A stretch of DNA of 63,448 bases, counting the filler, from Candidatus Woesearchaeota archaeon (GTDB taxonomy: Archaea; Nanobdellota; Nanobdellia; Woesearchaeales; CG1-02-33-12), in the NCBI GenBank assembly GCA_018399355.1. It is 10 parts of 10 records of this genome, joined end to end, with 100 filler letters (N's around TTAATTAATTAA, not from the genome) between each part and the next. Parts side by side here need not be neighbours in the genome. Positions count along the whole stretch, not along the records: positions 8,592 to 12,460 come from JAGYOA010000059.1; 9 more parts are not named here. One strand, written 5' to 3'. The position numbers and the translations under genes were made by a program. This document shows positions 1-63,448 of this stretch, one piece after another (the stretch's first letter is position 1; each line of letters begins with the position of its first letter). The notes below the pieces were generated by a model. The model saw only the letters and a list, made by a program, of their open reading frames with translations. It did not search any database and was not told the DNA's origin.

Positions 1-94
1 AAGGAGATCTCTTAACATTACAGAAATAAATGTATACAACTATTTAAACCTTATAACTGTATACAGAAATAAAGTATCAATATGTTACATTTTT

Positions 95-108
95 AAAAGG
101 TTTAAATA
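95..108 (+). promoter_or_regulatory. Archaeal BRE/TATA promoter (probably leaderless)
   Basis: AAAAGG-TTTAAATA ends 21 nt before ATG 130. Confidence 0.6.
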
Positions 109-129
109 TATTATTATTTTAAATTAATT

Positions 130-822
130 ATGGCTGATCCTTTAACTGATTATGGAAGCAATATTATGGGTTCTTTTAGTGGTATTGTAGGAACTACTGT
201 TTCTTTAGTGGTTAAAATTCTTGGAGGATTAGTTGCTCTTGGAATTGTAGGATTTTTTTTATTTTGGAGAAAACAACAGAAACAATATAATATTCCAGTA
301 ACTATATGGATACCAAGAAGCGATGGAAAAATAACAGACGAAGTTCAAGCAAAAGGAGGATTCTTTGCAGTTAAACCAAAAGATGGTGGAAAGATTACTT
401 CTTTTAGATTAAAGAGAAAAGGATTAGGTTCAATAGATATTCCTCCTCCAAATTCTCGTTTCCTTGTAGGATTAAGTAGGAGATTATATTTAATACAAAA
501 AGGAATAGATGACTTTGAACCAGTATTACCTGATAGCTTTAGATATGTAACTACTGCAAAAGGAAAAAAAATACCTGTAGTTAATTTAAATTGTATAAAT
601 CAAGATGCTACTGCATGGGTTGAAGATTTTAGGGAAAGTGCAAAAAGAAGATTTAGTTTTCATAATGTTTGGGATAAATATAAAGACTTTATACAAATGA
701 CTGTCTTTATATTTATAGTAATGTTGGCTATATATATAATGTGGCAAGGATTACAAGAAGTAGTTATAGGATTAAAAGAAGTAGCACAAACATTACAAGG
801 AGGGTCTGTAAATATTAAATAA
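130..822 (+). CDS. Membrane protein with N- and C-terminal TM helices (virus-like element)
   Basis: 230 aa ORF; hydrophobic stretches at about aa 20-46 and 187-206; stop overlaps next start (TAATG). Confidence 0.8.
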   Translation: MADPLTDYGSNIMGSFSGIVGTTVSLVVKILGGLVALGIVGFFLFWRKQQKQYNIPVTIWIPRSDGKITDEVQAKGGFFAVKPKDGGKITSFRLKRKGLGSIDIPPPNSRFLVGLSRRLYLIQKGIDDFEPVLPDSFRYVTTAKGKKIPVVNLNCINQDATAWVEDFRESAKRRFSFHNVWDKYKDFIQMTVFIFIVMLAIYIMWQGLQEVVIGLKEVAQTLQGGSVNIK

Positions 823-1415
823 TGGAAGAACAAAGACAACCAACACAACCAATAAATTATGCTCCTTCTTATACTGGAGAAGAAGATATAAAAAATATAG
901 TTGGACAAATAGATCCTCAAAGAATATTAGATAATCTTAATCATGCTCTTAAAGGAGAATACTTTTCAAAAGAAGAAGGTATTTGGAAAAAAGTCGGAGA
1001 ACCATTAATCAACGATGAGGGAAGAGGATGGATCATTTCTTTTTTTACTTCTATTATGAATAATGCTTCAACTATGGGAATTATTACTGAACAACAATTT
1101 GGTTATTTAATGGAAGGAATTATTGATACAGTAGGTAGAGAGTTTAGATGTAATTTAGAAAGATTTGGTTTTGTTTCTCCTGGAAAATATTATCAAACTA
1201 AAGTTTATGAAAATAAAGGTTCTCCAGATACTTCAAGAATGAAAACAATCGCAGAGATGATAATGCAAAGAGCATTTATTATTTATTCAAGAAGTTTAAA
1301 GGGTTCAGAAAGTAATAGAATATTTAAGAGTTTAAGTATGTCAGATAATATGGGTTATGGAGGAGATATAAAACCAAAAAGAAAGAACTTTATAAGTAGG
1401 GTTTTTGGAGATTAA
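822..1415 (+). CDS. Hypothetical protein (virus-like element)
   Basis: 197 aa ORF translationally coupled to the upstream gene. Confidence 0.75.
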   Translation: MEEQRQPTQPINYAPSYTGEEDIKNIVGQIDPQRILDNLNHALKGEYFSKEEGIWKKVGEPLINDEGRGWIISFFTSIMNNASTMGIITEQQFGYLMEGIIDTVGREFRCNLERFGFVSPGKYYQTKVYENKGSPDTSRMKTIAEMIMQRAFIIYSRSLKGSESNRIFKSLSMSDNMGYGGDIKPKRKNFISRVFGD

Positions 1416-1689
1416 GATGGAAATAGGAGAAGCAGAATATTCATCTAAGTCGGATTTTAGTAAAGCGGAAGTTGTTAAGCAACAAGTTATGAGATGTGAT
1501 GAATGTAGAAGTAAAGAAATGAAAGCAGGATATTTTAATTATACTTCCGATGGAAAAAAGATATATGTTCCTGATTCAAGAAAAGAATGGATTTCTGCTG
1601 TTAAGGCATTAAGGAGATTAATGGAACCTGAATGTAGGAAGAATAAAGATTTTAAAGATGCAGAAAGCAGCAGAAGTTCAACGAGATGA
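1405..1689 (+). pseudogene. Truncated paralog of 1967..2578 (ATG 1417 is the likelier start)
   Basis: EYSSKSDFSKAEVVKQQVMRC...RKEWISAVKALRRLMEPE aligns with EYSRKTEFSKAVLASSQVERC...RKEFVSSVEALKNLLSPE, then stops abruptly. Confidence 0.6.
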
Positions 1690-1805
1690 ATATAAATCGA
1701 GGTATTTTGGATGATATGCAACAAACTGAAACAGGGATTAAATAACTGGCGGTTAATCCGATTTATTAAATGGATTTATAATAAATTTAATAGGAGGTTA
1801 AAAAA

Positions 1806-1958
1806 ATGACAATTGAAACCAAAGGAATGTTAAATGAAACATCAACACCAGGACAATATTTAGATGAAGAGGGAAATTTATATGTTGTTGATGAAAGACT
1901 TTCAACAGGAAAACCTGCACTTGTGAAAGTTTCAAGTGTAGAGAGTGTAAAGAAGTAA
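1806..1958 (+). CDS. Small hypothetical protein, 50 aa (MTIETKGMLN...SVKK)
   Basis: Not in ORF track; strong AGGAGGT SD upstream; fills the gap between co-oriented genes. Confidence 0.6.
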   Translation: MTIETKGMLNETSTPGQYLDEEGNLYVVDERLSTGKPALVKVSSVESVKK

Positions 1959-1966
1959 GAATTAAA

Positions 1967-2578
1967 ATGTCGAAATATAACACCAAAGAAAATGTAGGAA
2001 ACGATGAAGTTTTGGAAGAGAGTGAATACTCTCGAAAGACAGAGTTTTCTAAAGCCGTTTTAGCATCTTCTCAGGTAGAAAGATGTTTGGTTGCAAGAAG
2101 CAAGGATATGCGTCCAGGTTATACTACTTATGTTGTTGATAAGAATGGGGAATCACATCCCAAGATAATAACAGATACACGAAAAGAATTTGTTTCATCT
2201 GTTGAAGCATTAAAGAATTTACTTTCTCCTGAAATAAAAATGAAAAAATCAGAGTTAGTAACTAATTATCAAAATAAAAAGAAAGAACTTTTTAATAAAT
2301 TCGCATACCATGAAAGACTCGGAAAACGAATAAACTCTCAAACAGGGAATGTTGAATGGGTTTTTTCTAAAAGATTATATATGCCACAGAAAGGACATTT
2401 TATTTTAGCAGATTCAGAGTATCCTCAGAGTGTTAAAACCGTTAGGATAGAAAATGGTTGGGAGGATAATGTGGATGCTTATTGGGATGGTATGGTGGAG
2501 ATAGCAGACATGCTTTTTCAAGAATTAAATGAACTTATTCACCAGATTGAATATTTCAAAGGAGAAACTTCGTTCTAA
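1967..2578 (+). CDS. Hypothetical protein directly upstream of the ATPase
   Basis: 203 aa ORF with a paralog at 1405. Confidence 0.75.
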   Translation: MSKYNTKENVGNDEVLEESEYSRKTEFSKAVLASSQVERCLVARSKDMRPGYTTYVVDKNGESHPKIITDTRKEFVSSVEALKNLLSPEIKMKKSELVTNYQNKKKELFNKFAYHERLGKRINSQTGNVEWVFSKRLYMPQKGHFILADSEYPQSVKTVRIENGWEDNVDAYWDGMVEIADMLFQELNELIHQIEYFKGETSF

Positions 2579-2579
2579 A

Positions 2580-3506
2580 ATGAAAGTAAAAACAGCAGAA
2601 GATTTGAAAGAACATCCTGAAGCAGATTTGGTAGTAAACTATATTATTGATAGGTGGAAAAAAGGATTGTATTCATTAGTGTTAGTTGGTGGACTTCCTG
2701 GCACTGGGAAGTCCTCAACTTGCATAAGACTTGCAGAATTAACACAAATGAAATTAACAGGAGAAAATAATTTTAAAGTAGATAATGTTTTAGATAGTTT
2801 TTTAGATTTAATAAAGTTCGTTAAGAATGCTAAACCTGATAAAGTATGCACTGGAGTTGTAGAAGAAGTTAGTGTTTTATTTCCAGGAAGGAGAGCGATG
2901 TCTTCTGAAAATGTAGATGTTGCAAAGTTATTAGATACTGCACGAAAAAAGAAAGTAATTTTATTTGCTAATGCTCCAATCTATCCTTCAATTGATTCTC
3001 ACATGAGGGCGTTGGGTAATGTTTATATTCAAACCATTAAAATTTATAAGAAGGCAGAATTAGTATTTTCTAAATGTTATAAAATCCAAACCAATCCAGC
3101 AACAGGCAAAACTTATACTCATAATTTTAAACGAGGTGTTAAGGATGTTAATAGAATGTATACTCTAAAACCCTCAAAAGAAACATGGGAAGACTATGAG
3201 GGCAAGAAGGATAAGTTCTTAGATGAATTATATTCTAAAGCAGAAGCAAGAGCCATGAGAAAGCAGGAGAAGGATAATAAGCTATTGAAAAGCCAACAAC
3301 ACCCAGACATTAGCCCAAGAGATATGCAGATTTGTATTAGGAAAAGTATTGGAGAGAAAGAAGCTGATATTGCAAAGGATGTTAACCTCACAAGAGAGCG
3401 AGTTAATCAAATATATCATCAAATTAACAAAAATAACCCTGATTTTCTTAGAAATTCACCAAAAGTAAGTAAAAAACACAATCCAGAGCCCAATAAAGTA
3501 AATTAA
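2580..3506 (+). CDS. P-loop ATPase with C-terminal HTH; candidate viral packaging/morphogenesis ATPase
   Basis: Walker A GLPGTGKS, Walker B-like GVVEE, sigma70-region-4-like HTH LTRERVNQI; ATG 2580 follows the upstream stop. Confidence 0.7.
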   Translation: MKVKTAEDLKEHPEADLVVNYIIDRWKKGLYSLVLVGGLPGTGKSSTCIRLAELTQMKLTGENNFKVDNVLDSFLDLIKFVKNAKPDKVCTGVVEEVSVLFPGRRAMSSENVDVAKLLDTARKKKVILFANAPIYPSIDSHMRALGNVYIQTIKIYKKAELVFSKCYKIQTNPATGKTYTHNFKRGVKDVNRMYTLKPSKETWEDYEGKKDKFLDELYSKAEARAMRKQEKDNKLLKSQQHPDISPRDMQICIRKSIGEKEADIAKDVNLTRERVNQIYHQINKNNPDFLRNSPKVSKKHNPEPNKVN

Positions 3507-3555
3507 AAATGTATTATATATAAAATCTAATCAAAACAGAATAAAAAAACAAAAT

Positions 3556-3744
3556 ATGAAAATGACTAAACTAAAAATTGCAGAAATGATTTTATTTGTT
3601 GTAGCAGTTATGGGATTAGTTAATAATCCTAATGATGGGACTCCTGAAAGTTTCTATGCTTATATTATTTCAGGAGTCTGTGGCGTTTTAGCATTAGGTA
3701 TTGAAATTTTTTTATGGATTAAAAGAAGGAATTATAAGAAATGA
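3556..3744 (+). CDS. Small 2-TM membrane protein
   Basis: 62 aa, two hydrophobic segments and a basic C-tail. Confidence 0.6.
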   Translation: MKMTKLKIAEMILFVVAVMGLVNNPNDGTPESFYAYIISGVCGVLALGIEIFLWIKRRNYKK

Positions 3745-4382
3745 AAGCAGATATTTATTTAAGAACTTCAACATTAGAACAACATCCAGAGAAACAAAAG
3801 CAGGAATGTTTGGAACTTCTTAAAAATAAAGGTTATGAATTAGGCAATATCTATTTAGAAAAACTATCAGGATATAAACAAATTCAAAGACCTAAATATT
3901 ATGAAGACCCATGCAATACTTCTACCTCCAGACAAAAAATAATATTCTACAAAGAAAAGAAAATAAAAATAACTTTTAGATTATTAAACAAACAAGAATA
4001 TTTTTTTAGTGGTAAGATAATAGAAACAGAAAAAATAAAAAAACCTATTGGTTTTATTCCCCCATATGAAGAATCTTATTTCATAATTCAATTAGATAAT
4101 GGAGATTTATTGTATGAAGAATTTGCTAATGTAGACAATCTATCAATACATCCTGCATCTTATCAACCGATTAAATATTTTAATAGAGAAAACATATCTG
4201 AAGAAATTAGACAGCAAGTATTTGAGAGAGCAAATAATCTATGCCAAATAAAAGGAGAAGGTTGCACAGGCAAGGCAGAAGAAGTTGACCACATAATGCC
4301 TATTAGTAAAGGAGGAAGTAATGACATTTCAAATTTACAAGCTTCTTGCATTAATTGTAATAGAAAAAAAAGCAACAAATAA
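3741..4382 (+). CDS. Serine-recombinase N-terminal fragment fused to an HNH endonuclease
   Basis: IYLRTST..Q...Q...E.LSG....RP (resolvase N-terminus); C-terminal DHIMPISKGGSNDISNLQASCINCN (HNH with Zn ligands). Confidence 0.7.
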   Translation: MKADIYLRTSTLEQHPEKQKQECLELLKNKGYELGNIYLEKLSGYKQIQRPKYYEDPCNTSTSRQKIIFYKEKKIKITFRLLNKQEYFFSGKIIETEKIKKPIGFIPPYEESYFIIQLDNGDLLYEEFANVDNLSIHPASYQPIKYFNRENISEEIRQQVFERANNLCQIKGEGCTGKAEEVDHIMPISKGGSNDISNLQASCINCNRKKSNK

Positions 4383-4414
4383 AGAACTATTTCTTCAACA
4401 AATAAACAGTAATT

Positions 4415-4514
4415 NNNNNNNNNNNNNNNNNNNNNNNNNNNNNNNNNNNNNNNNNNNNTTAATTAATTAANNNNNNNNNNNNNNNNNNNNNNNNNNNNNN
4501 NNNNNNNNNNNNNN
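4415..4514. other. Artificial contig linker; repeated at 8492, 12461, 41747, 45497, 49192, 52838, 56469 and 60060 (100 nt each)
   Basis: N44-TTAATTAATTAA-N44, with stops in all six frames. Confidence 0.98.
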
Positions 4515-4645
4515 TATCTTATTCAATAGAGGATTTTAGTGAAAATGAAATATATGTAAACAAAACTGAAAACAAAAGAAAAACAACCAAACTAAAATCA
4601 TAATCTTTAGAATTCCAGATGAAAAACAAAAGGTTTATATATAGC

Positions 4646-4684
4646 TTAACATTATATATTGCAAAATACAACATCTAATGTTAA
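4646..4684. promoter_or_regulatory. Inverted-repeat operator of the abiE-like operon, downstream of TATA box TTTATATA (4634-4641)
   Basis: Arms 4646-4663 and 4667-4684 match at 15/18 nt, with a 3-nt spacer. Confidence 0.65.
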
Positions 4685-4685
4685 A

Positions 4686-5186
4686 ATGAAAGGACTTTCA
4701 AAAAAGGAAATTGAACTGATCTCAGAGCTTGAATTCAGGAAAAAATACTATTTCAATAGAGAAAACATTGCACACCATTTCAAGAAAAGAAGCCAGCTAA
4801 ACCACACAATACACAAGCTTCTCCAGAAAAAAAGAATAATAAGCCTGAACAAAAACAAATATTACCTCATTCCAATAAAAGCAAAAAGAGGCAATTGGGC
4901 AGACAACCCGTTTATTATTGCAGACGAGATATTTGATGGAAAAGATTACTTTATTGGTGGATGGGCAGCTGCAAACTATTGGCAGATTACTGACCAGATA
5001 CCAATGAAAATAGAAGTCTACACAACCAAAAGACAGGGAAAGTGCAATATCCTTAACACATCCTTTATTTTCAGGAGGACAACCAAAAAAAGAATACATT
5101 CAGCTGTTGAAAAAAAAATAGCAAATCATGTTTTTAGGATACAATCAAAAAAAGACACAAAAAAATGGATAAAATCAAGAATCTGA
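4686..5186 (+). CDS. abiEi: Type IV TA antitoxin / transcriptional regulator (AbiEi-like)
   Basis: N-terminal wHTH, YFIGGWAAANYW..TDQIP motif; overlaps the downstream nucleotidyltransferase. Confidence 0.75.
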   Translation: MKGLSKKEIELISELEFRKKYYFNRENIAHHFKKRSQLNHTIHKLLQKKRIISLNKNKYYLIPIKAKRGNWADNPFIIADEIFDGKDYFIGGWAAANYWQITDQIPMKIEVYTTKRQGKCNILNTSFIFRRTTKKRIHSAVEKKIANHVFRIQSKKDTKKWIKSRI

Positions 5187-5950
5187 ATCAGGATGATTTT
5201 AATATAATTGCTGCAGAAACAGGCTTTAACAGAAATATACTGCTTAAAGATTATTACCTAACAATAATCCTCTATTTATTAAAAGAAACCAAAGGAATAT
5301 ACTTCAAGGGCGGAACAGCACTGCAGAAAATATTCTTGAATTATTCCAGACTAAGCGAAGACATTGATTTTACACTAACTACAAATCTAAAAGAAACAAG
5401 ACAGGAAATAATAAAAAAACTTAATGAATCAAAATTATTTGGCAAAATAAATCCAGACAAGGATGTTAAAGGCTTTGTTCGTTTGGTTGTTCCTTACACA
5501 GGATTTTCAAAAGAAAAAGGTTCAATCTCTATTGATTTAAATGAAAGGGCAAAATTATTAAGAAAACCAGAAAACAACAAAATAAAGCATTTCTATGAAA
5601 ATATCCCTGAATTCTCATTTAATACCTTGTCAAAAGAAGAAATGATTGCAGAAAAACTTGCAGCCGCAATTGGAAGGAACAAGCCTAGAGACCATTTTGA
5701 TATTTACAAAATAATTAAGCAAAAACTACCAATTAATTTAAAGCTTGTTAAAGAAAAATGCAAGCAGTCAAATATTGAATTCAACATAATCAGAATGTTT
5801 AGCAAAGCAAAAAAACTGAATAAAAGGTGGAATGAAGATATGATCCCTCTTTTATCAGAAGAAATCTCCTTTCAGGAAGTAATCCAAACATTAGCAAAAC
5901 ATTTCAATTTGAAACAAGAAAAAGAAAAACTAAAAAATTTATACATTTAG
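5165..5950 (+). CDS. abiEii: Type IV TA toxin, AbiEii/AbiGii nucleotidyltransferase
   Basis: KDY, FKGGTAL, RLSEDIDF, AEKLAA and RDHFD motifs. Confidence 0.9.
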   Translation: MDKIKNLNQDDFNIIAAETGFNRNILLKDYYLTIILYLLKETKGIYFKGGTALQKIFLNYSRLSEDIDFTLTTNLKETRQEIIKKLNESKLFGKINPDKDVKGFVRLVVPYTGFSKEKGSISIDLNERAKLLRKPENNKIKHFYENIPEFSFNTLSKEEMIAEKLAAAIGRNKPRDHFDIYKIIKQKLPINLKLVKEKCKQSNIEFNIIRMFSKAKKLNKRWNEDMIPLLSEEISFQEVIQTLAKHFNLKQEKEKLKNLYI

Positions 5951-6049
5951 TATCCCTTATGAAGAATATTCAAGTCCCCAGTATGACCTAAAAAGAAATG
6001 CTGGGCTTCCTTTTTCTAGGTCAAAAAATACCGAAAATCCTGCACAGAA

Positions 6050-6739
6050 TCAATCCTTGTAGAAATGGTCTTTCAACTCTGGGTCATAAGGCTGCATGCA
6101 CAATAAATTAACAGCCGGCTTATCAAGTGTTTTTAACTGGTGGGCTGTCTTTGGCATCACCTTGCTGAAAACATCGTAAATGAGCTCCTGGGCTTTTGAA
6201 GGAAGCCTTTCAGTTATTTTCTGGCATGTTATCATTGTCTTTCCGAACAAAGGCAGAAAATGCTCAATAGTATTAATATGATAATGCCTGGATGTGCTTG
6301 CATTTGGTTTTATAAACTGCAGAAGCAAACTTACCGGGTTTTCCCCTTCCACAGGATCATCCCTTTTTATAATCCAGTAATATTCTGCAGCTGATTTTCC
6401 TGAATTAGACATCTTTCCCGGATGTTTAACAGCCGTAGGAGAATATATCACAAAATCATTTTCTATCCTTAAATCTTCAGAAGAAATCTTTTTGTAAGTT
6501 TTGTCAAGCTCTGTTTTATTGAGAGAATAAACAGCAATCAAGTCAACAATATCTTTAAGCTCATTCAGCTTTGAAATATTGCTTTTTGCAATGTTTATGC
6601 TAAGGGCCGAAACATCTTTTATTTCCTCTGTGATATTTTTTGCCAGAGAAAACCCCATGTTTTCCAGGGCATTATAAGTATCAATTAAATGATTATATCT
6701 TGGCACAATAGTCACTGAAACAAAATTTTCTTGGTGCAT
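6050..6739 (-). CDS. Hypothetical protein with C-terminal cupin-like domain
   Basis: SRHYH...EH and downstream HQL resemble cupin metal ligands. Confidence 0.55.
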   Translation of the reverse strand: MHQENFVSVTIVPRYNHLIDTYNALENMGFSLAKNITEEIKDVSALSINIAKSNISKLNELKDIVDLIAVYSLNKTELDKTYKKISSEDLRIENDFVIYSPTAVKHPGKMSNSGKSAAEYYWIIKRDDPVEGENPVSLLLQFIKPNASTSRHYHINTIEHFLPLFGKTMITCQKITERLPSKAQELIYDVFSKVMPKTAHQLKTLDKPAVNLLCMQPYDPELKDHFYKD

Positions 6740-6874
6740 AATCAATTGAAATCATTATTGGGTATTTAAAAGTTACTGATTGTTTTCCATAAAAACTGAA
6801 GTTTATTCATAATAAACGAAATTTTTCCGGAAAATTTACCTAAACTTAAATAAAAAATAAAATACACCTTATTC

Positions 6875-7786
6875 TTGATTAGTTTAATGATTGAGGATTT
6901 AATAACCAAAATAAAGAAAAAAAACAAGAAAAAACATACTTGTTTTTCAAAAGAAAAAAATAAGCCGGAAGAACAGGGATTAATAGTATCTGCAGGCCAT
7001 GGTATTTATGCTTTGAAAGACAAAGATAAATACTTAATAGCCTTAAGACCCTATAATTATGATATTAAATTACTCTACTACAATAATAATCTTTACGATT
7101 CAAATCAAAATGTGATATTTAATACACTTACTGGCGAAATAATCGCGCTAAGGAAAAAAAATATCAGAAGTTTTGCGTTTAACGATAACAGGATGTATGA
7201 TGCAACAGAGGATGAAATTTTTGAAACAAAGAGCAATAAGGTAATTGCAAAAAGATCTAAGGGGTACTCAAATTTTAATGGAGGCATATCCCATCTTGTT
7301 TCAAATAAATCAAGGCTTTATGACTGCGGCTCATACAATGAGATATATGACACACTAAAAGATGAGGCAATTACAGCAAGGGCAGGATACTCGAATATGA
7401 TCTCCCATAACGAAAGATTGTATGACTCTTCAAATAACTTTGTCTTTGAAACGAAAACAGGCAAAATAATTGGAAAAAGGGATAAGAATATAACAAATCT
7501 TTTTTCTGGAAACGGAAAACTGTATGATTGCTGCTATAACCAACTTTTTGATACATTTAACAATAAACTAATTGCAGGAGAACAATCAGAGATTAAGTGC
7601 GCATCCAATTATAATGGAGACCTATACGCCGCATCATGTGATTATATCTTCGATACCTCGGGTTTTAATCGGATAGACTTTCATGATAAGAATATAAACG
7701 ATATGTGCAATGTGCCCTTTTCTTTATTCAATAAACTAATCAATAAAGGAGTAAAGTTAGATGATTCTAATAGCAGCAGAATTTAA
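6875..7786 (+). CDS. Repeat protein, probable beta-propeller
   Basis: About six degenerate 30-40 aa repeats (LYD...IF[ED]T...II). Confidence 0.6.
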   Translation: MISLMIEDLITKIKKKNKKKHTCFSKEKNKPEEQGLIVSAGHGIYALKDKDKYLIALRPYNYDIKLLYYNNNLYDSNQNVIFNTLTGEIIALRKKNIRSFAFNDNRMYDATEDEIFETKSNKVIAKRSKGYSNFNGGISHLVSNKSRLYDCGSYNEIYDTLKDEAITARAGYSNMISHNERLYDSSNNFVFETKTGKIIGKRDKNITNLFSGNGKLYDCCYNQLFDTFNNKLIAGEQSEIKCASNYNGDLYAASCDYIFDTSGFNRIDFHDKNINDMCNVPFSLFNKLINKGVKLDDSNSSRI

Positions 7787-7921
7787 AACGCTTAAAAATG
7801 GAAAATATTGTTTAGGGTAATATACAAATTAACCTTATAAAAGTATTGACATCCTTAACTTAAAAATTAAATCCAATTATATTAAAGAAGACACAATTTG
7901 CAGAATATAAAATAAAAATCA

Positions 7922-8491
7922 CTAAACGCCTGTGGGGGCGTCAATAAACTTAACATCTACCTTGAACTTGTCTTTTATTGTTTTCATAAGGGCCTTAACA
8001 CCCAATGTTTCTGTTGCGTAATGGCCAGCAACAATAATATTAACATTGCTGTCCCTTGCAGTTACATAAGACGAATGGCCTGCCTCTCCTGTGACAAGGC
8101 AGTCAAAACCATTTGAAATTGCCTGCCTTGTAATCTCTCCGCCGCTGTTTCCGGAAACCACAGCTATCTTCTTGATCTGCTTTTTTCCAAAATCAAAAAC
8201 AGTGCATTTTGTTTTCAGGTTTTTCTCAATCTCTTTTACAAAATTATTTAATGAAGTATCCTTCTCTCCTGCAAAACCAATGACTTGGCCATGATAATCG
8301 CCAAAGCCGTGCAGATGCTTCAAGTTGAAAATTCTGCAGAACTCTGCATTATTGCCGTGTTTTGGGTGTTTGTCTAAAGGAAGATGTGCTGCATAAAGAG
8401 AAATCTCATTATCAATAAGAAATTTTACTCTTGAATAATTTAATCCTGTTAAATACTTCAGCGAATCATTCCAGCTTATTCCGTGATGCAC
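7922..8491 (-). CDS. Nif3-like dinuclear metal centre protein (GTP cyclohydrolase 1 type 2 family), 5'-truncated
   Basis: HHG, YAAHLPLDxHPxxGNN and AGHYATE motifs. Confidence 0.9.
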   Translation of the reverse strand: MHHGISWNDSLKYLTGLNYSRVKFLIDNEISLYAAHLPLDKHPKHGNNAEFCRIFNLKHLHGFGDYHGQVIGFAGEKDTSLNNFVKEIEKNLKTKCTVFDFGKKQIKKIAVVSGNSGGEITRQAISNGFDCLVTGEAGHSSYVTARDSNVNIIVAGHYATETLGVKALMKTIKDKFKVDVKFIDAPTGV

Positions 8492-8591
8492 NNNNNNNNN
8501 NNNNNNNNNNNNNNNNNNNNNNNNNNNNNNNNNNNTTAATTAATTAANNNNNNNNNNNNNNNNNNNNNNNNNNNNNNNNNNNNNNNNNNNN

Positions 8592-8795
8592 GAAGTAGAT
8601 GATGTAGATGATCCTTCAAGTTTGTTTTCTGTTGTGACGGATATGATTAGTATGATTACTGCTCCATTTACATTACTGGCAACTGTGCTGGTAAATGTTT
8701 TAAAAATTCCTGAATTATTTGCAAATATTATTTTAGGACTTTTAGTGATTAGTATAATCTTAGCAATTTGGAGTTTGTTAAGAAAGGGGGATTAA
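8592..8795 (+). CDS. Membrane protein, 5'-truncated; homolog of 62026..62445
   Basis: Reads EVDDVDDPSSLFSVVTDMISMIT...IWSLLRKGD*. Confidence 0.85.
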   Translation, partial: EVDDVDDPSSLFSVVTDMISMITAPFTLLATVLVNVLKIPELFANIILGLLVISIILAIWSLLRKGD

Positions 8796-8826
8796 AAATG
8801 ATAGAATTGAATAGGAGGAAAATATA

Positions 8827-9135
8827 ATGGCATGGTCTTCACCAACAACGGTAAATGCAACGGCAGGTTTAGATAGTTTTTTACCCTATTTATCTGAAGT
8901 TAGCAATTTCTGGTTTGGAAGGATGTTAATGATTGCAATATTTGTAATATTTCTATTTGGATATGTAAGAACTAAAAATGATTGGGTTGGAGGTCTTGCA
9001 ATTGCATCTTATATTACCTTTGTATTAGGATTATTATTCTGGACAATAGGCCTTGTTACTGGAATAGATTTTGGAGTAATAGTAGGAATTACAGTTGTAT
9101 CCTCAGTTATATTGTTTTTGAAAGATAAAAATTAG
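8827..9135 (+). CDS. 3-TM membrane protein; homolog of 62500..62808
   Basis: Roughly three quarters identical to 62500..62808; GGAGG SD. Confidence 0.85.
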   Translation: MAWSSPTTVNATAGLDSFLPYLSEVSNFWFGRMLMIAIFVIFLFGYVRTKNDWVGGLAIASYITFVLGLLFWTIGLVTGIDFGVIVGITVVSSVILFLKDKN

Positions 9136-9244
9136 AGTGTATCCAATATATACATGCTTTTTTAAATATTAATTTCCTTATTTTTTCATACAAATGGCCT
9201 TAGGCCATATAAATATATAATTTAAAAGGAGGTTAAATATTAAA

Positions 9245-9550
9245 GTGAAATTCGGCAGACAAGATAAAGGAATTGCAGGATTAACCATTTTGTTATCTCT
9301 TGTAACAATGTTGTTTGTAATTGGACTTCTTGTGATGGTCTTTGCTCTTATGGGTGGAGAATTACAAGATGCAACTACAGACGCAACAGCAGAAGATGTT
9401 ATCAATGATACCACTACAAGTATTTCAGGTGTAACTGATTGGTTTGAAATCTTCCTTGTAATCGGTGCTATGGTTGTATTAGTTCTATTGGTGGTTATAA
9501 TTATATCAGCAATAAGAGGATCAGGACTAATTGCAAGTGGAAGTGCATAA
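9245..9550 (+). CDS. Putative major capsid protein (hydrophobic alpha-hairpin, spindle-virus-like)
   Basis: Basic leader ending in KG, two long hydrophobic helices joined by an acidic/Thr linker with an NDT sequon; AGGAGGT SD; GTG start conserved at 62944. Confidence 0.65.
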   Translation: MKFGRQDKGIAGLTILLSLVTMLFVIGLLVMVFALMGGELQDATTDATAEDVINDTTTSISGVTDWFEIFLVIGAMVVLVLLVVIIISAIRGSGLIASGSA

Positions 9551-9655
9551 AAAGGCCGAATTAATCTCTTTTGAACACAAAATGAGATTTAAAAATAAAA
9601 ACAACGGAGTTGCAGGATTAACCATTTTGTTATCTCTTGTAACAATGTTGTTTGT
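9273..9655 (+). repeat. 46-bp exact direct repeat (9273-9318 and 9610-9655) shared by the two capsid-like genes
   Basis: TTGCAGGATTAACCATTTTGTTATCTCTTGTAACAATGTTGTTTGT occurs twice. Confidence 0.95.
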
Positions 9656-10139
9656 TATAGGCCTTTTAGTGATGATTTTCTCTCTAATGGGAGGAGAATT
9701 ACGAAGTGCAACTTTTGATGACACAACTGTTACAGTTACCAATGAGACAAATATCTTTGTCAATACAACTGGAGATACATTATCTGGTGCATCTGCTTTA
9801 AATGCAGGTAGTTTTGTTATAACAGCAGTTTGGGATGAAGATAGTGGTGCTTATAATGTTACAGTACCAACAGCAAATGTAAGTGTTTCAAGTGCTGGAG
9901 TTGTTACAAACGGAACAGCAACAACATATGATGATGTAAGTTTGAGTTATACATATCATTATGATGCAGAAAACACAGCAACAGAAGTAATGAATGACAC
10001 AACTGCAGGAGTATCTGGTGTAACAGACTGGTTTGAGATTTTCTTGGTAATTGGTGCTATGGTCGTTTTGGTCTTATTAGTAGTAATAATAATAAGTGCT
10101 ATTAGGGGATCAGGACTAATTGCAGGAGGATCGGCATAA
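9582..10139 (+). CDS. Paralogous capsid-like protein with about 84 aa glycosylated insertion
   Basis: Both helices nearly identical to 9245..9550; six N-x-S/T sequons; ATG 9582 conserved at 63284. Confidence 0.65.
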   Translation: MRFKNKNNGVAGLTILLSLVTMLFVIGLLVMIFSLMGGELRSATFDDTTVTVTNETNIFVNTTGDTLSGASALNAGSFVITAVWDEDSGAYNVTVPTANVSVSSAGVVTNGTATTYDDVSLSYTYHYDAENTATEVMNDTTAGVSGVTDWFEIFLVIGAMVVLVLLVVIIISAIRGSGLIAGGSA

Positions 10140-10169
10140 AAGTATGCATAAAACCTTAATTTTTTCTTT

Positions 10170-10203
10170 ATAGGCCTTAAATGGCCTATTTCTTCTTTTT
10201 TTT
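10170..10203 (+). terminator. Hairpin plus T-tract after the capsid-like genes
   Basis: ATAGGCC-TTAAAT-GGCCTAT followed by TTCTTCTTTTTTTT. Confidence 0.6.
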
Positions 10204-10346
10204 CCGACGATAGATTTTATTATATTCAAATTTGCATTTTAAAGCGATTTGAGAAGTTTTTTTAACCTTTAAGGTGTAATTACCCATAAAAGTTTAGGAA
10301 TTTTTTATATCCAAAGGTTTATATAGTAGTTATACATCAATTATAC

Positions 10347-10499
10347 ATGGCAAACAGAACAACAATTAATATTGATAAGGCAATTAGAGAAGAATTGAAT
10401 AGGTGTAAGAAATATAAAAGAGAAACTTATGATGAAATTCTGGAAACCTTAATAAAAGAGAGAAAAAGGAGGAGATCAAAGATAGGATTAAAAAATTAA
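10347..10499 (+). CDS. Small RHH-like DNA-binding protein, 50 aa (MANRTTINIDKAIREEL...RETYDEILETLI)
   Basis: Not in ORF track; beta-strand TTINI followed by two helices; TATA TTTATATA at 10318-10325. Confidence 0.7.
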   Translation: MANRTTINIDKAIREELNRCKKYKRETYDEILETLIKERKRRRSKIGLKN

Positions 10500-10500
10500 G

Positions 10501-10803
10501 ATGGTTAGTGAAAAAAGATTAAAAGAGTTGGATAGTAATATTTTAAAGAGTATGGGTTGGAATGCAAATGAAACTCCACAAGAGAGAAAAGAAATTCTTA
10601 AAAAATGGGATAAGATGGATGGATCATCATCTTTCCATGATGCTATAAAAACAATGATCAGAGAAAAATCCAAAAAAAATTACAAATTAGGATGTCCGAA
10701 CTCTTATAGTGGAGAACATGCTTTTGAAACATTTGGATTGCCAAAAGGAAAAATGAGATGTGTTCATTGTGGTGTAATTAAATCTATGAAAAAAGCAAGA
10801 TGA
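10501..10803 (+). CDS. Small protein with C-terminal Zn-finger-like motif
   Basis: C-x6-H...CxxC. Confidence 0.6.
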   Translation: MVSEKRLKELDSNILKSMGWNANETPQERKEILKKWDKMDGSSSFHDAIKTMIREKSKKNYKLGCPNSYSGEHAFETFGLPKGKMRCVHCGVIKSMKKAR

Positions 10804-10820
10804 AAAGGAGGTAAAAAATA

Positions 10821-10976
10821 ATGGGAAGAACAAATTTAGATCAGAAGAGAAGATCAAAACAACCATGGGAAAGAGGAAGAGGTGCAAGAAAGATAGGTAA
10901 TCCTCGTTATAAACCAGTTCGTAGAAGAGATAAAAATGATGTTTTGAGAAAACTCTATGTTTTGAGGAAAAGATAA
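10821..10976 (+). CDS. Small, highly basic protein, 51 aa
   Basis: Not in ORF track; AGGAGGT SD; R/K-rich (MGRTNLDQKRRSKQPWERGRGARK...). Confidence 0.6.
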   Translation: MGRTNLDQKRRSKQPWERGRGARKIGNPRYKPVRRRDKNDVLRKLYVLRKR

Positions 10977-10977
10977 A

Positions 10978-11181
10978 ATGGTGAATAAACATTTATGGAA
11001 TTGGTTAGACGAAATAGAAGGAAAAAAGAAAGGAACTTCTCTTGAAAATTTAAAAAAAGAGATGAAAAGACAAGAATATGACTTAGAAAAAAAAAGAGAG
11101 AAAGCACTAAAAAGAAACATTAAAAGAAGAAAGGGAAAATACACAACTAAAAGGGATCAGGAATTAATGTTTGGATATTAA
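10978..11181 (+). CDS. Small basic coiled-coil protein
   Basis: 67 aa, 1 nt after the previous stop. Confidence 0.55.
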   Translation: MVNKHLWNWLDEIEGKKKGTSLENLKKEMKRQEYDLEKKREKALKRNIKRRKGKYTTKRDQELMFGY

Positions 11182-11182
11182 A

Positions 11183-11350
11183 ATGGGTAAAATTTCAAAA
11201 AAAGAAATCCAGAGATATATTGATACAGGATGGATTTTTGAAAGGAGACCAAACGAATACATTAGTTTAGATACAGGAGAAGTAATCAAAACAAAAGAAG
11301 AAATTAAAAGGATTATTAAAAATTACAAAAAAGGTTTAAAAAAATATTAA
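11183..11350 (+). CDS. Small hypothetical protein, 55 aa
   Basis: Not in ORF track; abuts neighbours with 1-nt gaps. Confidence 0.55.
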   Translation: MGKISKKEIQRYIDTGWIFERRPNEYISLDTGEVIKTKEEIKRIIKNYKKGLKKY

Positions 11351-11351
11351 A

Positions 11352-11522
11352 ATGGGAAAATTTGATGTAGAAAAAATTAAGAATTTTACATGTGGAGAAG
11401 TTAAGGCATGGACAGATCAGATTAAAGCAGATCAGAATATTTCTAAATTATTAAAGGAACAAAAAGAAAAGGAAAAAAGAGAGAAAATTAAAAATGAAAT
11501 ACTAAAGGAGGTTTTTAAATAA
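11352..11522 (+). CDS. Small hypothetical protein, 56 aa
   Basis: Not in ORF track; abuts upstream gene. Confidence 0.5.
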   Translation: MGKFDVEKIKNFTCGEVKAWTDQIKADQNISKLLKEQKEKEKREKIKNEILKEVFK

Positions 11523-11537
11523 AAAGAGAAAAAGGAG

Positions 11538-11750
11538 GTGAAAATGGTAAAATATGTTATAACTGCAACAAAGAATGGAAAAAGAATGGTTGGTGATACT
11601 TCTTTTAGGAAAAAGGAGAATGCAAAACAAGCAATTAAAAAGTTGATAAAAGATAAGAAATATAAATATCCAAAAATAGTAAAAGTTACAAAAGAAAGTA
11701 TTGATAGAATAAATAAAACCTATAATAAAAAGGGGGGGAGAAGAAAATGA
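11538..11750 (+). CDS. Small basic protein
   Basis: GGAGGTG SD points to ATG 11543 region; ATGA overlap with next ORF. Confidence 0.55.
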   Translation: MKMVKYVITATKNGKRMVGDTSFRKKENAKQAIKKLIKDKKYKYPKIVKVTKESIDRINKTYNKKGGRRK

Positions 11751-11980
11751 ATGAAATTGATAAACTGGAAGATGAATTAAAATATCTACAAAATAGAAGG
11801 AAAAAGAAAGAGAAAGAAAAATATCTTAAGAGAAAAATAGGTCAAGAAAAGTTTAATCAGAGTTTTTTAGGGAAGGTGGCCAATACTATTGGAAGAGTGT
11901 CAGAAAATTCTAAAAAGAGAAAAAAACCCACTAAAAACACAAAATCTGTGCAAGATCTTATAAGAGATTTGCCTCAATAA
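11747..11980 (+). CDS. Small basic coiled-coil protein
   Basis: 77 aa; composition similar to 46306..46620. Confidence 0.6.
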   Translation: MNEIDKLEDELKYLQNRRKKKEKEKYLKRKIGQEKFNQSFLGKVANTIGRVSENSKKRKKPTKNTKSVQDLIRDLPQ

Positions 11981-12560
11981 AATTATTTATTCCCTCAAAT
12001 TCTTTAATTAATTTCATTTTCAACTTAATTTATCTTCTATCCATAAAATTGCTCTTGCAGGATAAGATAATAATTTGGTTATTAACCAGAAAATAAAATA
12101 GATAAATCCTATGGGAGCAATAATTAATCTCCAGATAAAACTCCAAATTTTACCCATTGTTGTTCTATCATCTCCACAAATATTGCTCATTCTTCTTTTC
12201 TCCTTTGTTTAATTAAAGGTTCTCCATTGTTATATAATTCTCTCATATCTTCCTTTGAAAAACCATACATCTTGAAACATTCTTCTTCTGTTAAATCTTC
12301 AAAAAAATATGATTTATTCATTCTTCTTTTATCTTTTGTTTAATTTCTTCATAGATTTCATCAGCAGTCCAATCTAAATACTTATCATTTTTAAAATAAA
12401 ATTCTAAAATCTTAATAAATTCTTCATCTTTTGCTTTTGAAGTTTCTTCGTGTTGTTGGANNNNNNNNNNNNNNNNNNNNNNNNNNNNNNNNNNNNNNNN
12501 NNNNTTAATTAATTAANNNNNNNNNNNNNNNNNNNNNNNNNNNNNNNNNNNNNNNNNNNN

Positions 12561-13201
12561 TATTTCTTTTTTATTTTTAAATAAAGATTTTTGCCTTCCT
12601 CAATTTTATCTTGATTAACCAGCTCCAACTCCTTAAGAAGCATTTTGTGAATTTTCTTTTTTCTTTTATTCTTTACTATTGAATTAAGTTTCAATAAAAA
12701 TGAATTTTTATTTTTAGTTGATTTCTCTTTTTTTTCCTCTTTTTGCTTTTTTGAAAATATGTTTTTTAAAAACGAGAAAAATCCTCTTCTTTCAGTTTTT
12801 TCTTTCTTATGTGTTAGTCTTTTAGATATGTTTTTAAATTCTTCAAATAAAGGTTTAATTTCGCTGCGAGACAGTTTTTCATCGCTGTATTCAACAGCTG
12901 ATATTTTTTTTAGAAATATTGCTATTTTCTCTTTCATATCATTATCTATTTTTTTTCTTTTTAATTCTTTTTCAAGCTCTTCAAATGTAAACTCGTATCT
13001 TATTTTAAAAAAATCAGCAAAAAATAGCCTTGCAATATGAAAAAACTGTATTGAACTGTCATCTACTGTTTTTTTAGAAAAATGTTTATTAAAAGAATCT
13101 ATTCTTTTCAAATTATTTTCTTTTACTGTTTCAATCCTGTCTTTTTTCTTTTTCTTGCTTTTAAAAGGAATTATCTTCATATCTCTATTTTTATTAAACA
13201 A
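12561..13201 (-). CDS. Hypothetical Lys-rich protein, 3'-truncated
   Basis: Open frame running into the gap; divergent from moxR. Confidence 0.6.
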
Positions 13202-13285
13202 ACCTATATAAATTTATCGTGTAAATCTTTACTATTTTTGAGTAGGATAAAAAAATATAAATACAAAGAGGCGCTCATTTTAAAT

Positions 13286-14272
13286 ATGAACAGTAAAGAT
13301 ATAGAAAAAACAATAGCCAAAGACCAAAAAATCATTGAGAGCATAAAAAAAGAGGTTTCTAATGTTATTGTAGGGCAGGATAAGATTGTTGAAGGATTCA
13401 TAAAGTCTCTTATTTCCAACGGAAATGTTCTAATTGAGGGAGTTCCAGGGCTTGCAAAAACATTGATAGTAAGAACTTTATCAAAGGTTATGGGCTGCGG
13501 ATTCGGCAGGATACAGTTTACGCCTGATTTGCTTCCAACAGATATAATAGGAATTACTGCCTATGATAGGGAAAGAGGATTTTACGTCCTTAAAGGACCT
13601 ATATTCAACAACTTCATACTTGCAGACGAAATAAACAGGGCTCCTCCAAAAGTGCAGTCTGCCCTTCTTGAATGCATGCAGGAAAAGCAGGCAACAATAG
13701 GAAAAGAGACATTTGACATGCCAATACCTTTTTTTGTTCTTGCAACCCAAAATCCATTAGAACAGTTAGGAGTATATCCCTTGCCTGAAGCCCAGGTTGA
13801 CAGGTTTCTCTTCAAGCTCAGAATAGATTACCCTGACTTAGAGGGAGAAAGGAAGATTTTAAACCAGAATATAACTACAAGAAAATTTGAGGAATACAGC
13901 TTAAAGGTTATTGCCTCTCCTGAAATAATCAAAAAATTGCAGGATGATGTAAAAAAAATATACCTTGATAAAAAAATTGAGGAATATATCATAAAGATAG
14001 TGGATGCTACAAGAAATCCTGATAAGTATAAAATTAAATTAGGCAAATATATTGAATGGGGTGTTTCACCAAGAGCATCTATTGGAATGTTTATTGCCTC
14101 AAAAGCAGATGCTTTAATGAAAGGGAATGGTTTTGTAACTCCTCAAAATGTGAAAGAGGTTGCATATGATGTTCTAAGGCACAGGATTATTTTAAGCTAT
14201 GAAGCGCAATCAGAAAATGTGAAGGAAGAAGATGTTATCTCAGAAATTCTTGCAAGAGTTCCTGTTCCCTAA
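13286..14272 (+). CDS. moxR: MoxR-family AAA+ ATPase
   Basis: GVPGLAKT, RIQFTPDLLP, LADEINRAPPKVQSALLE, ATQNP. Confidence 0.95.
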   Translation: MNSKDIEKTIAKDQKIIESIKKEVSNVIVGQDKIVEGFIKSLISNGNVLIEGVPGLAKTLIVRTLSKVMGCGFGRIQFTPDLLPTDIIGITAYDRERGFYVLKGPIFNNFILADEINRAPPKVQSALLECMQEKQATIGKETFDMPIPFFVLATQNPLEQLGVYPLPEAQVDRFLFKLRIDYPDLEGERKILNQNITTRKFEEYSLKVIASPEIIKKLQDDVKKIYLDKKIEEYIIKIVDATRNPDKYKIKLGKYIEWGVSPRASIGMFIASKADALMKGNGFVTPQNVKEVAYDVLRHRIILSYEAQSENVKEEDVISEILARVPVP

Positions 14273-14280
14273 ATTAAAAA

Positions 14281-15168
14281 ATGGAAGAGTTAAACCTTAA
14301 TTTAAAGCCTTTAATAAAGAGGCTTGAAATATATACAAAGAAAGGACTTGTTGGTGTATTAACAGGCTCTTACAAAAGCACTTTTAAGGGTAAAGGCCTT
14401 GATTTTGAAGGATACAGAAGTTACGATACCAATGATGATGCAAGTATGATAGACTGGAAAGCCTCATTAAGGTCTCAGGAAATTCTTGTCAAAGTCTTAA
14501 CAGAAGAAAGAAATGTTAATGTTGTTTTCTTTGTTGATGTCAGCTCAAGCATGTCTTTTTCATCAATAGAAAAGCTGAAGAATGAGTATGCTGCAGAGCT
14601 TATAGCTTCAATGGCCTTTGCAGCAACAAGGGCAGGGGATTCTGTGGGGCTTGCCATGTTCAGTGACAGAATAGTAAAGTATATCTATCCAAATATGGGA
14701 GGAAAGCAATATTTTGCAATAACAAAGGCTATTTCAGACCCTAAATTATATGATGGGAAAATAGATTTCATAAAATCAGTAAACCAGATAAGCAGCTCTT
14801 TAAAAAGAGGAACTATTCTTATTATTGTCTCTGATTTCATCGGCTTTCAGCCAGAGTGGAAAAAATATCTGGAATCAATATCAAAGAAGTTTGAGGTTAT
14901 TGGAATCATGGTGAGAGACCCAAGGGATTATGAAATGCCTGAAGGTGTTGGCCAGATAGTTATATCAGATCCTTATTCAGAAAAAGAGTTGATTATTGAT
15001 GCAGATGAGATAAAAATAAGATATGAGGAAGAAGTTAAAAACCAAGTTAAGGAAATAAAAAAAAATTTCATTGACTCAAAGTCTGATTTTCTTGAGTTGA
15101 GAACAGACAAGCCTTTTTTATATGACTTGATAAACTTTTTCCTTAAAAGAAAAAAGAGGGGAAGATGA
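14281..15168 (+). CDS. DUF58 protein
   Basis: GxGLDFEGYRxY, IDWKAS, DVSSSM; follows moxR. Confidence 0.9.
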   Translation: MEELNLNLKPLIKRLEIYTKKGLVGVLTGSYKSTFKGKGLDFEGYRSYDTNDDASMIDWKASLRSQEILVKVLTEERNVNVVFFVDVSSSMSFSSIEKLKNEYAAELIASMAFAATRAGDSVGLAMFSDRIVKYIYPNMGGKQYFAITKAISDPKLYDGKIDFIKSVNQISSSLKRGTILIIVSDFIGFQPEWKKYLESISKKFEVIGIMVRDPRDYEMPEGVGQIVISDPYSEKELIIDADEIKIRYEEEVKNQVKEIKKNFIDSKSDFLELRTDKPFLYDLINFFLKRKKRGR

Positions 15169-16121
15169 TATCACTAACATTTAATAATATTTATTATCTA
15201 TGGCTTTTGCTAAGCATACCTCTTTTGATTATAACTCATATTTTTGTTCTTAATTACTTAAACAGAAGGGCTGTTAAGTTTGCAAATTTTGAGGCAATAA
15301 AAAGAGTTACAGGAGGCAAGTTTGATGTAAGAAATTCAAGGGCAATATCAAAAAACAAGCTTCTTTTGCTAGTTAGAATATTTGTTTTAATTTTTATGAT
15401 ATTCTCAATATCAGGGCCTGTATTATGGTACACAGGGCAGGCAAGCGACTTTGATTTTGTTTTTGCAATAGACTCTTCAAGTTCTATGCTTTCAGATGAC
15501 TTCGAGCCGCACAGATTAGATGCAGCAAGAAAGGCTTCTTCTGATTTTTTAAATAACCTTAAGTCAAAAACTAATGTAGGAATTGTTTCATTTGCAGGAA
15601 CAAGTTTTATTGAGCAGAGTCTAGATGATGACCTTGAAAAAGCACAAGAAACCATAAGAAATATAAAAGTCAGCCAGAGCGGAGGAACAGATATAGGAGG
15701 GGCCATAGTAACCTCAACAAATATTTTATTGAACAGTGAAAATCCAAGAATGATTATTCTCTTAACAGACGGCCAGAGCACTGTTGGAACTGCTGTAAGA
15801 GAAGCAATAGAATATGCAAATAAAAATTTTGTTATTATAAACACAATAGGGATAGGAACAGAGGAAGGAGGAACATTTTTAAGAGGAGGTATAATATCCA
15901 CCCTTGATGATCAAACATTAATTGAGATAGCAGACAAAACAGGAGGGATGTATTATAGAGCAGAGAATGAGGAATCTCTTACACATGCCTTTAATGAAAT
16001 ATCTGAAGTATCACAAAAAAAGATTCCAGTGGATATTTCAATGGGGCTTATGATGCTTGCCCTTGCATTATTGTTTATTGAATGGGGTTTGATAAACACA
16101 AAGTACAGAACACTCCCATAA
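15165..16121 (+). CDS. VWA-domain membrane protein (BatA-like)
   Basis: MIDAS DSSSSM, GTDIG, LLTDG; N- and C-terminal TM helices. Confidence 0.9.
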   Translation: MISLTFNNIYYLWLLLSIPLLIITHIFVLNYLNRRAVKFANFEAIKRVTGGKFDVRNSRAISKNKLLLLVRIFVLIFMIFSISGPVLWYTGQASDFDFVFAIDSSSSMLSDDFEPHRLDAARKASSDFLNNLKSKTNVGIVSFAGTSFIEQSLDDDLEKAQETIRNIKVSQSGGTDIGGAIVTSTNILLNSENPRMIILLTDGQSTVGTAVREAIEYANKNFVIINTIGIGTEEGGTFLRGGIISTLDDQTLIEIADKTGGMYYRAENEESLTHAFNEISEVSQKKIPVDISMGLMMLALALLFIEWGLINTKYRTLP

Positions 16122-16237
16122 TTTCTAAAATTTTCGTGATTTTTTTATTTAATCTAAAAATATCCTTGATTTTTTTCAAAAAGGCATATAAAAAAAGATA
16201 GTATAATATCTTCTAATTAAATTATGGAGGTATTAAA

Positions 16238-16414
16238 ATGGAGTTTAGTGAAAAAAGACTGGAACAGATAAAGAATATGCCTATAGTTGAAAGTAAGGTT
16301 TCAAAGAGCAAGGACGGCAAGTTCATAATGCACAAGACAGTTATAACAGATATAAAGCCTGTCAAGTATTATGATGCTGTCATGGAAAACCAAGGCGAAG
16401 AAATAGCAGAGTAA
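16238..16414 (+). CDS. Small hypothetical protein, 58 aa (MEFSEKRLEQIK...)
   Basis: Not in ORF track; GGAGGT SD; T-tract after the stop. Confidence 0.65.
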   Translation: MEFSEKRLEQIKNMPIVESKVSKSKDGKFIMHKTVITDIKPVKYYDAVMENQGEEIAE

Positions 16415-16432
16415 TTTTTTCTTTTTTTATTT

Positions 16433-17089
16433 TTAAAAATCAAGAATGTTTTTTTGTTTTTTTGAATCAGCAAGCCTTTTGTAGGAAGCCCATGTTTTTC
16501 TGAAGATTTCAGGAAACTTTGTGTAATTGTTTTTAATAAATTCTTTTGTTATAGGATCAGAGGGATACCCTGAGCCAATTGGCTCAGCTATCTTATCTTG
16601 TATTTTTTTTATCTCATTATCTCTTGTGACTTTTGCAAGTATTGATGCAGCTGAAACAACAGCATATTTTATATCTGCTTTATGCTCAACAACAAGCTCT
16701 ATTTTTTTATTTTTTATTCTTTGGAGAAGATATGTAGTATATGCATATATATTATTGCTTGGGCAGTCAACTATTGCCTTCTCAGAATCAATCTGGTTTA
16801 TTATATCTGTTGCCTTTATCGCCTCAAGCCAGTTAAGGTTGAGGTCTTTTGAGTTCAGAGCAGAGTCTATTTCTTCAGGGCTTATGATTATTATCTTGTA
16901 GTCTTTTGCAATCTTTTTAATTTCCTTAAATAATAATTGCCTTTGTCCAGGGATTAAAAGTTTTGAATCTTTAACCCCTAATGATTTGAATTTCTCAATA
17001 TCTTTTTCATCAGCAGAAACTCCTGCCATAACCATGGGGCCTATGACTGGGCCTCTACCTGCTTCATCTATTCCTGTTATTGTTTTCAT
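16433..17089 (-). CDS. rnhB: Ribonuclease HII
   Basis: GIDEAGRGPVIGPM, DSK, SAASILAK, GSGYPSDP. Confidence 0.97.
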   Translation of the reverse strand: MKTITGIDEAGRGPVIGPMVMAGVSADEKDIEKFKSLGVKDSKLLIPGQRQLLFKEIKKIAKDYKIIIISPEEIDSALNSKDLNLNWLEAIKATDIINQIDSEKAIVDCPSNNIYAYTTYLLQRIKNKKIELVVEHKADIKYAVVSAASILAKVTRDNEIKKIQDKIAEPIGSGYPSDPITKEFIKNNYTKFPEIFRKTWASYKRLADSKKQKNILDF

Positions 17090-17144
17090 CAGAAAAAAAG
17101 TGGTTAAGAATTATTTAAACCTTTTGAAAATTAAAAAAATAAAA

Positions 17145-17963
17145 TTATTTAATAATCTTTGCTGCGGGCTTTAGCTCCTTCCATGCAATCTCAAAAAGCT
17201 GCTCAAGGGCTGAAGCAAATAGTGGAGTATTAACCCATATTCCTACATCATAAGATGGATGAACATTTTTGTCATCAAGAACCATGAATATCAGCTCCTT
17301 GCCGTCAACTACAATAAATCTTGCATTCAGCTTGTCTATGTGTCTTACCTCTGCAACTGACTTAAGGTCTTTAACAGCATTGCTGCACTCTTTTGTAATG
17401 GGCGCTGCAATCCTTATCTTAACTCCCCTGCTTTTAGCTTTTTCAAATGTTCCCTTTAATGCGTCAATCTTTCTTACAAGCCCTGAAGATGTGGTTACAA
17501 TAGTAACTGTTTTTTCTGCGCTCTTTATTGTAAAGTCAATGTGGTTGTAAAGGTTATGTCTACCTCTTAATGATCCGGATAAGTCGCTTGGCTCAACAAG
17601 GTCAACGCCCTGTGTGAATAAGCTTTTAAGCTCATCAATAACCTCTGTTTTTCTTAATTCTTCTAACCTCTTTACCTTTGTTTCTGCATCAACACGCATA
17701 TTCTTTTTTACTCTCTCAACAACTTCTTCAGGAGGAACAGCCATATATTTTATTGGCTTTCCAAATTTCATCACAACAAATCCTTTCTTTTCCAATGATT
17801 CTAAAACATCATAGCTTCTTGACCTTGGAACATTTGCAATGTCGCTTAACTCTCCTGCTGTTGAAACACCTCTTGATAGAAGGGCAGTCCATATCTTCAC
17901 TTCATAAAGATTTAAAGAGAAGTAAAGCTTCAACTGATTTAAAAACTCTTCTTTTACTATCAT
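17145..17963 (-). CDS. TrmB-family transcriptional regulator
   Basis: N-terminal wHTH VPRSRSYDVLESLEKKG; C-terminal PLD-like effector domain. Confidence 0.9.
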   Translation of the reverse strand: MIVKEEFLNQLKLYFSLNLYEVKIWTALLSRGVSTAGELSDIANVPRSRSYDVLESLEKKGFVVMKFGKPIKYMAVPPEEVVERVKKNMRVDAETKVKRLEELRKTEVIDELKSLFTQGVDLVEPSDLSGSLRGRHNLYNHIDFTIKSAEKTVTIVTTSSGLVRKIDALKGTFEKAKSRGVKIRIAAPITKECSNAVKDLKSVAEVRHIDKLNARFIVVDGKELIFMVLDDKNVHPSYDVGIWVNTPLFASALEQLFEIAWKELKPAAKIIK

Positions 17964-18229
17964 CTAACCTTCACCCCCACCTCTTTTTTTTTCTCTTTTT
18001 TTATTCAGAGTATAAGTGAAATAATATCACTACTATTAATATATTATGATTTTTTAACATTCAAGAGTCACTATTTTTCGTATGTAACCCTATAGTTAAA
18101 AATCTACAATATTATTATGGTCAACTATTATTTAAATGTTGTCTTTTTAGCTAGTTTTTATGTATTAATGTTGAGCAGTTTACTTCTTTAAAATTAAAAA
18201 CAATAAATTTATAAACAAGTTATTCTTAG

Positions 18230-18598
18230 ATGAAAATAATGGTTTCTAAAAAAGAGGGGCTAGATTTTGAAAAGGAATATATTGTTGATATGTTCCAAAG
18301 GCTTCCCAAGAGAAGGCTTTCTGAAGTTGAGAAGCAACTTATCTTTATTCTTATTGAAAAATCCAAGCTTCAAAGAGAGCGCTCAATGTCTCTTTTGAAC
18401 AAGGGATTTATGACTTTCATAACTTTTTTAGTTATTGCCTACTTAAGCAAAACAGGCAATCTAGTCTCTCAGGTTTATATAAATGCCCTATTTATTTTTG
18501 GAATAGTTGTACTTGTTATTGTTACTCTAACTTATCTGAACGCAATTTCCAAAGAAGAAAAAACATTGGATAATTTATTAAACAGTTTTTTGAAATAA
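18230..18598 (+). CDS. 2-TM hypothetical membrane protein
   Basis: Two hydrophobic helices; 1 nt upstream of the KaiC-like gene. Confidence 0.7.
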   Translation: MKIMVSKKEGLDFEKEYIVDMFQRLPKRRLSEVEKQLIFILIEKSKLQRERSMSLLNKGFMTFITFLVIAYLSKTGNLVSQVYINALFIFGIVVLVIVTLTYLNAISKEEKTLDNLLNSFLK

Positions 18599-18599
18599 G

Positions 18600-19286
18600 A
18601 TGATAAAAAGAATAAGCACAGGAATACCTGGATTTGATAAGGCAATAAAGGGAGGATTAGTTGACAATTCAGTGAACCTTCTTTCAGGGGGAACTGGAAC
18701 TGGAAAAAGCATCTTCAGCTTGCAGTTCCTTTTTAATGGAGCAAAAGAATTCAAGGAAAAAGGATTGTATATCTCTCTTGAAGAGCCAGAGGAACAGCTG
18801 AAAGCAGAAGCAAAAGAGTTTGGATTTGATTTTGATAAGGTTTCTAAAAAAGTAAAGTTTGTTTATATGCCTCCTTATGGAGTTGTTAATTTTTTAGATC
18901 CTCTAATAAGACAGATAGAAAGGTTCAAGCCAGACAGGATTGTTATTGATTCTTTAACTGCACTTGTAATGCCCTTGGAAGATGATTATGAGAGAAAAAA
19001 AGAAATTTTTGGTATTATACAGACCCTTAAAAAACTTAAATGCACTTCTATATTAACCTCAGAGATACCAAACAGTGGTGATGAAGAGTCTGGAGGAAAA
19101 TTCTCAAGGTTTGGAGTAGAAGAATTTTTGTGTGATGGGCTTATATTATTGCATTATGCAGGCATTGGCGGCGAGTCAGACAGGGCAGTAAGAGTTGTGA
19201 AGATGAGGCAGACCAACCACACAAAGGGACCTATTTCAATGACAATAGGAAAATCAGGAATACGTGTTCTAAAAACAAAATACTGA
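18600..19286 (+). CDS. Single-domain KaiC-like / RAD55-family RecA ATPase
   Basis: STGIPGFD, GGTGTGKS, SLEE, VIDS, KMR motifs. Confidence 0.92.
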   Translation: MIKRISTGIPGFDKAIKGGLVDNSVNLLSGGTGTGKSIFSLQFLFNGAKEFKEKGLYISLEEPEEQLKAEAKEFGFDFDKVSKKVKFVYMPPYGVVNFLDPLIRQIERFKPDRIVIDSLTALVMPLEDDYERKKEIFGIIQTLKKLKCTSILTSEIPNSGDEESGGKFSRFGVEEFLCDGLILLHYAGIGGESDRAVRVVKMRQTNHTKGPISMTIGKSGIRVLKTKY

Positions 19287-19360
19287 ATTTGTATTAAAAG
19301 CTAATTCATCTAAACATGAATCAACATATAAGATTTCAAATTTAGAAGAAAGAAAATTGG

Positions 19361-19606
19361 CTATTTGTAAACATCTCCTCTATGGTCAAAACAATTAATG
19401 ATTATTTTATCTTTTTCCAATCTGTATATAATCCTAAATGGAGGGATTCTAACTGATCTATGACTTTTCAGTTTATATCTCAATGGTTTGCCTGATTCGG
19501 GTAAGTCAGCCAACTTTTTAATATGCTTAATGAGTTTCAATCTGGTTGATTTATATTTTATTTTCTTGAAATCTTTTTTAAATTCCTCAGAAAAAATTAT
19601 CTCCAT
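19361..19606 (-). CDS. RelE/ParE-family toxin
   Basis: FxKDFKK, GKPLR, RIPPFRIIY, DHRGDVY. Confidence 0.88.
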   Translation of the reverse strand: MEIIFSEEFKKDFKKIKYKSTRLKLIKHIKKLADLPESGKPLRYKLKSHRSVRIPPFRIIYRLEKDKIIINCFDHRGDVYK

Positions 19607-19607
19607 T

Positions 19608-19883
19608 TTATGCTATCAATAAATCATCAATCTCTTCATCTTTCATACTAGTATCTGCTTTAATAGATTTACCCTTTTTTATTTGTTCTTCACTTATTAA
19701 AACTTTATCAATTAATTTCATATCCTTGCTTAATGTTTCTTTTTTTATCTGCTTCAACAAGATATTTCCATCTTCATTAAAGACAATAAATTTAGTTGCG
19801 GGTTTTATACCAGCATTTCTTCTGATTTCAGAAGGGATTACTATCTGTCCATTTTGAGACATTTTAGTTATTGATACTTCCAT
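19608..19883 (-). CDS. AbrB/MazE/SpoVT-family antitoxin
   Basis: KMSQNGQIVIPSEIRR; directly upstream of the toxin. Confidence 0.88.
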   Translation of the reverse strand: MEVSITKMSQNGQIVIPSEIRRNAGIKPATKFIVFNEDGNILLKQIKKETLSKDMKLIDKVLISEEQIKKGKSIKADTSMKDEEIDDLLIA

Positions 19884-20103
19884 TTTTATTTACCTACAAT
19901 ATATTTTAATATTAAAGCATATTTGATATATAAACTTTTTGTTTTTAAAAATATAATTAATGAATTAATATACGCCAATAGTTATAAATTTATAATCTCT
20001 TCTTTTGTCATCTTATTGGTAGTCATCATATTTTTTTGAAGATTTCTTTTAACATGTTGTAAATAAATATATGTAATAATTTAAACATGTTGCAAAAAAG
20101 AAG

Positions 20104-20118
20104 GAAAGCTTTTTATAT
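20104..20118 (+). promoter_or_regulatory. BRE/TATA promoter of the V4R-FIST operon
   Basis: GAAAGC-TTTTTATAT 22 nt before ATG 20141. Confidence 0.6.
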
Positions 20119-20140
20119 GGTTGGTTGTAAATAGAAAAAT

Positions 20141-20605
20141 ATGCTCTCCACATTTTTGAAGAAACTGCTTTTTGTAAGACAGTTTTTTATGATAGACGGG
20201 AAAATAGAAGTGCTCGGAAAAAGGCAGGTGATGTTGCCAACTGAGGTATTGTCTGAGTTGGATAGTTGCAACGCGAAAGATGATTACAAGAAGCTGAAGA
20301 AGATATTCATGGAGAACATTAAGGATTATGCAAAAAAGATAGGAAGCGGAGAGGAAGGAATGTACAAGAACATGGTTGATGTCTTTGAGACATTTGGACT
20401 AGGAAAGATAGAGGTTGTAAAGAGCGACAACAAAAAAAAGACCTGTGTTTTAAGAATTCATGACTGCCCGATTCTTGATGGTGGAAATAAGTCAAGGATA
20501 CTCAATGCAGCACTCTCAGGAATGTTTTCATTTTTGTTTAGCAAGGATGTAAATGCAGAACAGTTAAAGTCTAAAAAAAGCTTGTGTGAATTTGCAATAA
20601 AATAA
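20141..20605 (+). CDS. V4R-like small-ligand-binding protein
   Basis: FGLGKIEV, HDCP, LSGMFS and C-terminal CEF pattern. Confidence 0.65.
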   Translation: MLSTFLKKLLFVRQFFMIDGKIEVLGKRQVMLPTEVLSELDSCNAKDDYKKLKKIFMENIKDYAKKIGSGEEGMYKNMVDVFETFGLGKIEVVKSDNKKKTCVLRIHDCPILDGGNKSRILNAALSGMFSFLFSKDVNAEQLKSKKSLCEFAIK

Positions 20606-20619
20606 AAAAGAGGGAAAAA

Positions 20620-21936
20620 ATGGAAAAAAAGAATGTTTATGCTGGAACCGGAATAAGCCGCGATGATGACCCATACAAGGCAGGAAAGGAAGCTGTAGAG
20701 ATGGCCATCGAAAAGGCAGGAAAGGCCCCTGATTTTGGCTTTGTTTTCTGCTCAGGCGGGAAGTATGGCAATAATGATAAAAGAATAAAAAAGCTTGTCG
20801 ATGGGGCCCATGAGGCCTTTATGGCCGCCAACAAGAAGTGCAAATGGATGGGCTGCACAACGGCCGGAGAGATAAGCAATTATGGATTTTCACAGGGAAG
20901 TTGCGTTGCAATGTGTTTGTCAAGCAATTACATCCATATCGGTGTTGGTATTTCTGATAATGTCGAGAAAAAGCCTGAGGATGCAGGAAAGAATGCAATT
21001 AAAGAGGCCCTGAAAGACTTAAAGACAGACAAACAGGTTGATTCTTATATTTCATATTTGGCCGCAAAAAAGAAAAGTGTAGAAGAGCTAATGAAAATCA
21101 AACCATATTATGTAATAATGTTGAGTCAGGCATTATTGGTTAAGAAAGGGATGCTTGGCCAAGAAGAGAATATCATGAAAGGTATCTCTTCAGTTATAGG
21201 AAAGTATATTCCTATTTTAGGAGGTACTGCAGGTGATGACTTAAAACTTGATACCACCTATCTATTTAAAGAAGGAAAAGTCTACGAAAATGCAGTTGCG
21301 ACAATGGTTGTAGCATCAGATATGCACCTTGGTATTAGTTTAGAACATGGGTATAAACCAACTACAAAAAGTTTTATAGTAACAAAAGTAAAAGGCCGTC
21401 TTATATACGAACTTAATGGTAAACCTGCCATAAAAGAGTATTGTAGAGTTACTGGAATTAATGAAGCAGAATTCAGAAAACAACCTCTTGCTTTCAGCGA
21501 TAAGTATGTTTTTGGCATACCTGATGGAACAGGAAACTTTTTTTCAATCGTTCCTGGTGATATTGTAGGCAGCGCAATTCAAACGGGAAGATCGTTAGAA
21601 AAAAATTCAATGTTAGCATTGATGAGTGCAAAACCTCAGGATTTGCTCGAAGCAGCAAGAGATTCAGTGAAATATGCAATGCAAGATTCAAGTTCTAAAA
21701 AAGTTGCTGCAGTTTTAATGTTTGATTGCTGTATAAGGTGGGTTAATTTGGGAGAAAAAGTATCTAAAGAAATTGAAATGGTTAAAAAAGAGGTTGGTAA
21801 AGATACTCCTATAATAGGGTTTTATACTTATGGTGAGCAGGGGTCAAGGCATTTCGGAGGAACATGTTCACAATTCAATGCCTCAACCTCAAGCATGGTG
21901 TTTACAGACAAATTGTTTATTGAAAAAAATGGATAA
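20620..21936 (+). CDS. FIST (FIST_N + FIST_C) sensory protein
   Basis: GCTTAGEI, GGTAGD, ELNGKPA, FDCCIR, GFYTYGEQ. Confidence 0.92.
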   Translation: MEKKNVYAGTGISRDDDPYKAGKEAVEMAIEKAGKAPDFGFVFCSGGKYGNNDKRIKKLVDGAHEAFMAANKKCKWMGCTTAGEISNYGFSQGSCVAMCLSSNYIHIGVGISDNVEKKPEDAGKNAIKEALKDLKTDKQVDSYISYLAAKKKSVEELMKIKPYYVIMLSQALLVKKGMLGQEENIMKGISSVIGKYIPILGGTAGDDLKLDTTYLFKEGKVYENAVATMVVASDMHLGISLEHGYKPTTKSFIVTKVKGRLIYELNGKPAIKEYCRVTGINEAEFRKQPLAFSDKYVFGIPDGTGNFFSIVPGDIVGSAIQTGRSLEKNSMLALMSAKPQDLLEAARDSVKYAMQDSSSKKVAAVLMFDCCIRWVNLGEKVSKEIEMVKKEVGKDTPIIGFYTYGEQGSRHFGGTCSQFNASTSSMVFTDKLFIEKNG

Positions 21937-22027
21937 ATAAAAAAAATAATTTGCCAGATTAACTAAATAATGTTCATATCAAAGAGGTGCAGAAAAGAGG
22001 TGAAATAGTAAATGGAGGAGAATAAAA

Positions 22028-23107
22028 ATGGAAGATATGAAATATGTAAATAAAGATTTAGAAACAATGGGTTTAGATAAAGTTAAAGAGTTACAGCTAG
22101 AAAAGCTGAGAAAAATGGTTAAGTTTGCCTATGAAAACAATGAAGTTTACAGAGAGGCATTTGACAAAAAAGGAGTAAAGCCGGAAACCCTTGATAGCTT
22201 AGATGATTTGGCAAAATTTCCAATACTTACAAAAGAGCACCTTGTAAAACACTTTCCTTATGGATTTTTGTCTGTGCCAAAAAACGAGATTCAAAAAATA
22301 TTTATGTCAGGAGGCACAACTGGCAAGCCAATAACAATTTTTTATTCAGCTGCAGATTATGATGAAGTTTCAGATACTGCCTCAAGAATGTATCCTGCAG
22401 CAGGTCTTATGCCTCATGGAAAAAATAAGGAAGGGGATATAATTTATCATGCACTTCCTATGGGTTCTCATATTATACAATGTTTTGTTGATGGCGCTTC
22501 AAAACTTGGAATTCCAATAATACCTCCTCATTTCAAGTATGATGAACCAGAAAAACACCTTGAAGCTATAAAAGATTTTGGTGTTACAGCTTTAACCATT
22601 GCTCCTATTGGTCAAAAAGGAACTAATCTACAGGGCCTTCTGGAAGCAGATGAAGAGGGAATTATAGATAATAAGATTAAAACAATAATATATTTAGGTG
22701 CACCTATGCCCCCAGAAATGGCAAAAGACCTTATAAAAAAAGGTAAGACTATAATAGGAGGATATGGAAGTACTGAAATAGGAGGTATAGGTTATCAATC
22801 AAAAGACTGTTCTGGAATTCCCCCAGGAACATTCCATGTTTTTTCTGATAGAACTTTAGTTGAGATTGTGGATGATGATGGAAATTCTCTTAAACCAGGA
22901 CAGAGAGGTTATATTCTTGCTACCTCTCTTGGAGGAGATGAGTTTGCAGGCAGAGCAACACCAATCATAAGATACAGAACTGGTGATGAGGTAACACTGA
23001 TGGAAGGGCCTGAATGTGGTTGTGGTAGAACACCTTTGTATGTTTCAAAACCAAAAAGAATTGAGGACTTTTCAAGAATGGACAAAAGCTGTGCAGGTGA
23101 GTTTTAA
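22028..23107 (+). CDS. Adenylate-forming acyl ligase, PaaK/LuxE-like
   Basis: SGGTTGKP, GYGSTE, RYRTGD, CGCGR; ends without the PaaK C-terminal domain and has a Cys close to the C-terminus. Confidence 0.85.
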   Translation: MEDMKYVNKDLETMGLDKVKELQLEKLRKMVKFAYENNEVYREAFDKKGVKPETLDSLDDLAKFPILTKEHLVKHFPYGFLSVPKNEIQKIFMSGGTTGKPITIFYSAADYDEVSDTASRMYPAAGLMPHGKNKEGDIIYHALPMGSHIIQCFVDGASKLGIPIIPPHFKYDEPEKHLEAIKDFGVTALTIAPIGQKGTNLQGLLEADEEGIIDNKIKTIIYLGAPMPPEMAKDLIKKGKTIIGGYGSTEIGGIGYQSKDCSGIPPGTFHVFSDRTLVEIVDDDGNSLKPGQRGYILATSLGGDEFAGRATPIIRYRTGDEVTLMEGPECGCGRTPLYVSKPKRIEDFSRMDKSCAGEF

Positions 23108-24652
23108 TTGACAGAAAAGAATGAAGTCAAAGAGCTTGAATGCATAGTGAACGGCGAAGCTGTTAACAGCGAAGACAAGATTCCAATTAAAAATATCTAC
23201 GGGGATGTTATTGCAAACATCCCTGATTTGTCTTCTTACCAGATTACAAGAGCGATAATGGGAGCAAGAAAAGGTAAGAAAGAATTAGACAAGATAACAT
23301 TTGATGAGATTTCAGATATATTTTCAAAAGCTGCTCAATATTATAACGGTGGTTATGAAAATTATATAGCTGAATCAAGGGGAAACACATTAAAACAGGT
23401 TCGTGAATCACGTGAAGGAATCAAGTATATGCTTTCAAATTTTAGAGATATAATTGATTATGCCTTCAATGGAAATTTTGCCCAAACAAAAGACAAAAAA
23501 CTACAAGACAAAGGTCATAATCATAAATCTAATTCCAAGTTTATGCCTTTTAACCTAAAGAATCTTATTTATAACGCTTTTAACGGCGAATTCACCAAAA
23601 AAAATGATGAAACACTGCCAGAAAGATATTACGAGCCAAAGGGAATTGTAACTATCATACCATCTTCAACAACAAGAGAGATTGCTCCTTTCTCAGTTCT
23701 TAGTGCATTAGCCGTAGGTAATTCTGTGATTGTAAAAGCAGATTCAAAAGAGCCTTTCTCTTCATTAGAACTAGCTGAAAACCTTTACAATGCAGGTCTT
23801 CCTGAAGGATCTTTAAGTGTATTACTGTGGGACACAAAGAAAAAGCCGGAATTAGGGGAAAAACTTGTAAATATTTCAGACAGTTCAATTTTATTTGGTT
23901 ATGATGAAACAATTAAAAAAATTGCATACAACGGGCTCAAAAATAAGATTGATAAAGATTACATCAACGAGCTTCCAATCCCATCTAACATTGTAGCATT
24001 TGGCGATGGAAGAAGCAAATCTCTTATCTGGGATTGTGAAAATCTTGATGTTGTTGCCGAGAAGATTGCCAGAAGCGTCACCTATATTCCATCTGCATGC
24101 ATAAAAACACAGTATGTTGTGGTTCCTAAAGGAAAAAGTGATGAATTTATTGAAGCATATAAAAAAGCTGCGGGCAAACTTAAGACAGGAGAACTTTTAG
24201 ACCCAGAAACAGATGTAGGGCATGCTATACCCAAAAACAGGGAGATGGTAGACTCTATTTTAAAAAACGCTGAAAACTTTGGAGCAGAAAAGATTTATGG
24301 AGAGAATGTTTACGAAACACCTACAATGTTTTACAATCTTCATCCTGAATCTGTCTTCATAAAAGAAGAAATTCCTGCACCAACACTAGGAATAGTAGAA
24401 GCTGATTCCCTTGATGAAGCAATCAATTTCATAAACTCTTCTGTTAAACATTCTCCTTCAAAAAAATCATTAAAAGTAGGGGTTTACACAGACAATATTG
24501 ATATTTACAGAAAAGCTTTAAAAGATTTGAACACACATTCAGTTTTATACAACAAACCAACAACTGAAATGGGTATTTTTTCACCTCACCAAGGAATGTA
24601 TCTATTTCAGGAACTAACAAATCTAAAAGGAGGGGAATACGGTGGCACTTGA
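23108..24652 (+). CDS. ALDH-superfamily enzyme, LuxC-like acyl reductase
   Basis: PKGIV, ALAVGNSVIVK, AGLPEG, FG.DET, catalytic-position ACIKTQ, EEIPAP. Confidence 0.8.
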   Translation: MTEKNEVKELECIVNGEAVNSEDKIPIKNIYGDVIANIPDLSSYQITRAIMGARKGKKELDKITFDEISDIFSKAAQYYNGGYENYIAESRGNTLKQVRESREGIKYMLSNFRDIIDYAFNGNFAQTKDKKLQDKGHNHKSNSKFMPFNLKNLIYNAFNGEFTKKNDETLPERYYEPKGIVTIIPSSTTREIAPFSVLSALAVGNSVIVKADSKEPFSSLELAENLYNAGLPEGSLSVLLWDTKKKPELGEKLVNISDSSILFGYDETIKKIAYNGLKNKIDKDYINELPIPSNIVAFGDGRSKSLIWDCENLDVVAEKIARSVTYIPSACIKTQYVVVPKGKSDEFIEAYKKAAGKLKTGELLDPETDVGHAIPKNREMVDSILKNAENFGAEKIYGENVYETPTMFYNLHPESVFIKEEIPAPTLGIVEADSLDEAINFINSSVKHSPSKKSLKVGVYTDNIDIYRKALKDLNTHSVLYNKPTTEMGIFSPHQGMYLFQELTNLKGGEYGGT

Positions 24653-25010
24653 AAATTTAATATTTAATATTGCAGTGGCTTTTTGTTTTGGAGCAACTAA
24701 TGCCCTTATAATTGCATTAGCAAGCTCAAAGGGAACAGAAGCAGGATACCTTAACTCATTATTGGGTAATGTAAAAAAAGCAATATTTTTAGTTTCAATA
24801 ATCGCTCTATGTTTTGCTGTTTATATAAAAGGAATAACAGATTTAATTCCAATACTTATCTTAATAATATTGATAAACACAATCATTTTTGGTATTTACT
24901 TTGGCAAAAAATGGAAAATACCAACTAACGCCCAAACCCTCACCATGACTATATCGGGGATTGTTTCATTATTAATTTGGTATGTCATCACAGTTTTGAC
25001 TTTCATTTAA
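24642..25010 (+). CDS. 4-TM small membrane protein
   Basis: Hydrophobic 122 aa; GGAGG SD; overlaps the upstream gene. Confidence 0.7.
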   Translation: MALENLIFNIAVAFCFGATNALIIALASSKGTEAGYLNSLLGNVKKAIFLVSIIALCFAVYIKGITDLIPILILIILINTIIFGIYFGKKWKIPTNAQTLTMTISGIVSLLIWYVITVLTFI

Positions 25011-25061
25011 GGATAAAAATATAAATAGGAGTTAGTATTAAAATAATAAATTAATATAAAA

Positions 25062-25523
25062 ATGAAAACAAAACACATATTTGTGCCGGTGCTGGACATT
25101 GAAGAGATGCTGCCTTTTGTTATTAAAAACAAGGGAAAGCTACAGGAAAAGATAAAAGAGCAGGAAAGGGCCAGATCCGAACTAACAAAATTCATTGAAC
25201 AGCTTGAAAAAAACTACAAAGAATCAATATACTACATGGGCATGGACATAATTGAATCAAAAACCTATGAAAGATTTATTTTTGAAAAAGGCGGATTCTT
25301 TGAAGTGATGATAGAGGCCCCATTATCAATGAACGCTCATTTCATAGATGAAAAAAAGGCAAAATCTTTCTGTTTAGCTTTAAAGAAAACCTTAAAATCA
25401 GTTCTAAAAAACAATCCTATGGCCAAGATGTTCATAAACTCAATAGAAGTCCAGGATGAGTCAGACCAGGGATTGACCTATGAGAAATGGGACAGGATGA
25501 AAAGTATTAGAAATCTCAAATAG
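25062..25523 (+). CDS. Hypothetical protein
   Basis: 153 aa ORF with host-like codon usage. Confidence 0.7.
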   Translation: MKTKHIFVPVLDIEEMLPFVIKNKGKLQEKIKEQERARSELTKFIEQLEKNYKESIYYMGMDIIESKTYERFIFEKGGFFEVMIEAPLSMNAHFIDEKKAKSFCLALKKTLKSVLKNNPMAKMFINSIEVQDESDQGLTYEKWDRMKSIRNLK

Positions 25524-25558
25524 GTAATTTTAAATATTCTTTAAATTAATTAACTGTT

Positions 25559-25822
25559 ATGATAAGTCTAAAGGGCAAAAACCTCAACAAAAAGGTATAC
25601 AGCATAATAAGGGAAAGCTGGCCTATACATCCCTCAGGAGTATGCAAAAAGCTTGGGATAGAGACAAATGTATCAAATATTTCCAAGATAAAATACCATT
25701 TTGACGTTCTAAAAAAAAACAAAAAGATAAGGACAACAAAGGTAGACAGGGCATTAATTGGATGGCCTGTTGAAATAGAAAGATTAAGAGTATTGCATGA
25801 CTTTATAAGAGATATGGAATAA
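25559..25822 (+). CDS. Small winged-HTH protein
   Basis: PIHPSGVCKKLG...IKYHFDVL, followed by a beta-wing. Confidence 0.6.
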   Translation: MISLKGKNLNKKVYSIIRESWPIHPSGVCKKLGIETNVSNISKIKYHFDVLKKNKKIRTTKVDRALIGWPVEIERLRVLHDFIRDME

Positions 25823-25862
25823 ATGAAAATCTTTAAATAAACTGAGTTAATCTTTCTACATT

Positions 25863-26843
25863 ATGGATATCCTAAAAGATATAAGAAAAAAGGCAAAAGG
25901 TAATCCTAAAAAGATTGTATTCCCTGAATCATCTGATGAAAGGGTTTTAAGGGCCTGTGAAGCAATATCAAAAAGCAGGATAGCAAAACCAATAATTTTA
26001 GGAAATCCAAAAGAAATTCTTGAAAAAGCTGAAAAGCTTAAGATAAATCTTAAGGAAATTGAGATAATAGACCATTTAAGGTCATTAAAATCAGATGAAT
26101 ACTCAAAATCACTCTTCAATCTGAGAAAGCAAAAAGGAATGAATGAAGAGCAGGCAAAAAATATGATTAAAGATGCGCTTGTTTTCGGCGCAATGATGAT
26201 TGAGAAAAATGATGCTGACGGCATGATAGGTGGAGCGCACTATTCCACTGCTGAAACAATAAGGATTGCTTTTCAAATAATAGGAACAAGAAAAGGAATA
26301 AAAAAGGCATCTGGGGCTATGATTATGGCCAATGATAAATTATTGTTTCTTTTTGCTGACTGCGCTGTAATACCAAATCCTGATTCAGATGACCTTGCTG
26401 AAATAGCAAAGCTTTCCATTGAAACCTTTGAGAATTTGTTCAGCAAAAAGGCAAGGGCAGGAATTCTTTCCTACTCAACATATGGCTCTGGAAAAGGAGA
26501 GTCTGTTGAGAAAGTAAGAAAGGCAGTAAAGATTGCATCTAAACATAATTTAAATGTTGTTGGTGAGATACAGGCAGACGCTGCATTAATAGAGGATGTA
26601 TGCAGAAAAAAATGCCCCAAACTAAATTGTGATGAGAAAATCAATGTGTTTGTTTTTCCATCTCTTGACTCAGGAAATATTTCTTACAAGCTTGTTGAAA
26701 GATTAGGCGGTTTCAGGGCAATCGGACCAATATTGCAGGGCCTTAAAAAGCCGATGAATGACTTATCAAGAGGATGTTCTGTTGAAGATATTGTTGATTT
26801 AACTGCAATAACAGTTGTACAGGCGCAAAAAGAGGAAAGATGA
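25863..26843 (+). CDS. pta: Phosphate acetyltransferase
   Basis: IVFPE, ADCAVIPNP, SYSTYGSG, GNISYK, GPILQG, DLSRGC. Confidence 0.96.
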   Translation: MDILKDIRKKAKGNPKKIVFPESSDERVLRACEAISKSRIAKPIILGNPKEILEKAEKLKINLKEIEIIDHLRSLKSDEYSKSLFNLRKQKGMNEEQAKNMIKDALVFGAMMIEKNDADGMIGGAHYSTAETIRIAFQIIGTRKGIKKASGAMIMANDKLLFLFADCAVIPNPDSDDLAEIAKLSIETFENLFSKKARAGILSYSTYGSGKGESVEKVRKAVKIASKHNLNVVGEIQADAALIEDVCRKKCPKLNCDEKINVFVFPSLDSGNISYKLVERLGGFRAIGPILQGLKKPMNDLSRGCSVEDIVDLTAITVVQAQKEER

Positions 26844-28018
26844 AGATTCTTGTTTTAAATTCAGGCTCAAGTTCTTTGAAGTTCCAACTTTTTGATAATG
26901 AAGATGTATTAATAAAAGGAATGGCTGATGAGATTGGTTCTTCAGATTCTTTTATAAGATATGTAATTGATGATAAAAAGAAAAAAATAAATAAGAAAAT
27001 CAATAGTCACAAGTCAGCATTAAATGATCTTCTTAAGATAATAATTGAAAATAATGTAATAAAAAGTCTTGATGAAATAAAGGCCATCGGTCATAGGGCA
27101 GTTCACGGCGGAGAGGATTTTAAGGAAACTGTTTTGGTTGATGACAATGTTATGAAAAAGATTGATGAGCTAAAGGAACTTGCTCCATTGCACAATCCTG
27201 CAAATTTAACAGGGATGAAGGTCTGCAGGGAGTTATTACCATGGGCCAAGCAGGTGGCTGTTTTTGACACTGGATTTCACAGCTCTATGGATAAAAAATC
27301 TTTTCTTTATGGTTTGCCTTACGAATATTATAAAAAGTATGGGATAAGGCGTTATGGATTTCATGGAACCTCTCATCATTATGTTTCAAAAAAAGCAGCT
27401 GATATTCTTGGAAAGGGTTATGATAAGTTAAAGATTATTACTTGTCATATGGGAAATGGCTCAAGCATTGCTGCTGTTCTTAATGGAAAAAGCATTGACA
27501 CATCAATGGGATTCACTCCTTTAGAAGGTGTTATAATGGGAACTCGATGCGGGGATATTGATCCTGCGATAATTCCATTTTTAATGAGAAAGGAAAAACT
27601 TTCTGTTAATCAGGTTGATGAAATTTTAAACAAAAAATCAGGTTTATTAGGAATATTTGGAAAGAGCTCTAATGTAAGGGTTCTTTGGGAGAATGAAAAG
27701 AAGGGAAGCAAAAGAGCAAGGTTGGTGTTGGATATTCTCGGGTACAGGGTTGCGAAATACATTGGGGCCTATGCAGCTGCAATGAACGGCGTTGATGTAA
27801 TTGTCTTTACGGCCGGAATAGGAGAGAATGCATTTTATGTAAGGGAAAGAGTTTTGAAGCAGTTTGAATATCTTGGCCTAAAGCTAGACAAAAAGAAGAA
27901 TGAGAATAATGAGACAATCATAACGGCCAAAGACTCAAAGGTATTGGCCATGGTAATCCCAACCAATGAGGAACTTCAAATCGCCAGAGAGACTTTTAAA
28001 ATTGTAAAAGGAAATTAA
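26840..28018 (+). CDS. ackA: Acetate kinase
   Basis: LNSGSSSLK, GHRAVHGG, APLHNP, YGFHGTSH, TAGIGEN, TNEE. Confidence 0.97.
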   Translation: MKILVLNSGSSSLKFQLFDNEDVLIKGMADEIGSSDSFIRYVIDDKKKKINKKINSHKSALNDLLKIIIENNVIKSLDEIKAIGHRAVHGGEDFKETVLVDDNVMKKIDELKELAPLHNPANLTGMKVCRELLPWAKQVAVFDTGFHSSMDKKSFLYGLPYEYYKKYGIRRYGFHGTSHHYVSKKAADILGKGYDKLKIITCHMGNGSSIAAVLNGKSIDTSMGFTPLEGVIMGTRCGDIDPAIIPFLMRKEKLSVNQVDEILNKKSGLLGIFGKSSNVRVLWENEKKGSKRARLVLDILGYRVAKYIGAYAAAMNGVDVIVFTAGIGENAFYVRERVLKQFEYLGLKLDKKKNENNETIITAKDSKVLAMVIPTNEELQIARETFKIVKGN

Positions 28019-28025
28019 AAATATT

Positions 28026-28535
28026 ATGAAAAATAAAAATAAACGCTCAGATGGAGAAGAGTTAATAGAAGAATACTTGAATGCAGAAGATATTCATTTT
28101 AAACCAGAAGTAAAAATAGAAAATTTAAAAGGAGATAGTATACCTTATAGAAAGGCAGACTTCTATTTAACTCAATACAAAGTATATGTTGAATTTTTAG
28201 GGCGTTGGAATGTAGAAAGTAATAGAAAGAAGTATAAAGAAAAAATAAGGGTTTACAAAGAAAACAATATTCCTTGTATTTATTTATATCCTGATAATTT
28301 AGGAATTTTAAATTTTATTTTCAAAAGGAGATTAAAAAAGGAACTAAAAAAGCATGATATGAAATGGCAATTAATGAAGGTTAATTGGAGTTTATTTCAG
28401 GAAAAACATGGATTGGGAATTTTATTTTTTATTGTTCTATTCTTTATTATAGAAGATTTAAGTCTAAAAATAATAGTTGGGTTATTGGTTATTTACTTAA
28501 TATTTATTGGATTGAAATCAACATTTTTTAAATAA
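28026..28535 (+). CDS. PD-(D/E)xK-like nuclease-fold protein with C-terminal TM hairpin
   Basis: E...ADFYL....VYVEFLG followed by two hydrophobic helices. Confidence 0.6.
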   Translation: MKNKNKRSDGEELIEEYLNAEDIHFKPEVKIENLKGDSIPYRKADFYLTQYKVYVEFLGRWNVESNRKKYKEKIRVYKENNIPCIYLYPDNLGILNFIFKRRLKKELKKHDMKWQLMKVNWSLFQEKHGLGILFFIVLFFIIEDLSLKIIVGLLVIYLIFIGLKSTFFK

Positions 28536-28589
28536 GGTTAATTCTAAAAACCACAAAACTTAATAAATCAGGCCAACAATAAATTCATT

Positions 28590-28994
28590 ATGAAGATAAG
28601 AACCCGTCTGGCCGCAATAATCATAAAAGACAAAAAGATGTTGTTGGTTAAGGGCCATAAGAAATTTAAGGAATACTGGACTCCTGGTGGAAGGCCTGAG
28701 CAGGAAGAGAGTGATAAAGAAACTCTTTCAAGGGAATTAAAAGAAGAGATTAATGTTGAGCTTGTTGATTCAAAATTCTTTAAGGAGTATATCTGTGATT
28801 CACCTTATATTCCAGATGTAAAATCAATAAGCAAGGTGTATATAACTAAAATAAAAGGAGATCCAAAACCGGGCGCAGAAATAACAGAATATGTATGGAT
28901 GTCAAGAAAAGACTTTGAAAACAAAAAATATTTTTTAGTGGATGTAACACAAAAAGAAATCATTCCAGACTTAATAAAAGAAGGGATATTTTAA
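28590..28994 (+). CDS. NUDIX hydrolase
   Basis: Nudix box PGGRPEQEESDKETLSRELKEE. Confidence 0.93.
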   Translation: MKIRTRLAAIIIKDKKMLLVKGHKKFKEYWTPGGRPEQEESDKETLSRELKEEINVELVDSKFFKEYICDSPYIPDVKSISKVYITKIKGDPKPGAEITEYVWMSRKDFENKKYFLVDVTQKEIIPDLIKEGIF

Positions 28995-30052
28995 TAACTT
29001 AATTTATATCTCAATATGGCCCCAACACCGCCAAGGCCATCTAATTTTTTTCCGCCATCATGGTCTGAGCCTATTAAATGAACTTCGGCCTTCATTGATT
29101 CTGCGTTCTTCATCATGGCCTCAAGCTTAGAATAAGTTTTTTTCTTTCTCATTTCATGTATAATATCTTCTGAAACCAAAAGTTTTGAAACAGCTCCTGA
29201 TTCAATGGCCTTTTCAGTCTCCTTCAAACCATAGCATGCAAGCTCATTCTTGGATATCTGCTCTAAAAGCTCATCAACAAGCTTTAATTCATTTGAAACC
29301 CTTTGCTGGGTTAATACATTCTTAACTTCAGGTCTTTTCAAAATCTCATTAACAGCTTCCTGGCCAGAGCATGAGCATGTGGCCAAAGTAATCTTTTTCC
29401 TTATTACATCATCCTTTAAATTTTTTATCAAGTCTTCTTTCCAGAATGCAGGACTTGCAATTATTATGCTCGAAGGATTATATCTTTTGTCATATTCTGA
29501 AATAATCTTTATAATCTCGCTGTAAAAATTTCCTGTGTTTACATTTGCCTCAATCTTCTTCTCAACATCTCCATTAATTTCAGAGATAACTGAAAACCCT
29601 TTTTTCTTCAATAAACCAAAGCAGACATTATCCCTGTCAAGAACGCATATCAGAATATTTTTTGTTTCAACAGATGCCTGCTTTATCTTCTCAACCTGAA
29701 AAGAAAGCCATTTCTCTTTTATTATTGTAATAATAGTATTTTCCTCAACATTAAAAGTATGGTGTTCTCCCTTGGGTATATCCTCAGGAGCATTAATAAT
29801 AACCCCTGATACTCTTAAAACAGAGGAGTATTCATGAAACTCAACATTTTCCACCTTTATTTCAATAAAAACAGGCTTTTTTATTATTTTGGGATTGCGG
29901 TCATTAGTTTCCCCTATTTTTATTTTCCTTATAGTCTTTCCTCTAACCAAATCATTGGGCTCTATGACGCTGCTCAAAACCCATAAATCATCAAGGTTTT
30001 CAGCTTTAACCTTTATTTCTCCTTTCCTTAAATTTGAATGGATAGTGTTCAT
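28991..30052 (-). CDS. pelA: Pelota mRNA surveillance / ribosome rescue factor
   Basis: ENLDDLW, LRVSG, GEHHT, LDGLGGVGAILRY. Confidence 0.96.
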   Translation of the reverse strand: MNTIHSNLRKGEIKVKAENLDDLWVLSSVIEPNDLVRGKTIRKIKIGETNDRNPKIIKKPVFIEIKVENVEFHEYSSVLRVSGVIINAPEDIPKGEHHTFNVEENTIITIIKEKWLSFQVEKIKQASVETKNILICVLDRDNVCFGLLKKKGFSVISEINGDVEKKIEANVNTGNFYSEIIKIISEYDKRYNPSSIIIASPAFWKEDLIKNLKDDVIRKKITLATCSCSGQEAVNEILKRPEVKNVLTQQRVSNELKLVDELLEQISKNELACYGLKETEKAIESGAVSKLLVSEDIIHEMRKKKTYSKLEAMMKNAESMKAEVHLIGSDHDGGKKLDGLGGVGAILRYKLSY

Positions 30053-30108
30053 TATCCTAAAATAAGAAAAACTTATATATATTAAATTATCTATTTAAGT
30101 TTAAACAG

Positions 30109-31323
30109 GTGATAGTCATGTACAAACCCATTAAAACAAAAAAAGGTGACCAAACGGTAACACAAGCCTCTGGAGCTACTGCATTCATAGCTCTTATGGT
30201 TGGATTGATTGTTCTTTATTTTATCTTTCTTCCTCCGGATGAGAGGGCAAAGATACTTGATGAAGAGGAAGATGAAGAAGAGCAGTCAAATGATGAAGTT
30301 ATTGAAGACAAAATTCTTCTTCTTGAATATCCTGGGAGGATAGATTACCTAAAGGAAAAAACCTATGAGCATGACATCTCAAGCTTTTACCTTTATAAAA
30401 CCACTAATGCAAAGGAAATACATTCTGCAAACCCTTTTATTGTAAGGAATGGTCTTTTTGATGAAAAAAAGAAAGAAATTAAATTCACAATAGATGACCT
30501 TGAAAATACAGATAATATCCTGCTTTCATTCTCATTAAGGGAATATAGGGGAATTTTAAGCATAATGCTAAATGGGAAAGAAGTTTTTGAAAGCGAAATT
30601 TCAACTTCTAACCCTCAACCAATAAGGCTTGACAAAAAATACCTTGATGAAGATAATATCCTTGAATTTAGTGTTTCGGGTGTAGGAATAAGATTTTGGT
30701 CAACAAATGTTTACAGTTTTAGTGATCTTAAGATTGTAGCTGATGTAACTGATATAAGCAGGCAGGAAGGCCAAAATACTTTTTTCATAAGCGAGAATGA
30801 AAAGTTGAACATGGAAAAGGCGAGATTGAGGTTTATACCTGACTGCACTCAGGATGAAGTTGGAAAGCTTGAAGTAATGATAAATTATAATCAAATCTCT
30901 TCAAATGTTCCTGATTGTAAAACTGTTAACATGTACAGTTTTTCCCCTGCTTACCTTGATAGTGGAGATAATCAGATAATATTCAAAACAGGTGATGGTT
31001 CATACCGTGTAGAGCAGATAAGGGTTGATACTTTTTTGAAAGAGATTACATATCCTACATATTATTTTGAGATAAATGAGTCTTTATACAAAAAGATACA
31101 GGATAAAACTTATGATGTTAGGCTGAGCCTTGAGTTTGTTGATGACAAAAGAAGCAAAACTATGGATATTAATATAAATGACAGGATGAGCCGCATAGAT
31201 ACAAAAGAATCAAAGTATTACAAAAACATAGACCGAGAGTTAAAGCAGGGCAATAACTTCATAAAAATACATCCATTGTCAATGCTTGACATTGTTGAGA
31301 TGAAGGTTGAGCTCAAAGAATGA
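30109..31323 (+). CDS. Membrane-anchored exported beta-rich protein
   Basis: KKG plus hydrophobic helix (class III signal-like); three internal beta-domain repeats ending in (D/G)xN. Confidence 0.75.
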   Translation: MIVMYKPIKTKKGDQTVTQASGATAFIALMVGLIVLYFIFLPPDERAKILDEEEDEEEQSNDEVIEDKILLLEYPGRIDYLKEKTYEHDISSFYLYKTTNAKEIHSANPFIVRNGLFDEKKKEIKFTIDDLENTDNILLSFSLREYRGILSIMLNGKEVFESEISTSNPQPIRLDKKYLDEDNILEFSVSGVGIRFWSTNVYSFSDLKIVADVTDISRQEGQNTFFISENEKLNMEKARLRFIPDCTQDEVGKLEVMINYNQISSNVPDCKTVNMYSFSPAYLDSGDNQIIFKTGDGSYRVEQIRVDTFLKEITYPTYYFEINESLYKKIQDKTYDVRLSLEFVDDKRSKTMDININDRMSRIDTKESKYYKNIDRELKQGNNFIKIHPLSMLDIVEMKVELKE

Positions 31324-31351
31324 GTTTTTCTTATGAAAAAAGAGGTAGATA

Positions 31352-33451
31352 ATGCCGAATGCTAGAGATGGATTGAATTGGGTAGGAGATAGAATACATC
31401 CTTCAAAGTCTCCAAATCTTTTGCTGATTATATGTCTTCTTTTCCATGTTTATGATGCTATGGCTCTTGGTTTCAGGCAATCTAGTGTAAGGCTTGGATT
31501 TTATATTGTAATAGCTATATTTGCATGGGCAACTATATTCAAAAGCGACCCTGCTGTAATGGATGTAGATGACCTTAAAACTCCCTTAATTTTATCAACT
31601 CTCTCTTTTTTATTTCCTTATCTGGGAAATATTATTCCTTTTTTACAGGCATCACAATTTTACCAAGCGTTAGTTGTATTCTTTCCTATATGGGTAATAT
31701 ACCTTGCTTTTTCAGTAGGAGGCACAACCACTACCAATATGATAAGATGGGGGATAATTGGATTCTGGATTTTCTTTTTTCTTCCTACCTTTATATTCAC
31801 TCTTTCAGCAGACCTTAATTTAACAGAAATGGAAACAGGATTAAATATAAACCAGGTTGTTGCAAGTTCATTGAATAAAGTTAAATCCAATATATACAGA
31901 TTTTGGGATAATTTAAAACAAATTCCTAAAAATATAATTTCTTCTTTTAACACGATGATGAATTATGCAACAGGAGGGCTATATGCAAGCGAGGTTGAAA
32001 AAAATGAGAACGAGCAGATAGGGGTTTATCTTGAAAATTTAAGGTCTTCTGATTCCAAGTTTTATGAAGGTGAAAAAATAACTGTATGGGGCAATATAAA
32101 AGCGAGAACACTTGAAGAGGATATAGATATTGACCTCTCATGTTATGCAGAAGAAGGTAAAAAGAATGTTGAGGGAAATGTCACACCTGAATATATGAAT
32201 GTGGCAGGTCAGGAAGAGGAATGGATTGATTGTGTTTTTGATAGATTAAATTCAGGAAGAAAAAAAGTAGTTATAAATGCAATATTTAATTTTGAAACAA
32301 AGAGTTACCTTAAAACATATTATATGAACAAAGAAACATTAAGAACCCTAAACAGAGAGAATGTTGATGTGCTAAGCAAATATGGGATAAGCCATGTCAA
32401 CCCCATTACAATATTTACAAACGGTCCTTTGGGAATAGGAATAGGCTCAGTTGATCCTCTTCCTGTAGGGATATGGGTTGATGATGAAAATGTTCCATTG
32501 TATTTTGGAATAAGTCTTGATAATAGATGGGAAGGAAAAATAAGAGAAATAACCGAGCTTGAAGTGCAGATACATGACAGCTTGCATCTTACAAACTGCG
32601 ACCATGAGTTTGAATTTGTTGAAACAACTAAAGAAGGCTATAATATATACCATATGGTTCCAAATGAGAAAACAGAAAACATAACCAATTTCCATACAAT
32701 TAGGTGCAGGTTAGAGGTTGAAGATCCAAGAAGCCTGCTTGACAATAATCCAATAACAACGCGATATTTCAGGGTTTCTGCAAATTATATTTACGAGCTT
32801 GAAAAATCAACTACTGTTGAAATAATAAAAGTTGAGGAAGATGAAGAACTCCCTGAAGAGGAAGAAATTGAAGTAGAAGATTGGGAAATATTAGATGAAG
32901 ATGAAATTGAATTAAAAATAAGAGGGGCTGCATCAAATTATGGAATCCCCCAACACATTGCATTAGGCATCGCAATGCAAGAAAGCAGCATGGAACATTA
33001 TTATTCTGATGGTAGTGTAAAAATGTCAAATGCTAACTGTATAGGTCTTATGCAAGTTCAGCTTGATAGTGGTGGCGGAACTTATAATAGCATGTGTAGT
33101 ATGAGTATAGAGGATTTAAAGGATATAAATAATAACATTGAATGTGGTATAAGAATACTTAAAAGTAAATATGATATGGTCTGTCATTCTTTTGTTACTC
33201 CTATAATAAGACCTAGTGGAAATTCAGTATATAAAGAAAAAGTGATATACCAATGGGAAAAAGAGCCATATGATAAAGAATATTTAGATCAATATCTGGA
33301 GTATGATGGAAATTGTGATAAAATGGCTATAAGAGCATATAATGGTCTTTGGGCTGATGGAGAAGGATTATGGATAGATGGAAAGCTTGTAGATACGGCA
33401 GATGAAGAATATGTAGAAAGAGTATTAACCCATGCTGTAAAATACAAATAA
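31352..33451 (+). CDS. Multi-TM protein with C-terminal lytic transglycosylase (SLT) domain
   Basis: About five N-terminal TMs; SLT motifs IAMQESS, IGLMQV, NIECG..IL, AIRAYNG after an acidic linker. Confidence 0.85.
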   Translation: MPNARDGLNWVGDRIHPSKSPNLLLIICLLFHVYDAMALGFRQSSVRLGFYIVIAIFAWATIFKSDPAVMDVDDLKTPLILSTLSFLFPYLGNIIPFLQASQFYQALVVFFPIWVIYLAFSVGGTTTTNMIRWGIIGFWIFFFLPTFIFTLSADLNLTEMETGLNINQVVASSLNKVKSNIYRFWDNLKQIPKNIISSFNTMMNYATGGLYASEVEKNENEQIGVYLENLRSSDSKFYEGEKITVWGNIKARTLEEDIDIDLSCYAEEGKKNVEGNVTPEYMNVAGQEEEWIDCVFDRLNSGRKKVVINAIFNFETKSYLKTYYMNKETLRTLNRENVDVLSKYGISHVNPITIFTNGPLGIGIGSVDPLPVGIWVDDENVPLYFGISLDNRWEGKIREITELEVQIHDSLHLTNCDHEFEFVETTKEGYNIYHMVPNEKTENITNFHTIRCRLEVEDPRSLLDNNPITTRYFRVSANYIYELEKSTTVEIIKVEEDEELPEEEEIEVEDWEILDEDEIELKIRGAASNYGIPQHIALGIAMQESSMEHYYSDGSVKMSNANCIGLMQVQLDSGGGTYNSMCSMSIEDLKDINNNIECGIRILKSKYDMVCHSFVTPIIRPSGNSVYKEKVIYQWEKEPYDKEYLDQYLEYDGNCDKMAIRAYNGLWADGEGLWIDGKLVDTADEEYVERVLTHAVKYK

Positions 33452-33458
33452 ATTCAAA

Positions 33459-34385
33459 ATGAAAAAAACAAACAAAAAAGTAAATTTGATTTTTATTTTG
33501 TTAGTTGTAGTTTTTTTGTCGGGGTGTGATTTCACCAATATTGGAAACACGCCTAGTGAAAAAAGTTTTAGAACAGGAAGTAGAGGAATAACAATAAGCT
33601 TTCTCCAGAATGCTCCTCCAAATGAGGTTTATGAAGAAAATCCATTCAGCATAGGAATACTGCTGAAGAATGAAGGCGCTTATGAAGTAAGAAATGGGAT
33701 AGTATCCTTTTCGATTGAAGATGAATATGTTGATGTTCAAAGACCTGAAAATTTAGTAACATTCAATTTAAATGGAAAATCTGTTGCAACACCTGGAGGA
33801 GAACAGACTACAGAATTTCTTAAAGCAAGCACAAAAAAAATAGAAAGTGAAAGAAGAGAATCAATAATCATTGCAAGTCTATGCTATCCATATAAAACCA
33901 TTGCAGATACAAGCGTCTGCATAGACACTGATGTATATGGTCTAAAAACAATGGACAAGGTATGTTACATTAGAGATATCTCTTCTAATAACCAGGGAGC
34001 CCCTGTTGCAGTAACAAAGATAGAAACCAAGATTCTTCCAGGGGATAATGATGACAGCATAAAGCCGCAGTTCATAATCCATATTCAGAATGTAAATTCA
34101 GGAAGTGTAATAAAAAAGGAAAAGGTTGCCGATGCATGCTCCTCAGAGCCAATAGGAATAGACGACCTTAATATTATTAATGTAAAAGCCGAGCTCTCAG
34201 GAGAAATTTTGGAATGCTCTCCAAACCCTGCAAAGCTTAAAGACAGAAAAACCAGTGTAAGATGCATATTAGAGCAGGGGATATCTTCGCAACAGGCAAC
34301 TTACACCTCTCCATTAAAAGTTGAATTAGAGTATGGATACACAAGCTCAATATCAAAAATATTTTTAATAAAAAAGAATATTTAA
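33459..34385 (+). CDS. Exported Cys-patterned lipoprotein-like protein, paralog 1
   Basis: Lipobox-like FLSGC; APP.EVY, CY.Y.T....VC, G.PV.VT, Y.Y motifs. Confidence 0.8.
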   Translation: MKKTNKKVNLIFILLVVVFLSGCDFTNIGNTPSEKSFRTGSRGITISFLQNAPPNEVYEENPFSIGILLKNEGAYEVRNGIVSFSIEDEYVDVQRPENLVTFNLNGKSVATPGGEQTTEFLKASTKKIESERRESIIIASLCYPYKTIADTSVCIDTDVYGLKTMDKVCYIRDISSNNQGAPVAVTKIETKILPGDNDDSIKPQFIIHIQNVNSGSVIKKEKVADACSSEPIGIDDLNIINVKAELSGEILECSPNPAKLKDRKTSVRCILEQGISSQQATYTSPLKVELEYGYTSSISKIFLIKKNI

Positions 34386-34387
34386 TA

Positions 34388-34401
34388 GAAAGCTTTAAAT
34401 A
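34388..34401 (+). promoter_or_regulatory. BRE/TATA promoter
   Basis: GAAAGC-TTTAAATA 23 nt before ATG 34425; similar element at 35379-35392. Confidence 0.6.
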
Positions 34402-34424
34402 GAAATTTCAGGATATAAAATAAA

Positions 34425-35372
34425 ATGAGAAACATATTTTTAATAATTGCATTATCTTTCATTTTTATTAGCTTTGGTTGCACAGACAGCACAAGCGATA
34501 TAAGCGCTGACTATAGAAAAGGAACTCAGGGAATTGAAATCAGCTTTATGCAAAACATGCCTCCTTCTGAAATTTATGATAATTCTCCCATTGAGCTTGT
34601 TGTAGAAGTAAGAAACAAAGGGGCTCATCCTCAAATACAGAGAGCAACAGGCTGGCCAATAATTGTTACCTCTGAAGGAAGAGGAATAGGAACTCTTTAT
34701 TTAGATGGTTTTGATGATAAAATAATAATGGGAATGCCAAAGCAAATTTCTATTCCAACTGTTTATGGAAAAGGTCCCTATAACCCTGAAGGCGAATATG
34801 ATATTGTTACATTTCGCGGGAATGTCATAAACCTTGATGTTCAGGGTCTTCAGGAATATGATGCAAAATTTATGGTGACGTCATGCTATACTTATGAGAC
34901 TATTGCCTCCCAGACAGTCTGCATTGACCCAGAGCCATATTCAATAAGCCAAAGAGACAAGGTCTGCATAATCCCTGACTCATACTCTTTTTCAGGCGGC
35001 CAGGGCGGCCCTGTTGCTGTAACAAAGGTTGAAGAAAAGGTTTATGGAGATAAGATTTATTTCACAATAACAATAAGCAACTCAGGAAATGGAAGAGTTG
35101 TTGATAAAAATAAAATCAATACAGCATGCCCTTACTCTCTTGATTACAGCAATCTTAACAAGGTTCAGGTAAGCGGAAAGGTTTCAGGATACAGCCTTGT
35201 CTGCGACCAAGGAGGAAATATCAATCTACTAAACAATAAGGGAACAATAATGTGTTACATACCAAGGCCATCAACAGCAAGGTCTGCATACACTACCCCT
35301 ATACAAATAAACCTGAATTATGGATACACTTCATCAATAACAAAAAACATTAAAATAATAAACACTCCCTGA
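34425..35372 (+). CDS. Exported Cys-patterned lipoprotein-like protein, paralog 2
   Basis: ISFGC; same motif series as paralog 1. Confidence 0.8.
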   Translation: MRNIFLIIALSFIFISFGCTDSTSDISADYRKGTQGIEISFMQNMPPSEIYDNSPIELVVEVRNKGAHPQIQRATGWPIIVTSEGRGIGTLYLDGFDDKIIMGMPKQISIPTVYGKGPYNPEGEYDIVTFRGNVINLDVQGLQEYDAKFMVTSCYTYETIASQTVCIDPEPYSISQRDKVCIIPDSYSFSGGQGGPVAVTKVEEKVYGDKIYFTITISNSGNGRVVDKNKINTACPYSLDYSNLNKVQVSGKVSGYSLVCDQGGNINLLNNKGTIMCYIPRPSTARSAYTTPIQINLNYGYTSSITKNIKIINTP

Positions 35373-35432
35373 CTAACAGAAAGATTTATATAATTAATAA
35401 GAGAATTTAAAATTAAAAAGGAGGAAATAAAA

Positions 35433-36365
35433 ATGAAATATTATATCCGGATAATTTTACTATTAGCATTAGTTCTTTTTATTGTTGGATGTGAAGGAGA
35501 ACAAGCATCACCAAAAATAAGTCCTTTTATTGGGGGAACAACAGGACTTTTGTTAAGCTTTGACAAGGATGCACCACCTGCAGAGGTTTATGATGGAGGA
35601 GATTTTCCTTTTGATGTTGTTGTAAAGCTCAAAAATGAGGGAGAATATTCTATAGCAAAGGAAAATATTGAGGTAAGACTGAGTGGAGTTGATCCAAGAG
35701 AATTTGGGAAATCAGAATCAGATTTTATAAAGAGACCTGATGATGACCTTGATGGAACATACAAAGACTCAGAAGGAAACAGGATAGAGGGAACAACAAC
35801 TTATGTTGTATTCTCAGGGATTAACCATAATGAAGAATTAATAGGAAACACTCAATATACAATAAGGGCAGATGTATGCTATAATTATGCAACAAGGGCA
35901 AACTCAATGTTATGCATAAAGAAAAGCCAGACTGACAAAGAAGGGGATATCTGCAAGATTTATGAAGAAAAAAGAGTTTATAATTCAGGAGGGCCTGTCC
36001 AGGTTACAAGCTTCACAGAAACACCAAGAGGAAGCAACAAATTCAACTTTAATTTTAAGATAGAGCATAGGGGTTTTTCTCCTAGTGGTAGGATATATGA
36101 AAAAGACTCTAACTGTGAGGAAACAAGGGCGAAGGAAAATAGAATTTATGTAACTGTTGATACCAAAATGAGTGGTTTAAGCTGCACTGGTTTAGATGGT
36201 GGCGCAACAAGCGGCTATGTGACCTTGTATGGAGGAGAGAGAACAATAACCTGTACCCAGGAAGTTCAAACAGGCACTGATTTTGAAAGGCCAGTAAACA
36301 TAAATATAGAATATGACTACAAAGATGACATTTCAACAATCTTGCTTGTAAAACATTCTTCTTAA
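35433..36365 (+). CDS. Exported Cys-patterned lipoprotein-like protein, paralog 3
   Basis: FIVGC; same motif series; GGAGG SD. Confidence 0.8.
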   Translation: MKYYIRIILLLALVLFIVGCEGEQASPKISPFIGGTTGLLLSFDKDAPPAEVYDGGDFPFDVVVKLKNEGEYSIAKENIEVRLSGVDPREFGKSESDFIKRPDDDLDGTYKDSEGNRIEGTTTYVVFSGINHNEELIGNTQYTIRADVCYNYATRANSMLCIKKSQTDKEGDICKIYEEKRVYNSGGPVQVTSFTETPRGSNKFNFNFKIEHRGFSPSGRIYEKDSNCEETRAKENRIYVTVDTKMSGLSCTGLDGGATSGYVTLYGGERTITCTQEVQTGTDFERPVNINIEYDYKDDISTILLVKHSS

Positions 36366-36373
36366 TTTCTTTT

Positions 36374-37330
36374 TTATTTTATTCCAGCTAAAGCAACCTG
36401 GCTTAGGAGGGCCTCTAATTGAAGAAATTCATCAGAACCCTCAACCATCCTGAATTCTATTTCTCCACATTTTTCTATCAACATCATCTTTTTTCTTGGC
36501 TCTAAATCAAGGTTTAAAGTTTCTTTTTGTATCTGCTTGATTATATCAACTCCAGATAACCCATATTCAAGCATTAAGTCTAAAAGCTTGTTTCTGGCAT
36601 CCTTAAAGTTATTTTTAAGTGCAAGATCAAGGACTTCTTTAACTTCTTTAGGCCTTGCAACAGAGGCAATGGAATAAATCAAATCTTCTGTAATATTGTT
36701 GGATATTGCAGCACAGCTCTGCATAATATTTTCCATTCTCCTGCAGTCTCCATTGCTTACCTCATAAACTGCCTGTTTTGTTTTTTCATCTATTTTAAGT
36801 GATTCTGACTTTGCTATTTTATCTATTATCTCTATTAACTCTTCCTTACTGAGAAGCTTGAAACGGAAAACAGCACATCTTGATTGTATTGGATCTATTA
36901 TTTTGCTGCTGTAGTTGCAGCTTAAAATAAAGCGGCATGTCCTGGTATAATTTTCCATTGTTCTTCTTAAAGCCTGCTGCGCCTCTTTTGTTAAGGCATC
37001 TGACTCATCAAGATATATTATCTTGAAAGGAACATTGCCTATTGCCCTTGTCCTTGCGAAATCCTTTACTTTATTTCTTATTATATCTATTCCCCTTTCA
37101 TCTGATGCATTCAGCTCAAGGACATTATCATGCCAATTCTCACCAAAAAGCTGTTTTGATATAACCAAGGCAAGGGTTGTTTTGCCAGTGCCTGCAGGCC
37201 CTGAAAAAAGAAGGTGAGGCATATTCTTTTTATTAACAAATGCCTTAACTCTTTTCACTATATCTTTTTGGCCCTTAACTTCAGAGAAATCCTTTGGCCT
37301 GTATTTTTCAGTCCATATAGTGCTTTCCAT
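36374..37330 (-). CDS. rfcS: Replication factor C small subunit
   Basis: WTEKYRP, GPAGTGKT, ELNASDERG, IQSRC. Confidence 0.97.
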   Translation of the reverse strand: MESTIWTEKYRPKDFSEVKGQKDIVKRVKAFVNKKNMPHLLFSGPAGTGKTTLALVISKQLFGENWHDNVLELNASDERGIDIIRNKVKDFARTRAIGNVPFKIIYLDESDALTKEAQQALRRTMENYTRTCRFILSCNYSSKIIDPIQSRCAVFRFKLLSKEELIEIIDKIAKSESLKIDEKTKQAVYEVSNGDCRRMENIMQSCAAISNNITEDLIYSIASVARPKEVKEVLDLALKNNFKDARNKLLDLMLEYGLSGVDIIKQIQKETLNLDLEPRKKMMLIEKCGEIEFRMVEGSDEFLQLEALLSQVALAGIK

Positions 37331-37393
37331 GATAAAAAAATAATAAAGGATTATTTAAATATTTATGTGTAATAAAGAACAAGATAAAAAAAA

Positions 37394-37657
37394 TTATATT
37401 ATATCTTCCTCAGCTATAACAATAAAGTCTCCTAAAGCTATAACTGCGCTAAAAGGAATAAGTATCTCTCCTTCTTTGTTTTTTTCAAGCTCAAGCTTTT
37501 CTGTGTAAGTCGTAGGATTTTTAAGAACAATATTGATAAGCTCGCCAGACCTTGTTTCAAATATAAGATCTCCAACTTCTCCAAATCTTTTTCCTGTTTT
37601 GCTTACAACAATCTTTCCTATTAACTGTTTTGAGAATTTTTTGTCTTCTTCAGCCAT
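37394..37657 (-). CDS. PRC-barrel protein (CdpB-like cell-division family)
   Basis: LIGKIVVSKTGKRFGEVGDL...IPFSAVIALGDFIVI. Confidence 0.85.
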   Translation of the reverse strand: MAEEDKKFSKQLIGKIVVSKTGKRFGEVGDLIFETRSGELINIVLKNPTTYTEKLELEKNKEGEILIPFSAVIALGDFIVIAEEDII

Positions 37658-37836
37658 TAAGTCCCCACCTTATTTATTATTTAATTCTATCAATCATAAA
37701 AATATGTTATTTAAAATGGTTATGTTATATTTAAATCTTTTGGAAATAAATAAAATAAATGATAAATCAAAAACTATTTAAATAAAGTTATTATTATAAG
37801 TTAAAAAAGATTTAAAATTAAAAAAGAGGTGTTAGA

Positions 37837-38067
37837 ATGGCATTAGAACAAACAATTCTTTATATTATATTTGGCACATTATTGGCAATAGTATATTCAT
37901 TGAGAATCCTTGTTCTTTTAGAGAGAAGGATTGCAAGAATGGATGAGAACCTTATAAGGATAACAGATAAAATTATAATGGAAGAAAGGAAAATCCAAGC
38001 TGCATTATCAAAAAAAACATCTAAAAGAAAACCTTCTAAATCTAAAAGTAGAAAAAAGAAAAAATAG
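37837..38067 (+). CDS. Small single-TM protein with basic tail
   Basis: GAGGTG SD; hydrophobic N-terminus. Confidence 0.7.
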   Translation: MALEQTILYIIFGTLLAIVYSLRILVLLERRIARMDENLIRITDKIIMEERKIQAALSKKTSKRKPSKSKSRKKKK

Positions 38068-38078
38068 TTCTTTGAAAA

Positions 38079-38999
38079 ATGGGAATTAAGGAAACTGTAA
38101 AGAAAATAAAGAGCTTGGAAATCCAGGGAGCAGAAAATGTTGCAATAGAATCAGTGAAAGCCCTCAAGGATGTTGTAAAACAAACAAGATCAAGAACTGT
38201 TTCAGCAATTCTTGCTGACTTGTTTCATGCAAAAAACCTTCTTTTTCTTTCAAGACCAACAGAGCCCTGTATGAGGAATTCAATAAATTATGTGATGGAT
38301 GACCTTAATTATGATGACCCTATTGAACTCACAAAAGCTATTTGTGAAAAGGTGGATTATGTTTTAAAGAGGTTTGAGCAGAATAAAAAAATAATAGCAG
38401 GGATAGGAGCAAAAAAGATAAAAAACGGCTCAGTTGTCTTCACCCATTGTCACTCCTCTACTATATTTGAAATAATAAAAGAGGCAAAAAAGCAGGGCAA
38501 GAAATTTGAAGTGCATAACACTGAGACAAGGCCTAAGTTTCAAGGTAGGATAACTGCAAAAGAAATCTCAAGCTTGGGTATTCCTGTAACTCATTTTATT
38601 GACTCTGCAGCAAGGTTTGCTCTAAAAAAAGCAGATATTGTGTTTATTGGAGCAGATGCAATAACAACAGAAGGAAAGGTAATCAACAAGATTGGATCAG
38701 AGCTTTATGCAGAGATAGCAGATAAATTTGATATCCCTGTCTATGCATGCACTGACTCATGGAAATTTGACACTGAAACTGTATTCGGCTTTGAAGAAGA
38801 GATTGAAACAAGAAGAAGTGATGAAATATGGAAAAATCCTCCAAAAGGGGTTAAAATAAACAATTTTGCATTTGAAAAGGTGAGTGGAAATCTTGTAACA
38901 GGAATTATATCAGAATTAGGAATTTACAAACCATATATTTTCATACAGGAAATAAAAGCAAACAACAAATGGATGTTTAAAAGAAAAAAATTATTTTAG
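38079..38999 (+). CDS. Ribose-1,5-bisphosphate isomerase / eIF2B-delta family protein
   Basis: IQGA, RPTEP, THCHSS, ETRP, GADAI, NKIGS. Confidence 0.88.
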   Translation: MGIKETVKKIKSLEIQGAENVAIESVKALKDVVKQTRSRTVSAILADLFHAKNLLFLSRPTEPCMRNSINYVMDDLNYDDPIELTKAICEKVDYVLKRFEQNKKIIAGIGAKKIKNGSVVFTHCHSSTIFEIIKEAKKQGKKFEVHNTETRPKFQGRITAKEISSLGIPVTHFIDSAARFALKKADIVFIGADAITTEGKVINKIGSELYAEIADKFDIPVYACTDSWKFDTETVFGFEEEIETRRSDEIWKNPPKGVKINNFAFEKVSGNLVTGIISELGIYKPYIFIQEIKANNKWMFKRKKLF

Positions 39000-39491
39000 T
39001 TCATTTTCCAGTTTTTTTATTTCACTTTCTATATTTTTTATTTTTTCTGTGTTTTCTTCCTGGTTCATTATTTCACCGCATTCAGGGCACTTAAATTCAA
39101 AGTTCATTGCCTGTTCAAAGTCAAGCCTTATGCATTTATTCTGGCATAAAAAGAAATGGCTGCTTTTTTCCCTTGAAATTCTTTCTTTTAGTTTAGAAAG
39201 CTTCTTTTTTTTAAGGTTAATTACCACATGTTTTATCATCTTTGGCTTAAATGTCCAATAATAAATATACCATCCCTTTTTTTTGTCTTTTTTTCTTATA
39301 AAAGAAACTAAATTTACTTCATGAAGGCGGTAAAGCATATTTCTTGTTTCATTTATCTCTCTTTTTATAGCATCAGCTATCTTGAACTCAGAGATGTTCT
39401 TCTTGTTCTTAAGGAAATGCACTACAGCGAGCACATCCTCTCCTGCCACTTCGCTAATAGTGGATTCTATGATTTTATTTGACAATCGCAT
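38991..39491 (-). CDS. tfe: Transcription factor E (TFE alpha)
   Basis: wHTH, GWYIYYW, Zn ribbon C..C...FKCPECG. Confidence 0.93.
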   Translation of the reverse strand: MRLSNKIIESTISEVAGEDVLAVVHFLKNKKNISEFKIADAIKREINETRNMLYRLHEVNLVSFIRKKDKKKGWYIYYWTFKPKMIKHVVINLKKKKLSKLKERISREKSSHFFLCQNKCIRLDFEQAMNFEFKCPECGEIMNQEENTEKIKNIESEIKKLENELK

Positions 39492-39573
39492 ACATCCTCC
39501 AGAAGTCCATTAAGGAGAGTTATATTATGGAAAAAAAGGTTTATAAATCTTTCGTTTTTTCCTAAAAACAAAG

Positions 39574-39963
39574 TTATTTCTCCACTAATTCCTCAAAAAT
39601 CAATCCCTTGCTTTTTGCAAGCTCTTTAGAGACAGCATATCCTTTTTCTGTCTTTTTCAGGTCTTCTATACTCAAAAAGAACCAATCCAGCTTAAATTTA
39701 ACCGCAATCCAGGGTTCAGCGCCAAAAATACTGGAAAAAGTTTTTAACTGATTTATATCTTCGTTAGAAAGGTATTTGTTTCCTTGTCTTATTGTTTTGC
39801 ACTCAATTGCAAGCTTTCTTATTCTGTTCCCAGCAAGAACATCAGGGCATGGAAACCTGCTGCTTCCAGAACCTGCAACTCTTATTGCAGACCATCCTTG
39901 TATCCCCCAAAAAAAGTGAATGAGTTCTCTCTCAGCATTAATTCCTTTTGATTTATAGTTCAT
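39574..39963 (-). CDS. hjc: Holliday junction resolvase Hjc
   Basis: KGINAERELI, RVAGSG, PDVLAG, IECK. Confidence 0.93.
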   Translation of the reverse strand: MNYKSKGINAERELIHFFWGIQGWSAIRVAGSGSSRFPCPDVLAGNRIRKLAIECKTIRQGNKYLSNEDINQLKTFSSIFGAEPWIAVKFKLDWFFLSIEDLKKTEKGYAVSKELAKSKGLIFEELVEK

Positions 39964-40097
39964 AAAAAAAGATATTGAAAGCTTTAATATATATCTTTTG
40001 AAAACATTATTGACAAATAACATGAAAAAACAAAACACTTAAATATGTTGGACTTGTTTAATCTTTTTATAAAAAAAGCAGTTCTGAGGTGGAATAA

Positions 40098-40304
40098 ATG
40101 GGAAAAAGGCTTATTCCATTGGCCGCGATGGAGAAAATAATGAAAAAATGCGGTGCTGAACGGGTTTCTGATAATGCAAAAGCAGCATTAAAGAATGCCT
40201 TAGAAGAGATTGCAGAAGAAATAGCAAATGATGCTGTGAAGCTTGCAACTCATGCCGGAAGAAAAACAATCAAGGCAAGTGATATAAAACTGGCTTCAAA
40301 ATAA
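40098..40304 (+). CDS. Archaeal histone (HMf-like)
   Basis: GAERVS...[13 protein letters not shown]. Confidence 0.95.
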
Positions 40305-41195
40305 TTATATTTTTAGTTTCATAAAATCATATGCGCAGATAGTATTTGAAAAGATATCTTTCGCGTCATCTTCTACATCCTGCATTGTTTTATACCTTTG
40401 GCTGAAATGAGTGAGTATAAGCTTTTTTGAATTTGACTTGTTTGCAATAAGAGCTGCCTGTCTTGAAGTCATATGCCTGTATTCTTCTGCCTTTTCCTTT
40501 AAATTATCTGCATAAGTTGCCTCACAAACTAAAATATCCGAGTCTATAGCAAGCTCAAGAGCATTGTTGCAGTAAACTGTGTCTGAAACAAATGTGATTT
40601 TCTTTCCCTTAACCAAGTATGTTGCCTGTTCAGGAGTTATTTTTTTTCCTTTGAAAGTTATACTTTCTCCTGACTGTAACTTTCCCAATAAAGGGCCTTC
40701 TGGTATTCCAATTTTGGTTACAAATCCTGCTTTTATTCTTCTTCTGTCTTTTTCTATAAAGGAAAAGCCCAGTGTTTCAATGCTGTGTTCTAAAGGGAGG
40801 GCTTCAAGGTAAAAATCATTTCCATCAAAAAATTTCTTTTTAGTTATCTCTTTTATTTTGATTTCTATTTTGTCCTCAAATGAAAATGCCTTAAACAAAT
40901 GATTCATTCTTTCTGTTGTTCCTTTTGGACCATAAATCTCAAGAGTTTTTTCATATCCATTTTTTGCTAGTGTTTGTATCAAACCAGGAATTCCTAAGAC
41001 ATGATCTCCGTGCCAGTGGCTTATTAAAATCTTAGTTATCTTTGATGGCTTTATTCCTGCTATCTTCATCTGTCTTTGAGTTCCCTCTCCGCAATCAACT
41101 AAAATTCCCTCAGTGCCGTAGCTAACCAAAACTGCTGAATGGTTTCTTTCTTTTGTTGGAACCATTGCGCTGGTTCCTAAAAAAGTTATTTGCAT
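40305..41195 (-). CDS. rnz: Ribonuclease Z
   Basis: FLGTS, DCGEGTQRQ, SHWHGDH, GP exosite, THFSQRY. Confidence 0.96.
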   Translation of the reverse strand: MQITFLGTSAMVPTKERNHSAVLVSYGTEGILVDCGEGTQRQMKIAGIKPSKITKILISHWHGDHVLGIPGLIQTLAKNGYEKTLEIYGPKGTTERMNHLFKAFSFEDKIEIKIKEITKKKFFDGNDFYLEALPLEHSIETLGFSFIEKDRRRIKAGFVTKIGIPEGPLLGKLQSGESITFKGKKITPEQATYLVKGKKITFVSDTVYCNNALELAIDSDILVCEATYADNLKEKAEEYRHMTSRQAALIANKSNSKKLILTHFSQRYKTMQDVEDDAKDIFSNTICAYDFMKLKI

Positions 41196-41310
41196 TTTAA
41201 CTAAAGAGGTATGCTGCTATATTAAAGCTTTTTGATGTTTATTTATTTTCAATATAGAAAGATATTATCAAAACTAAAATTTTTTAAATGTATGTGTTTT
41301 CTCATTGTTT

Positions 41311-41746
41311 ATGGCTAAAGAAAAGAAAGCAAAACTAAAAGAAAAGAAAGAAGAACCAAAAGAAAAAAAATCAAAAAAGAAGAAGGTAAAGGCCATCTTA
41401 ACTAGAGAAAGGGTTCTTACTGAGATATCTGATGAAGCCAAAGAATTCTACAACCAAAGCAGGTTTGGAAATGTTTTGGAAGATGGAAAAGTCCAACTTT
41501 CACTTCTTGAGGCATTATACCTCATGGATAAGGGAAAGCTTGAAATCAAGGATTATCATAAAAAGAAAGTAGATTTTGACTTATTTATTAAAAAAGCAAG
41601 GCGTGTTGAGCCAAATTTTTGGATAAGGTATTGCGTTTTTAAAGATATCAGAGACAGAGGATATATAATCAAGACTGCATTGAAGTTTGGTGCAGATTTC
41701 AGGGTTTATGACCGTGGAGTAAAGCCTGGGGAAGATCATGCAAGAT
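41311..41746 (+). CDS. endA: tRNA-splicing endonuclease, 3'-truncated
   Basis: LSLLEALYL, RGY.IKTALKFGADFRVY, GEDHA. Confidence 0.92.
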
Positions 41747-41847
41747 NNNNNNNNNNNNNNNNNNNNNNNNNNNNNNNNNNNNNNNNNNNNTTAATTAATT
41801 AANNNNNNNNNNNNNNNNNNNNNNNNNNNNNNNNNNNNNNNNNNNNG

Positions 41848-42357
41848 GTTTCTGATGAAATAACATATAAAATTTCACCTTTATCAAGAGCTTTAAGGAA
41901 ATTCGCCAAAATCTCCTTTGATGAAAATTATGTTAACCTTTTAATTTCAGAACCGTTTAATGCAATTAAAAACATCGAAACAGAAAAATTAGTTGATTTG
42001 TTTTCAGAGCTCAAAAAAAATATAGAAAATGAAAACCTTGGATTAAAGGAAAAGGTAAGAGACAAATACCTTTCAATAATATTAGAGTTCGATAAAAATT
42101 TCATTGAAGAATTAAAGAACAAAATAAAAACTCTTAACAGCAGAATAAAAGAATTATCCTCGGAGATAAACAAAGACCACATTTGGAAAAACATAGAAGA
42201 CTTAAACATCAGAATTGAAAAAAATGAAAAATTTGCAGAGCAGATAAAAAGGGAAATATCACTATGCGATGAAAATATCAATAAAATAAAAACAGAAGAT
42301 ATAAACACAGAAATAAAAGAAATTCTTAAATCAATGGATATAGAACTTACTGAATAA
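41848..42357 (+). CDS. Coiled-coil hypothetical protein, 5'-truncated
   Basis: Frame is open back to the contig edge. Confidence 0.6.
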   Translation, partial: VSDEITYKISPLSRALRKFAKISFDENYVNLLISEPFNAIKNIETEKLVDLFSELKKNIENENLGLKEKVRDKYLSIILEFDKNFIEELKNKIKTLNSRIKELSSEINKDHIWKNIEDLNIRIEKNEKFAEQIKREISLCDENINKIKTEDINTEIKEILKSMDIELTE

Positions 42358-42401
42358 TACTCAAAAAAGATTTATAAACAATAAAATAAATATTGCAATA
42401 T

Positions 42402-43523
42402 ATGTTTGGCCATCAACACATTTCATACTTTCTTCATAACCGGGAGCTTGATGAACTTTACATTAGTGTTGCTATAAGGTCTTTTTCTTTGTCAATGATA
42501 GTCATATTTATTCCTATTTACCTTTTAAATCTAGGTTATACTCTTAAATCTGTTTTCTTGCTTTATGCAATGCTATGTTTATTCAGGGTTTTATCTGTAG
42601 TTCCAATAGCAAAAATCTCATCAAAATACGGTTTTAAGCACGTAATGATTTTCAGCATACCTTTTCTCATTATTTCATATCTCCTGCTTTACACAATAGA
42701 AATTTACCGCTGGCCACTAATCTTAATGGCATTCACAATGGCCCTCGGAAGCGAGTTTTTCTGGATTGGTTATCATATTGATTTTTGCAAGAGCAGCGAT
42801 GAGAAAGAAAGAGGAGAAGAGGTAGGTATAGAGAGAATACTGGTAAAGATTTTTCATATAATCGGCCCTTTTATTGGGGGGCTGATACTTACATTCCTTG
42901 GTTTTAAAATTTTGTTTGTTTTTGTCTCCATATTCCTCTTTGTTTCAATGATCCCCTTGTTTTTCTCAAGCGAGATACATGAGCCAATAAATTTTTCATT
43001 AAAAAACATTTTAAAACTCAGGGATTATAAGAATATTTTGCCTTCGATTGGTAAGGGGGTAGAACAGGAAGTCGGTTATGTTATATGGCCAGTATTTATC
43101 TTTTTTTACATAATTAAAAGCTATTCAACCCTTGGTTTTGTTTTTTCACTTGGATTCTTTTTTTCTGTTATTTTTATGTATATTATTAGTGAGCTTTCTG
43201 ATATCAGGAGAAGGCTTGTTTTGAGGATCGGGGCTTTTTCAAACTTTATAATATGGATAATAAGAATTTTCATAACAAAAATCATGCAGGTATTTTTTAT
43301 TGATGCAGTTTATGGAATGTCACAGTCTGCAATAGACATATCATTTAATGCAATAATATATGACAGGGCAGGAAAAAGAAATATAGTAGGCACAATAGTG
43401 AGAAGAGAGATTTTTGTTTATACGGGAGGGGGATTAGTATTTTTTATTATGTATTTTGTAACAAATCTCAGGCTTGGATTTGTCTTAACCGGATTGGCTT
43501 CATTGCTTCATTTTTTGTTTTAG
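42402..43523 (+). CDS. MFS transporter
   Basis: About 12 TM; SKYGFK and SDIRRR loop motifs; GPFIGG. Confidence 0.88.
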   Translation: MFGHQHISYFLHNRELDELYISVAIRSFSLSMIVIFIPIYLLNLGYTLKSVFLLYAMLCLFRVLSVVPIAKISSKYGFKHVMIFSIPFLIISYLLLYTIEIYRWPLILMAFTMALGSEFFWIGYHIDFCKSSDEKERGEEVGIERILVKIFHIIGPFIGGLILTFLGFKILFVFVSIFLFVSMIPLFFSSEIHEPINFSLKNILKLRDYKNILPSIGKGVEQEVGYVIWPVFIFFYIIKSYSTLGFVFSLGFFFSVIFMYIISELSDIRRRLVLRIGAFSNFIIWIIRIFITKIMQVFFIDAVYGMSQSAIDISFNAIIYDRAGKRNIVGTIVRREIFVYTGGGLVFFIMYFVTNLRLGFVLTGLASLLHFLF

Positions 43524-44091
43524 TTTCTTTGCACATCTCAAGAAAATTGTCCATTATGATTTTTCCCTGCTCTCCAGAAACTTCAGGATGTCCCTGAAAG
43601 CCGTATATGCTTTTTTCCTTGTGTTTTATTGCCTCTGCAAGGCATGTTTCAGAATGTGCAATAACCTCAAAGTTTTTTGGAATCTCTGTTACATGCCTGT
43701 AATGCTTTTTTCTTATAAAAGCTTCATTCTCTAACCCCTGGAATATAGGGTCATCTTTTTTATCAATGAATATTTTTTCCATCTTGTTCTGCCTTTTGAG
43801 CCTTGATATCTTTCCCTTGTTTGCAACAGCAATTATCTCATGCCCAAGGCAGAATCCCAGAGTTGGAACATCAAAATTCATAAGTGCAAGCAAATCAGCG
43901 GTTATGTTTAATGGGCCGTAAGGGTCACCCGGGCCTCCAGAAAGAATCACTCCCTCAACATCATTTAAATCTCTGAGATGAGGAGCTTTAGAGTGTTTGC
44001 ATATCTTATATTCCAGATTGTTTTCCTCTATACTCTGTTTTATATCTTCAATAAACTTGCTTTGGTTGTCAATGACTAAAATCATGGCCAA
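43468..44091 (-). CDS. Class I glutamine amidotransferase (GMP synthase subunit A-like)
   Basis: ILSGGPG, GFCLGHE, FQGHPE catalytic triad. Confidence 0.9.
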   Translation of the reverse strand: MAMILVIDNQSKFIEDIKQSIEENNLEYKICKHSKAPHLRDLNDVEGVILSGGPGDPYGPLNITADLLALMNFDVPTLGFCLGHEIIAVANKGKISRLKRQNKMEKIFIDKKDDPIFQGLENEAFIRKKHYRHVTEIPKNFEVIAHSETCLAEAIKHKEKSIYGFQGHPEVSGEQGKIIMDNFLEMCKETKTKNEAMKPIRLRQIQA

Positions 44092-44163
44092 AACTCCTTA
44101 TAACTAATATTTAAATCTTTCCCATTAGATAAATTTATTAATGTGTTGCAAATTCTTTTTTTT

Positions 44164-44733
44164 ATGAAACTTATACTTACAAGACACGGCCAAACATTTG
44201 AAAACCAAAATAGGATTGTGCAGGGGCATTTGCCTGGAAAACTTTCTGAAAATGGAAAAGAGCAGGTAAGAAAACTGGGTTTAAGATTAAAGGATGAGAA
44301 TATTAGCGCAATATATTCAAGCGACTTAAGAAGGGCAGTTGATACAGCAAAAGAGATTGTAAAATATCATAAAAATGCAGGCTTTTTTCTTGTTAAGGAA
44401 TTAAGGGAGAGACATCATGGCAGTTATGACGGCAAAAAATCAGACGAAATAAATTGGGAGGAACATATTGATGAGTTTGAAAAGCTTTCTGACATGAAAA
44501 TAAGGGCAAAGAAGATAATTGATGAAGCTTACAAGAAATATAAAGATTCAACTGTTGTTTTTGTGGGCCACAGTGGAATAAATAGAGTTATAATAAGAAT
44601 TATGGAAGGAAAAGATTTTGATGAGATTGAAAACATGGAAAGACAGGACAATACCGCAGTGAATATCTTTGAGATAAAACAAGACAATAAGCATATTATT
44701 CATTTAATGAACTGCACAAAGCATCTTGATTAA
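44164..44733 (+). CDS. Histidine phosphatase family protein
   Basis: RHGQT, SSDLRRA, LRE, VGHSG. Confidence 0.93.
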   Translation: MKLILTRHGQTFENQNRIVQGHLPGKLSENGKEQVRKLGLRLKDENISAIYSSDLRRAVDTAKEIVKYHKNAGFFLVKELRERHHGSYDGKKSDEINWEEHIDEFEKLSDMKIRAKKIIDEAYKKYKDSTVVFVGHSGINRVIIRIMEGKDFDEIENMERQDNTAVNIFEIKQDNKHIIHLMNCTKHLD

Positions 44734-45071
44734 ATTTTATAAAAAATCTGCATAGTCTTTTTATCTTTAATAAAAGGAAAAAAAAGATTTCTGTATCCTT
44801 CTTCTATAAGCTCTACTTCAACTGTATTATTTATTTTATCGAGTTTGTAATGCCCTGAGACGTCATTAAAATGAGTTTTTATAACTTCAATTAATTCTTC
44901 AATTTTATTTTCAGCATATCCACATATCCTTGAATGAGTAGGATAATCAAAAGGAGGCAGATGGTATTTTACTTTTACCTTGTCTGTTTTTTTCCTTAAA
45001 TCTTCAAGAAGACTAATAACTCTTTTTCCCTTAATCTCTTTTTTTATTATTTCTCCCAGTGGTTGACTCAT
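44730..45071 (-). CDS. Hypothetical protein
   Basis: 113 aa; TATA-like element upstream. Confidence 0.6.
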   Translation of the reverse strand: MSQPLGEIIKKEIKGKRVISLLEDLRKKTDKVKVKYHLPPFDYPTHSRICGYAENKIEELIEVIKTHFNDVSGHYKLDKINNTVEVELIEEGYRNLFFPFIKDKKTMQIFYKI

Positions 45072-45172
45072 AATTAATTTATTTTAATGGTTGTTTATAT
45101 ATTTTTCTTTTATGAAAATGCTGTTTTTACATCGAAAACTATATAAATAATGCTGAAACCCATGAAACTAAT

Positions 45173-45245
45173 GCCTCTGTAGCTTAGCAGGTAGAGCGTG
45201 CGGCTGTTAACCGCAAGGTCACCAGTTCGAGTCTGGTCAGAGGCG
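45173..45245 (+). tRNA. tRNA-Asn(GTT)
   Basis: Acceptor GCCTCTG/CAGAGGC plus G73; anticodon arm TGCGG-CTGTTAA-CCGCA; GTTCGAG T-loop; TATA at 45140-45149. Confidence 0.96.
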
Positions 45246-45254
45246 CTTTTTTTC

Positions 45255-45368
45255 GGGCCCGTAGCTTAGTCTGGTGGAGTGCTCGACTGATACATTGGCC
45301 TCAGGACAATGTTCCGAACGCCAGTGAGAGAAATCGAGTGGTCCGGAGTTCAAATCTCCGCGGGCCCA
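45255..45368 (+). tRNA. tRNA-Ile(GAT) with about 40-nt intron at 37/38 (45293-45332)
   Basis: Acceptor GGGCCCG/CGGGCCC plus A73; CTCGA-CTGATA[intron]A-TCGAG; GTTCAAATC T-loop. Confidence 0.9.
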
Positions 45369-45408
45369 TTTAACAAATCTTTTAAAGAATAGCTTCTTCT
45401 TGGTTTTT

Positions 45409-45496
45409 ATGAAAGAAACGGAAATATTAAGGCCCACTGACAATCATGTGATTAATCTTGCAGTTGATACAATCAAAATGAACAAGCAGGCCCTTG
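45409..45496 (+). CDS. 5' fragment of a possible Ski2/Hel308-like helicase
   Basis: Reads MKETEILRPTDNHVINLAVDTIKMNKQAL before the gap; resemblance only. Confidence 0.3.
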
Positions 45497-45596
45497 NNNN
45501 NNNNNNNNNNNNNNNNNNNNNNNNNNNNNNNNNNNNNNNNTTAATTAATTAANNNNNNNNNNNNNNNNNNNNNNNNNNNNNNNNNNNNNNNNNNNN

Positions 45597-46004
45597 TCTG
45601 TTGGACTACTAGGAGTGCTTACATCAATAATAGTAAGTGAGTCAGTATCAAACGAAGCTACATACGCATAATCACCGTCTTTATAAACCCTACGTGGACT
45701 ATCAAGGTTTGAGTTTGAAATAGTGCCTACTTCTGTTGGACTACTAGGAGTGCTTACATCAATAACAGTGAGTGAGTCAGCACCAAACGAAGCTACATAC
45801 GCATAATCACCGTCTTTATAAACACTACGTACATCCTCAAGGTTTGTGTTTGAGATAGTGCCTACTTCTGTTGGACTACTAGGAGTGCTTACATCAATAA
45901 TAGTAAGTGAGTCAGCACTAGATGAGGCTACATACGTATAATTACCATCTTTATAAACACTACGTGCACTATCAAGGTTTGTGTTTGAGATAGTACCTAC
46001 TTCA
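45597..46004. repeat. 135-bp near-identical tandem repeat, at least 3 copies
   Basis: TTGGACTACTAGGAGTGCTTACATCAATAA at 45601, 45736 and 45871. Confidence 0.95.
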
Positions 46005-46078
46005 CTTATACTACTTGCCATCCCAGCCATGGCTAAGAACATCACGAGTGCAAGTCCGAGGAATATTTTAGTTTTCAT
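45597..46078 (-). CDS. Secreted LVIVD-repeat (beta-propeller) protein, 3'-truncated
   Basis: Signal peptide, then 45-aa repeats ...DGxYAYVAS...DSLTIIDVSTPSSPT. Confidence 0.88.
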
Positions 46079-46305
46079 TGTTCTAACATTGCACCCCCTA
46101 TAGACACAAGCAACATAAAACTAAGAAAAATCCAAAGATTCATATAAGCAAGTAAAAACGCAACTAAACCACTCAGATTATTTGCTGTGATTGAACTTTG
46201 TGTCCAATAAGTTATCTGATCAGCAATTCCAGTTGTCCAAAACAATATTCCTATAACTACTTGGAAGAAAATTGCAATGGTTTGAAACTGGCCTTGCTTA
46301 TCCAC
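46075..46305 (-). CDS. Small hydrophobic-hairpin protein (capsid- or pilin-like)
   Basis: MDKQG leader plus two hydrophobic helices; NLS sequon in the linker. Confidence 0.6.
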   Translation of the reverse strand: MDKQGQFQTIAIFFQVVIGILFWTTGIADQITYWTQSSITANNLSGLVAFLLAYMNLWIFLSFMLLVSIGGAMLEQ

Positions 46306-46620
46306 TTAAAGGCCACCCCTTAATTGACCTGGGAGTGTACCAAAGCCGCCACGTTTTTTCCTATTCTTTTTTACTTTTTCTTGAAGTTTATAGAAAGGGC
46401 TATTTTTCTTAACCTTGTCATTAGCTTTCTTTAGTTTATTCTCTTCTTTTTCTTTTGCTGTGTATATCTTTGCTCTTCCTTCTGCTTTGATACGTCTTTC
46501 TCTTAATGTTTTAAGTTGTTTAGCTTGTCTTATTGCATTTTGTTGATCTCTTTTATCCTTAAAATCATAAGCTTTTTGTTTAATATTGTCTACATAATCT
46601 CTTATTCCCATTAAAACCAC
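46306..46620 (-). CDS. Small basic coiled-coil protein
   Basis: K/R-rich, 104 aa. Confidence 0.7.
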   Translation of the reverse strand: MVLMGIRDYVDNIKQKAYDFKDKRDQQNAIRQAKQLKTLRERRIKAEGRAKIYTAKEKEENKLKKANDKVKKNSPFYKLQEKVKKNRKKRGGFGTLPGQLRGGL

Positions 46621-49190
46621 CTTAGTTTATTTTTACGTTTTCTACTAGATTTACTAGCAGCAATTCCTTTGTATGTTATTTCAGATAGTTCTCCAACTGT
46701 ACTTATCCTTTTTTCTCGCTTTTCTATAAACTCTCCTTTCTTATTTTTTCTAAAATTACCTATGTTGAATTTCTGTCTAAATCTACCAAGAGAGCCTGTA
46801 TTAGATTTCTTTAATTTAAATGTAGCTGCAGAACTTGAACCAACTTTAAAGGCACCATAATTAATTGCTTCTTTTTTAGATAGAGGAGTAATGTTTGCTC
46901 TCTTAAATGTGCCTTTACTCCTAACAAAGACATTAAAACCTTGTTTTTTAACACTTGATTTCACCCTATTAAACATTGAACTTGTCGGTTTATAGGGTGT
47001 TTGTGTTCTTACAATAGGGTTTATTTTCCTAGGATTTGTAGTAGGTTGAGTTATATTCCTATTTTTCAATCTCTGGTTTAGTTTCTGTTTTATTTTCTGT
47101 GTTGGTGTTTGTCTCTGAATTGGTTTTTGAATAACTGAGTTATTCACTTCTTGGTTTATCTTTTGTGTGGGTATAACTGAATTTCTTTGTGAGCTTCGTT
47201 GGTTGTTTTTCTGGTTAGTTTTTATGCTTGTGCTTTGTGATACCCTTAAAGATAAAGAACTACCTTGAGAGGTTATATTTGAGCTTAGAGGTCTATTTAG
47301 TGGTTTTTGGTTAATAGAAGATACAGTCCTGCTCACCCTTGCAGGACTAATATCTGTGGCACCCTGGGGAGGGTTGGTTTCTTGGTTCGGTTGTTGGATG
47401 GCTAAAACCAAAGAATTTGAACTACTAGGGGCTGAATTTAGATTAAATAAAGATGATTGTTGAGATGTCGCTTTACTCACTGCTTTGTTTACTCCTTTTA
47501 CAGAACTTGCTTGAGCAGTTGGAACAGATACAGTCTCAGGAACAGTAACACTCTCAGAAAGCTGTGAGGTTTGTTGATTTCCTGTATTAGCTTTATTAGC
47601 TTGTTTAGTTCCTAGAGTAGATTTAGGCTTTACTTGTTTGCCACCCACTGAATATGGTTTTGTTGGTAAAGCATTAGGAGCTACATTGGAATATGAAAAG
47701 CTTACTGATTGTTTTCTTATATTGGTTGATTTAACTCTTGGTTGTGCCTTTTGTTGGGTTATAATGTTTTTGTTTCGTATATTTCCATAAGTGACCTGAT
47801 CAGGGAGTTTTTTTGGGTTACCAAAATCAACACGAGCTTTTAAAGTTTTCTTGCCCATATTATAAACCCCTTTATCTAAATTGGCTTCTAGATTAAGATT
47901 TCTTAAATTTTTATTTACTCTTGCAAATTGGTTGATGTTTTCTGCAAATACACCTTTATAATAGGCATTCTTCCCAGTTACTGAAAAGGATTGAACATTG
48001 CTTACTCTTTGTTGTGCTATCTTCCCACCTTTACCACTTGCACTTTTAGAAACTGCGCCACTTTCATAAGTGAATTTATTCACTAGCTGGTTTTGACCTG
48101 TATTTTTTGGAAGATTGAACTTTGTTGAAGATACTTGTTTACCTTTGTAAAATAAACTTCTAGCCCCTACTCCTGCTGATTGGTCCATAGTTAAGCTTAC
48201 TCTATAATTAGGGTTTTTATTAGAATAAATGTCCATTCTTGAAAGACTCTTTCCTGTTTGTGTATTAATAGTTACTTTGGAACTTTTGATAGTACCACGA
48301 GAACCAACATAATTAGGGCTTATATCTGATTGTTTTATTTTAGTAATAGGATCATAATAGTTTCTCCTAGTAGTTCCATCTTGTATTAAATTAAATTTAC
48401 CAGTTGCTTTACTTTTACCAGTGTTTATATTTGTTAGTTCGTTTTGTATCTGTTTAAATTTACGTGATGGAGAACGCACATTTAAAAATTCTTTAGGATT
48501 TTTCAAGAATATTTTATTGTTAAGCTTTGCATTCTTGAATGCTTGGGGTGCTTTTTTAGCCCCTGCAATCACCCCAGGTAAAGCAATAACTGTAAATTGT
48601 GCAGTAGATTGAGGGGTGAAACCTTTATCAACAACATTATAACCTGAACGGCCTACAAAATAACCATAAGCACCTTTTGCAGCAGTAACTCCAACTTTTC
48701 CAAGATACCCAAGAGAACCTGCACTAAGGCTTCCTAAAATTGCAAAGTTTTGCACATCTCTATCTAGATACAAAGGTTTAGAGGTACTTGTCTCTTTACT
48801 CAGTGTTTTAAATCCTTGATATGCTTTATTTAGTACAGGGCTTTGAGAATTAACAACATTTGCTGCTTTTTTTATGCTTTCTGATGGACTAAACAACCCT
48901 AATTTTTGGAATGGTTGCCTTATTACTTTAATTACACCTTTTCCAGGGCTTGAAAACATTTGACCAACTGTTTTTCCCAATGCAGAAACATACATACTCC
49001 CATAAGAGGGACTGTTAGTGGCTTTTAGTTCTGGTTTTGATTTAGCAACTAATTGTGGGCCATCAAAAGGATCTCTCTTATAATAACTTGTTTCACCATA
49101 GTTATTTTTTGATTCTGCAGGAAAAGCAGTGCTCTTTCCAAGATTAGGTGTTGATTGAAGTTTTTGTTTTTCTTTAGTTCTTCTAATACA
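46611..49190 (-). CDS. Giant basic low-complexity protein, 5'-truncated
   Basis: Frame is open upstream of 48995 to the contig edge; K/N/Q/S-rich with few acidic residues. Confidence 0.8.
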   Translation of the reverse strand, partial: CIRRTKEKQKLQSTPNLGKSTAFPAESKNNYGETSYYKRDPFDGPQLVAKSKPELKATNSPSYGSMYVSALGKTVGQMFSSPGKGVIKVIRQPFQKLGLFSPSESIKKAANVVNSQSPVLNKAYQGFKTLSKETSTSKPLYLDRDVQNFAILGSLSAGSLGYLGKVGVTAAKGAYGYFVGRSGYNVVDKGFTPQSTAQFTVIALPGVIAGAKKAPQAFKNAKLNNKIFLKNPKEFLNVRSPSRKFKQIQNELTNINTGKSKATGKFNLIQDGTTRRNYYDPITKIKQSDISPNYVGSRGTIKSSKVTINTQTGKSLSRMDIYSNKNPNYRVSLTMDQSAGVGARSLFYKGKQVSSTKFNLPKNTGQNQLVNKFTYESGAVSKSASGKGGKIAQQRVSNVQSFSVTGKNAYYKGVFAENINQFARVNKNLRNLNLEANLDKGVYNMGKKTLKARVDFGNPKKLPDQVTYGNIRNKNIITQQKAQPRVKSTNIRKQSVSFSYSNVAPNALPTKPYSVGGKQVKPKSTLGTKQANKANTGNQQTSQLSESVTVPETVSVPTAQASSVKGVNKAVSKATSQQSSLFNLNSAPSSSNSLVLAIQQPNQETNPPQGATDISPARVSRTVSSINQKPLNRPLSSNITSQGSSLSLRVSQSTSIKTNQKNNQRSSQRNSVIPTQKINQEVNNSVIQKPIQRQTPTQKIKQKLNQRLKNRNITQPTTNPRKINPIVRTQTPYKPTSSMFNRVKSSVKKQGFNVFVRSKGTFKRANITPLSKKEAINYGAFKVGSSSAATFKLKKSNTGSLGRFRQKFNIGNFRKNKKGEFIEKREKRISTVGELSEITYKGIAASKSSRKRKNKLRWF

Positions 49191-49293
49191 ANNNNNNNNN
49201 NNNNNNNNNNNNNNNNNNNNNNNNNNNNNNNNNNNTTAATTAATTAANNNNNNNNNNNNNNNNNNNNNNNNNNNNNNNNNNNNNNNNNNNNGT

Positions 49294-49623
49294 AGAAAAG
49301 CTTATGAGAAAGAAAGGCTTAAAATAGCAAGAAATGTTGGAAAACAAAAAGCTAGACCTTTTTCAGAAAAAGTAAGTTCTTTTGCTTCTAAAGTTACACC
49401 ACCACAATCTCAAGGTAGAAGACCAGCACAACCAGATAACTTCTTTGCTATGCCTTCTTCATTTGGACAGCAATCTTCTGGAAGTATCTCACAACCTTCA
49501 GGAATAATAGGTGGAAGCTTATTTGGACAACCAGCTCCACAGAGAAAACCTGTTAGAAGGAAGAGAAAGAAAAAGAAATCTGGTTATGTTATTCGTGGAG
49601 GAAAAGCTTATAGAATAGCTTAA
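49294..49623 (+). CDS. Basic protein, 5'-truncated
   Basis: Not in ORF track; reads RKAYEKERLKIARNVGKQKA...RRKRKKKKSGYVIRGGKAYRIA*. Confidence 0.7.
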   Translation, partial: RKAYEKERLKIARNVGKQKARPFSEKVSSFASKVTPPQSQGRRPAQPDNFFAMPSSFGQQSSGSISQPSGIIGGSLFGQPAPQRKPVRRKRKKKKSGYVIRGGKAYRIA

Positions 49624-49630
49624 ATTTTGA

Positions 49631-52135
49631 ATGGCAACAAAAATTGAAGAACAAGTGGGGCTCCAATCTGCAACAGAAAGAAGGGCAGGAAAACTTGGAC
49701 AACAAGTAGGAATAAAACCAACAGTTGCAGCAGTTCAAAGAAGAGAGGAAGCAATTAGAAAAGCAAAAGAAGAAGCTGAAAGAAAAAGAAAAGAACTTGA
49801 AAAAACAAAAGAATCTTTATCTGGAAAATCATTAGCAGATTATTCTACTGCTTATTCAGAACTTCCAGAATGGAAAAAAGAATTTTTTATTACTCCAGAA
49901 AAAGCAAGGGAAGATCAACAAGCAAAAATTCAAGAAACAAGGGAAAAACTTAGAGTAGAAGCAAAAGAAGCACAACAAAAGTATGAACAAAAGAAAGGTT
50001 ATTGGGATAAAAAAATAGATAGATATTATGATGATTTAAAAGAAGCAAAAAAAGAAGGAAAAGAAAGGAGTGTTGAAAGATATGAGAGATATATTAAGAG
50101 AGCAAAAATTCGAGAAACAGAAGATTTAGAATATTATAGTAAATATGTTCGAGAATTAAATAAAATGATTGGAAGAGTTTCTATGGATTCTCCTTATTCT
50201 TTTAGTAATGTTAAAAGTTATGCTCGTGATGTTGCTAGATCAGAATCAAGGAAAGAAGGACAAGAAACAAAATTAGAATTAGAGGGATATTCTCAAGTTG
50301 GATGGGGAACTGGAAAGTGGGTAAAGCCAGAGGAAGTGGGATTAGATCCAAAAAGTGTAGGAACAAGAATCACAAAAGAGGAACTTGCAAAAGAGGGGAT
50401 TAAATATAAAAGCGGAGAGTTTTATAAAGAAGTAGAAGTTCCATCAACAACTCCAAAAATAGAACCACAAAAAGATATTGAATTATTAACTCCTAAAGAT
50501 TTTGGAAGAGTAAAAGAATATTTTCCAGAAACAAAACTTCAAACTCCTGAAACAGAATTTACTCAAAGTTGGGAAGCAAAAACTTTTGGAGAGAAGATTA
50601 AAACAGTTACAGATCCTATAAAAACAGGAGCAACAAAAGTGATGGAAGCATCTCCTTTTAATCCAGAATATTATTTTGAACCAACCCAAGTTAAAGTAAC
50701 AGGGGAATTTGGGAAAGTAACAAGAATTGAAGGATTTAAAGAACCTGCTCCAACACCAACTTCTTATTTTGCAGCAACAGCACCAATGGCTTTTGGGGCG
50801 ACTCCAAGAACTGTTTTTTATCAACCAGCATTTGCGAAAGGAATTGCTATAAAGGAAGCAAGATTTCAAATAGAAGATTTAGGAAAACAAAAAGTAAGAA
50901 GTGCTTCAATAGCTGAAAAATCTACAGGAAAAGTAGAAATTAGAGGTATTCAAACTTATAAAGAATTGCAAAGAGAGATATTTTTAAAAGGATCTTTACA
51001 AAAAACAGAATCTGGAAAAATACTTTTACCTTCTTCGAAAGGATTTTATACTATAAGTGGAACAGTTAAAGGAGGAGGGAAAGCCTTTCCAGTAACAGGT
51101 GGAGGGCTTTTTGAAGCCGGAGCAAAAACAACCTCAAAATATTTTGGGTCTATGGGAGATATTCAAGTTTTTTTACAAAAAACTTCAAGCACAACAATTC
51201 CTCAAATTCAAACTTATGGAGTTGGAACTTCAAGAATTTCTTTTGTAAGACAATTAAAAAGAAATTTAGTTACAACCGCACCAACAACTAAAGAATTTTC
51301 AACAGCATTAAGTTTTAAATTACCTAAACCTACTAAAGGTTTTTCTGAACAGTATATTTCTTTTTCTCCAAGGACTACAGAGGTAACTTATGTAATTGGA
51401 GCACCTCCAAAAAGTTATGGAATAACTCCAACTACAATAACAAAAACTCCTTTTTCAAAAACATTTGGAACAACTCAACAAGTAACAACAGGACAATTAG
51501 GATTTACTCCTTCTCCAAAAATAATAGTTCCTTCTCCAAAACTGACCTCAACTTCTCTAGTTCCTAAAGTTATAACTCCAACAACCACTGCTATTGCTCC
51601 TCCAACACTTAAAACTTCCTTAAAAGAAGAAACAAAACAGATAGGAATACCAAAATTAAAAACAGTTGGAACCACAAAAACAACTACTTTATTAAAAAAT
51701 ATTCAGGGAGTTAAAGGAATATCTTCTTTAAGAACAATACAACCTTCTGCAACAATTCAAAAACCAAGAGAGGTTCAGCAAACAAAAGTTACTCAGATCT
51801 CCACTCAAAAACAAATTTCTCAAGGAAGATATGGTTCCGCCATTATTCCTCTTCCAACTCCAAGAATTGATTTAGGAAAGGGGGGATTGGGAGGAGGAAG
51901 AATAATTCCCCCACCACCATTTTCTTTTAAAACACCAAAAAGATTTCTTCCACGAATTAAAACTCCAATAAAAAGAAGAGGAACAAGAGTTACAAGAAAA
52001 CCTTCTTTAGTTGCATTAGGACAACAGATTAAAGCTCCAAGAATTGAATCTTCAACAAGAGAAGCAACAGGTTTAGTAATTAGGCCTATTGTTGAACGAA
52101 AAAAGAAAAAGAAAAAAGGAGAGTGGTTAATATAA
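49631..52135 (+). CDS. Giant protein: N-terminal coiled coil, C-terminal basic T/P/K-rich region
   Basis: 834 aa ORF. Confidence 0.85.
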   Translation: MATKIEEQVGLQSATERRAGKLGQQVGIKPTVAAVQRREEAIRKAKEEAERKRKELEKTKESLSGKSLADYSTAYSELPEWKKEFFITPEKAREDQQAKIQETREKLRVEAKEAQQKYEQKKGYWDKKIDRYYDDLKEAKKEGKERSVERYERYIKRAKIRETEDLEYYSKYVRELNKMIGRVSMDSPYSFSNVKSYARDVARSESRKEGQETKLELEGYSQVGWGTGKWVKPEEVGLDPKSVGTRITKEELAKEGIKYKSGEFYKEVEVPSTTPKIEPQKDIELLTPKDFGRVKEYFPETKLQTPETEFTQSWEAKTFGEKIKTVTDPIKTGATKVMEASPFNPEYYFEPTQVKVTGEFGKVTRIEGFKEPAPTPTSYFAATAPMAFGATPRTVFYQPAFAKGIAIKEARFQIEDLGKQKVRSASIAEKSTGKVEIRGIQTYKELQREIFLKGSLQKTESGKILLPSSKGFYTISGTVKGGGKAFPVTGGGLFEAGAKTTSKYFGSMGDIQVFLQKTSSTTIPQIQTYGVGTSRISFVRQLKRNLVTTAPTTKEFSTALSFKLPKPTKGFSEQYISFSPRTTEVTYVIGAPPKSYGITPTTITKTPFSKTFGTTQQVTTGQLGFTPSPKIIVPSPKLTSTSLVPKVITPTTTAIAPPTLKTSLKEETKQIGIPKLKTVGTTKTTTLLKNIQGVKGISSLRTIQPSATIQKPREVQQTKVTQISTQKQISQGRYGSAIIPLPTPRIDLGKGGLGGGRIIPPPPFSFKTPKRFLPRIKTPIKRRGTRVTRKPSLVALGQQIKAPRIESSTREATGLVIRPIVERKKKKKKGEWLI

Positions 52136-52287
52136 TGGGAAGAAAAAGAAGAATTCCAACAAAGGTTTTAAGTGCAAGAATTCCAAGAAGTGATTATGAA
52201 AAAATAAAACAATATGCTTTAAGATCTGGAAAATCTATTTCTGAAATATGGAGAGAATTAATTTTATCGGGGAGGTATAAAGTATGA
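52135..52287 (+). CDS. RHH (CopG/Arc-like) DNA-binding protein, 50 aa
   Basis: Not in ORF track; VLSARIP-RSDYEKIKQYA-GKSISEIWRELI; overlaps both neighbours. Confidence 0.75.
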   Translation: MGRKRRIPTKVLSARIPRSDYEKIKQYALRSGKSISEIWRELILSGRYKV

Positions 52288-52787
52288 ATAAAAAGGGAGA
52301 TTTTACAGGATCAATTTATATTATTGTTTCAATTGCCGCATTAGCAATAGTTCTTCTTATTGGAGGATATATTGCAAATGAAGTTTCTACAGAATTAAAA
52401 GATAAAATTTCAAGTGATGAAGCAGAAGTTAATAGAAGTTTTGATGCTACAATAAATGTTGCAAATAATACTCTTCCAGCTGTATGGTATGTTGTGTTTG
52501 CTGTCCTTTTACTTGGGTTATTTATTACTGCATGGTATATGCCGACACATCCAATCTTTGTTGCTCCTTTTATAATTTTATTAATTATTTCTGTAATGTT
52601 GGGGGTTGCATTTAGTAATGCTTATGAAGAATTATATGGCTTTTCAACATTTTCAGATATGGCGGATAATCAAACAAGTATAAATTTCATAATGGGAAAA
52701 CTCCCTCTTGTTGCTTTAGTAGTTGGAATTATTGCATTAGTTATTACATTTGCAAAACCTGGAGGAAATAATGCTCCAGTAGCATAG
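52284..52787 (+). CDS. 4-TM membrane protein with class III signal-like leader
   Basis: MNKKG plus hydrophobic helix; sequons NRS, NNT, NQT; GGAGGT SD. Confidence 0.8.
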   Translation: MNKKGDFTGSIYIIVSIAALAIVLLIGGYIANEVSTELKDKISSDEAEVNRSFDATINVANNTLPAVWYVVFAVLLLGLFITAWYMPTHPIFVAPFIILLIISVMLGVAFSNAYEELYGFSTFSDMADNQTSINFIMGKLPLVALVVGIIALVITFAKPGGNNAPVA

Positions 52788-52937
52788 AATAAAAAATGGA
52801 AAAAATAGATAATAATTTGAAAAAAAACTCTTCATATNNNNNNNNNNNNNNNNNNNNNNNNNNNNNNNNNNNNNNNNNNNNTTAATTAATTAANNNNNNN
52901 NNNNNNNNNNNNNNNNNNNNNNNNNNNNNNNNNNNNN

Positions 52938-53503
52938 AGTATATCAAAAAGAACCTTATATCCCTTCATTTCAAATTTTTCTCGTTTTATATTTGTTATT
53001 ATTTCTCTTCTTATTCCAAAAAACCCTGAGAGAATATCCTTGCAGTTTGCTCCTTTAATAAATAATCTTGTTTTTCCTAATGTTGTTGCTATTTTTGAAA
53101 TTACTCTTCTTTCAATTGACCAATCAAAAACTTTTTTTCTTGCTCCCACCACTATATCACAATCTTTTCTTAATTCCTTGACTATTTCTTTTATTTTTTC
53201 AGGAGGATGCTGCAAATCCCCATCAATTACAACAATATATTCTGTTTTTGCTTTTTTTGCAGCATCATAAACGCTTGCAGTAAGACCATGAATTTTTTCT
53301 TTTGAACGGTCTAGAAGGATTATATCTTTGTTTTTTTTAGCCCGTCTTTTTACAATTTCCTGTGTTTTGTCTTTTGAGCCATCATCAGAAACAATTATCT
53401 TTATCCCAGGATAATTTTCTTTAATAAGATTTAAAAGCTCAAGTATGTTATTCTGCTCATTTAAAGTAGGAATTATAATTGTTATGTCATTGTATTTTTC
53501 CAT
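52938..53503 (-). CDS. GT2 polyprenol-phosphate glycosyltransferase (Dpm1-like), 3'-truncated
   Basis: IIPTLNE, DDGSKD, DGDLQHPPE, DILSGFF. Confidence 0.92.
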
Positions 53504-53504
53504 T

Positions 53505-54695
53505 TTATTTTTTCAGTTTTTTAAAGTAGATAAAGACATTGAATACTATGAGAGTTATAACAAGGAATATCAGTATATATATTGCTTTCATTATCTCAGG
53601 GCTTTCGCCTTCTTTTATCCCAATTACATGTCCTGCTAATGATGCCTTTATCTTGTCATAGTCAACCATTATGTCAAAGATTTTTTCAGTTTTTCTTCCA
53701 AGATAATTCAACTCAACATTAAGTTTGTATGAACCTGGAGTTACTTTTGCAGTGTCCCAGTATGCGTTAAGCTCTTGGCTGTTAAAAGAAGGGATATCTA
53801 CCGAGGCAGTTTTAAATTGAGTGTAAGTTTTTCCTTTTTCATCTTTAACAGATGTTTCAGCAAAAACATTAGGGATATCCTCATTCCAGTTGTTTTCAAC
53901 TATTATGTCAAATTTTGCTATTCCTCCTAGTTTGAAACTATCAACTGTTATTGAAAGAATATCCAGAGTTAATGTTCCTACTGTGAATGGCTTTTCATCC
54001 TGTGTGTTTAAGTTATCATACATCAATGTTGCAACTGCCCTGTAATTTCCAGAATTAACATTCGGAATCCAGTTTGCTATTAATATTTCTTTTCCTTTTG
54101 ATGCTATTTCAGCTCTGTTGCTGGTGACTGTTGCCACTTTGTTATTTGAAGGGTCATATATATTTATTATAGCATATGCTTCAATTATATCCTCTGTTCC
54201 AAGGTTTTTTACTTCAACAGCAAAATTTGACTGCTCATTCTGCTTGAAATTTGTCACAAAAAGCTTTATTTCTGCATACTTTCCTTTGTAGGGGATAGTT
54301 ACCTTAAGTTTTGAGGCAACAGCTAGGTTTGCTGAAAAGCTTGTTTCTCCTTTGCTTTCTTCAGGTATTTCTACTGCAACAACCTTTGCTTCATGAACCC
54401 CCTGTCTTTCAAAATTAGAAGGAAGATTTAAATTATAATTTATTATCTTAAATTCTTCATCTTTTGCAATACTTATTTTTGGGTTGTTTATTGTTATATA
54501 TTGCGCAAGATCTCCTTCTGCATAAATTATTACATCCATATCCTTATTTGCATTGTTCATTATCTTTAGCTGGAAGCTTTTTTCAAGGTTTGGCTGAAAC
54601 ACCACATCATAATGACTAGGAGCTATTCCTATTGCATAACATTGATTAGCAAAAAGTGCAATCAATATCATTATTAGTATTATTTTTATTTTCAT
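53505..54695 (-). CDS. Exported Ig-like multi-domain protein with C-terminal TM anchor
   Basis: Signal peptide, three beta-sandwich-like units (VKNLG, VENNW, GxY), C-terminal TM. Confidence 0.75.
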   Translation of the reverse strand: MKIKIILIMILIALFANQCYAIGIAPSHYDVVFQPNLEKSFQLKIMNNANKDMDVIIYAEGDLAQYITINNPKISIAKDEEFKIINYNLNLPSNFERQGVHEAKVVAVEIPEESKGETSFSANLAVASKLKVTIPYKGKYAEIKLFVTNFKQNEQSNFAVEVKNLGTEDIIEAYAIINIYDPSNNKVATVTSNRAEIASKGKEILIANWIPNVNSGNYRAVATLMYDNLNTQDEKPFTVGTLTLDILSITVDSFKLGGIAKFDIIVENNWNEDIPNVFAETSVKDEKGKTYTQFKTASVDIPSFNSQELNAYWDTAKVTPGSYKLNVELNYLGRKTEKIFDIMVDYDKIKASLAGHVIGIKEGESPEIMKAIYILIFLVITLIVFNVFIYFKKLKK

Positions 54696-56269
54696 TGTTG
54701 CTCCTCGCCGTAAAAAGTTATATTTGCTGATTTGGATGTTGGTGGTTCATCTGATGGGACTTCAACCCGTATGTCAATCCTTGCTAAATCATTTTCATCA
54801 TTTCTCTTTAATGTGTCAATTATTTTTTTGTATATATTTGACATATCTGCCCATGTTGTCTGGGATTCTTCCCAATTAAATGAGTTTTCTTCTGTTGAGT
54901 TAGCTGCTTTGAATTGGAAATAAGAAGTGTTAAGATGTGCAGATTCACTTGACCATAAAGGAGTTGACATTACTGAAACATTTGCATCAACATTTCCATC
55001 ATTTTCAAGAAGCAATGCAGGAGGCTCATTGTTGGTTGTGTCATTAACTTCAAGAATTACCATTGATCCAAAGTTTATAGAATCTTCTCTCAATATCAAG
55101 GAAACAGATGGAACTAAAGTGAAATTCCATATCTCTGACCAGTTCCCATATTCCTCTGAATCATTTGCCCTTACTCTCCAATAATATGTTGTGAAGTCAA
55201 GCTCTGAAGGCTGTATATAAAAATTATCTGTAATCCCAGTTTCATTTATTGTATTATCATTCATATCTTCTGTTAAGCTTACATGCAGATGATATGTTAT
55301 GTCATCATTATCCTCATCTGTTGCTTCAGTCCAGTTGAACCTTGGAGTCCTGTTTGTGAATAAGCTGTCGTTGTTTTCAGGATAAGATAAGTTTACTGTT
55401 GATGGAGGGCTGTTTAAAACAGTAACCTCTGTTGTATTTTCTTTTGTTGTGTTTTCAGTTCCATCACCTGCCCAGAATTCTGCAATCAAGGTTGCTCCTT
55501 TATTGAATTCTGAATTTGAAAGATTTGCAACATTAGTATTTGTTCCATTATTGACTGTAAGGGGAAGAGTAGATCCAGAGGAAGTTCCATTTACATAAAA
55601 TTGAGTGTATGTTGTTATTGTGTCTTCTTCATCAGGGTCAGTAACAGTAAGGTTAAGCATCCAGTCAGTGTTTGTATAGACATTATCTGGTTTTGTAACA
55701 TTTGCTGTTATTGTTGGGGCAGTGTTTGCAGCAGTTATATTGCAGCATATCTTTGTTGTGTAATCAGTGCAGTTTCCAACATGAGCGTTTGTGCTGCCTG
55801 ATACAGATGCTATGCATGTATCATAATTATTACAGCTAGTTTCATAACTGCAGTTAAATAAACCGTCGCTGCTGTTAATACATACAGTAAAATCATTGTA
55901 GTTGGATTCATTATTCAGTTCCACATGAGCGTTTGTCTGGTTTGAAAGATGTAATAATGTAAAATGCTCTCCTGTGCAGCTTGTTCCAATATTTAATCCA
56001 TTTGTATCGTTGCAGCAGATTTCATATGCATAGTTTGAGTTATTGCTTAATTCAGCATGAGCATTAGTTTTGTTTGAAATATGAAAAATATCTGTGTTGT
56101 TGCAGTTTGTAACAACCTCACATAACAGGGCAGTGTCTACAACATAAGAGGAAATAAAAAATATTAAGATGAAGAAAATAAAAAAACTTAGGGCATTGCC
56201 TCTTTTGTTCAAGATTGTTCTTTTTTTCCTTACTTTTATCTTTTTTTCCATCATCTTTCTACCAATCAT
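54692..56269 (-). CDS. Secreted surface glycoprotein: Cys-rich S(N/G)xTNAH repeats plus Ig/FN3-like domains
   Basis: Three TNAH repeats with CC motifs; TYYWRVRAND; many N-x-S/T sequons. Confidence 0.75.
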   Translation of the reverse strand: MIGRKMMEKKIKVRKKRTILNKRGNALSFFIFFILIFFISSYVVDTALLCEVVTNCNNTDIFHISNKTNAHAELSNNSNYAYEICCNDTNGLNIGTSCTGEHFTLLHLSNQTNAHVELNNESNYNDFTVCINSSDGLFNCSYETSCNNYDTCIASVSGSTNAHVGNCTDYTTKICCNITAANTAPTITANVTKPDNVYTNTDWMLNLTVTDPDEEDTITTYTQFYVNGTSSGSTLPLTVNNGTNTNVANLSNSEFNKGATLIAEFWAGDGTENTTKENTTEVTVLNSPPSTVNLSYPENNDSLFTNRTPRFNWTEATDEDNDDITYHLHVSLTEDMNDNTINETGITDNFYIQPSELDFTTYYWRVRANDSEEYGNWSEIWNFTLVPSVSLILREDSINFGSMVILEVNDTTNNEPPALLLENDGNVDANVSVMSTPLWSSESAHLNTSYFQFKAANSTEENSFNWEESQTTWADMSNIYKKIIDTLKRNDENDLARIDIRVEVPSDEPPTSKSANITFYGEEQQ

Positions 56270-56343
56270 TTGTTATTTCACTCTTAATGATTAAATTGAA
56301 TTTTTTTAATTTTTATGATACAGATTAGATATATTCATTAATA

Positions 56344-56468
56344 TCATCCCCCAATCCTCACCAACCCTTTGTTATAGTCTTGTTTAATCTGCTCAGCAGT
56401 CCTTGCATAATTATAAACACGGACATCGTCGATGGTGCCGTTGAACCTATCTGCGTAATCAAAAGAGA
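56344..56468 (-). CDS. C-terminus of a LamG-domain protein
   Basis: Not in ORF track; reads FNGTIDDVRVYNYARTAEQIKQDYNKG. Confidence 0.75.
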
Positions 56469-56568
56469 NNNNNNNNNNNNNNNNNNNNNNNNNNNNNNNN
56501 NNNNNNNNNNNNTTAATTAATTAANNNNNNNNNNNNNNNNNNNNNNNNNNNNNNNNNNNNNNNNNNNN

Positions 56569-56705
56569 TAAATTGCATTTAAACACCTCAACTCATAGCT
56601 TATCTGTTCTAACTCCCTTTTTATATTTTCCAATGAATCAGTTAAATCAATAGAAAAATCATTTATGCTTTCTGCTAAATCCTTTAAACTTGCCTTATCA
56701 TCCAT
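56569..56705 (-). CDS. Small coiled-coil protein, 3'-truncated
   Basis: AGGAGGT SD upstream. Confidence 0.55.
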
Positions 56706-56745
56706 ATTTAACCTCCTAAAAGGAAAATAAAAAGTGGTTTCCCAC

Positions 56746-57048
56746 TTATTTATTTACTTTCAAAACAATAGATTTTTTTCCTTGTGTTCTCTCTGAAACT
56801 TCTGTATCCAATGTTATCTCTGAACCGATCCATTTATCAGTTTCATTTCCCAATGCCTCAACTAAATTCTGTAAGCTCATAGCATTAAGAAATACTTGTT
56901 GTCCTGTTTCAAGAACTGCAATCCTCTTATCTCCATACTTTGTTTTTACTGATTTGACATCTGTTATCCTCGTGTCTATTGCTTTCTCTATATCTGCTGG
57001 TTTTAGAGTATCTGTAAATAAATACTCTGATTTGTCTATTTCTACCAT
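56746..57048 (-). CDS. Possible OB-fold ssDNA-binding protein
   Basis: Beta-rich, 100 aa, TKYG..., LN....NL.EALG.ETDKWIG; close to the primase. Confidence 0.45.
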   Translation of the reverse strand: MVEIDKSEYLFTDTLKPADIEKAIDTRITDVKSVKTKYGDKRIAVLETGQQVFLNAMSLQNLVEALGNETDKWIGSEITLDTEVSERTQGKKSIVLKVNK

Positions 57049-57089
57049 CTTATTTCCTCCCTCACTTGTTTTTTTTGGTTATGTGAGTA

Positions 57090-57566
57090 TTAACTCGCTT
57101 CAACTTTTCCTGTAAATCTGCCAAAACGATCCCTGTAAGTATCAACATTATATCTTTTCCCTTTTGGACTTGTTCTTTTTATAGTAACTTTTCTTGCATA
57201 AACAAATTTCCTTATGTTCATTTTCCTATCATAAACTTGCCTTATAAACTTATATTCTTCTTTTTTTCCATTAAACCTTTCAGGCTTTCTTAAATATCTC
57301 TTGTCAAACTTTGCTCCTCTATACTTATCTCCTGCTCCCAATGCTCCCTTATGCTCTCTTATAACTGATTTGTGCCTTTGTGCTATAATCTCAAATCCCT
57401 CTCTCCTTAAATCATAATCTTGCTCTTCTGTCAAATCGTGATCCATATATTCATCAAATGCACTATTATAGCTTTCAATATCCCAAATCTTATGCCCCAT
57501 CGTTCCCCATAAGTTATCAGCAAACCTCTCATAGTCATCCTCTGGAGTTACCCTTTTCTTGCTCAT
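57090..57566 (-). CDS. Hypothetical protein with basic C-terminus (YRDRFGRF)
   Basis: 158 aa; GGAGGTG SD; overlaps the primase stop. Confidence 0.7.
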   Translation of the reverse strand: MSKKRVTPEDDYERFADNLWGTMGHKIWDIESYNSAFDEYMDHDLTEEQDYDLRREGFEIIAQRHKSVIREHKGALGAGDKYRGAKFDKRYLRKPERFNGKKEEYKFIRQVYDRKMNIRKFVYARKVTIKRTSPKGKRYNVDTYRDRFGRFTGKVEAS

Positions 57567-58477
57567 TTATCAACACCTCCCTTATTTTTTAGCTTGTCCT
57601 TATAATTTACCATATCATACCTTATAAGAAGTTTAGTTATGTTTCCATCCTTATTGAATATATGCAAACCTCTAAAGCCTAAATTATATTTATAGTTCAT
57701 AGGTCTTAAATTATATAAGCTCTTGTATATGACACATCCTTTTTTCTTGAAATTGTCAAATCCCTCATCAGAATAAAAAGGATGGCATATTAATGCATCA
57801 TCAGGATATAAAGCCAGGCTATAAGGAATCTTGCAAACTCTCCTGCTATCATAAATCTTTAAGTCAATCATTTCTGAATATTGATCGTGTATTTTCTTTG
57901 TCAAATCGTGCAAGAACCTATATATATTTATATCATCATCAGGATTAAAACTTAAATCCTGTGGTAAATATTTATAAGGTATTATGAAATGAAATCCCAT
58001 TCCTGAATACCTTAATTCATAAGGAACATCTAACTTATCAAAAAGCCTTTTTATGTTTCTTGCAGAATAATAAGCAAAAACAACATCATCAAAATCCCCT
58101 GCATCTATATCTATAAGCCAATCATAACCGACCATTTCTTTATGGTGGTTTCTTTTCCAATCTGTGTTATCTCTTTCCTGAAAGTTTAAGGTTTGGTTTG
58201 GAATACCATTCTTATATATTGCTAATGAATAATAGAAATTATAATATGTTTCTCTCTTAAACATTTCAACAGCATTTAAATTAACATCTAAATGCTGAAC
58301 TGAATGAACCTTTAAAGTTCTTGTGCTTCTTGAAAGTTGATCTGTCTTGTGCTTTGGAACTAAAAGAGCAAATTCCCTGTTATAAAGAGATCTTATTATC
58401 TCAAATTTAACAGGTGGAGTTTTATACCACCCTCTTATTATGTCATAATCAAAATTTAAAGGTTTTACATAAGGCAT
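57563..58477 (-). CDS. Archaeo-eukaryotic primase (PriS-like)
   Basis: Motif I DWLIDID, motif II YSGMGFH, motif III D..IYDSRRVCKIPYS. Confidence 0.85.
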   Translation of the reverse strand: MPYVKPLNFDYDIIRGWYKTPPVKFEIIRSLYNREFALLVPKHKTDQLSRSTRTLKVHSVQHLDVNLNAVEMFKRETYYNFYYSLAIYKNGIPNQTLNFQERDNTDWKRNHHKEMVGYDWLIDIDAGDFDDVVFAYYSARNIKRLFDKLDVPYELRYSGMGFHFIIPYKYLPQDLSFNPDDDINIYRFLHDLTKKIHDQYSEMIDLKIYDSRRVCKIPYSLALYPDDALICHPFYSDEGFDNFKKKGCVIYKSLYNLRPMNYKYNLGFRGLHIFNKDGNITKLLIRYDMVNYKDKLKNKGGVDK

Positions 58478-58981
58478 TTAATTAACCCTCTTTTGTTCTA
58501 TTTTCTTTTGTGTTTCCATTATTATGTTTATCCTGTTATTTAAAACTTCTTTTTTTCTCATATCCCTTAAATGTTCCATATCAACAGCCATCATATATTT
58601 TATATCTTCTGGAAATGTCTTAAATATCCTTTCTGATCCATCTAATATATCATTTATTATTTCCATATTAACATCCCCTGTATTTATCTTTAATGAACAG
58701 GCTATTTGATATATTGTTTTTTGTGTATTTCTTATAAGGTAGTAGCATCTTAATCTTTCCTTTTGTCTTTTTGCTTCCTGCTTTAATTCTTGTTTTCTTT
58801 TGAACTCCTTATATCTCATTTCCATTTCTATATCTAAATCTCTGCCATCCTCTACATAATCCTTAATCAACCTCCTTAAAATAATGCTTTGATCTATATT
58901 TGTTTTTTTTATTTTATTATCAAATGCCTCTTTTAGCTCACCACTAATTCTTAAGGAGATTCTTTTTAACTTTGAAGCCAT
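58478..58981 (-). CDS. RHH-like N-terminus plus coiled coil
   Basis: RISLRIS..LK..F.......QSIILRRLI. Confidence 0.65.
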   Translation of the reverse strand: MASKLKRISLRISGELKEAFDNKIKKTNIDQSIILRRLIKDYVEDGRDLDIEMEMRYKEFKRKQELKQEAKRQKERLRCYYLIRNTQKTIYQIACSLKINTGDVNMEIINDILDGSERIFKTFPEDIKYMMAVDMEHLRDMRKKEVLNNRINIIMETQKKIEQKRVN

Positions 58982-59174
58982 CAACTTTTCCCTTTTTGTC
59001 AATCTTTCCCTTTATATCTATTTCCTTATTTATGAACATCAGCATCAATCTCCTTAATATATAGCTTCTCCCTTTCTTGTTATCCATTCCTATATCCTTT
59101 AATCTTCTGTCAAAATCGTATAATTGCTTGTAATCTATCCTAAAAACCATCATATAATCCTTGTTTAATTTCAT
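58944..59174 (-). CDS. RHH-like DNA-binding protein
   Basis: MMVFRID...L..F......RSYILRRLM; similar to the downstream gene's N-terminus. Confidence 0.6.
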   Translation of the reverse strand: MKLNKDYMMVFRIDYKQLYDFDRRLKDIGMDNKKGRSYILRRLMLMFINKEIDIKGKIDKKGKVDGFKVKKNLLKN

Positions 59175-59422
59175 TGTGGATATAAGAAATATCACATCAT
59201 ATATAAACATTGTTATACTATAAAGTATATATTAAAAAATAGAAAAAGATTATACATAATTAATTATTTTCCTTTTTCCAGCTTCGCTTTTATAATCTTT
59301 TTTATCCTTTCAATCTCTAATCTTAAATTATGCTTGTTATTTGTGTGTTGATCCTTTAACTTTAATGTTAATTTCTTTAATCTGTTTTTGTAGGTTGTTA
59401 TATTATCTTTCATAATTCCACC

Positions 59423-59734
59423 TTAAAGATTAAAGAAAATTACAACTGCAATATAACCTATCAATAATTTCATAAGTCTTGCCTTTATCCAATTATCCCA
59501 ATATATCCTGTTATTTATATCCTCAAAATATTTCCTGTATTTTTCGCTTTCTAATCTTTTATAAGCATAATTAAAGAACCACCAATTAAACCAATGAATA
59601 GCTATCGCTATAATTATAATTATGATTCCTGCATTAATAAAATAGCTGTTGAGTTGAGAACAATAAGAGCTATAAAACCCCATTGCCTCAACTTCAACAG
59701 CATTATTTGAGATGTGGGAAATGCTATAATTCAT
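59423..59734 (-). CDS. 2-TM membrane protein
   Basis: Two hydrophobic segments; ATGA overlap. Confidence 0.6.
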   Translation of the reverse strand: MNYSISHISNNAVEVEAMGFYSSYCSQLNSYFINAGIIIIIIAIAIHWFNWWFFNYAYKRLESEKYRKYFEDINNRIYWDNWIKARLMKLLIGYIAVVIFFNL

Positions 59735-60030
59735 AATTCAATACCTCTGACCTGTATTATCTCGTTTGTATCATAAAGATGATAAAAGGCATTTGCGAAT
59801 AGGTTAAATCTAATCCTAACTCCACTATAATTTTCTTCTGCTTCAACCCTTATCAATACAGGAGTATTTATATCAAAGTTTTGCGAATGAATTACATTTT
59901 CCCATCTGCCATCGAGGTAAGCATACTTAAAACACTCATATATAAAATCTTTTTCCTCCCTGAACCTTACATCAACTTTCATTTCAAGCTGTGTTGTGCC
60001 TATGACTATTAAATTCTGCTTTCTTATCAT
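59731..60030 (-). CDS. Hypothetical protein
   Basis: 99 aa ORF. Confidence 0.55.
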   Translation of the reverse strand: MIRKQNLIVIGTTQLEMKVDVRFREEKDFIYECFKYAYLDGRWENVIHSQNFDINTPVLIRVEAEENYSGVRIRFNLFANAFYHLYDTNEIIQVRGIEL

Positions 60031-60159
60031 ACTTAAAAATCCATCGACTATTGTCCTGTNNNNNNNNNNNNNNNNNNNNNNNNNNNNNNNNNNNNNNNNN
60101 NNNTTAATTAATTAANNNNNNNNNNNNNNNNNNNNNNNNNNNNNNNNNNNNNNNNNNNN

Positions 60160-62025
60160 GGAGAAACAAACATAACAGTTTATGCAAATGATACAGCAGG
60201 AAATGAAAACTATGAACATTTAAGTTTTGTTTATGATAGTGTGCCTCCGACAGTGGAAGATCAAACCGGACTGGAAGATTTAAATGCCAATCCCTTGCCA
60301 ATCAATTCCACATGGAGTTTTGATGCTTACGATACAAATATTGATAGTTGTTATTATAACACAAGTGATGATGCAACACAAGAAGTTGTTACATGTAATT
60401 CTTCAATAACAAACCTTGAATGGACTACAACCGGAAATAAAACAATTCAATATTGTGCAAATGATACAATTGGAAATGAAAATTGTAAGACAGAGAATAT
60501 TTATGTTTATGAAATAATAGAAACACAAGAAGATTATCCAGATCCAACAGCAGAGGGATTTAACACTGAATTTAATTTGACAGTAGAAAGAACAGTAGAG
60601 ATTCCAACAACAACTGCAACTCTTGTTTTGAACAATACAGAATATGAAGTGACTGGAATAGCAGTAGATAATTATTATTACTTTGAAGAGACAGTTAATA
60701 TTCCAGAGGGATGGGGAAATTCTACTGGAAATTTAATTGATTGGTATTGGAATTATGAGATTAATGGAATTGGAACTTATAATACAACAACCACAAATTT
60801 AACTGTTTATGAAATAGCGATTGATGATTGTTCAAGTTATGGAGATGTTATCCTTAATTTCTCTCTATTGGATGAGGAAACTTCAACACCGGTTAATGAA
60901 ACTCTTGGATCAAATGTAGAAATTGATATGACTTTAACTTCAACAGATAATTCAACATCTCTCTTAACATATCACAACACATGGGAAGATGATAATAATC
61001 CACAAGTTTGTATTCCTACTGGAATTTTAAGTGGAGGATTAGAGTATGAAATGGATTTTACTGTTGGATTTGATAGTACAGATAGAGTTTGGGAATTTTA
61101 TTATTTAGATGGAGGCCTTTTAGATTCAGATAAAGTTTATGATAGTTACACTTCAAAAGATATTAACTTAATGGATCTATTAACAGTGGATAGTACTTCA
61201 TTTTTATTCAATTATTTTGATGAAGATGGTCAAGCAGTGCCAGATGCAATGATCCATGTTTTTAGAAAATATATTGGAGATGGAGAATTTAAAGAAGTGG
61301 AAAGAGCACAATCAGATTCAAATGGAGATACAATTGTTCATTTAGTAGAAGAGGATGTAATTTATTACTTTGTAATAACAAGTAATGGAGATACATTATA
61401 TACAACAAGTCAATTAACTGCTTTATGTCAATCAACTCCATGTTCAATTCAAATTGAGGCATCTGGGGAAATAGCAGAATTTCCGACAGATTATGATCTT
61501 GTAGATAATGGAGCAATTTCTTTAGAACAAAACAGAAGTACAAGAAGTGTCATTCTAACTTATTTATTAAATGAAAGTCAAGAAGTGAATTTATCTATTT
61601 ACAAGTATGAATCAGATGGATCTTATTCTCTTATTGAATCAGATGCAAAAAATTCAATTGCAGGAGTTACAGATACAATTACAATTTCAATTCCAATGAG
61701 TGCAGGAAATGTTAGTTTTTTCTCAAATATATTTATAGATGGAACTTATATAAGATCGGATTGGATTGATTTTAATGAAAGATCCTCTGATTTTTTTGGA
61801 TCAACTTTATCTATTTTCTTAGCAGTTTTAATAATTATTTCTTTAGGATTAATTGCAATTACAGAGGGAGCAGGAACAATAGTGTTTGTAATCTTAGGAG
61901 TTTTCTTAGCCGGAGCATTAGGATTAATGAATCCATCTTTATCAACCGGAGTAAATGTAATAATTTATTTGGCAGTTACTGGAGGATTAATCTTATGGAA
62001 AGTCACACAGAGGAGGGGAGCATAA
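60160..62025 (+). CDS. Large acidic glycoprotein with C-terminal TM anchors (spike/tail-like), 5'-truncated
   Basis: Frame open to the edge; YANDTAGN / CANDTIGN Ig-like motifs; many N-x-S/T sequons; three C-terminal TMs. Confidence 0.8.
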   Translation, partial: GETNITVYANDTAGNENYEHLSFVYDSVPPTVEDQTGLEDLNANPLPINSTWSFDAYDTNIDSCYYNTSDDATQEVVTCNSSITNLEWTTTGNKTIQYCANDTIGNENCKTENIYVYEIIETQEDYPDPTAEGFNTEFNLTVERTVEIPTTTATLVLNNTEYEVTGIAVDNYYYFEETVNIPEGWGNSTGNLIDWYWNYEINGIGTYNTTTTNLTVYEIAIDDCSSYGDVILNFSLLDEETSTPVNETLGSNVEIDMTLTSTDNSTSLLTYHNTWEDDNNPQVCIPTGILSGGLEYEMDFTVGFDSTDRVWEFYYLDGGLLDSDKVYDSYTSKDINLMDLLTVDSTSFLFNYFDEDGQAVPDAMIHVFRKYIGDGEFKEVERAQSDSNGDTIVHLVEEDVIYYFVITSNGDTLYTTSQLTALCQSTPCSIQIEASGEIAEFPTDYDLVDNGAISLEQNRSTRSVILTYLLNESQEVNLSIYKYESDGSYSLIESDAKNSIAGVTDTITISIPMSAGNVSFFSNIFIDGTYIRSDWIDFNERSSDFFGSTLSIFLAVLIIISLGLIAITEGAGTIVFVILGVFLAGALGLMNPSLSTGVNVIIYLAVTGGLILWKVTQRRGA

Positions 62026-62445
62026 ATGGGTCAAGATCAATTTAAAACAACATTAACTGGCCTTGTATTGTTTGTATTATTCTCAAGTTTAGTTTTAACT
62101 CTGGCAATTGATTTTGGAGCAGATCATGGAAAAGAGGCCTCTGAAATTGGGGAGGGATCTTTTAATCTAACCCTGTTTGAAGAGAGTGCAGAAAGTGTTG
62201 AAGGAGATGCACAATCATATAGATCAAGATTTGAAAGTGGAGAAGTTGATGATGTGGATGATCCATCCGGATTATTTTCTGTTGTAACAGATATGATTAG
62301 TATGATTACAACTCCATTTAGTTTATTATCACAAGTGTTGCAAAATGTATTAAAAATTCCTGCATTATTTATTAATGTAATTTTAGGCCTTTTGTCAATA
62401 GGATTGATATTAGCGATCTGGAGCGTATTAAGAAAAGGGGATTGA
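62026..62445 (+). CDS. Membrane protein (structural module)
   Basis: N- and C-terminal TMs; homolog at 8592. Confidence 0.85.
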   Translation: MGQDQFKTTLTGLVLFVLFSSLVLTLAIDFGADHGKEASEIGEGSFNLTLFEESAESVEGDAQSYRSRFESGEVDDVDDPSGLFSVVTDMISMITTPFSLLSQVLQNVLKIPALFINVILGLLSIGLILAIWSVLRKGD

Positions 62446-62499
62446 TCAAGATGAAAAAGATAAATAAAAATAAAACTGAAAGAGGAGGAATGAATTAAC

Positions 62500-62808
62500 A
62501 TGGCTTGGACTTCTCCCACGACAGTTAATACAACAGCAGGAATAAATGAATTTCTCCCTTACTTATCAGAAGTGAGTAATTTTTGGTTTGGAAGAATGTT
62601 AATGGTCACTGTATTTATGATTTTCTTGTTTGGTTATTTGAGGGCAAAGGATGATTTTATAGGAGGTTTTGCAATTGCAAGTTACATAACATTTGTGATG
62701 GGATTATTATTCTGGACAATTGGATTAGTAACTGGAATAGATTTTGGAATAATAATTGGATTAACGATTATATCTTCTGCGATTTTATTTACAAGGAATG
62801 ATAAATAA
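62500..62808 (+). CDS. 3-TM membrane protein (structural module)
   Basis: Homolog at 8827. Confidence 0.85.
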   Translation: MAWTSPTTVNTTAGINEFLPYLSEVSNFWFGRMLMVTVFMIFLFGYLRAKDDFIGGFAIASYITFVMGLLFWTIGLVTGIDFGIIIGLTIISSAILFTRNDK

Positions 62809-62943
62809 TATCTAAAAGATATAAAGTATCTTTTGTATCCAGTGTATCCGAATACTTATTAAGGCAAACACACTCTTTTTTTTATCTTAATTTATTGGCC
62901 ATAGGTCAAAAGGAAAAGAGTTATAAATGGAGGTTAAAAAAAA

Positions 62944-63252
62944 GTGAAATTCGGACAGCAAGATAGAGGAGTTGCAGGATTAACAATTTTATTGTCTCTT
63001 GTAACTATGCTTTTTGTGATCGGACTTCTTGTTATGATCTTTGCTCTAATGGGTGGAGAATTACAAGATTCAACTACTGATAATACTGCAATTGATGTTA
63101 TTAATGACACAACTTCAAGTATTAGTTCAGTAACCGATTGGTTTAACATCTTTATTGTCATCGCCGCAATGGTAGTTCTAATTCTTTTAACTGTAATTAT
63201 AATTACAGCAATAAGAGGATCTGGACTTATGAGTGGTGGAGGTAGTGCGTAA
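62944..63252 (+). CDS. Putative major capsid protein (hydrophobic hairpin)
   Basis: Ortholog of 9245..9550. Confidence 0.65.
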   Translation: MKFGQQDRGVAGLTILLSLVTMLFVIGLLVMIFALMGGELQDSTTDNTAIDVINDTTSSISSVTDWFNIFIVIAAMVVLILLTVIIITAIRGSGLMSGGGSA

Positions 63253-63349
63253 GGCCGAATTAATATCTCTTTTGATTAACAAAATGAGATTTAAAAATAA
63301 TAACAACGGAGTTGCAGGATTAACAATTTTATTGTCTCTTGTAACTATG
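62968..63349 (+). repeat. 42-bp exact direct repeat (62968-63009 and 63308-63349)
   Basis: GGAGTTGCAGGATTAACAATTTTATTGTCTCTTGTAACTATG occurs twice. Confidence 0.95.
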
Positions 63350-63448
63350 TTGTTTGTTATCGGTCTTTTAGTAATGATTTTCTCTCTAATGGGAGGATCA
63401 TTAAGCGATGCCTCTTATGACAGTACAACTGCAACTGTTACAAACGAA
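63284..63448 (+). CDS. Paralogous capsid-like protein, runs off the window
   Basis: Not in ORF track; MRFKNNNNGVAGLTILLSLVTMLF...TVTNE, ortholog of 9582..10139. Confidence 0.8.
   Translation, partial: MRFKNNNNGVAGLTILLSLVTMLFVIGLLVMIFSLMGGSLSDASYDSTTATVTNE

Follow-up and report, generated by a model that had tools for sequence, protein, structure and literature searches.

Our analysis of a 63,448-nucleotide window, which consists of ten contigs of one archaeal bin joined by N spacers, makes it likely that a small repeated gene module encodes the structural proteins of archaeal viruses without tails. They would belong to a widespread but unnamed family with circular dsDNA genomes of 21-31 kb, most likely spindle (lemon)-shaped. 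What is new is that both hairpin proteins of the module carry class III (pilin-type) leaders and that the clade to which the window's module belongs encodes its own A24 prepilin peptidase. The earlier note on this DNA had proposed an uncharacterised family of the spindle-shaped-virus type; this is supported, and the family is uncharacterised in the libraries searched, but neither direct homology of the first hairpin to SSV1 VP1 or the His1 MCP nor the link to the host found support.

The module occupies positions 8592-10139 of contig C55 (8592-12460), and all features for which window coordinates are given here lie on the + strand. It begins with the 3' end of a 139-aa two-TM membrane protein gene (F3, 8592..8795), which is cut by the contig start, followed by a 102-aa three-TM protein (F2, 8827..9135), the 101-aa hairpin A (9245..9550), with two hydrophobic helices and one loop sequon, and the 185-aa hairpin B (9582..10139). 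The same four-gene order recurs, as had been noticed before, in diverged form on a separate contig, C62 (60160-63448), at 62026-63448: F3 (62026..62445), F2 (62500..62808), hairpin A (62944..63252) and the 5' part of hairpin B (63284..63448), cut by the contig end. The two copies share 73.8% DNA identity across 1219 aligned columns, and their proteins are 81% (F3, 8592-8795 against 62242-62445), 74% (F2), 81% (hairpin A) and 85% (hairpin B, N-terminal 55 aa) identical; as they have diverged in both DNA and protein, they represent two elements and not a single misassembled locus. Upstream of the second copy lies the large glycosylated, TM-anchored protein already noted, here a C-terminal fragment of 621 aa (F4, 60160..62025) that has 19 sequons and ends in three TM segments. 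This candidate tip adhesin measures 1,200-1,370 aa in complete genomes, and the fragment is 40-52% identical to F4 of genomes G001, G003 and G004, the G001 copy of which has a LamG domain. Contig C55 further encodes a 50-aa RHH-like regulator (F22, 10347..10499), 75.6% identical to a gene of the complete genome G001 and with a weak Pfam match to DUF7557 (E=1.7e-4), and a small basic protein (F10, 11747..11980; family HMM E=1.5e-16). F3 is found on 59 loci and F2 on 79, and the order F3-F2-hairpin is kept in all 50 loci that hold all three.

Relatives of the module include four complete circular genomes from IMG/VR with direct terminal repeats (20,766-31,253 bp) and a fifth, distant circular record of 26,089 bp; a 21,453-bp unit was assembled twice. 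Where at least two variants had been claimed, at least four elements related to one another are present in the bin. On contig C53, from a more distant element, are F14-like (130-822) and F9-like (822-1415) genes, 55% identical to genes of G228:C7, together with a B251/His1-ORF16-type ATPase with C-terminal HTH (2529..3506). This ATPase had been counted as part of the family and does come from a related element, but from a more distant one than the hairpin module, whose matching ATPase is on contig C28, outside the window. Other contigs of the window likewise bear the remaining genes of the earlier inventory, namely an LVIVD protein (Pfam E=6e-27), giant basic ORFs and genes of the RHH type, and of the AEP primase the motifs are visible by eye, but Pfam gives no match. 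Membership of the family is supported neither for the AEP-primase contig (56569-60059) nor for the LVIVD contig (45597-49191), with no blastp match to any family locus. HK97 capsid, terminase and portal, reported as absent, had no convincing match among the 31 window proteins scanned with Pfam and PHROGs (the sole 'virion structural protein' row of PHROGs has E=0.043), nor were they found in 109 ORFs (Pfam) or 30 core proteins (PHROGs) of the complete genomes. For window proteins and 32 diverse hairpins the two libraries returned hydrophobic noise only.

Hairpin A, the candidate major capsid protein, has 340 homologues, and the family comprises 289 clusters at 50% identity. Its AlphaFold2 model (pLDDT 81.7) shows helices at residues 8-42, 47-64 and 67-92, and a sequon at N54 is present in 96 of 102 aligned sequences. 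Hairpin B, the candidate minor decorated subunit, is a paralogue of A with a glycosylated beta insert of ~85 aa between the same two helices: its model (pLDDT 90.4) has helices at 10-43 and 132-176 and strands at 46-129, and the final 28-residue helix is identical in both proteins. The two genes share direct repeats at 9266-9376 and 9603-9713 (85.6% over 111 bases) and at 9386-9552 and 9975-10141 (76% over 167 bases). The helices of A and B are 97% identical within a genome versus 89% across genomes, the within-genome value being higher in 36 of 37 loci.

The class III leader of hairpin A (9245..9271) is predicted to be cut after Gly9, a residue invariant in 102 sequences; the leader site is found in 98 of these, with Asp at -3 in 92 of the 98. 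A leader of this class is also carried by the four-TM protein F6 (22 of 24 members), a copy of which lies on contig C59 of a more distant element (52284..52787; HMM E=3e-54). The peptidase gene, F7, occurs in all four complete genomes and on contig C47 of the bin (C47:667-1089), whose own PibD-like gene lies on contig C9, and matches Peptidase_A24 (PF01478) in 15 of 16 members, the G003 copy above the Pfam cut-off and most below it. D20 and G72-x-A-D75-x-K77 are invariant or nearly so in its 16 sequences, which agrees with the A24 pattern of a multi-TM protein with two conserved Asp, the second of them in a Gx[GA]D motif, and its length is 140 aa versus open frames of ~290-316 aa in the host copies; against solved structures the F7 profile had no match. 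Distant relatives with host-like leaders are without A24 peptidase. This correlation between peptidase and leader spans two clades and so counts as one event, and the co-occurrence count leaves out fifteen partial loci that were picked partly because they bear the peptidase. The viral A24 enzyme probably gives the peptidase-bearing clade a private maturation route, because the leaders of this clade have an acidic -3 position, unlike the bin's own pilin-type proteins, in which none of 40 class III-like sites has Asp or Glu there.

A site of this kind is also present in fusellovirus VP1, with [KR][GA] directly before the hydrophobic segment in all 13 sequences, which makes the host PibD a candidate for the VP1 protease of these viruses. 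Class III peptidases depend on the residues before the cut and are tolerant at the +1 position. SSV1 VP1 is read likewise: five residues upstream of its cut are essential, the +1 Glu is replaceable by Gln or Ala, and the protease that matures it is described as unknown in the passages on VP1 (PMC5748691). A pibD mutant yields no SSV9, an effect so far attributed to pili only, as the relevant passages put it (PMC7217056).

That hairpin A is a capsid protein of the spindle-virus type, as had been claimed, fits its hairpin architecture, but neither in sequence nor in fold did we find a significant match to a known spindle capsid. His1_capsid matched none of five virus genomes, and VP1_VP3 (PF06281) none of the four complete genomes at E<=10. 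In hhalign the probability for A against fusellovirus and His1 capsids was <1%, while the positive control, His1 against fusellovirus, also reached just 2.5%, which shows this comparison to be too insensitive. The comparison of hairpin A with gp20 of the virus LSV-48N scored no better than shuffles. The nearest named clusters for A in the ESM Atlas, VP1_VP3 (0.85) and His1_capsid (0.82), are leads only. Fold searches with model A gave nothing at E<=0.001 in BFVD or PDB (best Z 8.7, generic coiled coils). With model B the best Z was 8.9, generic; one BFVD match, A0A5Q2W4Q0 (187 aa, E=3e-6), was full length, with a TM-score of 0.32 and an rmsd of 11.7. For neither model were spindle capsids among the matches listed. 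Two hairpin profiles and that of the peptidase had no significant match to PDB sequences, and when A and B, a distant B and the ATPase of the close clade were compared with phage records by tblastn, no useful match resulted.

The window ATPase (PHROG 5484, E=2e-4) matches His1 ORF16 in a pairwise blastp comparison (E=1e-6) and forms a long branch among spindle-virus ATPases in a tree. With the ATPase of a distant member, seven matches were obtained among 50,697 phage records, all of them spindle-shaped viruses: LSV-48N with E=3e-16 and 81% covered, and SSV4, SSV6-type and SSV7 with E 0.07-0.8. A profile of the family ATPase, applied to a small set of five virus proteomes, matched His1 ORF16 (2e-12), TPV1 (3e-12), LSV-48N gp23 (2.5e-9) and SSV1 B251 (1.4e-6). 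Among viral contigs no relatives were found of the primase-like gene or of the ATPases of the window and of LSV-48N.

LSV-48N is a Haloferax virus of the proposed family Almyrocitroviridae (PMC13612827), and its particles are reported as lemon-shaped by TEM (PMC12714723). Among its 37 proteins the hairpin B profile ranks gp19 first with 13.3 bits. None of 200 window shuffles and none of 991 host ORFs reach this score, although the margin over the best shuffle (13.0 bits) is thin. The F4 profile ranks gp12 first (18.4 bits, 0/40 shuffles) and also matches the lectin proteins of TPV1 (E 4e-8) and PAV1 (2e-7), in part through the common LamG domain, and the family recombinase ranks gp25 first; the matched genes, the ATPase included, are arranged similarly in LSV-48N and in the family. 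Clearly above shuffles are 4 of 13 distinct gene pairs; F8 and F9 are marginal (3/200 shuffles), and seven pairs, those of A, F2, F3, F6 (two genes), F14 and F59, are not above them. These comparisons tentatively suggest a family separate from Almyrocitroviridae, the proposed family of LSV-48N and Tebi-SV1. LSV-48N resembles the family in its circular genome of ~25 kb, in tandem hairpins of which gp19 has a glycosylated beta insert and matches B, in a block of a large three-TM-anchored glycoprotein, a small membrane protein and a three-TM protein, in a giant low-complexity ORF, and in a ~190-aa gene, an ATPase and then a tyrosine recombinase on the strand opposite the structural block. It differs in that its ATPase is just 27% identical to that of the nearest member, most gene pairs are without detectable homology, and it is a GC-rich halophile virus in which no A24 gene was found and whose gp20 has a long pro-region where the family has a short leader of class III.

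SSV1 shares with the family tandem paralogous hairpins with common direct repeats (annotated repeat in VP1/VP3), a B251-type ATPase beside the integrase, circular dsDNA, and a VP1 precursor cut after [KR][GA], with cleavage placed before Glu66 in the passages on VP1 (PMC5748691). In contrast to the family, in which both A and B have a leader, SSV1 VP3 is without one, and those passages give SSV1 no protease gene (PMC5748691); fuselloviruses have genomes of 15-24 kb, and the family has no VP1_VP3 match. His1 (Halspiviridae) has an ORF16-type ATPase with C-terminal HTH, three-TM genes and an MCP followed by the insert-bearing hairpin ORF23, to which the B profile gave its best, though not significant, score among four viruses (6.9 bits). 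However, it is linear, with terminal inverted repeats and a protein-primed PolB, whereas the family is circular, has no His1_capsid match and has no PolB family in the four complete genomes. The spindle-shaped DPANN viruses DNSV-1/2, compared by description only, are similar in size (21-22 kb), two paralogous hairpin MCPs, an AAA+ ATPase, a tyrosine recombinase, a large adhesin and no recognisable replication gene; they are hypersaline, with Nanohaloarchaeota hosts by CRISPR, and the main text that describes them never uses the word 'peptidase' (10.1101/2025.02.15.638363). The Thermococcales spindle-shaped viruses TPV1 and PAV1 share LamG/ConA adhesins and, in TPV1, the matched ATPase, and in TPV1 gp15 the first helix is, by eye, preceded by basic residues and a final Gly, as in the hairpins; they differ in having one hairpin and other replication genes. 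Archaeal type IV pilins and their peptidases (PibD/FlaK/EppA) provide the class III leader with [KR][GA], the hydrophobic helix and the A24 enzyme with two catalytic Asp motifs. EppA is a dedicated peptidase for a subset of substrates, which the family's peptidase recalls. The substrates of the family, however, have two membrane helices and type IV pilins one, and neither a PilB/FlaI ATPase nor a PilC/TadC platform protein was found by Pfam in the 109 ORFs of the complete genomes.

Taken as a virion block, the module could work as follows. A and B would sit in the membrane of the host, their short leaders in the cytoplasm, and the virus's own A24 aspartic peptidase would cut behind the invariant Gly. 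In A the loop and in B the beta insert would face outward and be N-glycosylated by the host, and A and B may co-assemble in one helical lattice, since each genome keeps the helices of the two homogenised. The B251-type ATPase would drive genome extrusion or budding without lysis, and the large glycoprotein, F3 and F2 would form the attachment tip.

Other readings of the module have to be weighed against this one. A virus of the same ancestry might have another shape, filamentous, rod-like or pleomorphic and enveloped, with pilin-like processed hairpins extruded around DNA as in inoviruses. The family ATPase indeed matches Zot/pI weakly (PF05707, E 0.002-0.009), an extrusion ATPase class noted for wyrdviruses in the text of 10.1101/2021.07.29.453957, and hairpin A, with ~92 mature residues and three helical segments, exceeds SSV1 VP1 or the His1 MCP (73) and has no homology that we could find to known spindle capsids. 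We nevertheless regard another shape as rather unlikely, given that every named relative of the ATPase is spindle-shaped, that B and F4 match LSV-48N genes, and that proteins of the complete genomes matched no pleolipovirus family.

The class III leaders and the A24 peptidase are also hallmarks of pili, and the elements could be non-viral plasmids or integrative elements that build a pilus or DNA-transfer tube of two-helix pilins (CedA1/TedC/VirB2-like) with their own prepilin peptidase. A weak match of the hairpin A profile to an archaellin N-terminus (5z1l, E=0.16), an Aeropyrum conjugative pilin at rank 10 in Foldseek (E=5) and a tyrosine recombinase in all four complete genomes point the same way. 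This is unlikely: conjugative pilins with VirB4/VirB6 neighbours, which as best structural matches would have spoken for it, did not appear, 109 ORFs of at least 100 aa in the four complete genomes contain no VirB4, VirD4, VirB6, relaxase, T2SSE or T2SSF at E<=1e-4, the single conserved ATPase is of the B251 type, and in size and layout the genomes resemble those of spindle viruses. A third reading, an operon for surface proteins in the chromosome of the binned archaeon, either duplicated or derived from a strain mixture, would agree with the shared bin and with the many class III-leader surface proteins of the host genome (40 ORFs by the rule used). It is very improbable and largely refuted by relatives that are complete circles. 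The module is not fixed in chromosomes: of 401 genomes of the order only 5 have it, always on contigs with element genes alone and never joined to host genes, and the element contigs have the most deviant tetranucleotide content among the 2-10 kb contigs of the bin.

The host link, which had been drawn from co-binning and similar promoter/SD style, gained no support. Co-binning shows no host specificity: a Thermoplasmatales-titled genome, too, has close relatives in its bin. Of 400 further genomes of the order, 4 had a co-binned relative; a draw of 400 across the phylum gave 1 (again G279), and 196 others from the class to which G405 belongs gave 2, one of them a short match with a stop. A crude repeat scan found no CRISPR-like array in the bin, and no attachment-site match (tRNA or other) was found between bin and elements, with only 10 tRNAs assembled; the tRNA-Ala gene of G004 had a weak match in 2 of 301 phylum genomes and in 0 of 197 of the comparison class, too little to inform on the host, and a look-up of clusters returned no organism names. 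The host is probably an AT-rich archaeon; that it is Woesearchaeota-like is about an even call.

Spindle-shaped viruses are specific to archaea, and their assembly is poorly understood. As a tentative generalisation, to which we give somewhat less than even credence, spindle viruses would mature their capsid proteins by the type IV pilin route. The present family would be the first with its own prepilin peptidase and a shifted leader disfavoured by the host enzyme, its relatives and the fuselloviruses would borrow the host PibD, which would be the SSV1 VP1 protease, and the hosts would be Woesearchaeota-like symbionts with several variants per population. By encoding an A24 peptidase together with capsid candidates that have class III leaders, the family offers a direct and cheap test of this route, and it suggests that the SSV9 result with the pibD mutant (PMC7217056) be reread beyond pili. 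The family is large, passes unlabelled in metagenomes and contaminates small-genome archaeal bins, and its gene content hints at how the coats of such viruses are matured.

Gene calls on both copies of the module, one at the start of contig C55 (8592-10139) and one at the end of contig C62 (62026-63448), confirm the gene order, gene sizes and hydrophobic segments described in the earlier note. One departure from that description is the start of hairpin B, most plausibly 9582, which gives a protein of 185 aa. The copies align at 73.8% DNA identity over 1219 columns and at 74-85% identity as proteins, and the genes for hairpins A and B have two direct repeats in common, one per helix. The window comprises ten contigs of a bin of 918 kb, in which 19 contigs look element-like; element contigs beyond the window are C28, C44, C47, C68, C69, C72, C79 and C81-C84. 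At least four related elements must be present in the bin, because the ORF families F6 (four-TM), F9 and F14 occur there four times each. The ATPase matching the hairpin clade lies on C28, and that of the window, on C53, belongs to a more distant element. Upstream of the C53 ATPase are two tandem paralogous ORFs (1405-2578), the first apparently shortened, which are related to a gene of the distant member G228:C7. At 3741-4382 the N-terminal fragment of a resolvase is fused to an HNH domain; a similar resolvase start adjoins the ATPase on C81. A third type of hairpin pair (G000:C80:194-864) combines a hairpin of 83 aa, whose leader is KKG|Q, with a leaderless 140-aa B-like protein that aligns to gp19 of the lemon-shaped Haloferax virus LSV-48N (pairwise E=5e-5). 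The host contig C54 bears, by eye, an AbiEi/AbiEii-like pair (4659-5950).

The primase-like and LVIVD genes that had been attributed to the same viruses are present, but their contigs have no blastp match to any family locus. Contig C61 (56569-60059) encodes a primase-like 304-aa ORF with AEP motifs seen by eye and without a Pfam match, two RHH genes and a possible OB-fold gene; it matches no viral contig either. One of the elements may have its replication block here, or the contig may be an unrelated element; distant members carry, by eye, primase-like or MCM-like genes. Contig C58 (45597-49191) encodes an LVIVD-repeat protein, two basic ORFs of 104 aa and 859 aa, and a 76-aa hairpin whose start is of the QG|Q type; its layout looks element-like, yet the contig stands apart from the family in the same comparison.

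Among 501 candidates, 340 were homologues of hairpin A (the best 120 at 76-100% identity), and a profile of A recovered 289 clusters at 50% identity, 211 of them with E<=1e-10. Searches of Pfam and PHROGs with the window proteins and 32 diverse hairpins gave no family name for these homologues. Loci were obtained from IMG/VR (6 of 70 candidate stretches), from metagenomes (at least 313 of 598, 80 kept) and from a single GTDB species genome (one stretch out of 63, lying on a 22-kb contig of a Thermoplasmatales-labelled record). ORF clustering revealed a fixed block of a giant basic protein, F9, F8, F11, F6, the large glycoprotein F4, F3, F2, A and B, then a variable region with the A24-type peptidase gene F7, followed by F14, F16, F24, F17 and F23; F59, the ATPase F36 and the tyrosine recombinase F21 lie on the opposite strand. 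The order F3-F2-hairpin is kept in 50/50 loci having all three. HNH-type homing endonuclease genes sit between structural genes at varying positions (L088, L090, L091; complete genomes G001 and G002), and the family has one to four hairpin copies, with four tandem paralogues at L122:1793-3224 (G319:C106) and three in G798. Direct terminal repeats occur in four IMG/VR records of 25,839, 31,253, 20,766 and 27,011 bp and in one of two further, distant IMG/VR records, and a 21,453-bp unit is repeated within one contig. Four more distant members, found among 401 genomes of the bin's order, lie on contigs of 5.5-28 kb with element genes only and no terminal repeat.

AlphaFold2 predicts a kinked helical hairpin for A, and the same fold plus a beta insert for B. 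One loop sequon is present in 96/102 A sequences, and B has a median of seven. The C-helices of A and B are 97% identical within a genome and 89% across genomes, and A-B helix likeness was higher within than across genomes at 36/37 distinct loci, a count inflated by kinship between loci. The likeness nevertheless fits two subunits of one lattice; SSV1 VP1 and VP3 likewise have a shared repeat.

Ahead of the first helix, both hairpins have a short leader whose last residue is an invariant Gly. Our search rule found a class III (pilin-type) site in 132/137 hairpin ORFs and 22/24 F6 ORFs, and in 0/79 F2 and 0/21 F8 ORFs. Both hairpin B leaders of the bin (9582-9608, 63284-63310) end in NNG instead of [KR]G, further from the host consensus. 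F7 (140 aa, five to six TM) matches Peptidase_A24 in 15/16 members, with both Asp motifs kept. All four complete genomes have it (three by Pfam, G002 by family similarity), as do G405:C22 and bin contig C47. Position -3 of hairpin A is occupied by Asp in 92/98 sequences of the F7-bearing clade; the bin's 40 class III-like host ORFs have Lys at this position in 23 cases and Asp or Glu in none. An A24 gene is absent from five distant elements, whole or near-whole (three of them maybe incomplete), whose leaders are host-like (KKG|Q, NKG|Q, KKG|M); such leaders and the gene are both missing from another element, G629. The pairing of peptidase and leader is one evolutionary contrast, not ten. In PAV1, the multi-TM protein ORF138 (L099:10909-11325, 138 aa) has Asp-containing motifs that by eye look like those of A24 (F7 profile E=0.32), and it might be a second such peptidase in a virus. 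In the available part of PMC6563490, prepilin peptidases are mentioned only in conjugative elements.

We consider a spindle-type virus with maturation by a pilin route the probable identity of the family. The earlier interpretation holds in part: the ATPase together with B, F4 and the recombinase provides a link to spindle-shaped viruses, but homology of A to their capsid proteins could not be established. A virus with another virion shape is unlikely, though sequence, profile and fold searches found no demonstrable homology of A to known capsids (in the profile comparison the control failed as well). For A, the ESM Atlas named VP1_VP3 and His1_capsid only as leads below 0.9. Against another shape, a search of 50,697 phage records with the ATPase of G228:C7 gave 7 matches at E<=1, every one a spindle-shaped virus, with LSV-48N on top (E=3e-16); the close-clade ATPase alone gave just two chance matches. 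Applied to five virus proteomes, a widened ATPase profile picked exactly His1 ORF16, the ATPase of TPV1, LSV-48N gp23 and SSV1 B251. A tree of 17 ATPases places the close clade in a single group with good support; of the distant members, two fall with LSV-48N (97/93) and two with TPV1 (94/93, unstarred), and long branches lead to TPV1, His1 and the ATPase of the window.

A pilus-forming plasmid is slightly less probable again: the 109 ORFs of at least 100 aa in the four complete genomes include integrases, methylases, HNH, HTH, LamG, DUF2341 and A24, whereas families for conjugation, pilus motors, HK97, terminases or polymerases were not found among them. A chromosomal operon is highly improbable, since complete circles are known and no member, at any locus found, is joined to host genes. 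The layout of the family resembles that of LSV-48N, which has a circular genome of 24 kb and lemon-shaped particles by TEM (PMC12714723). From this layout 13 distinct gene pairs were predicted; four of them (B-gp19, F4-gp12, ATPase, recombinase) outscored every shuffle, two were marginal and seven did not exceed the shuffles. As far as the available texts describe them, the family works like LSV-48N, fuselloviruses, wyrdviruses and DNSV (10.1101/2021.07.29.453957, 10.1101/2025.02.15.638363, PMC13612827). It lacks the defining features looked for of both Fuselloviridae and Halspiviridae, and is probably a family of its own, or several.

A Woesearchaeota-like host has about even chances. Many ORFs of the bin have KK[GA]|Q leaders, and distant members co-binned with this order carry host-like leaders, which speaks for a host of this kind. 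However, the relative closest to the module (85% in A) is co-binned with a Thermoplasmatales-labelled genome, co-binning rates did not differ between the taxa sampled, and spacer and attachment-site tests between bin and elements gave no host signal. The complete genome G004 carries a tRNA-Ala(TGC) gene (L095:5699-5771) unlike the tRNAs of the genomes searched.

In fusellovirus VP1, [KR][GA] directly precedes the mature hydrophobic part in 13/13 sequences, with Glu at +1 in 12/13. According to the accessible text of Iverson et al. (PMC5748691), the protease processing SSV1 VP1 is unknown, the five residues preceding the cleavage site are essential, and E66Q and E66A are still infectious. A pibD mutant is reported to adsorb SSV9 and to make neither virus nor genome copies, an effect its authors tie to pili (PMC7217056, in part); absent genome replication indicates a block at entry, so this result alone cannot show a role in VP1 maturation. 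We found no paper joining the leader, peptidase and VP1 points in the mainly non-subscription literature, and the idea may already be in print. A 2024 survey of DPANN viruses may include family members. Spindle viruses of DPANN archaea have also been described already (10.1101/2025.02.15.638363, in part), and for both reasons the virus type alone adds a new member to a kind already known. The variant feature here is a virus-encoded, predicted prepilin peptidase together with capsid candidates that bear class III leaders.
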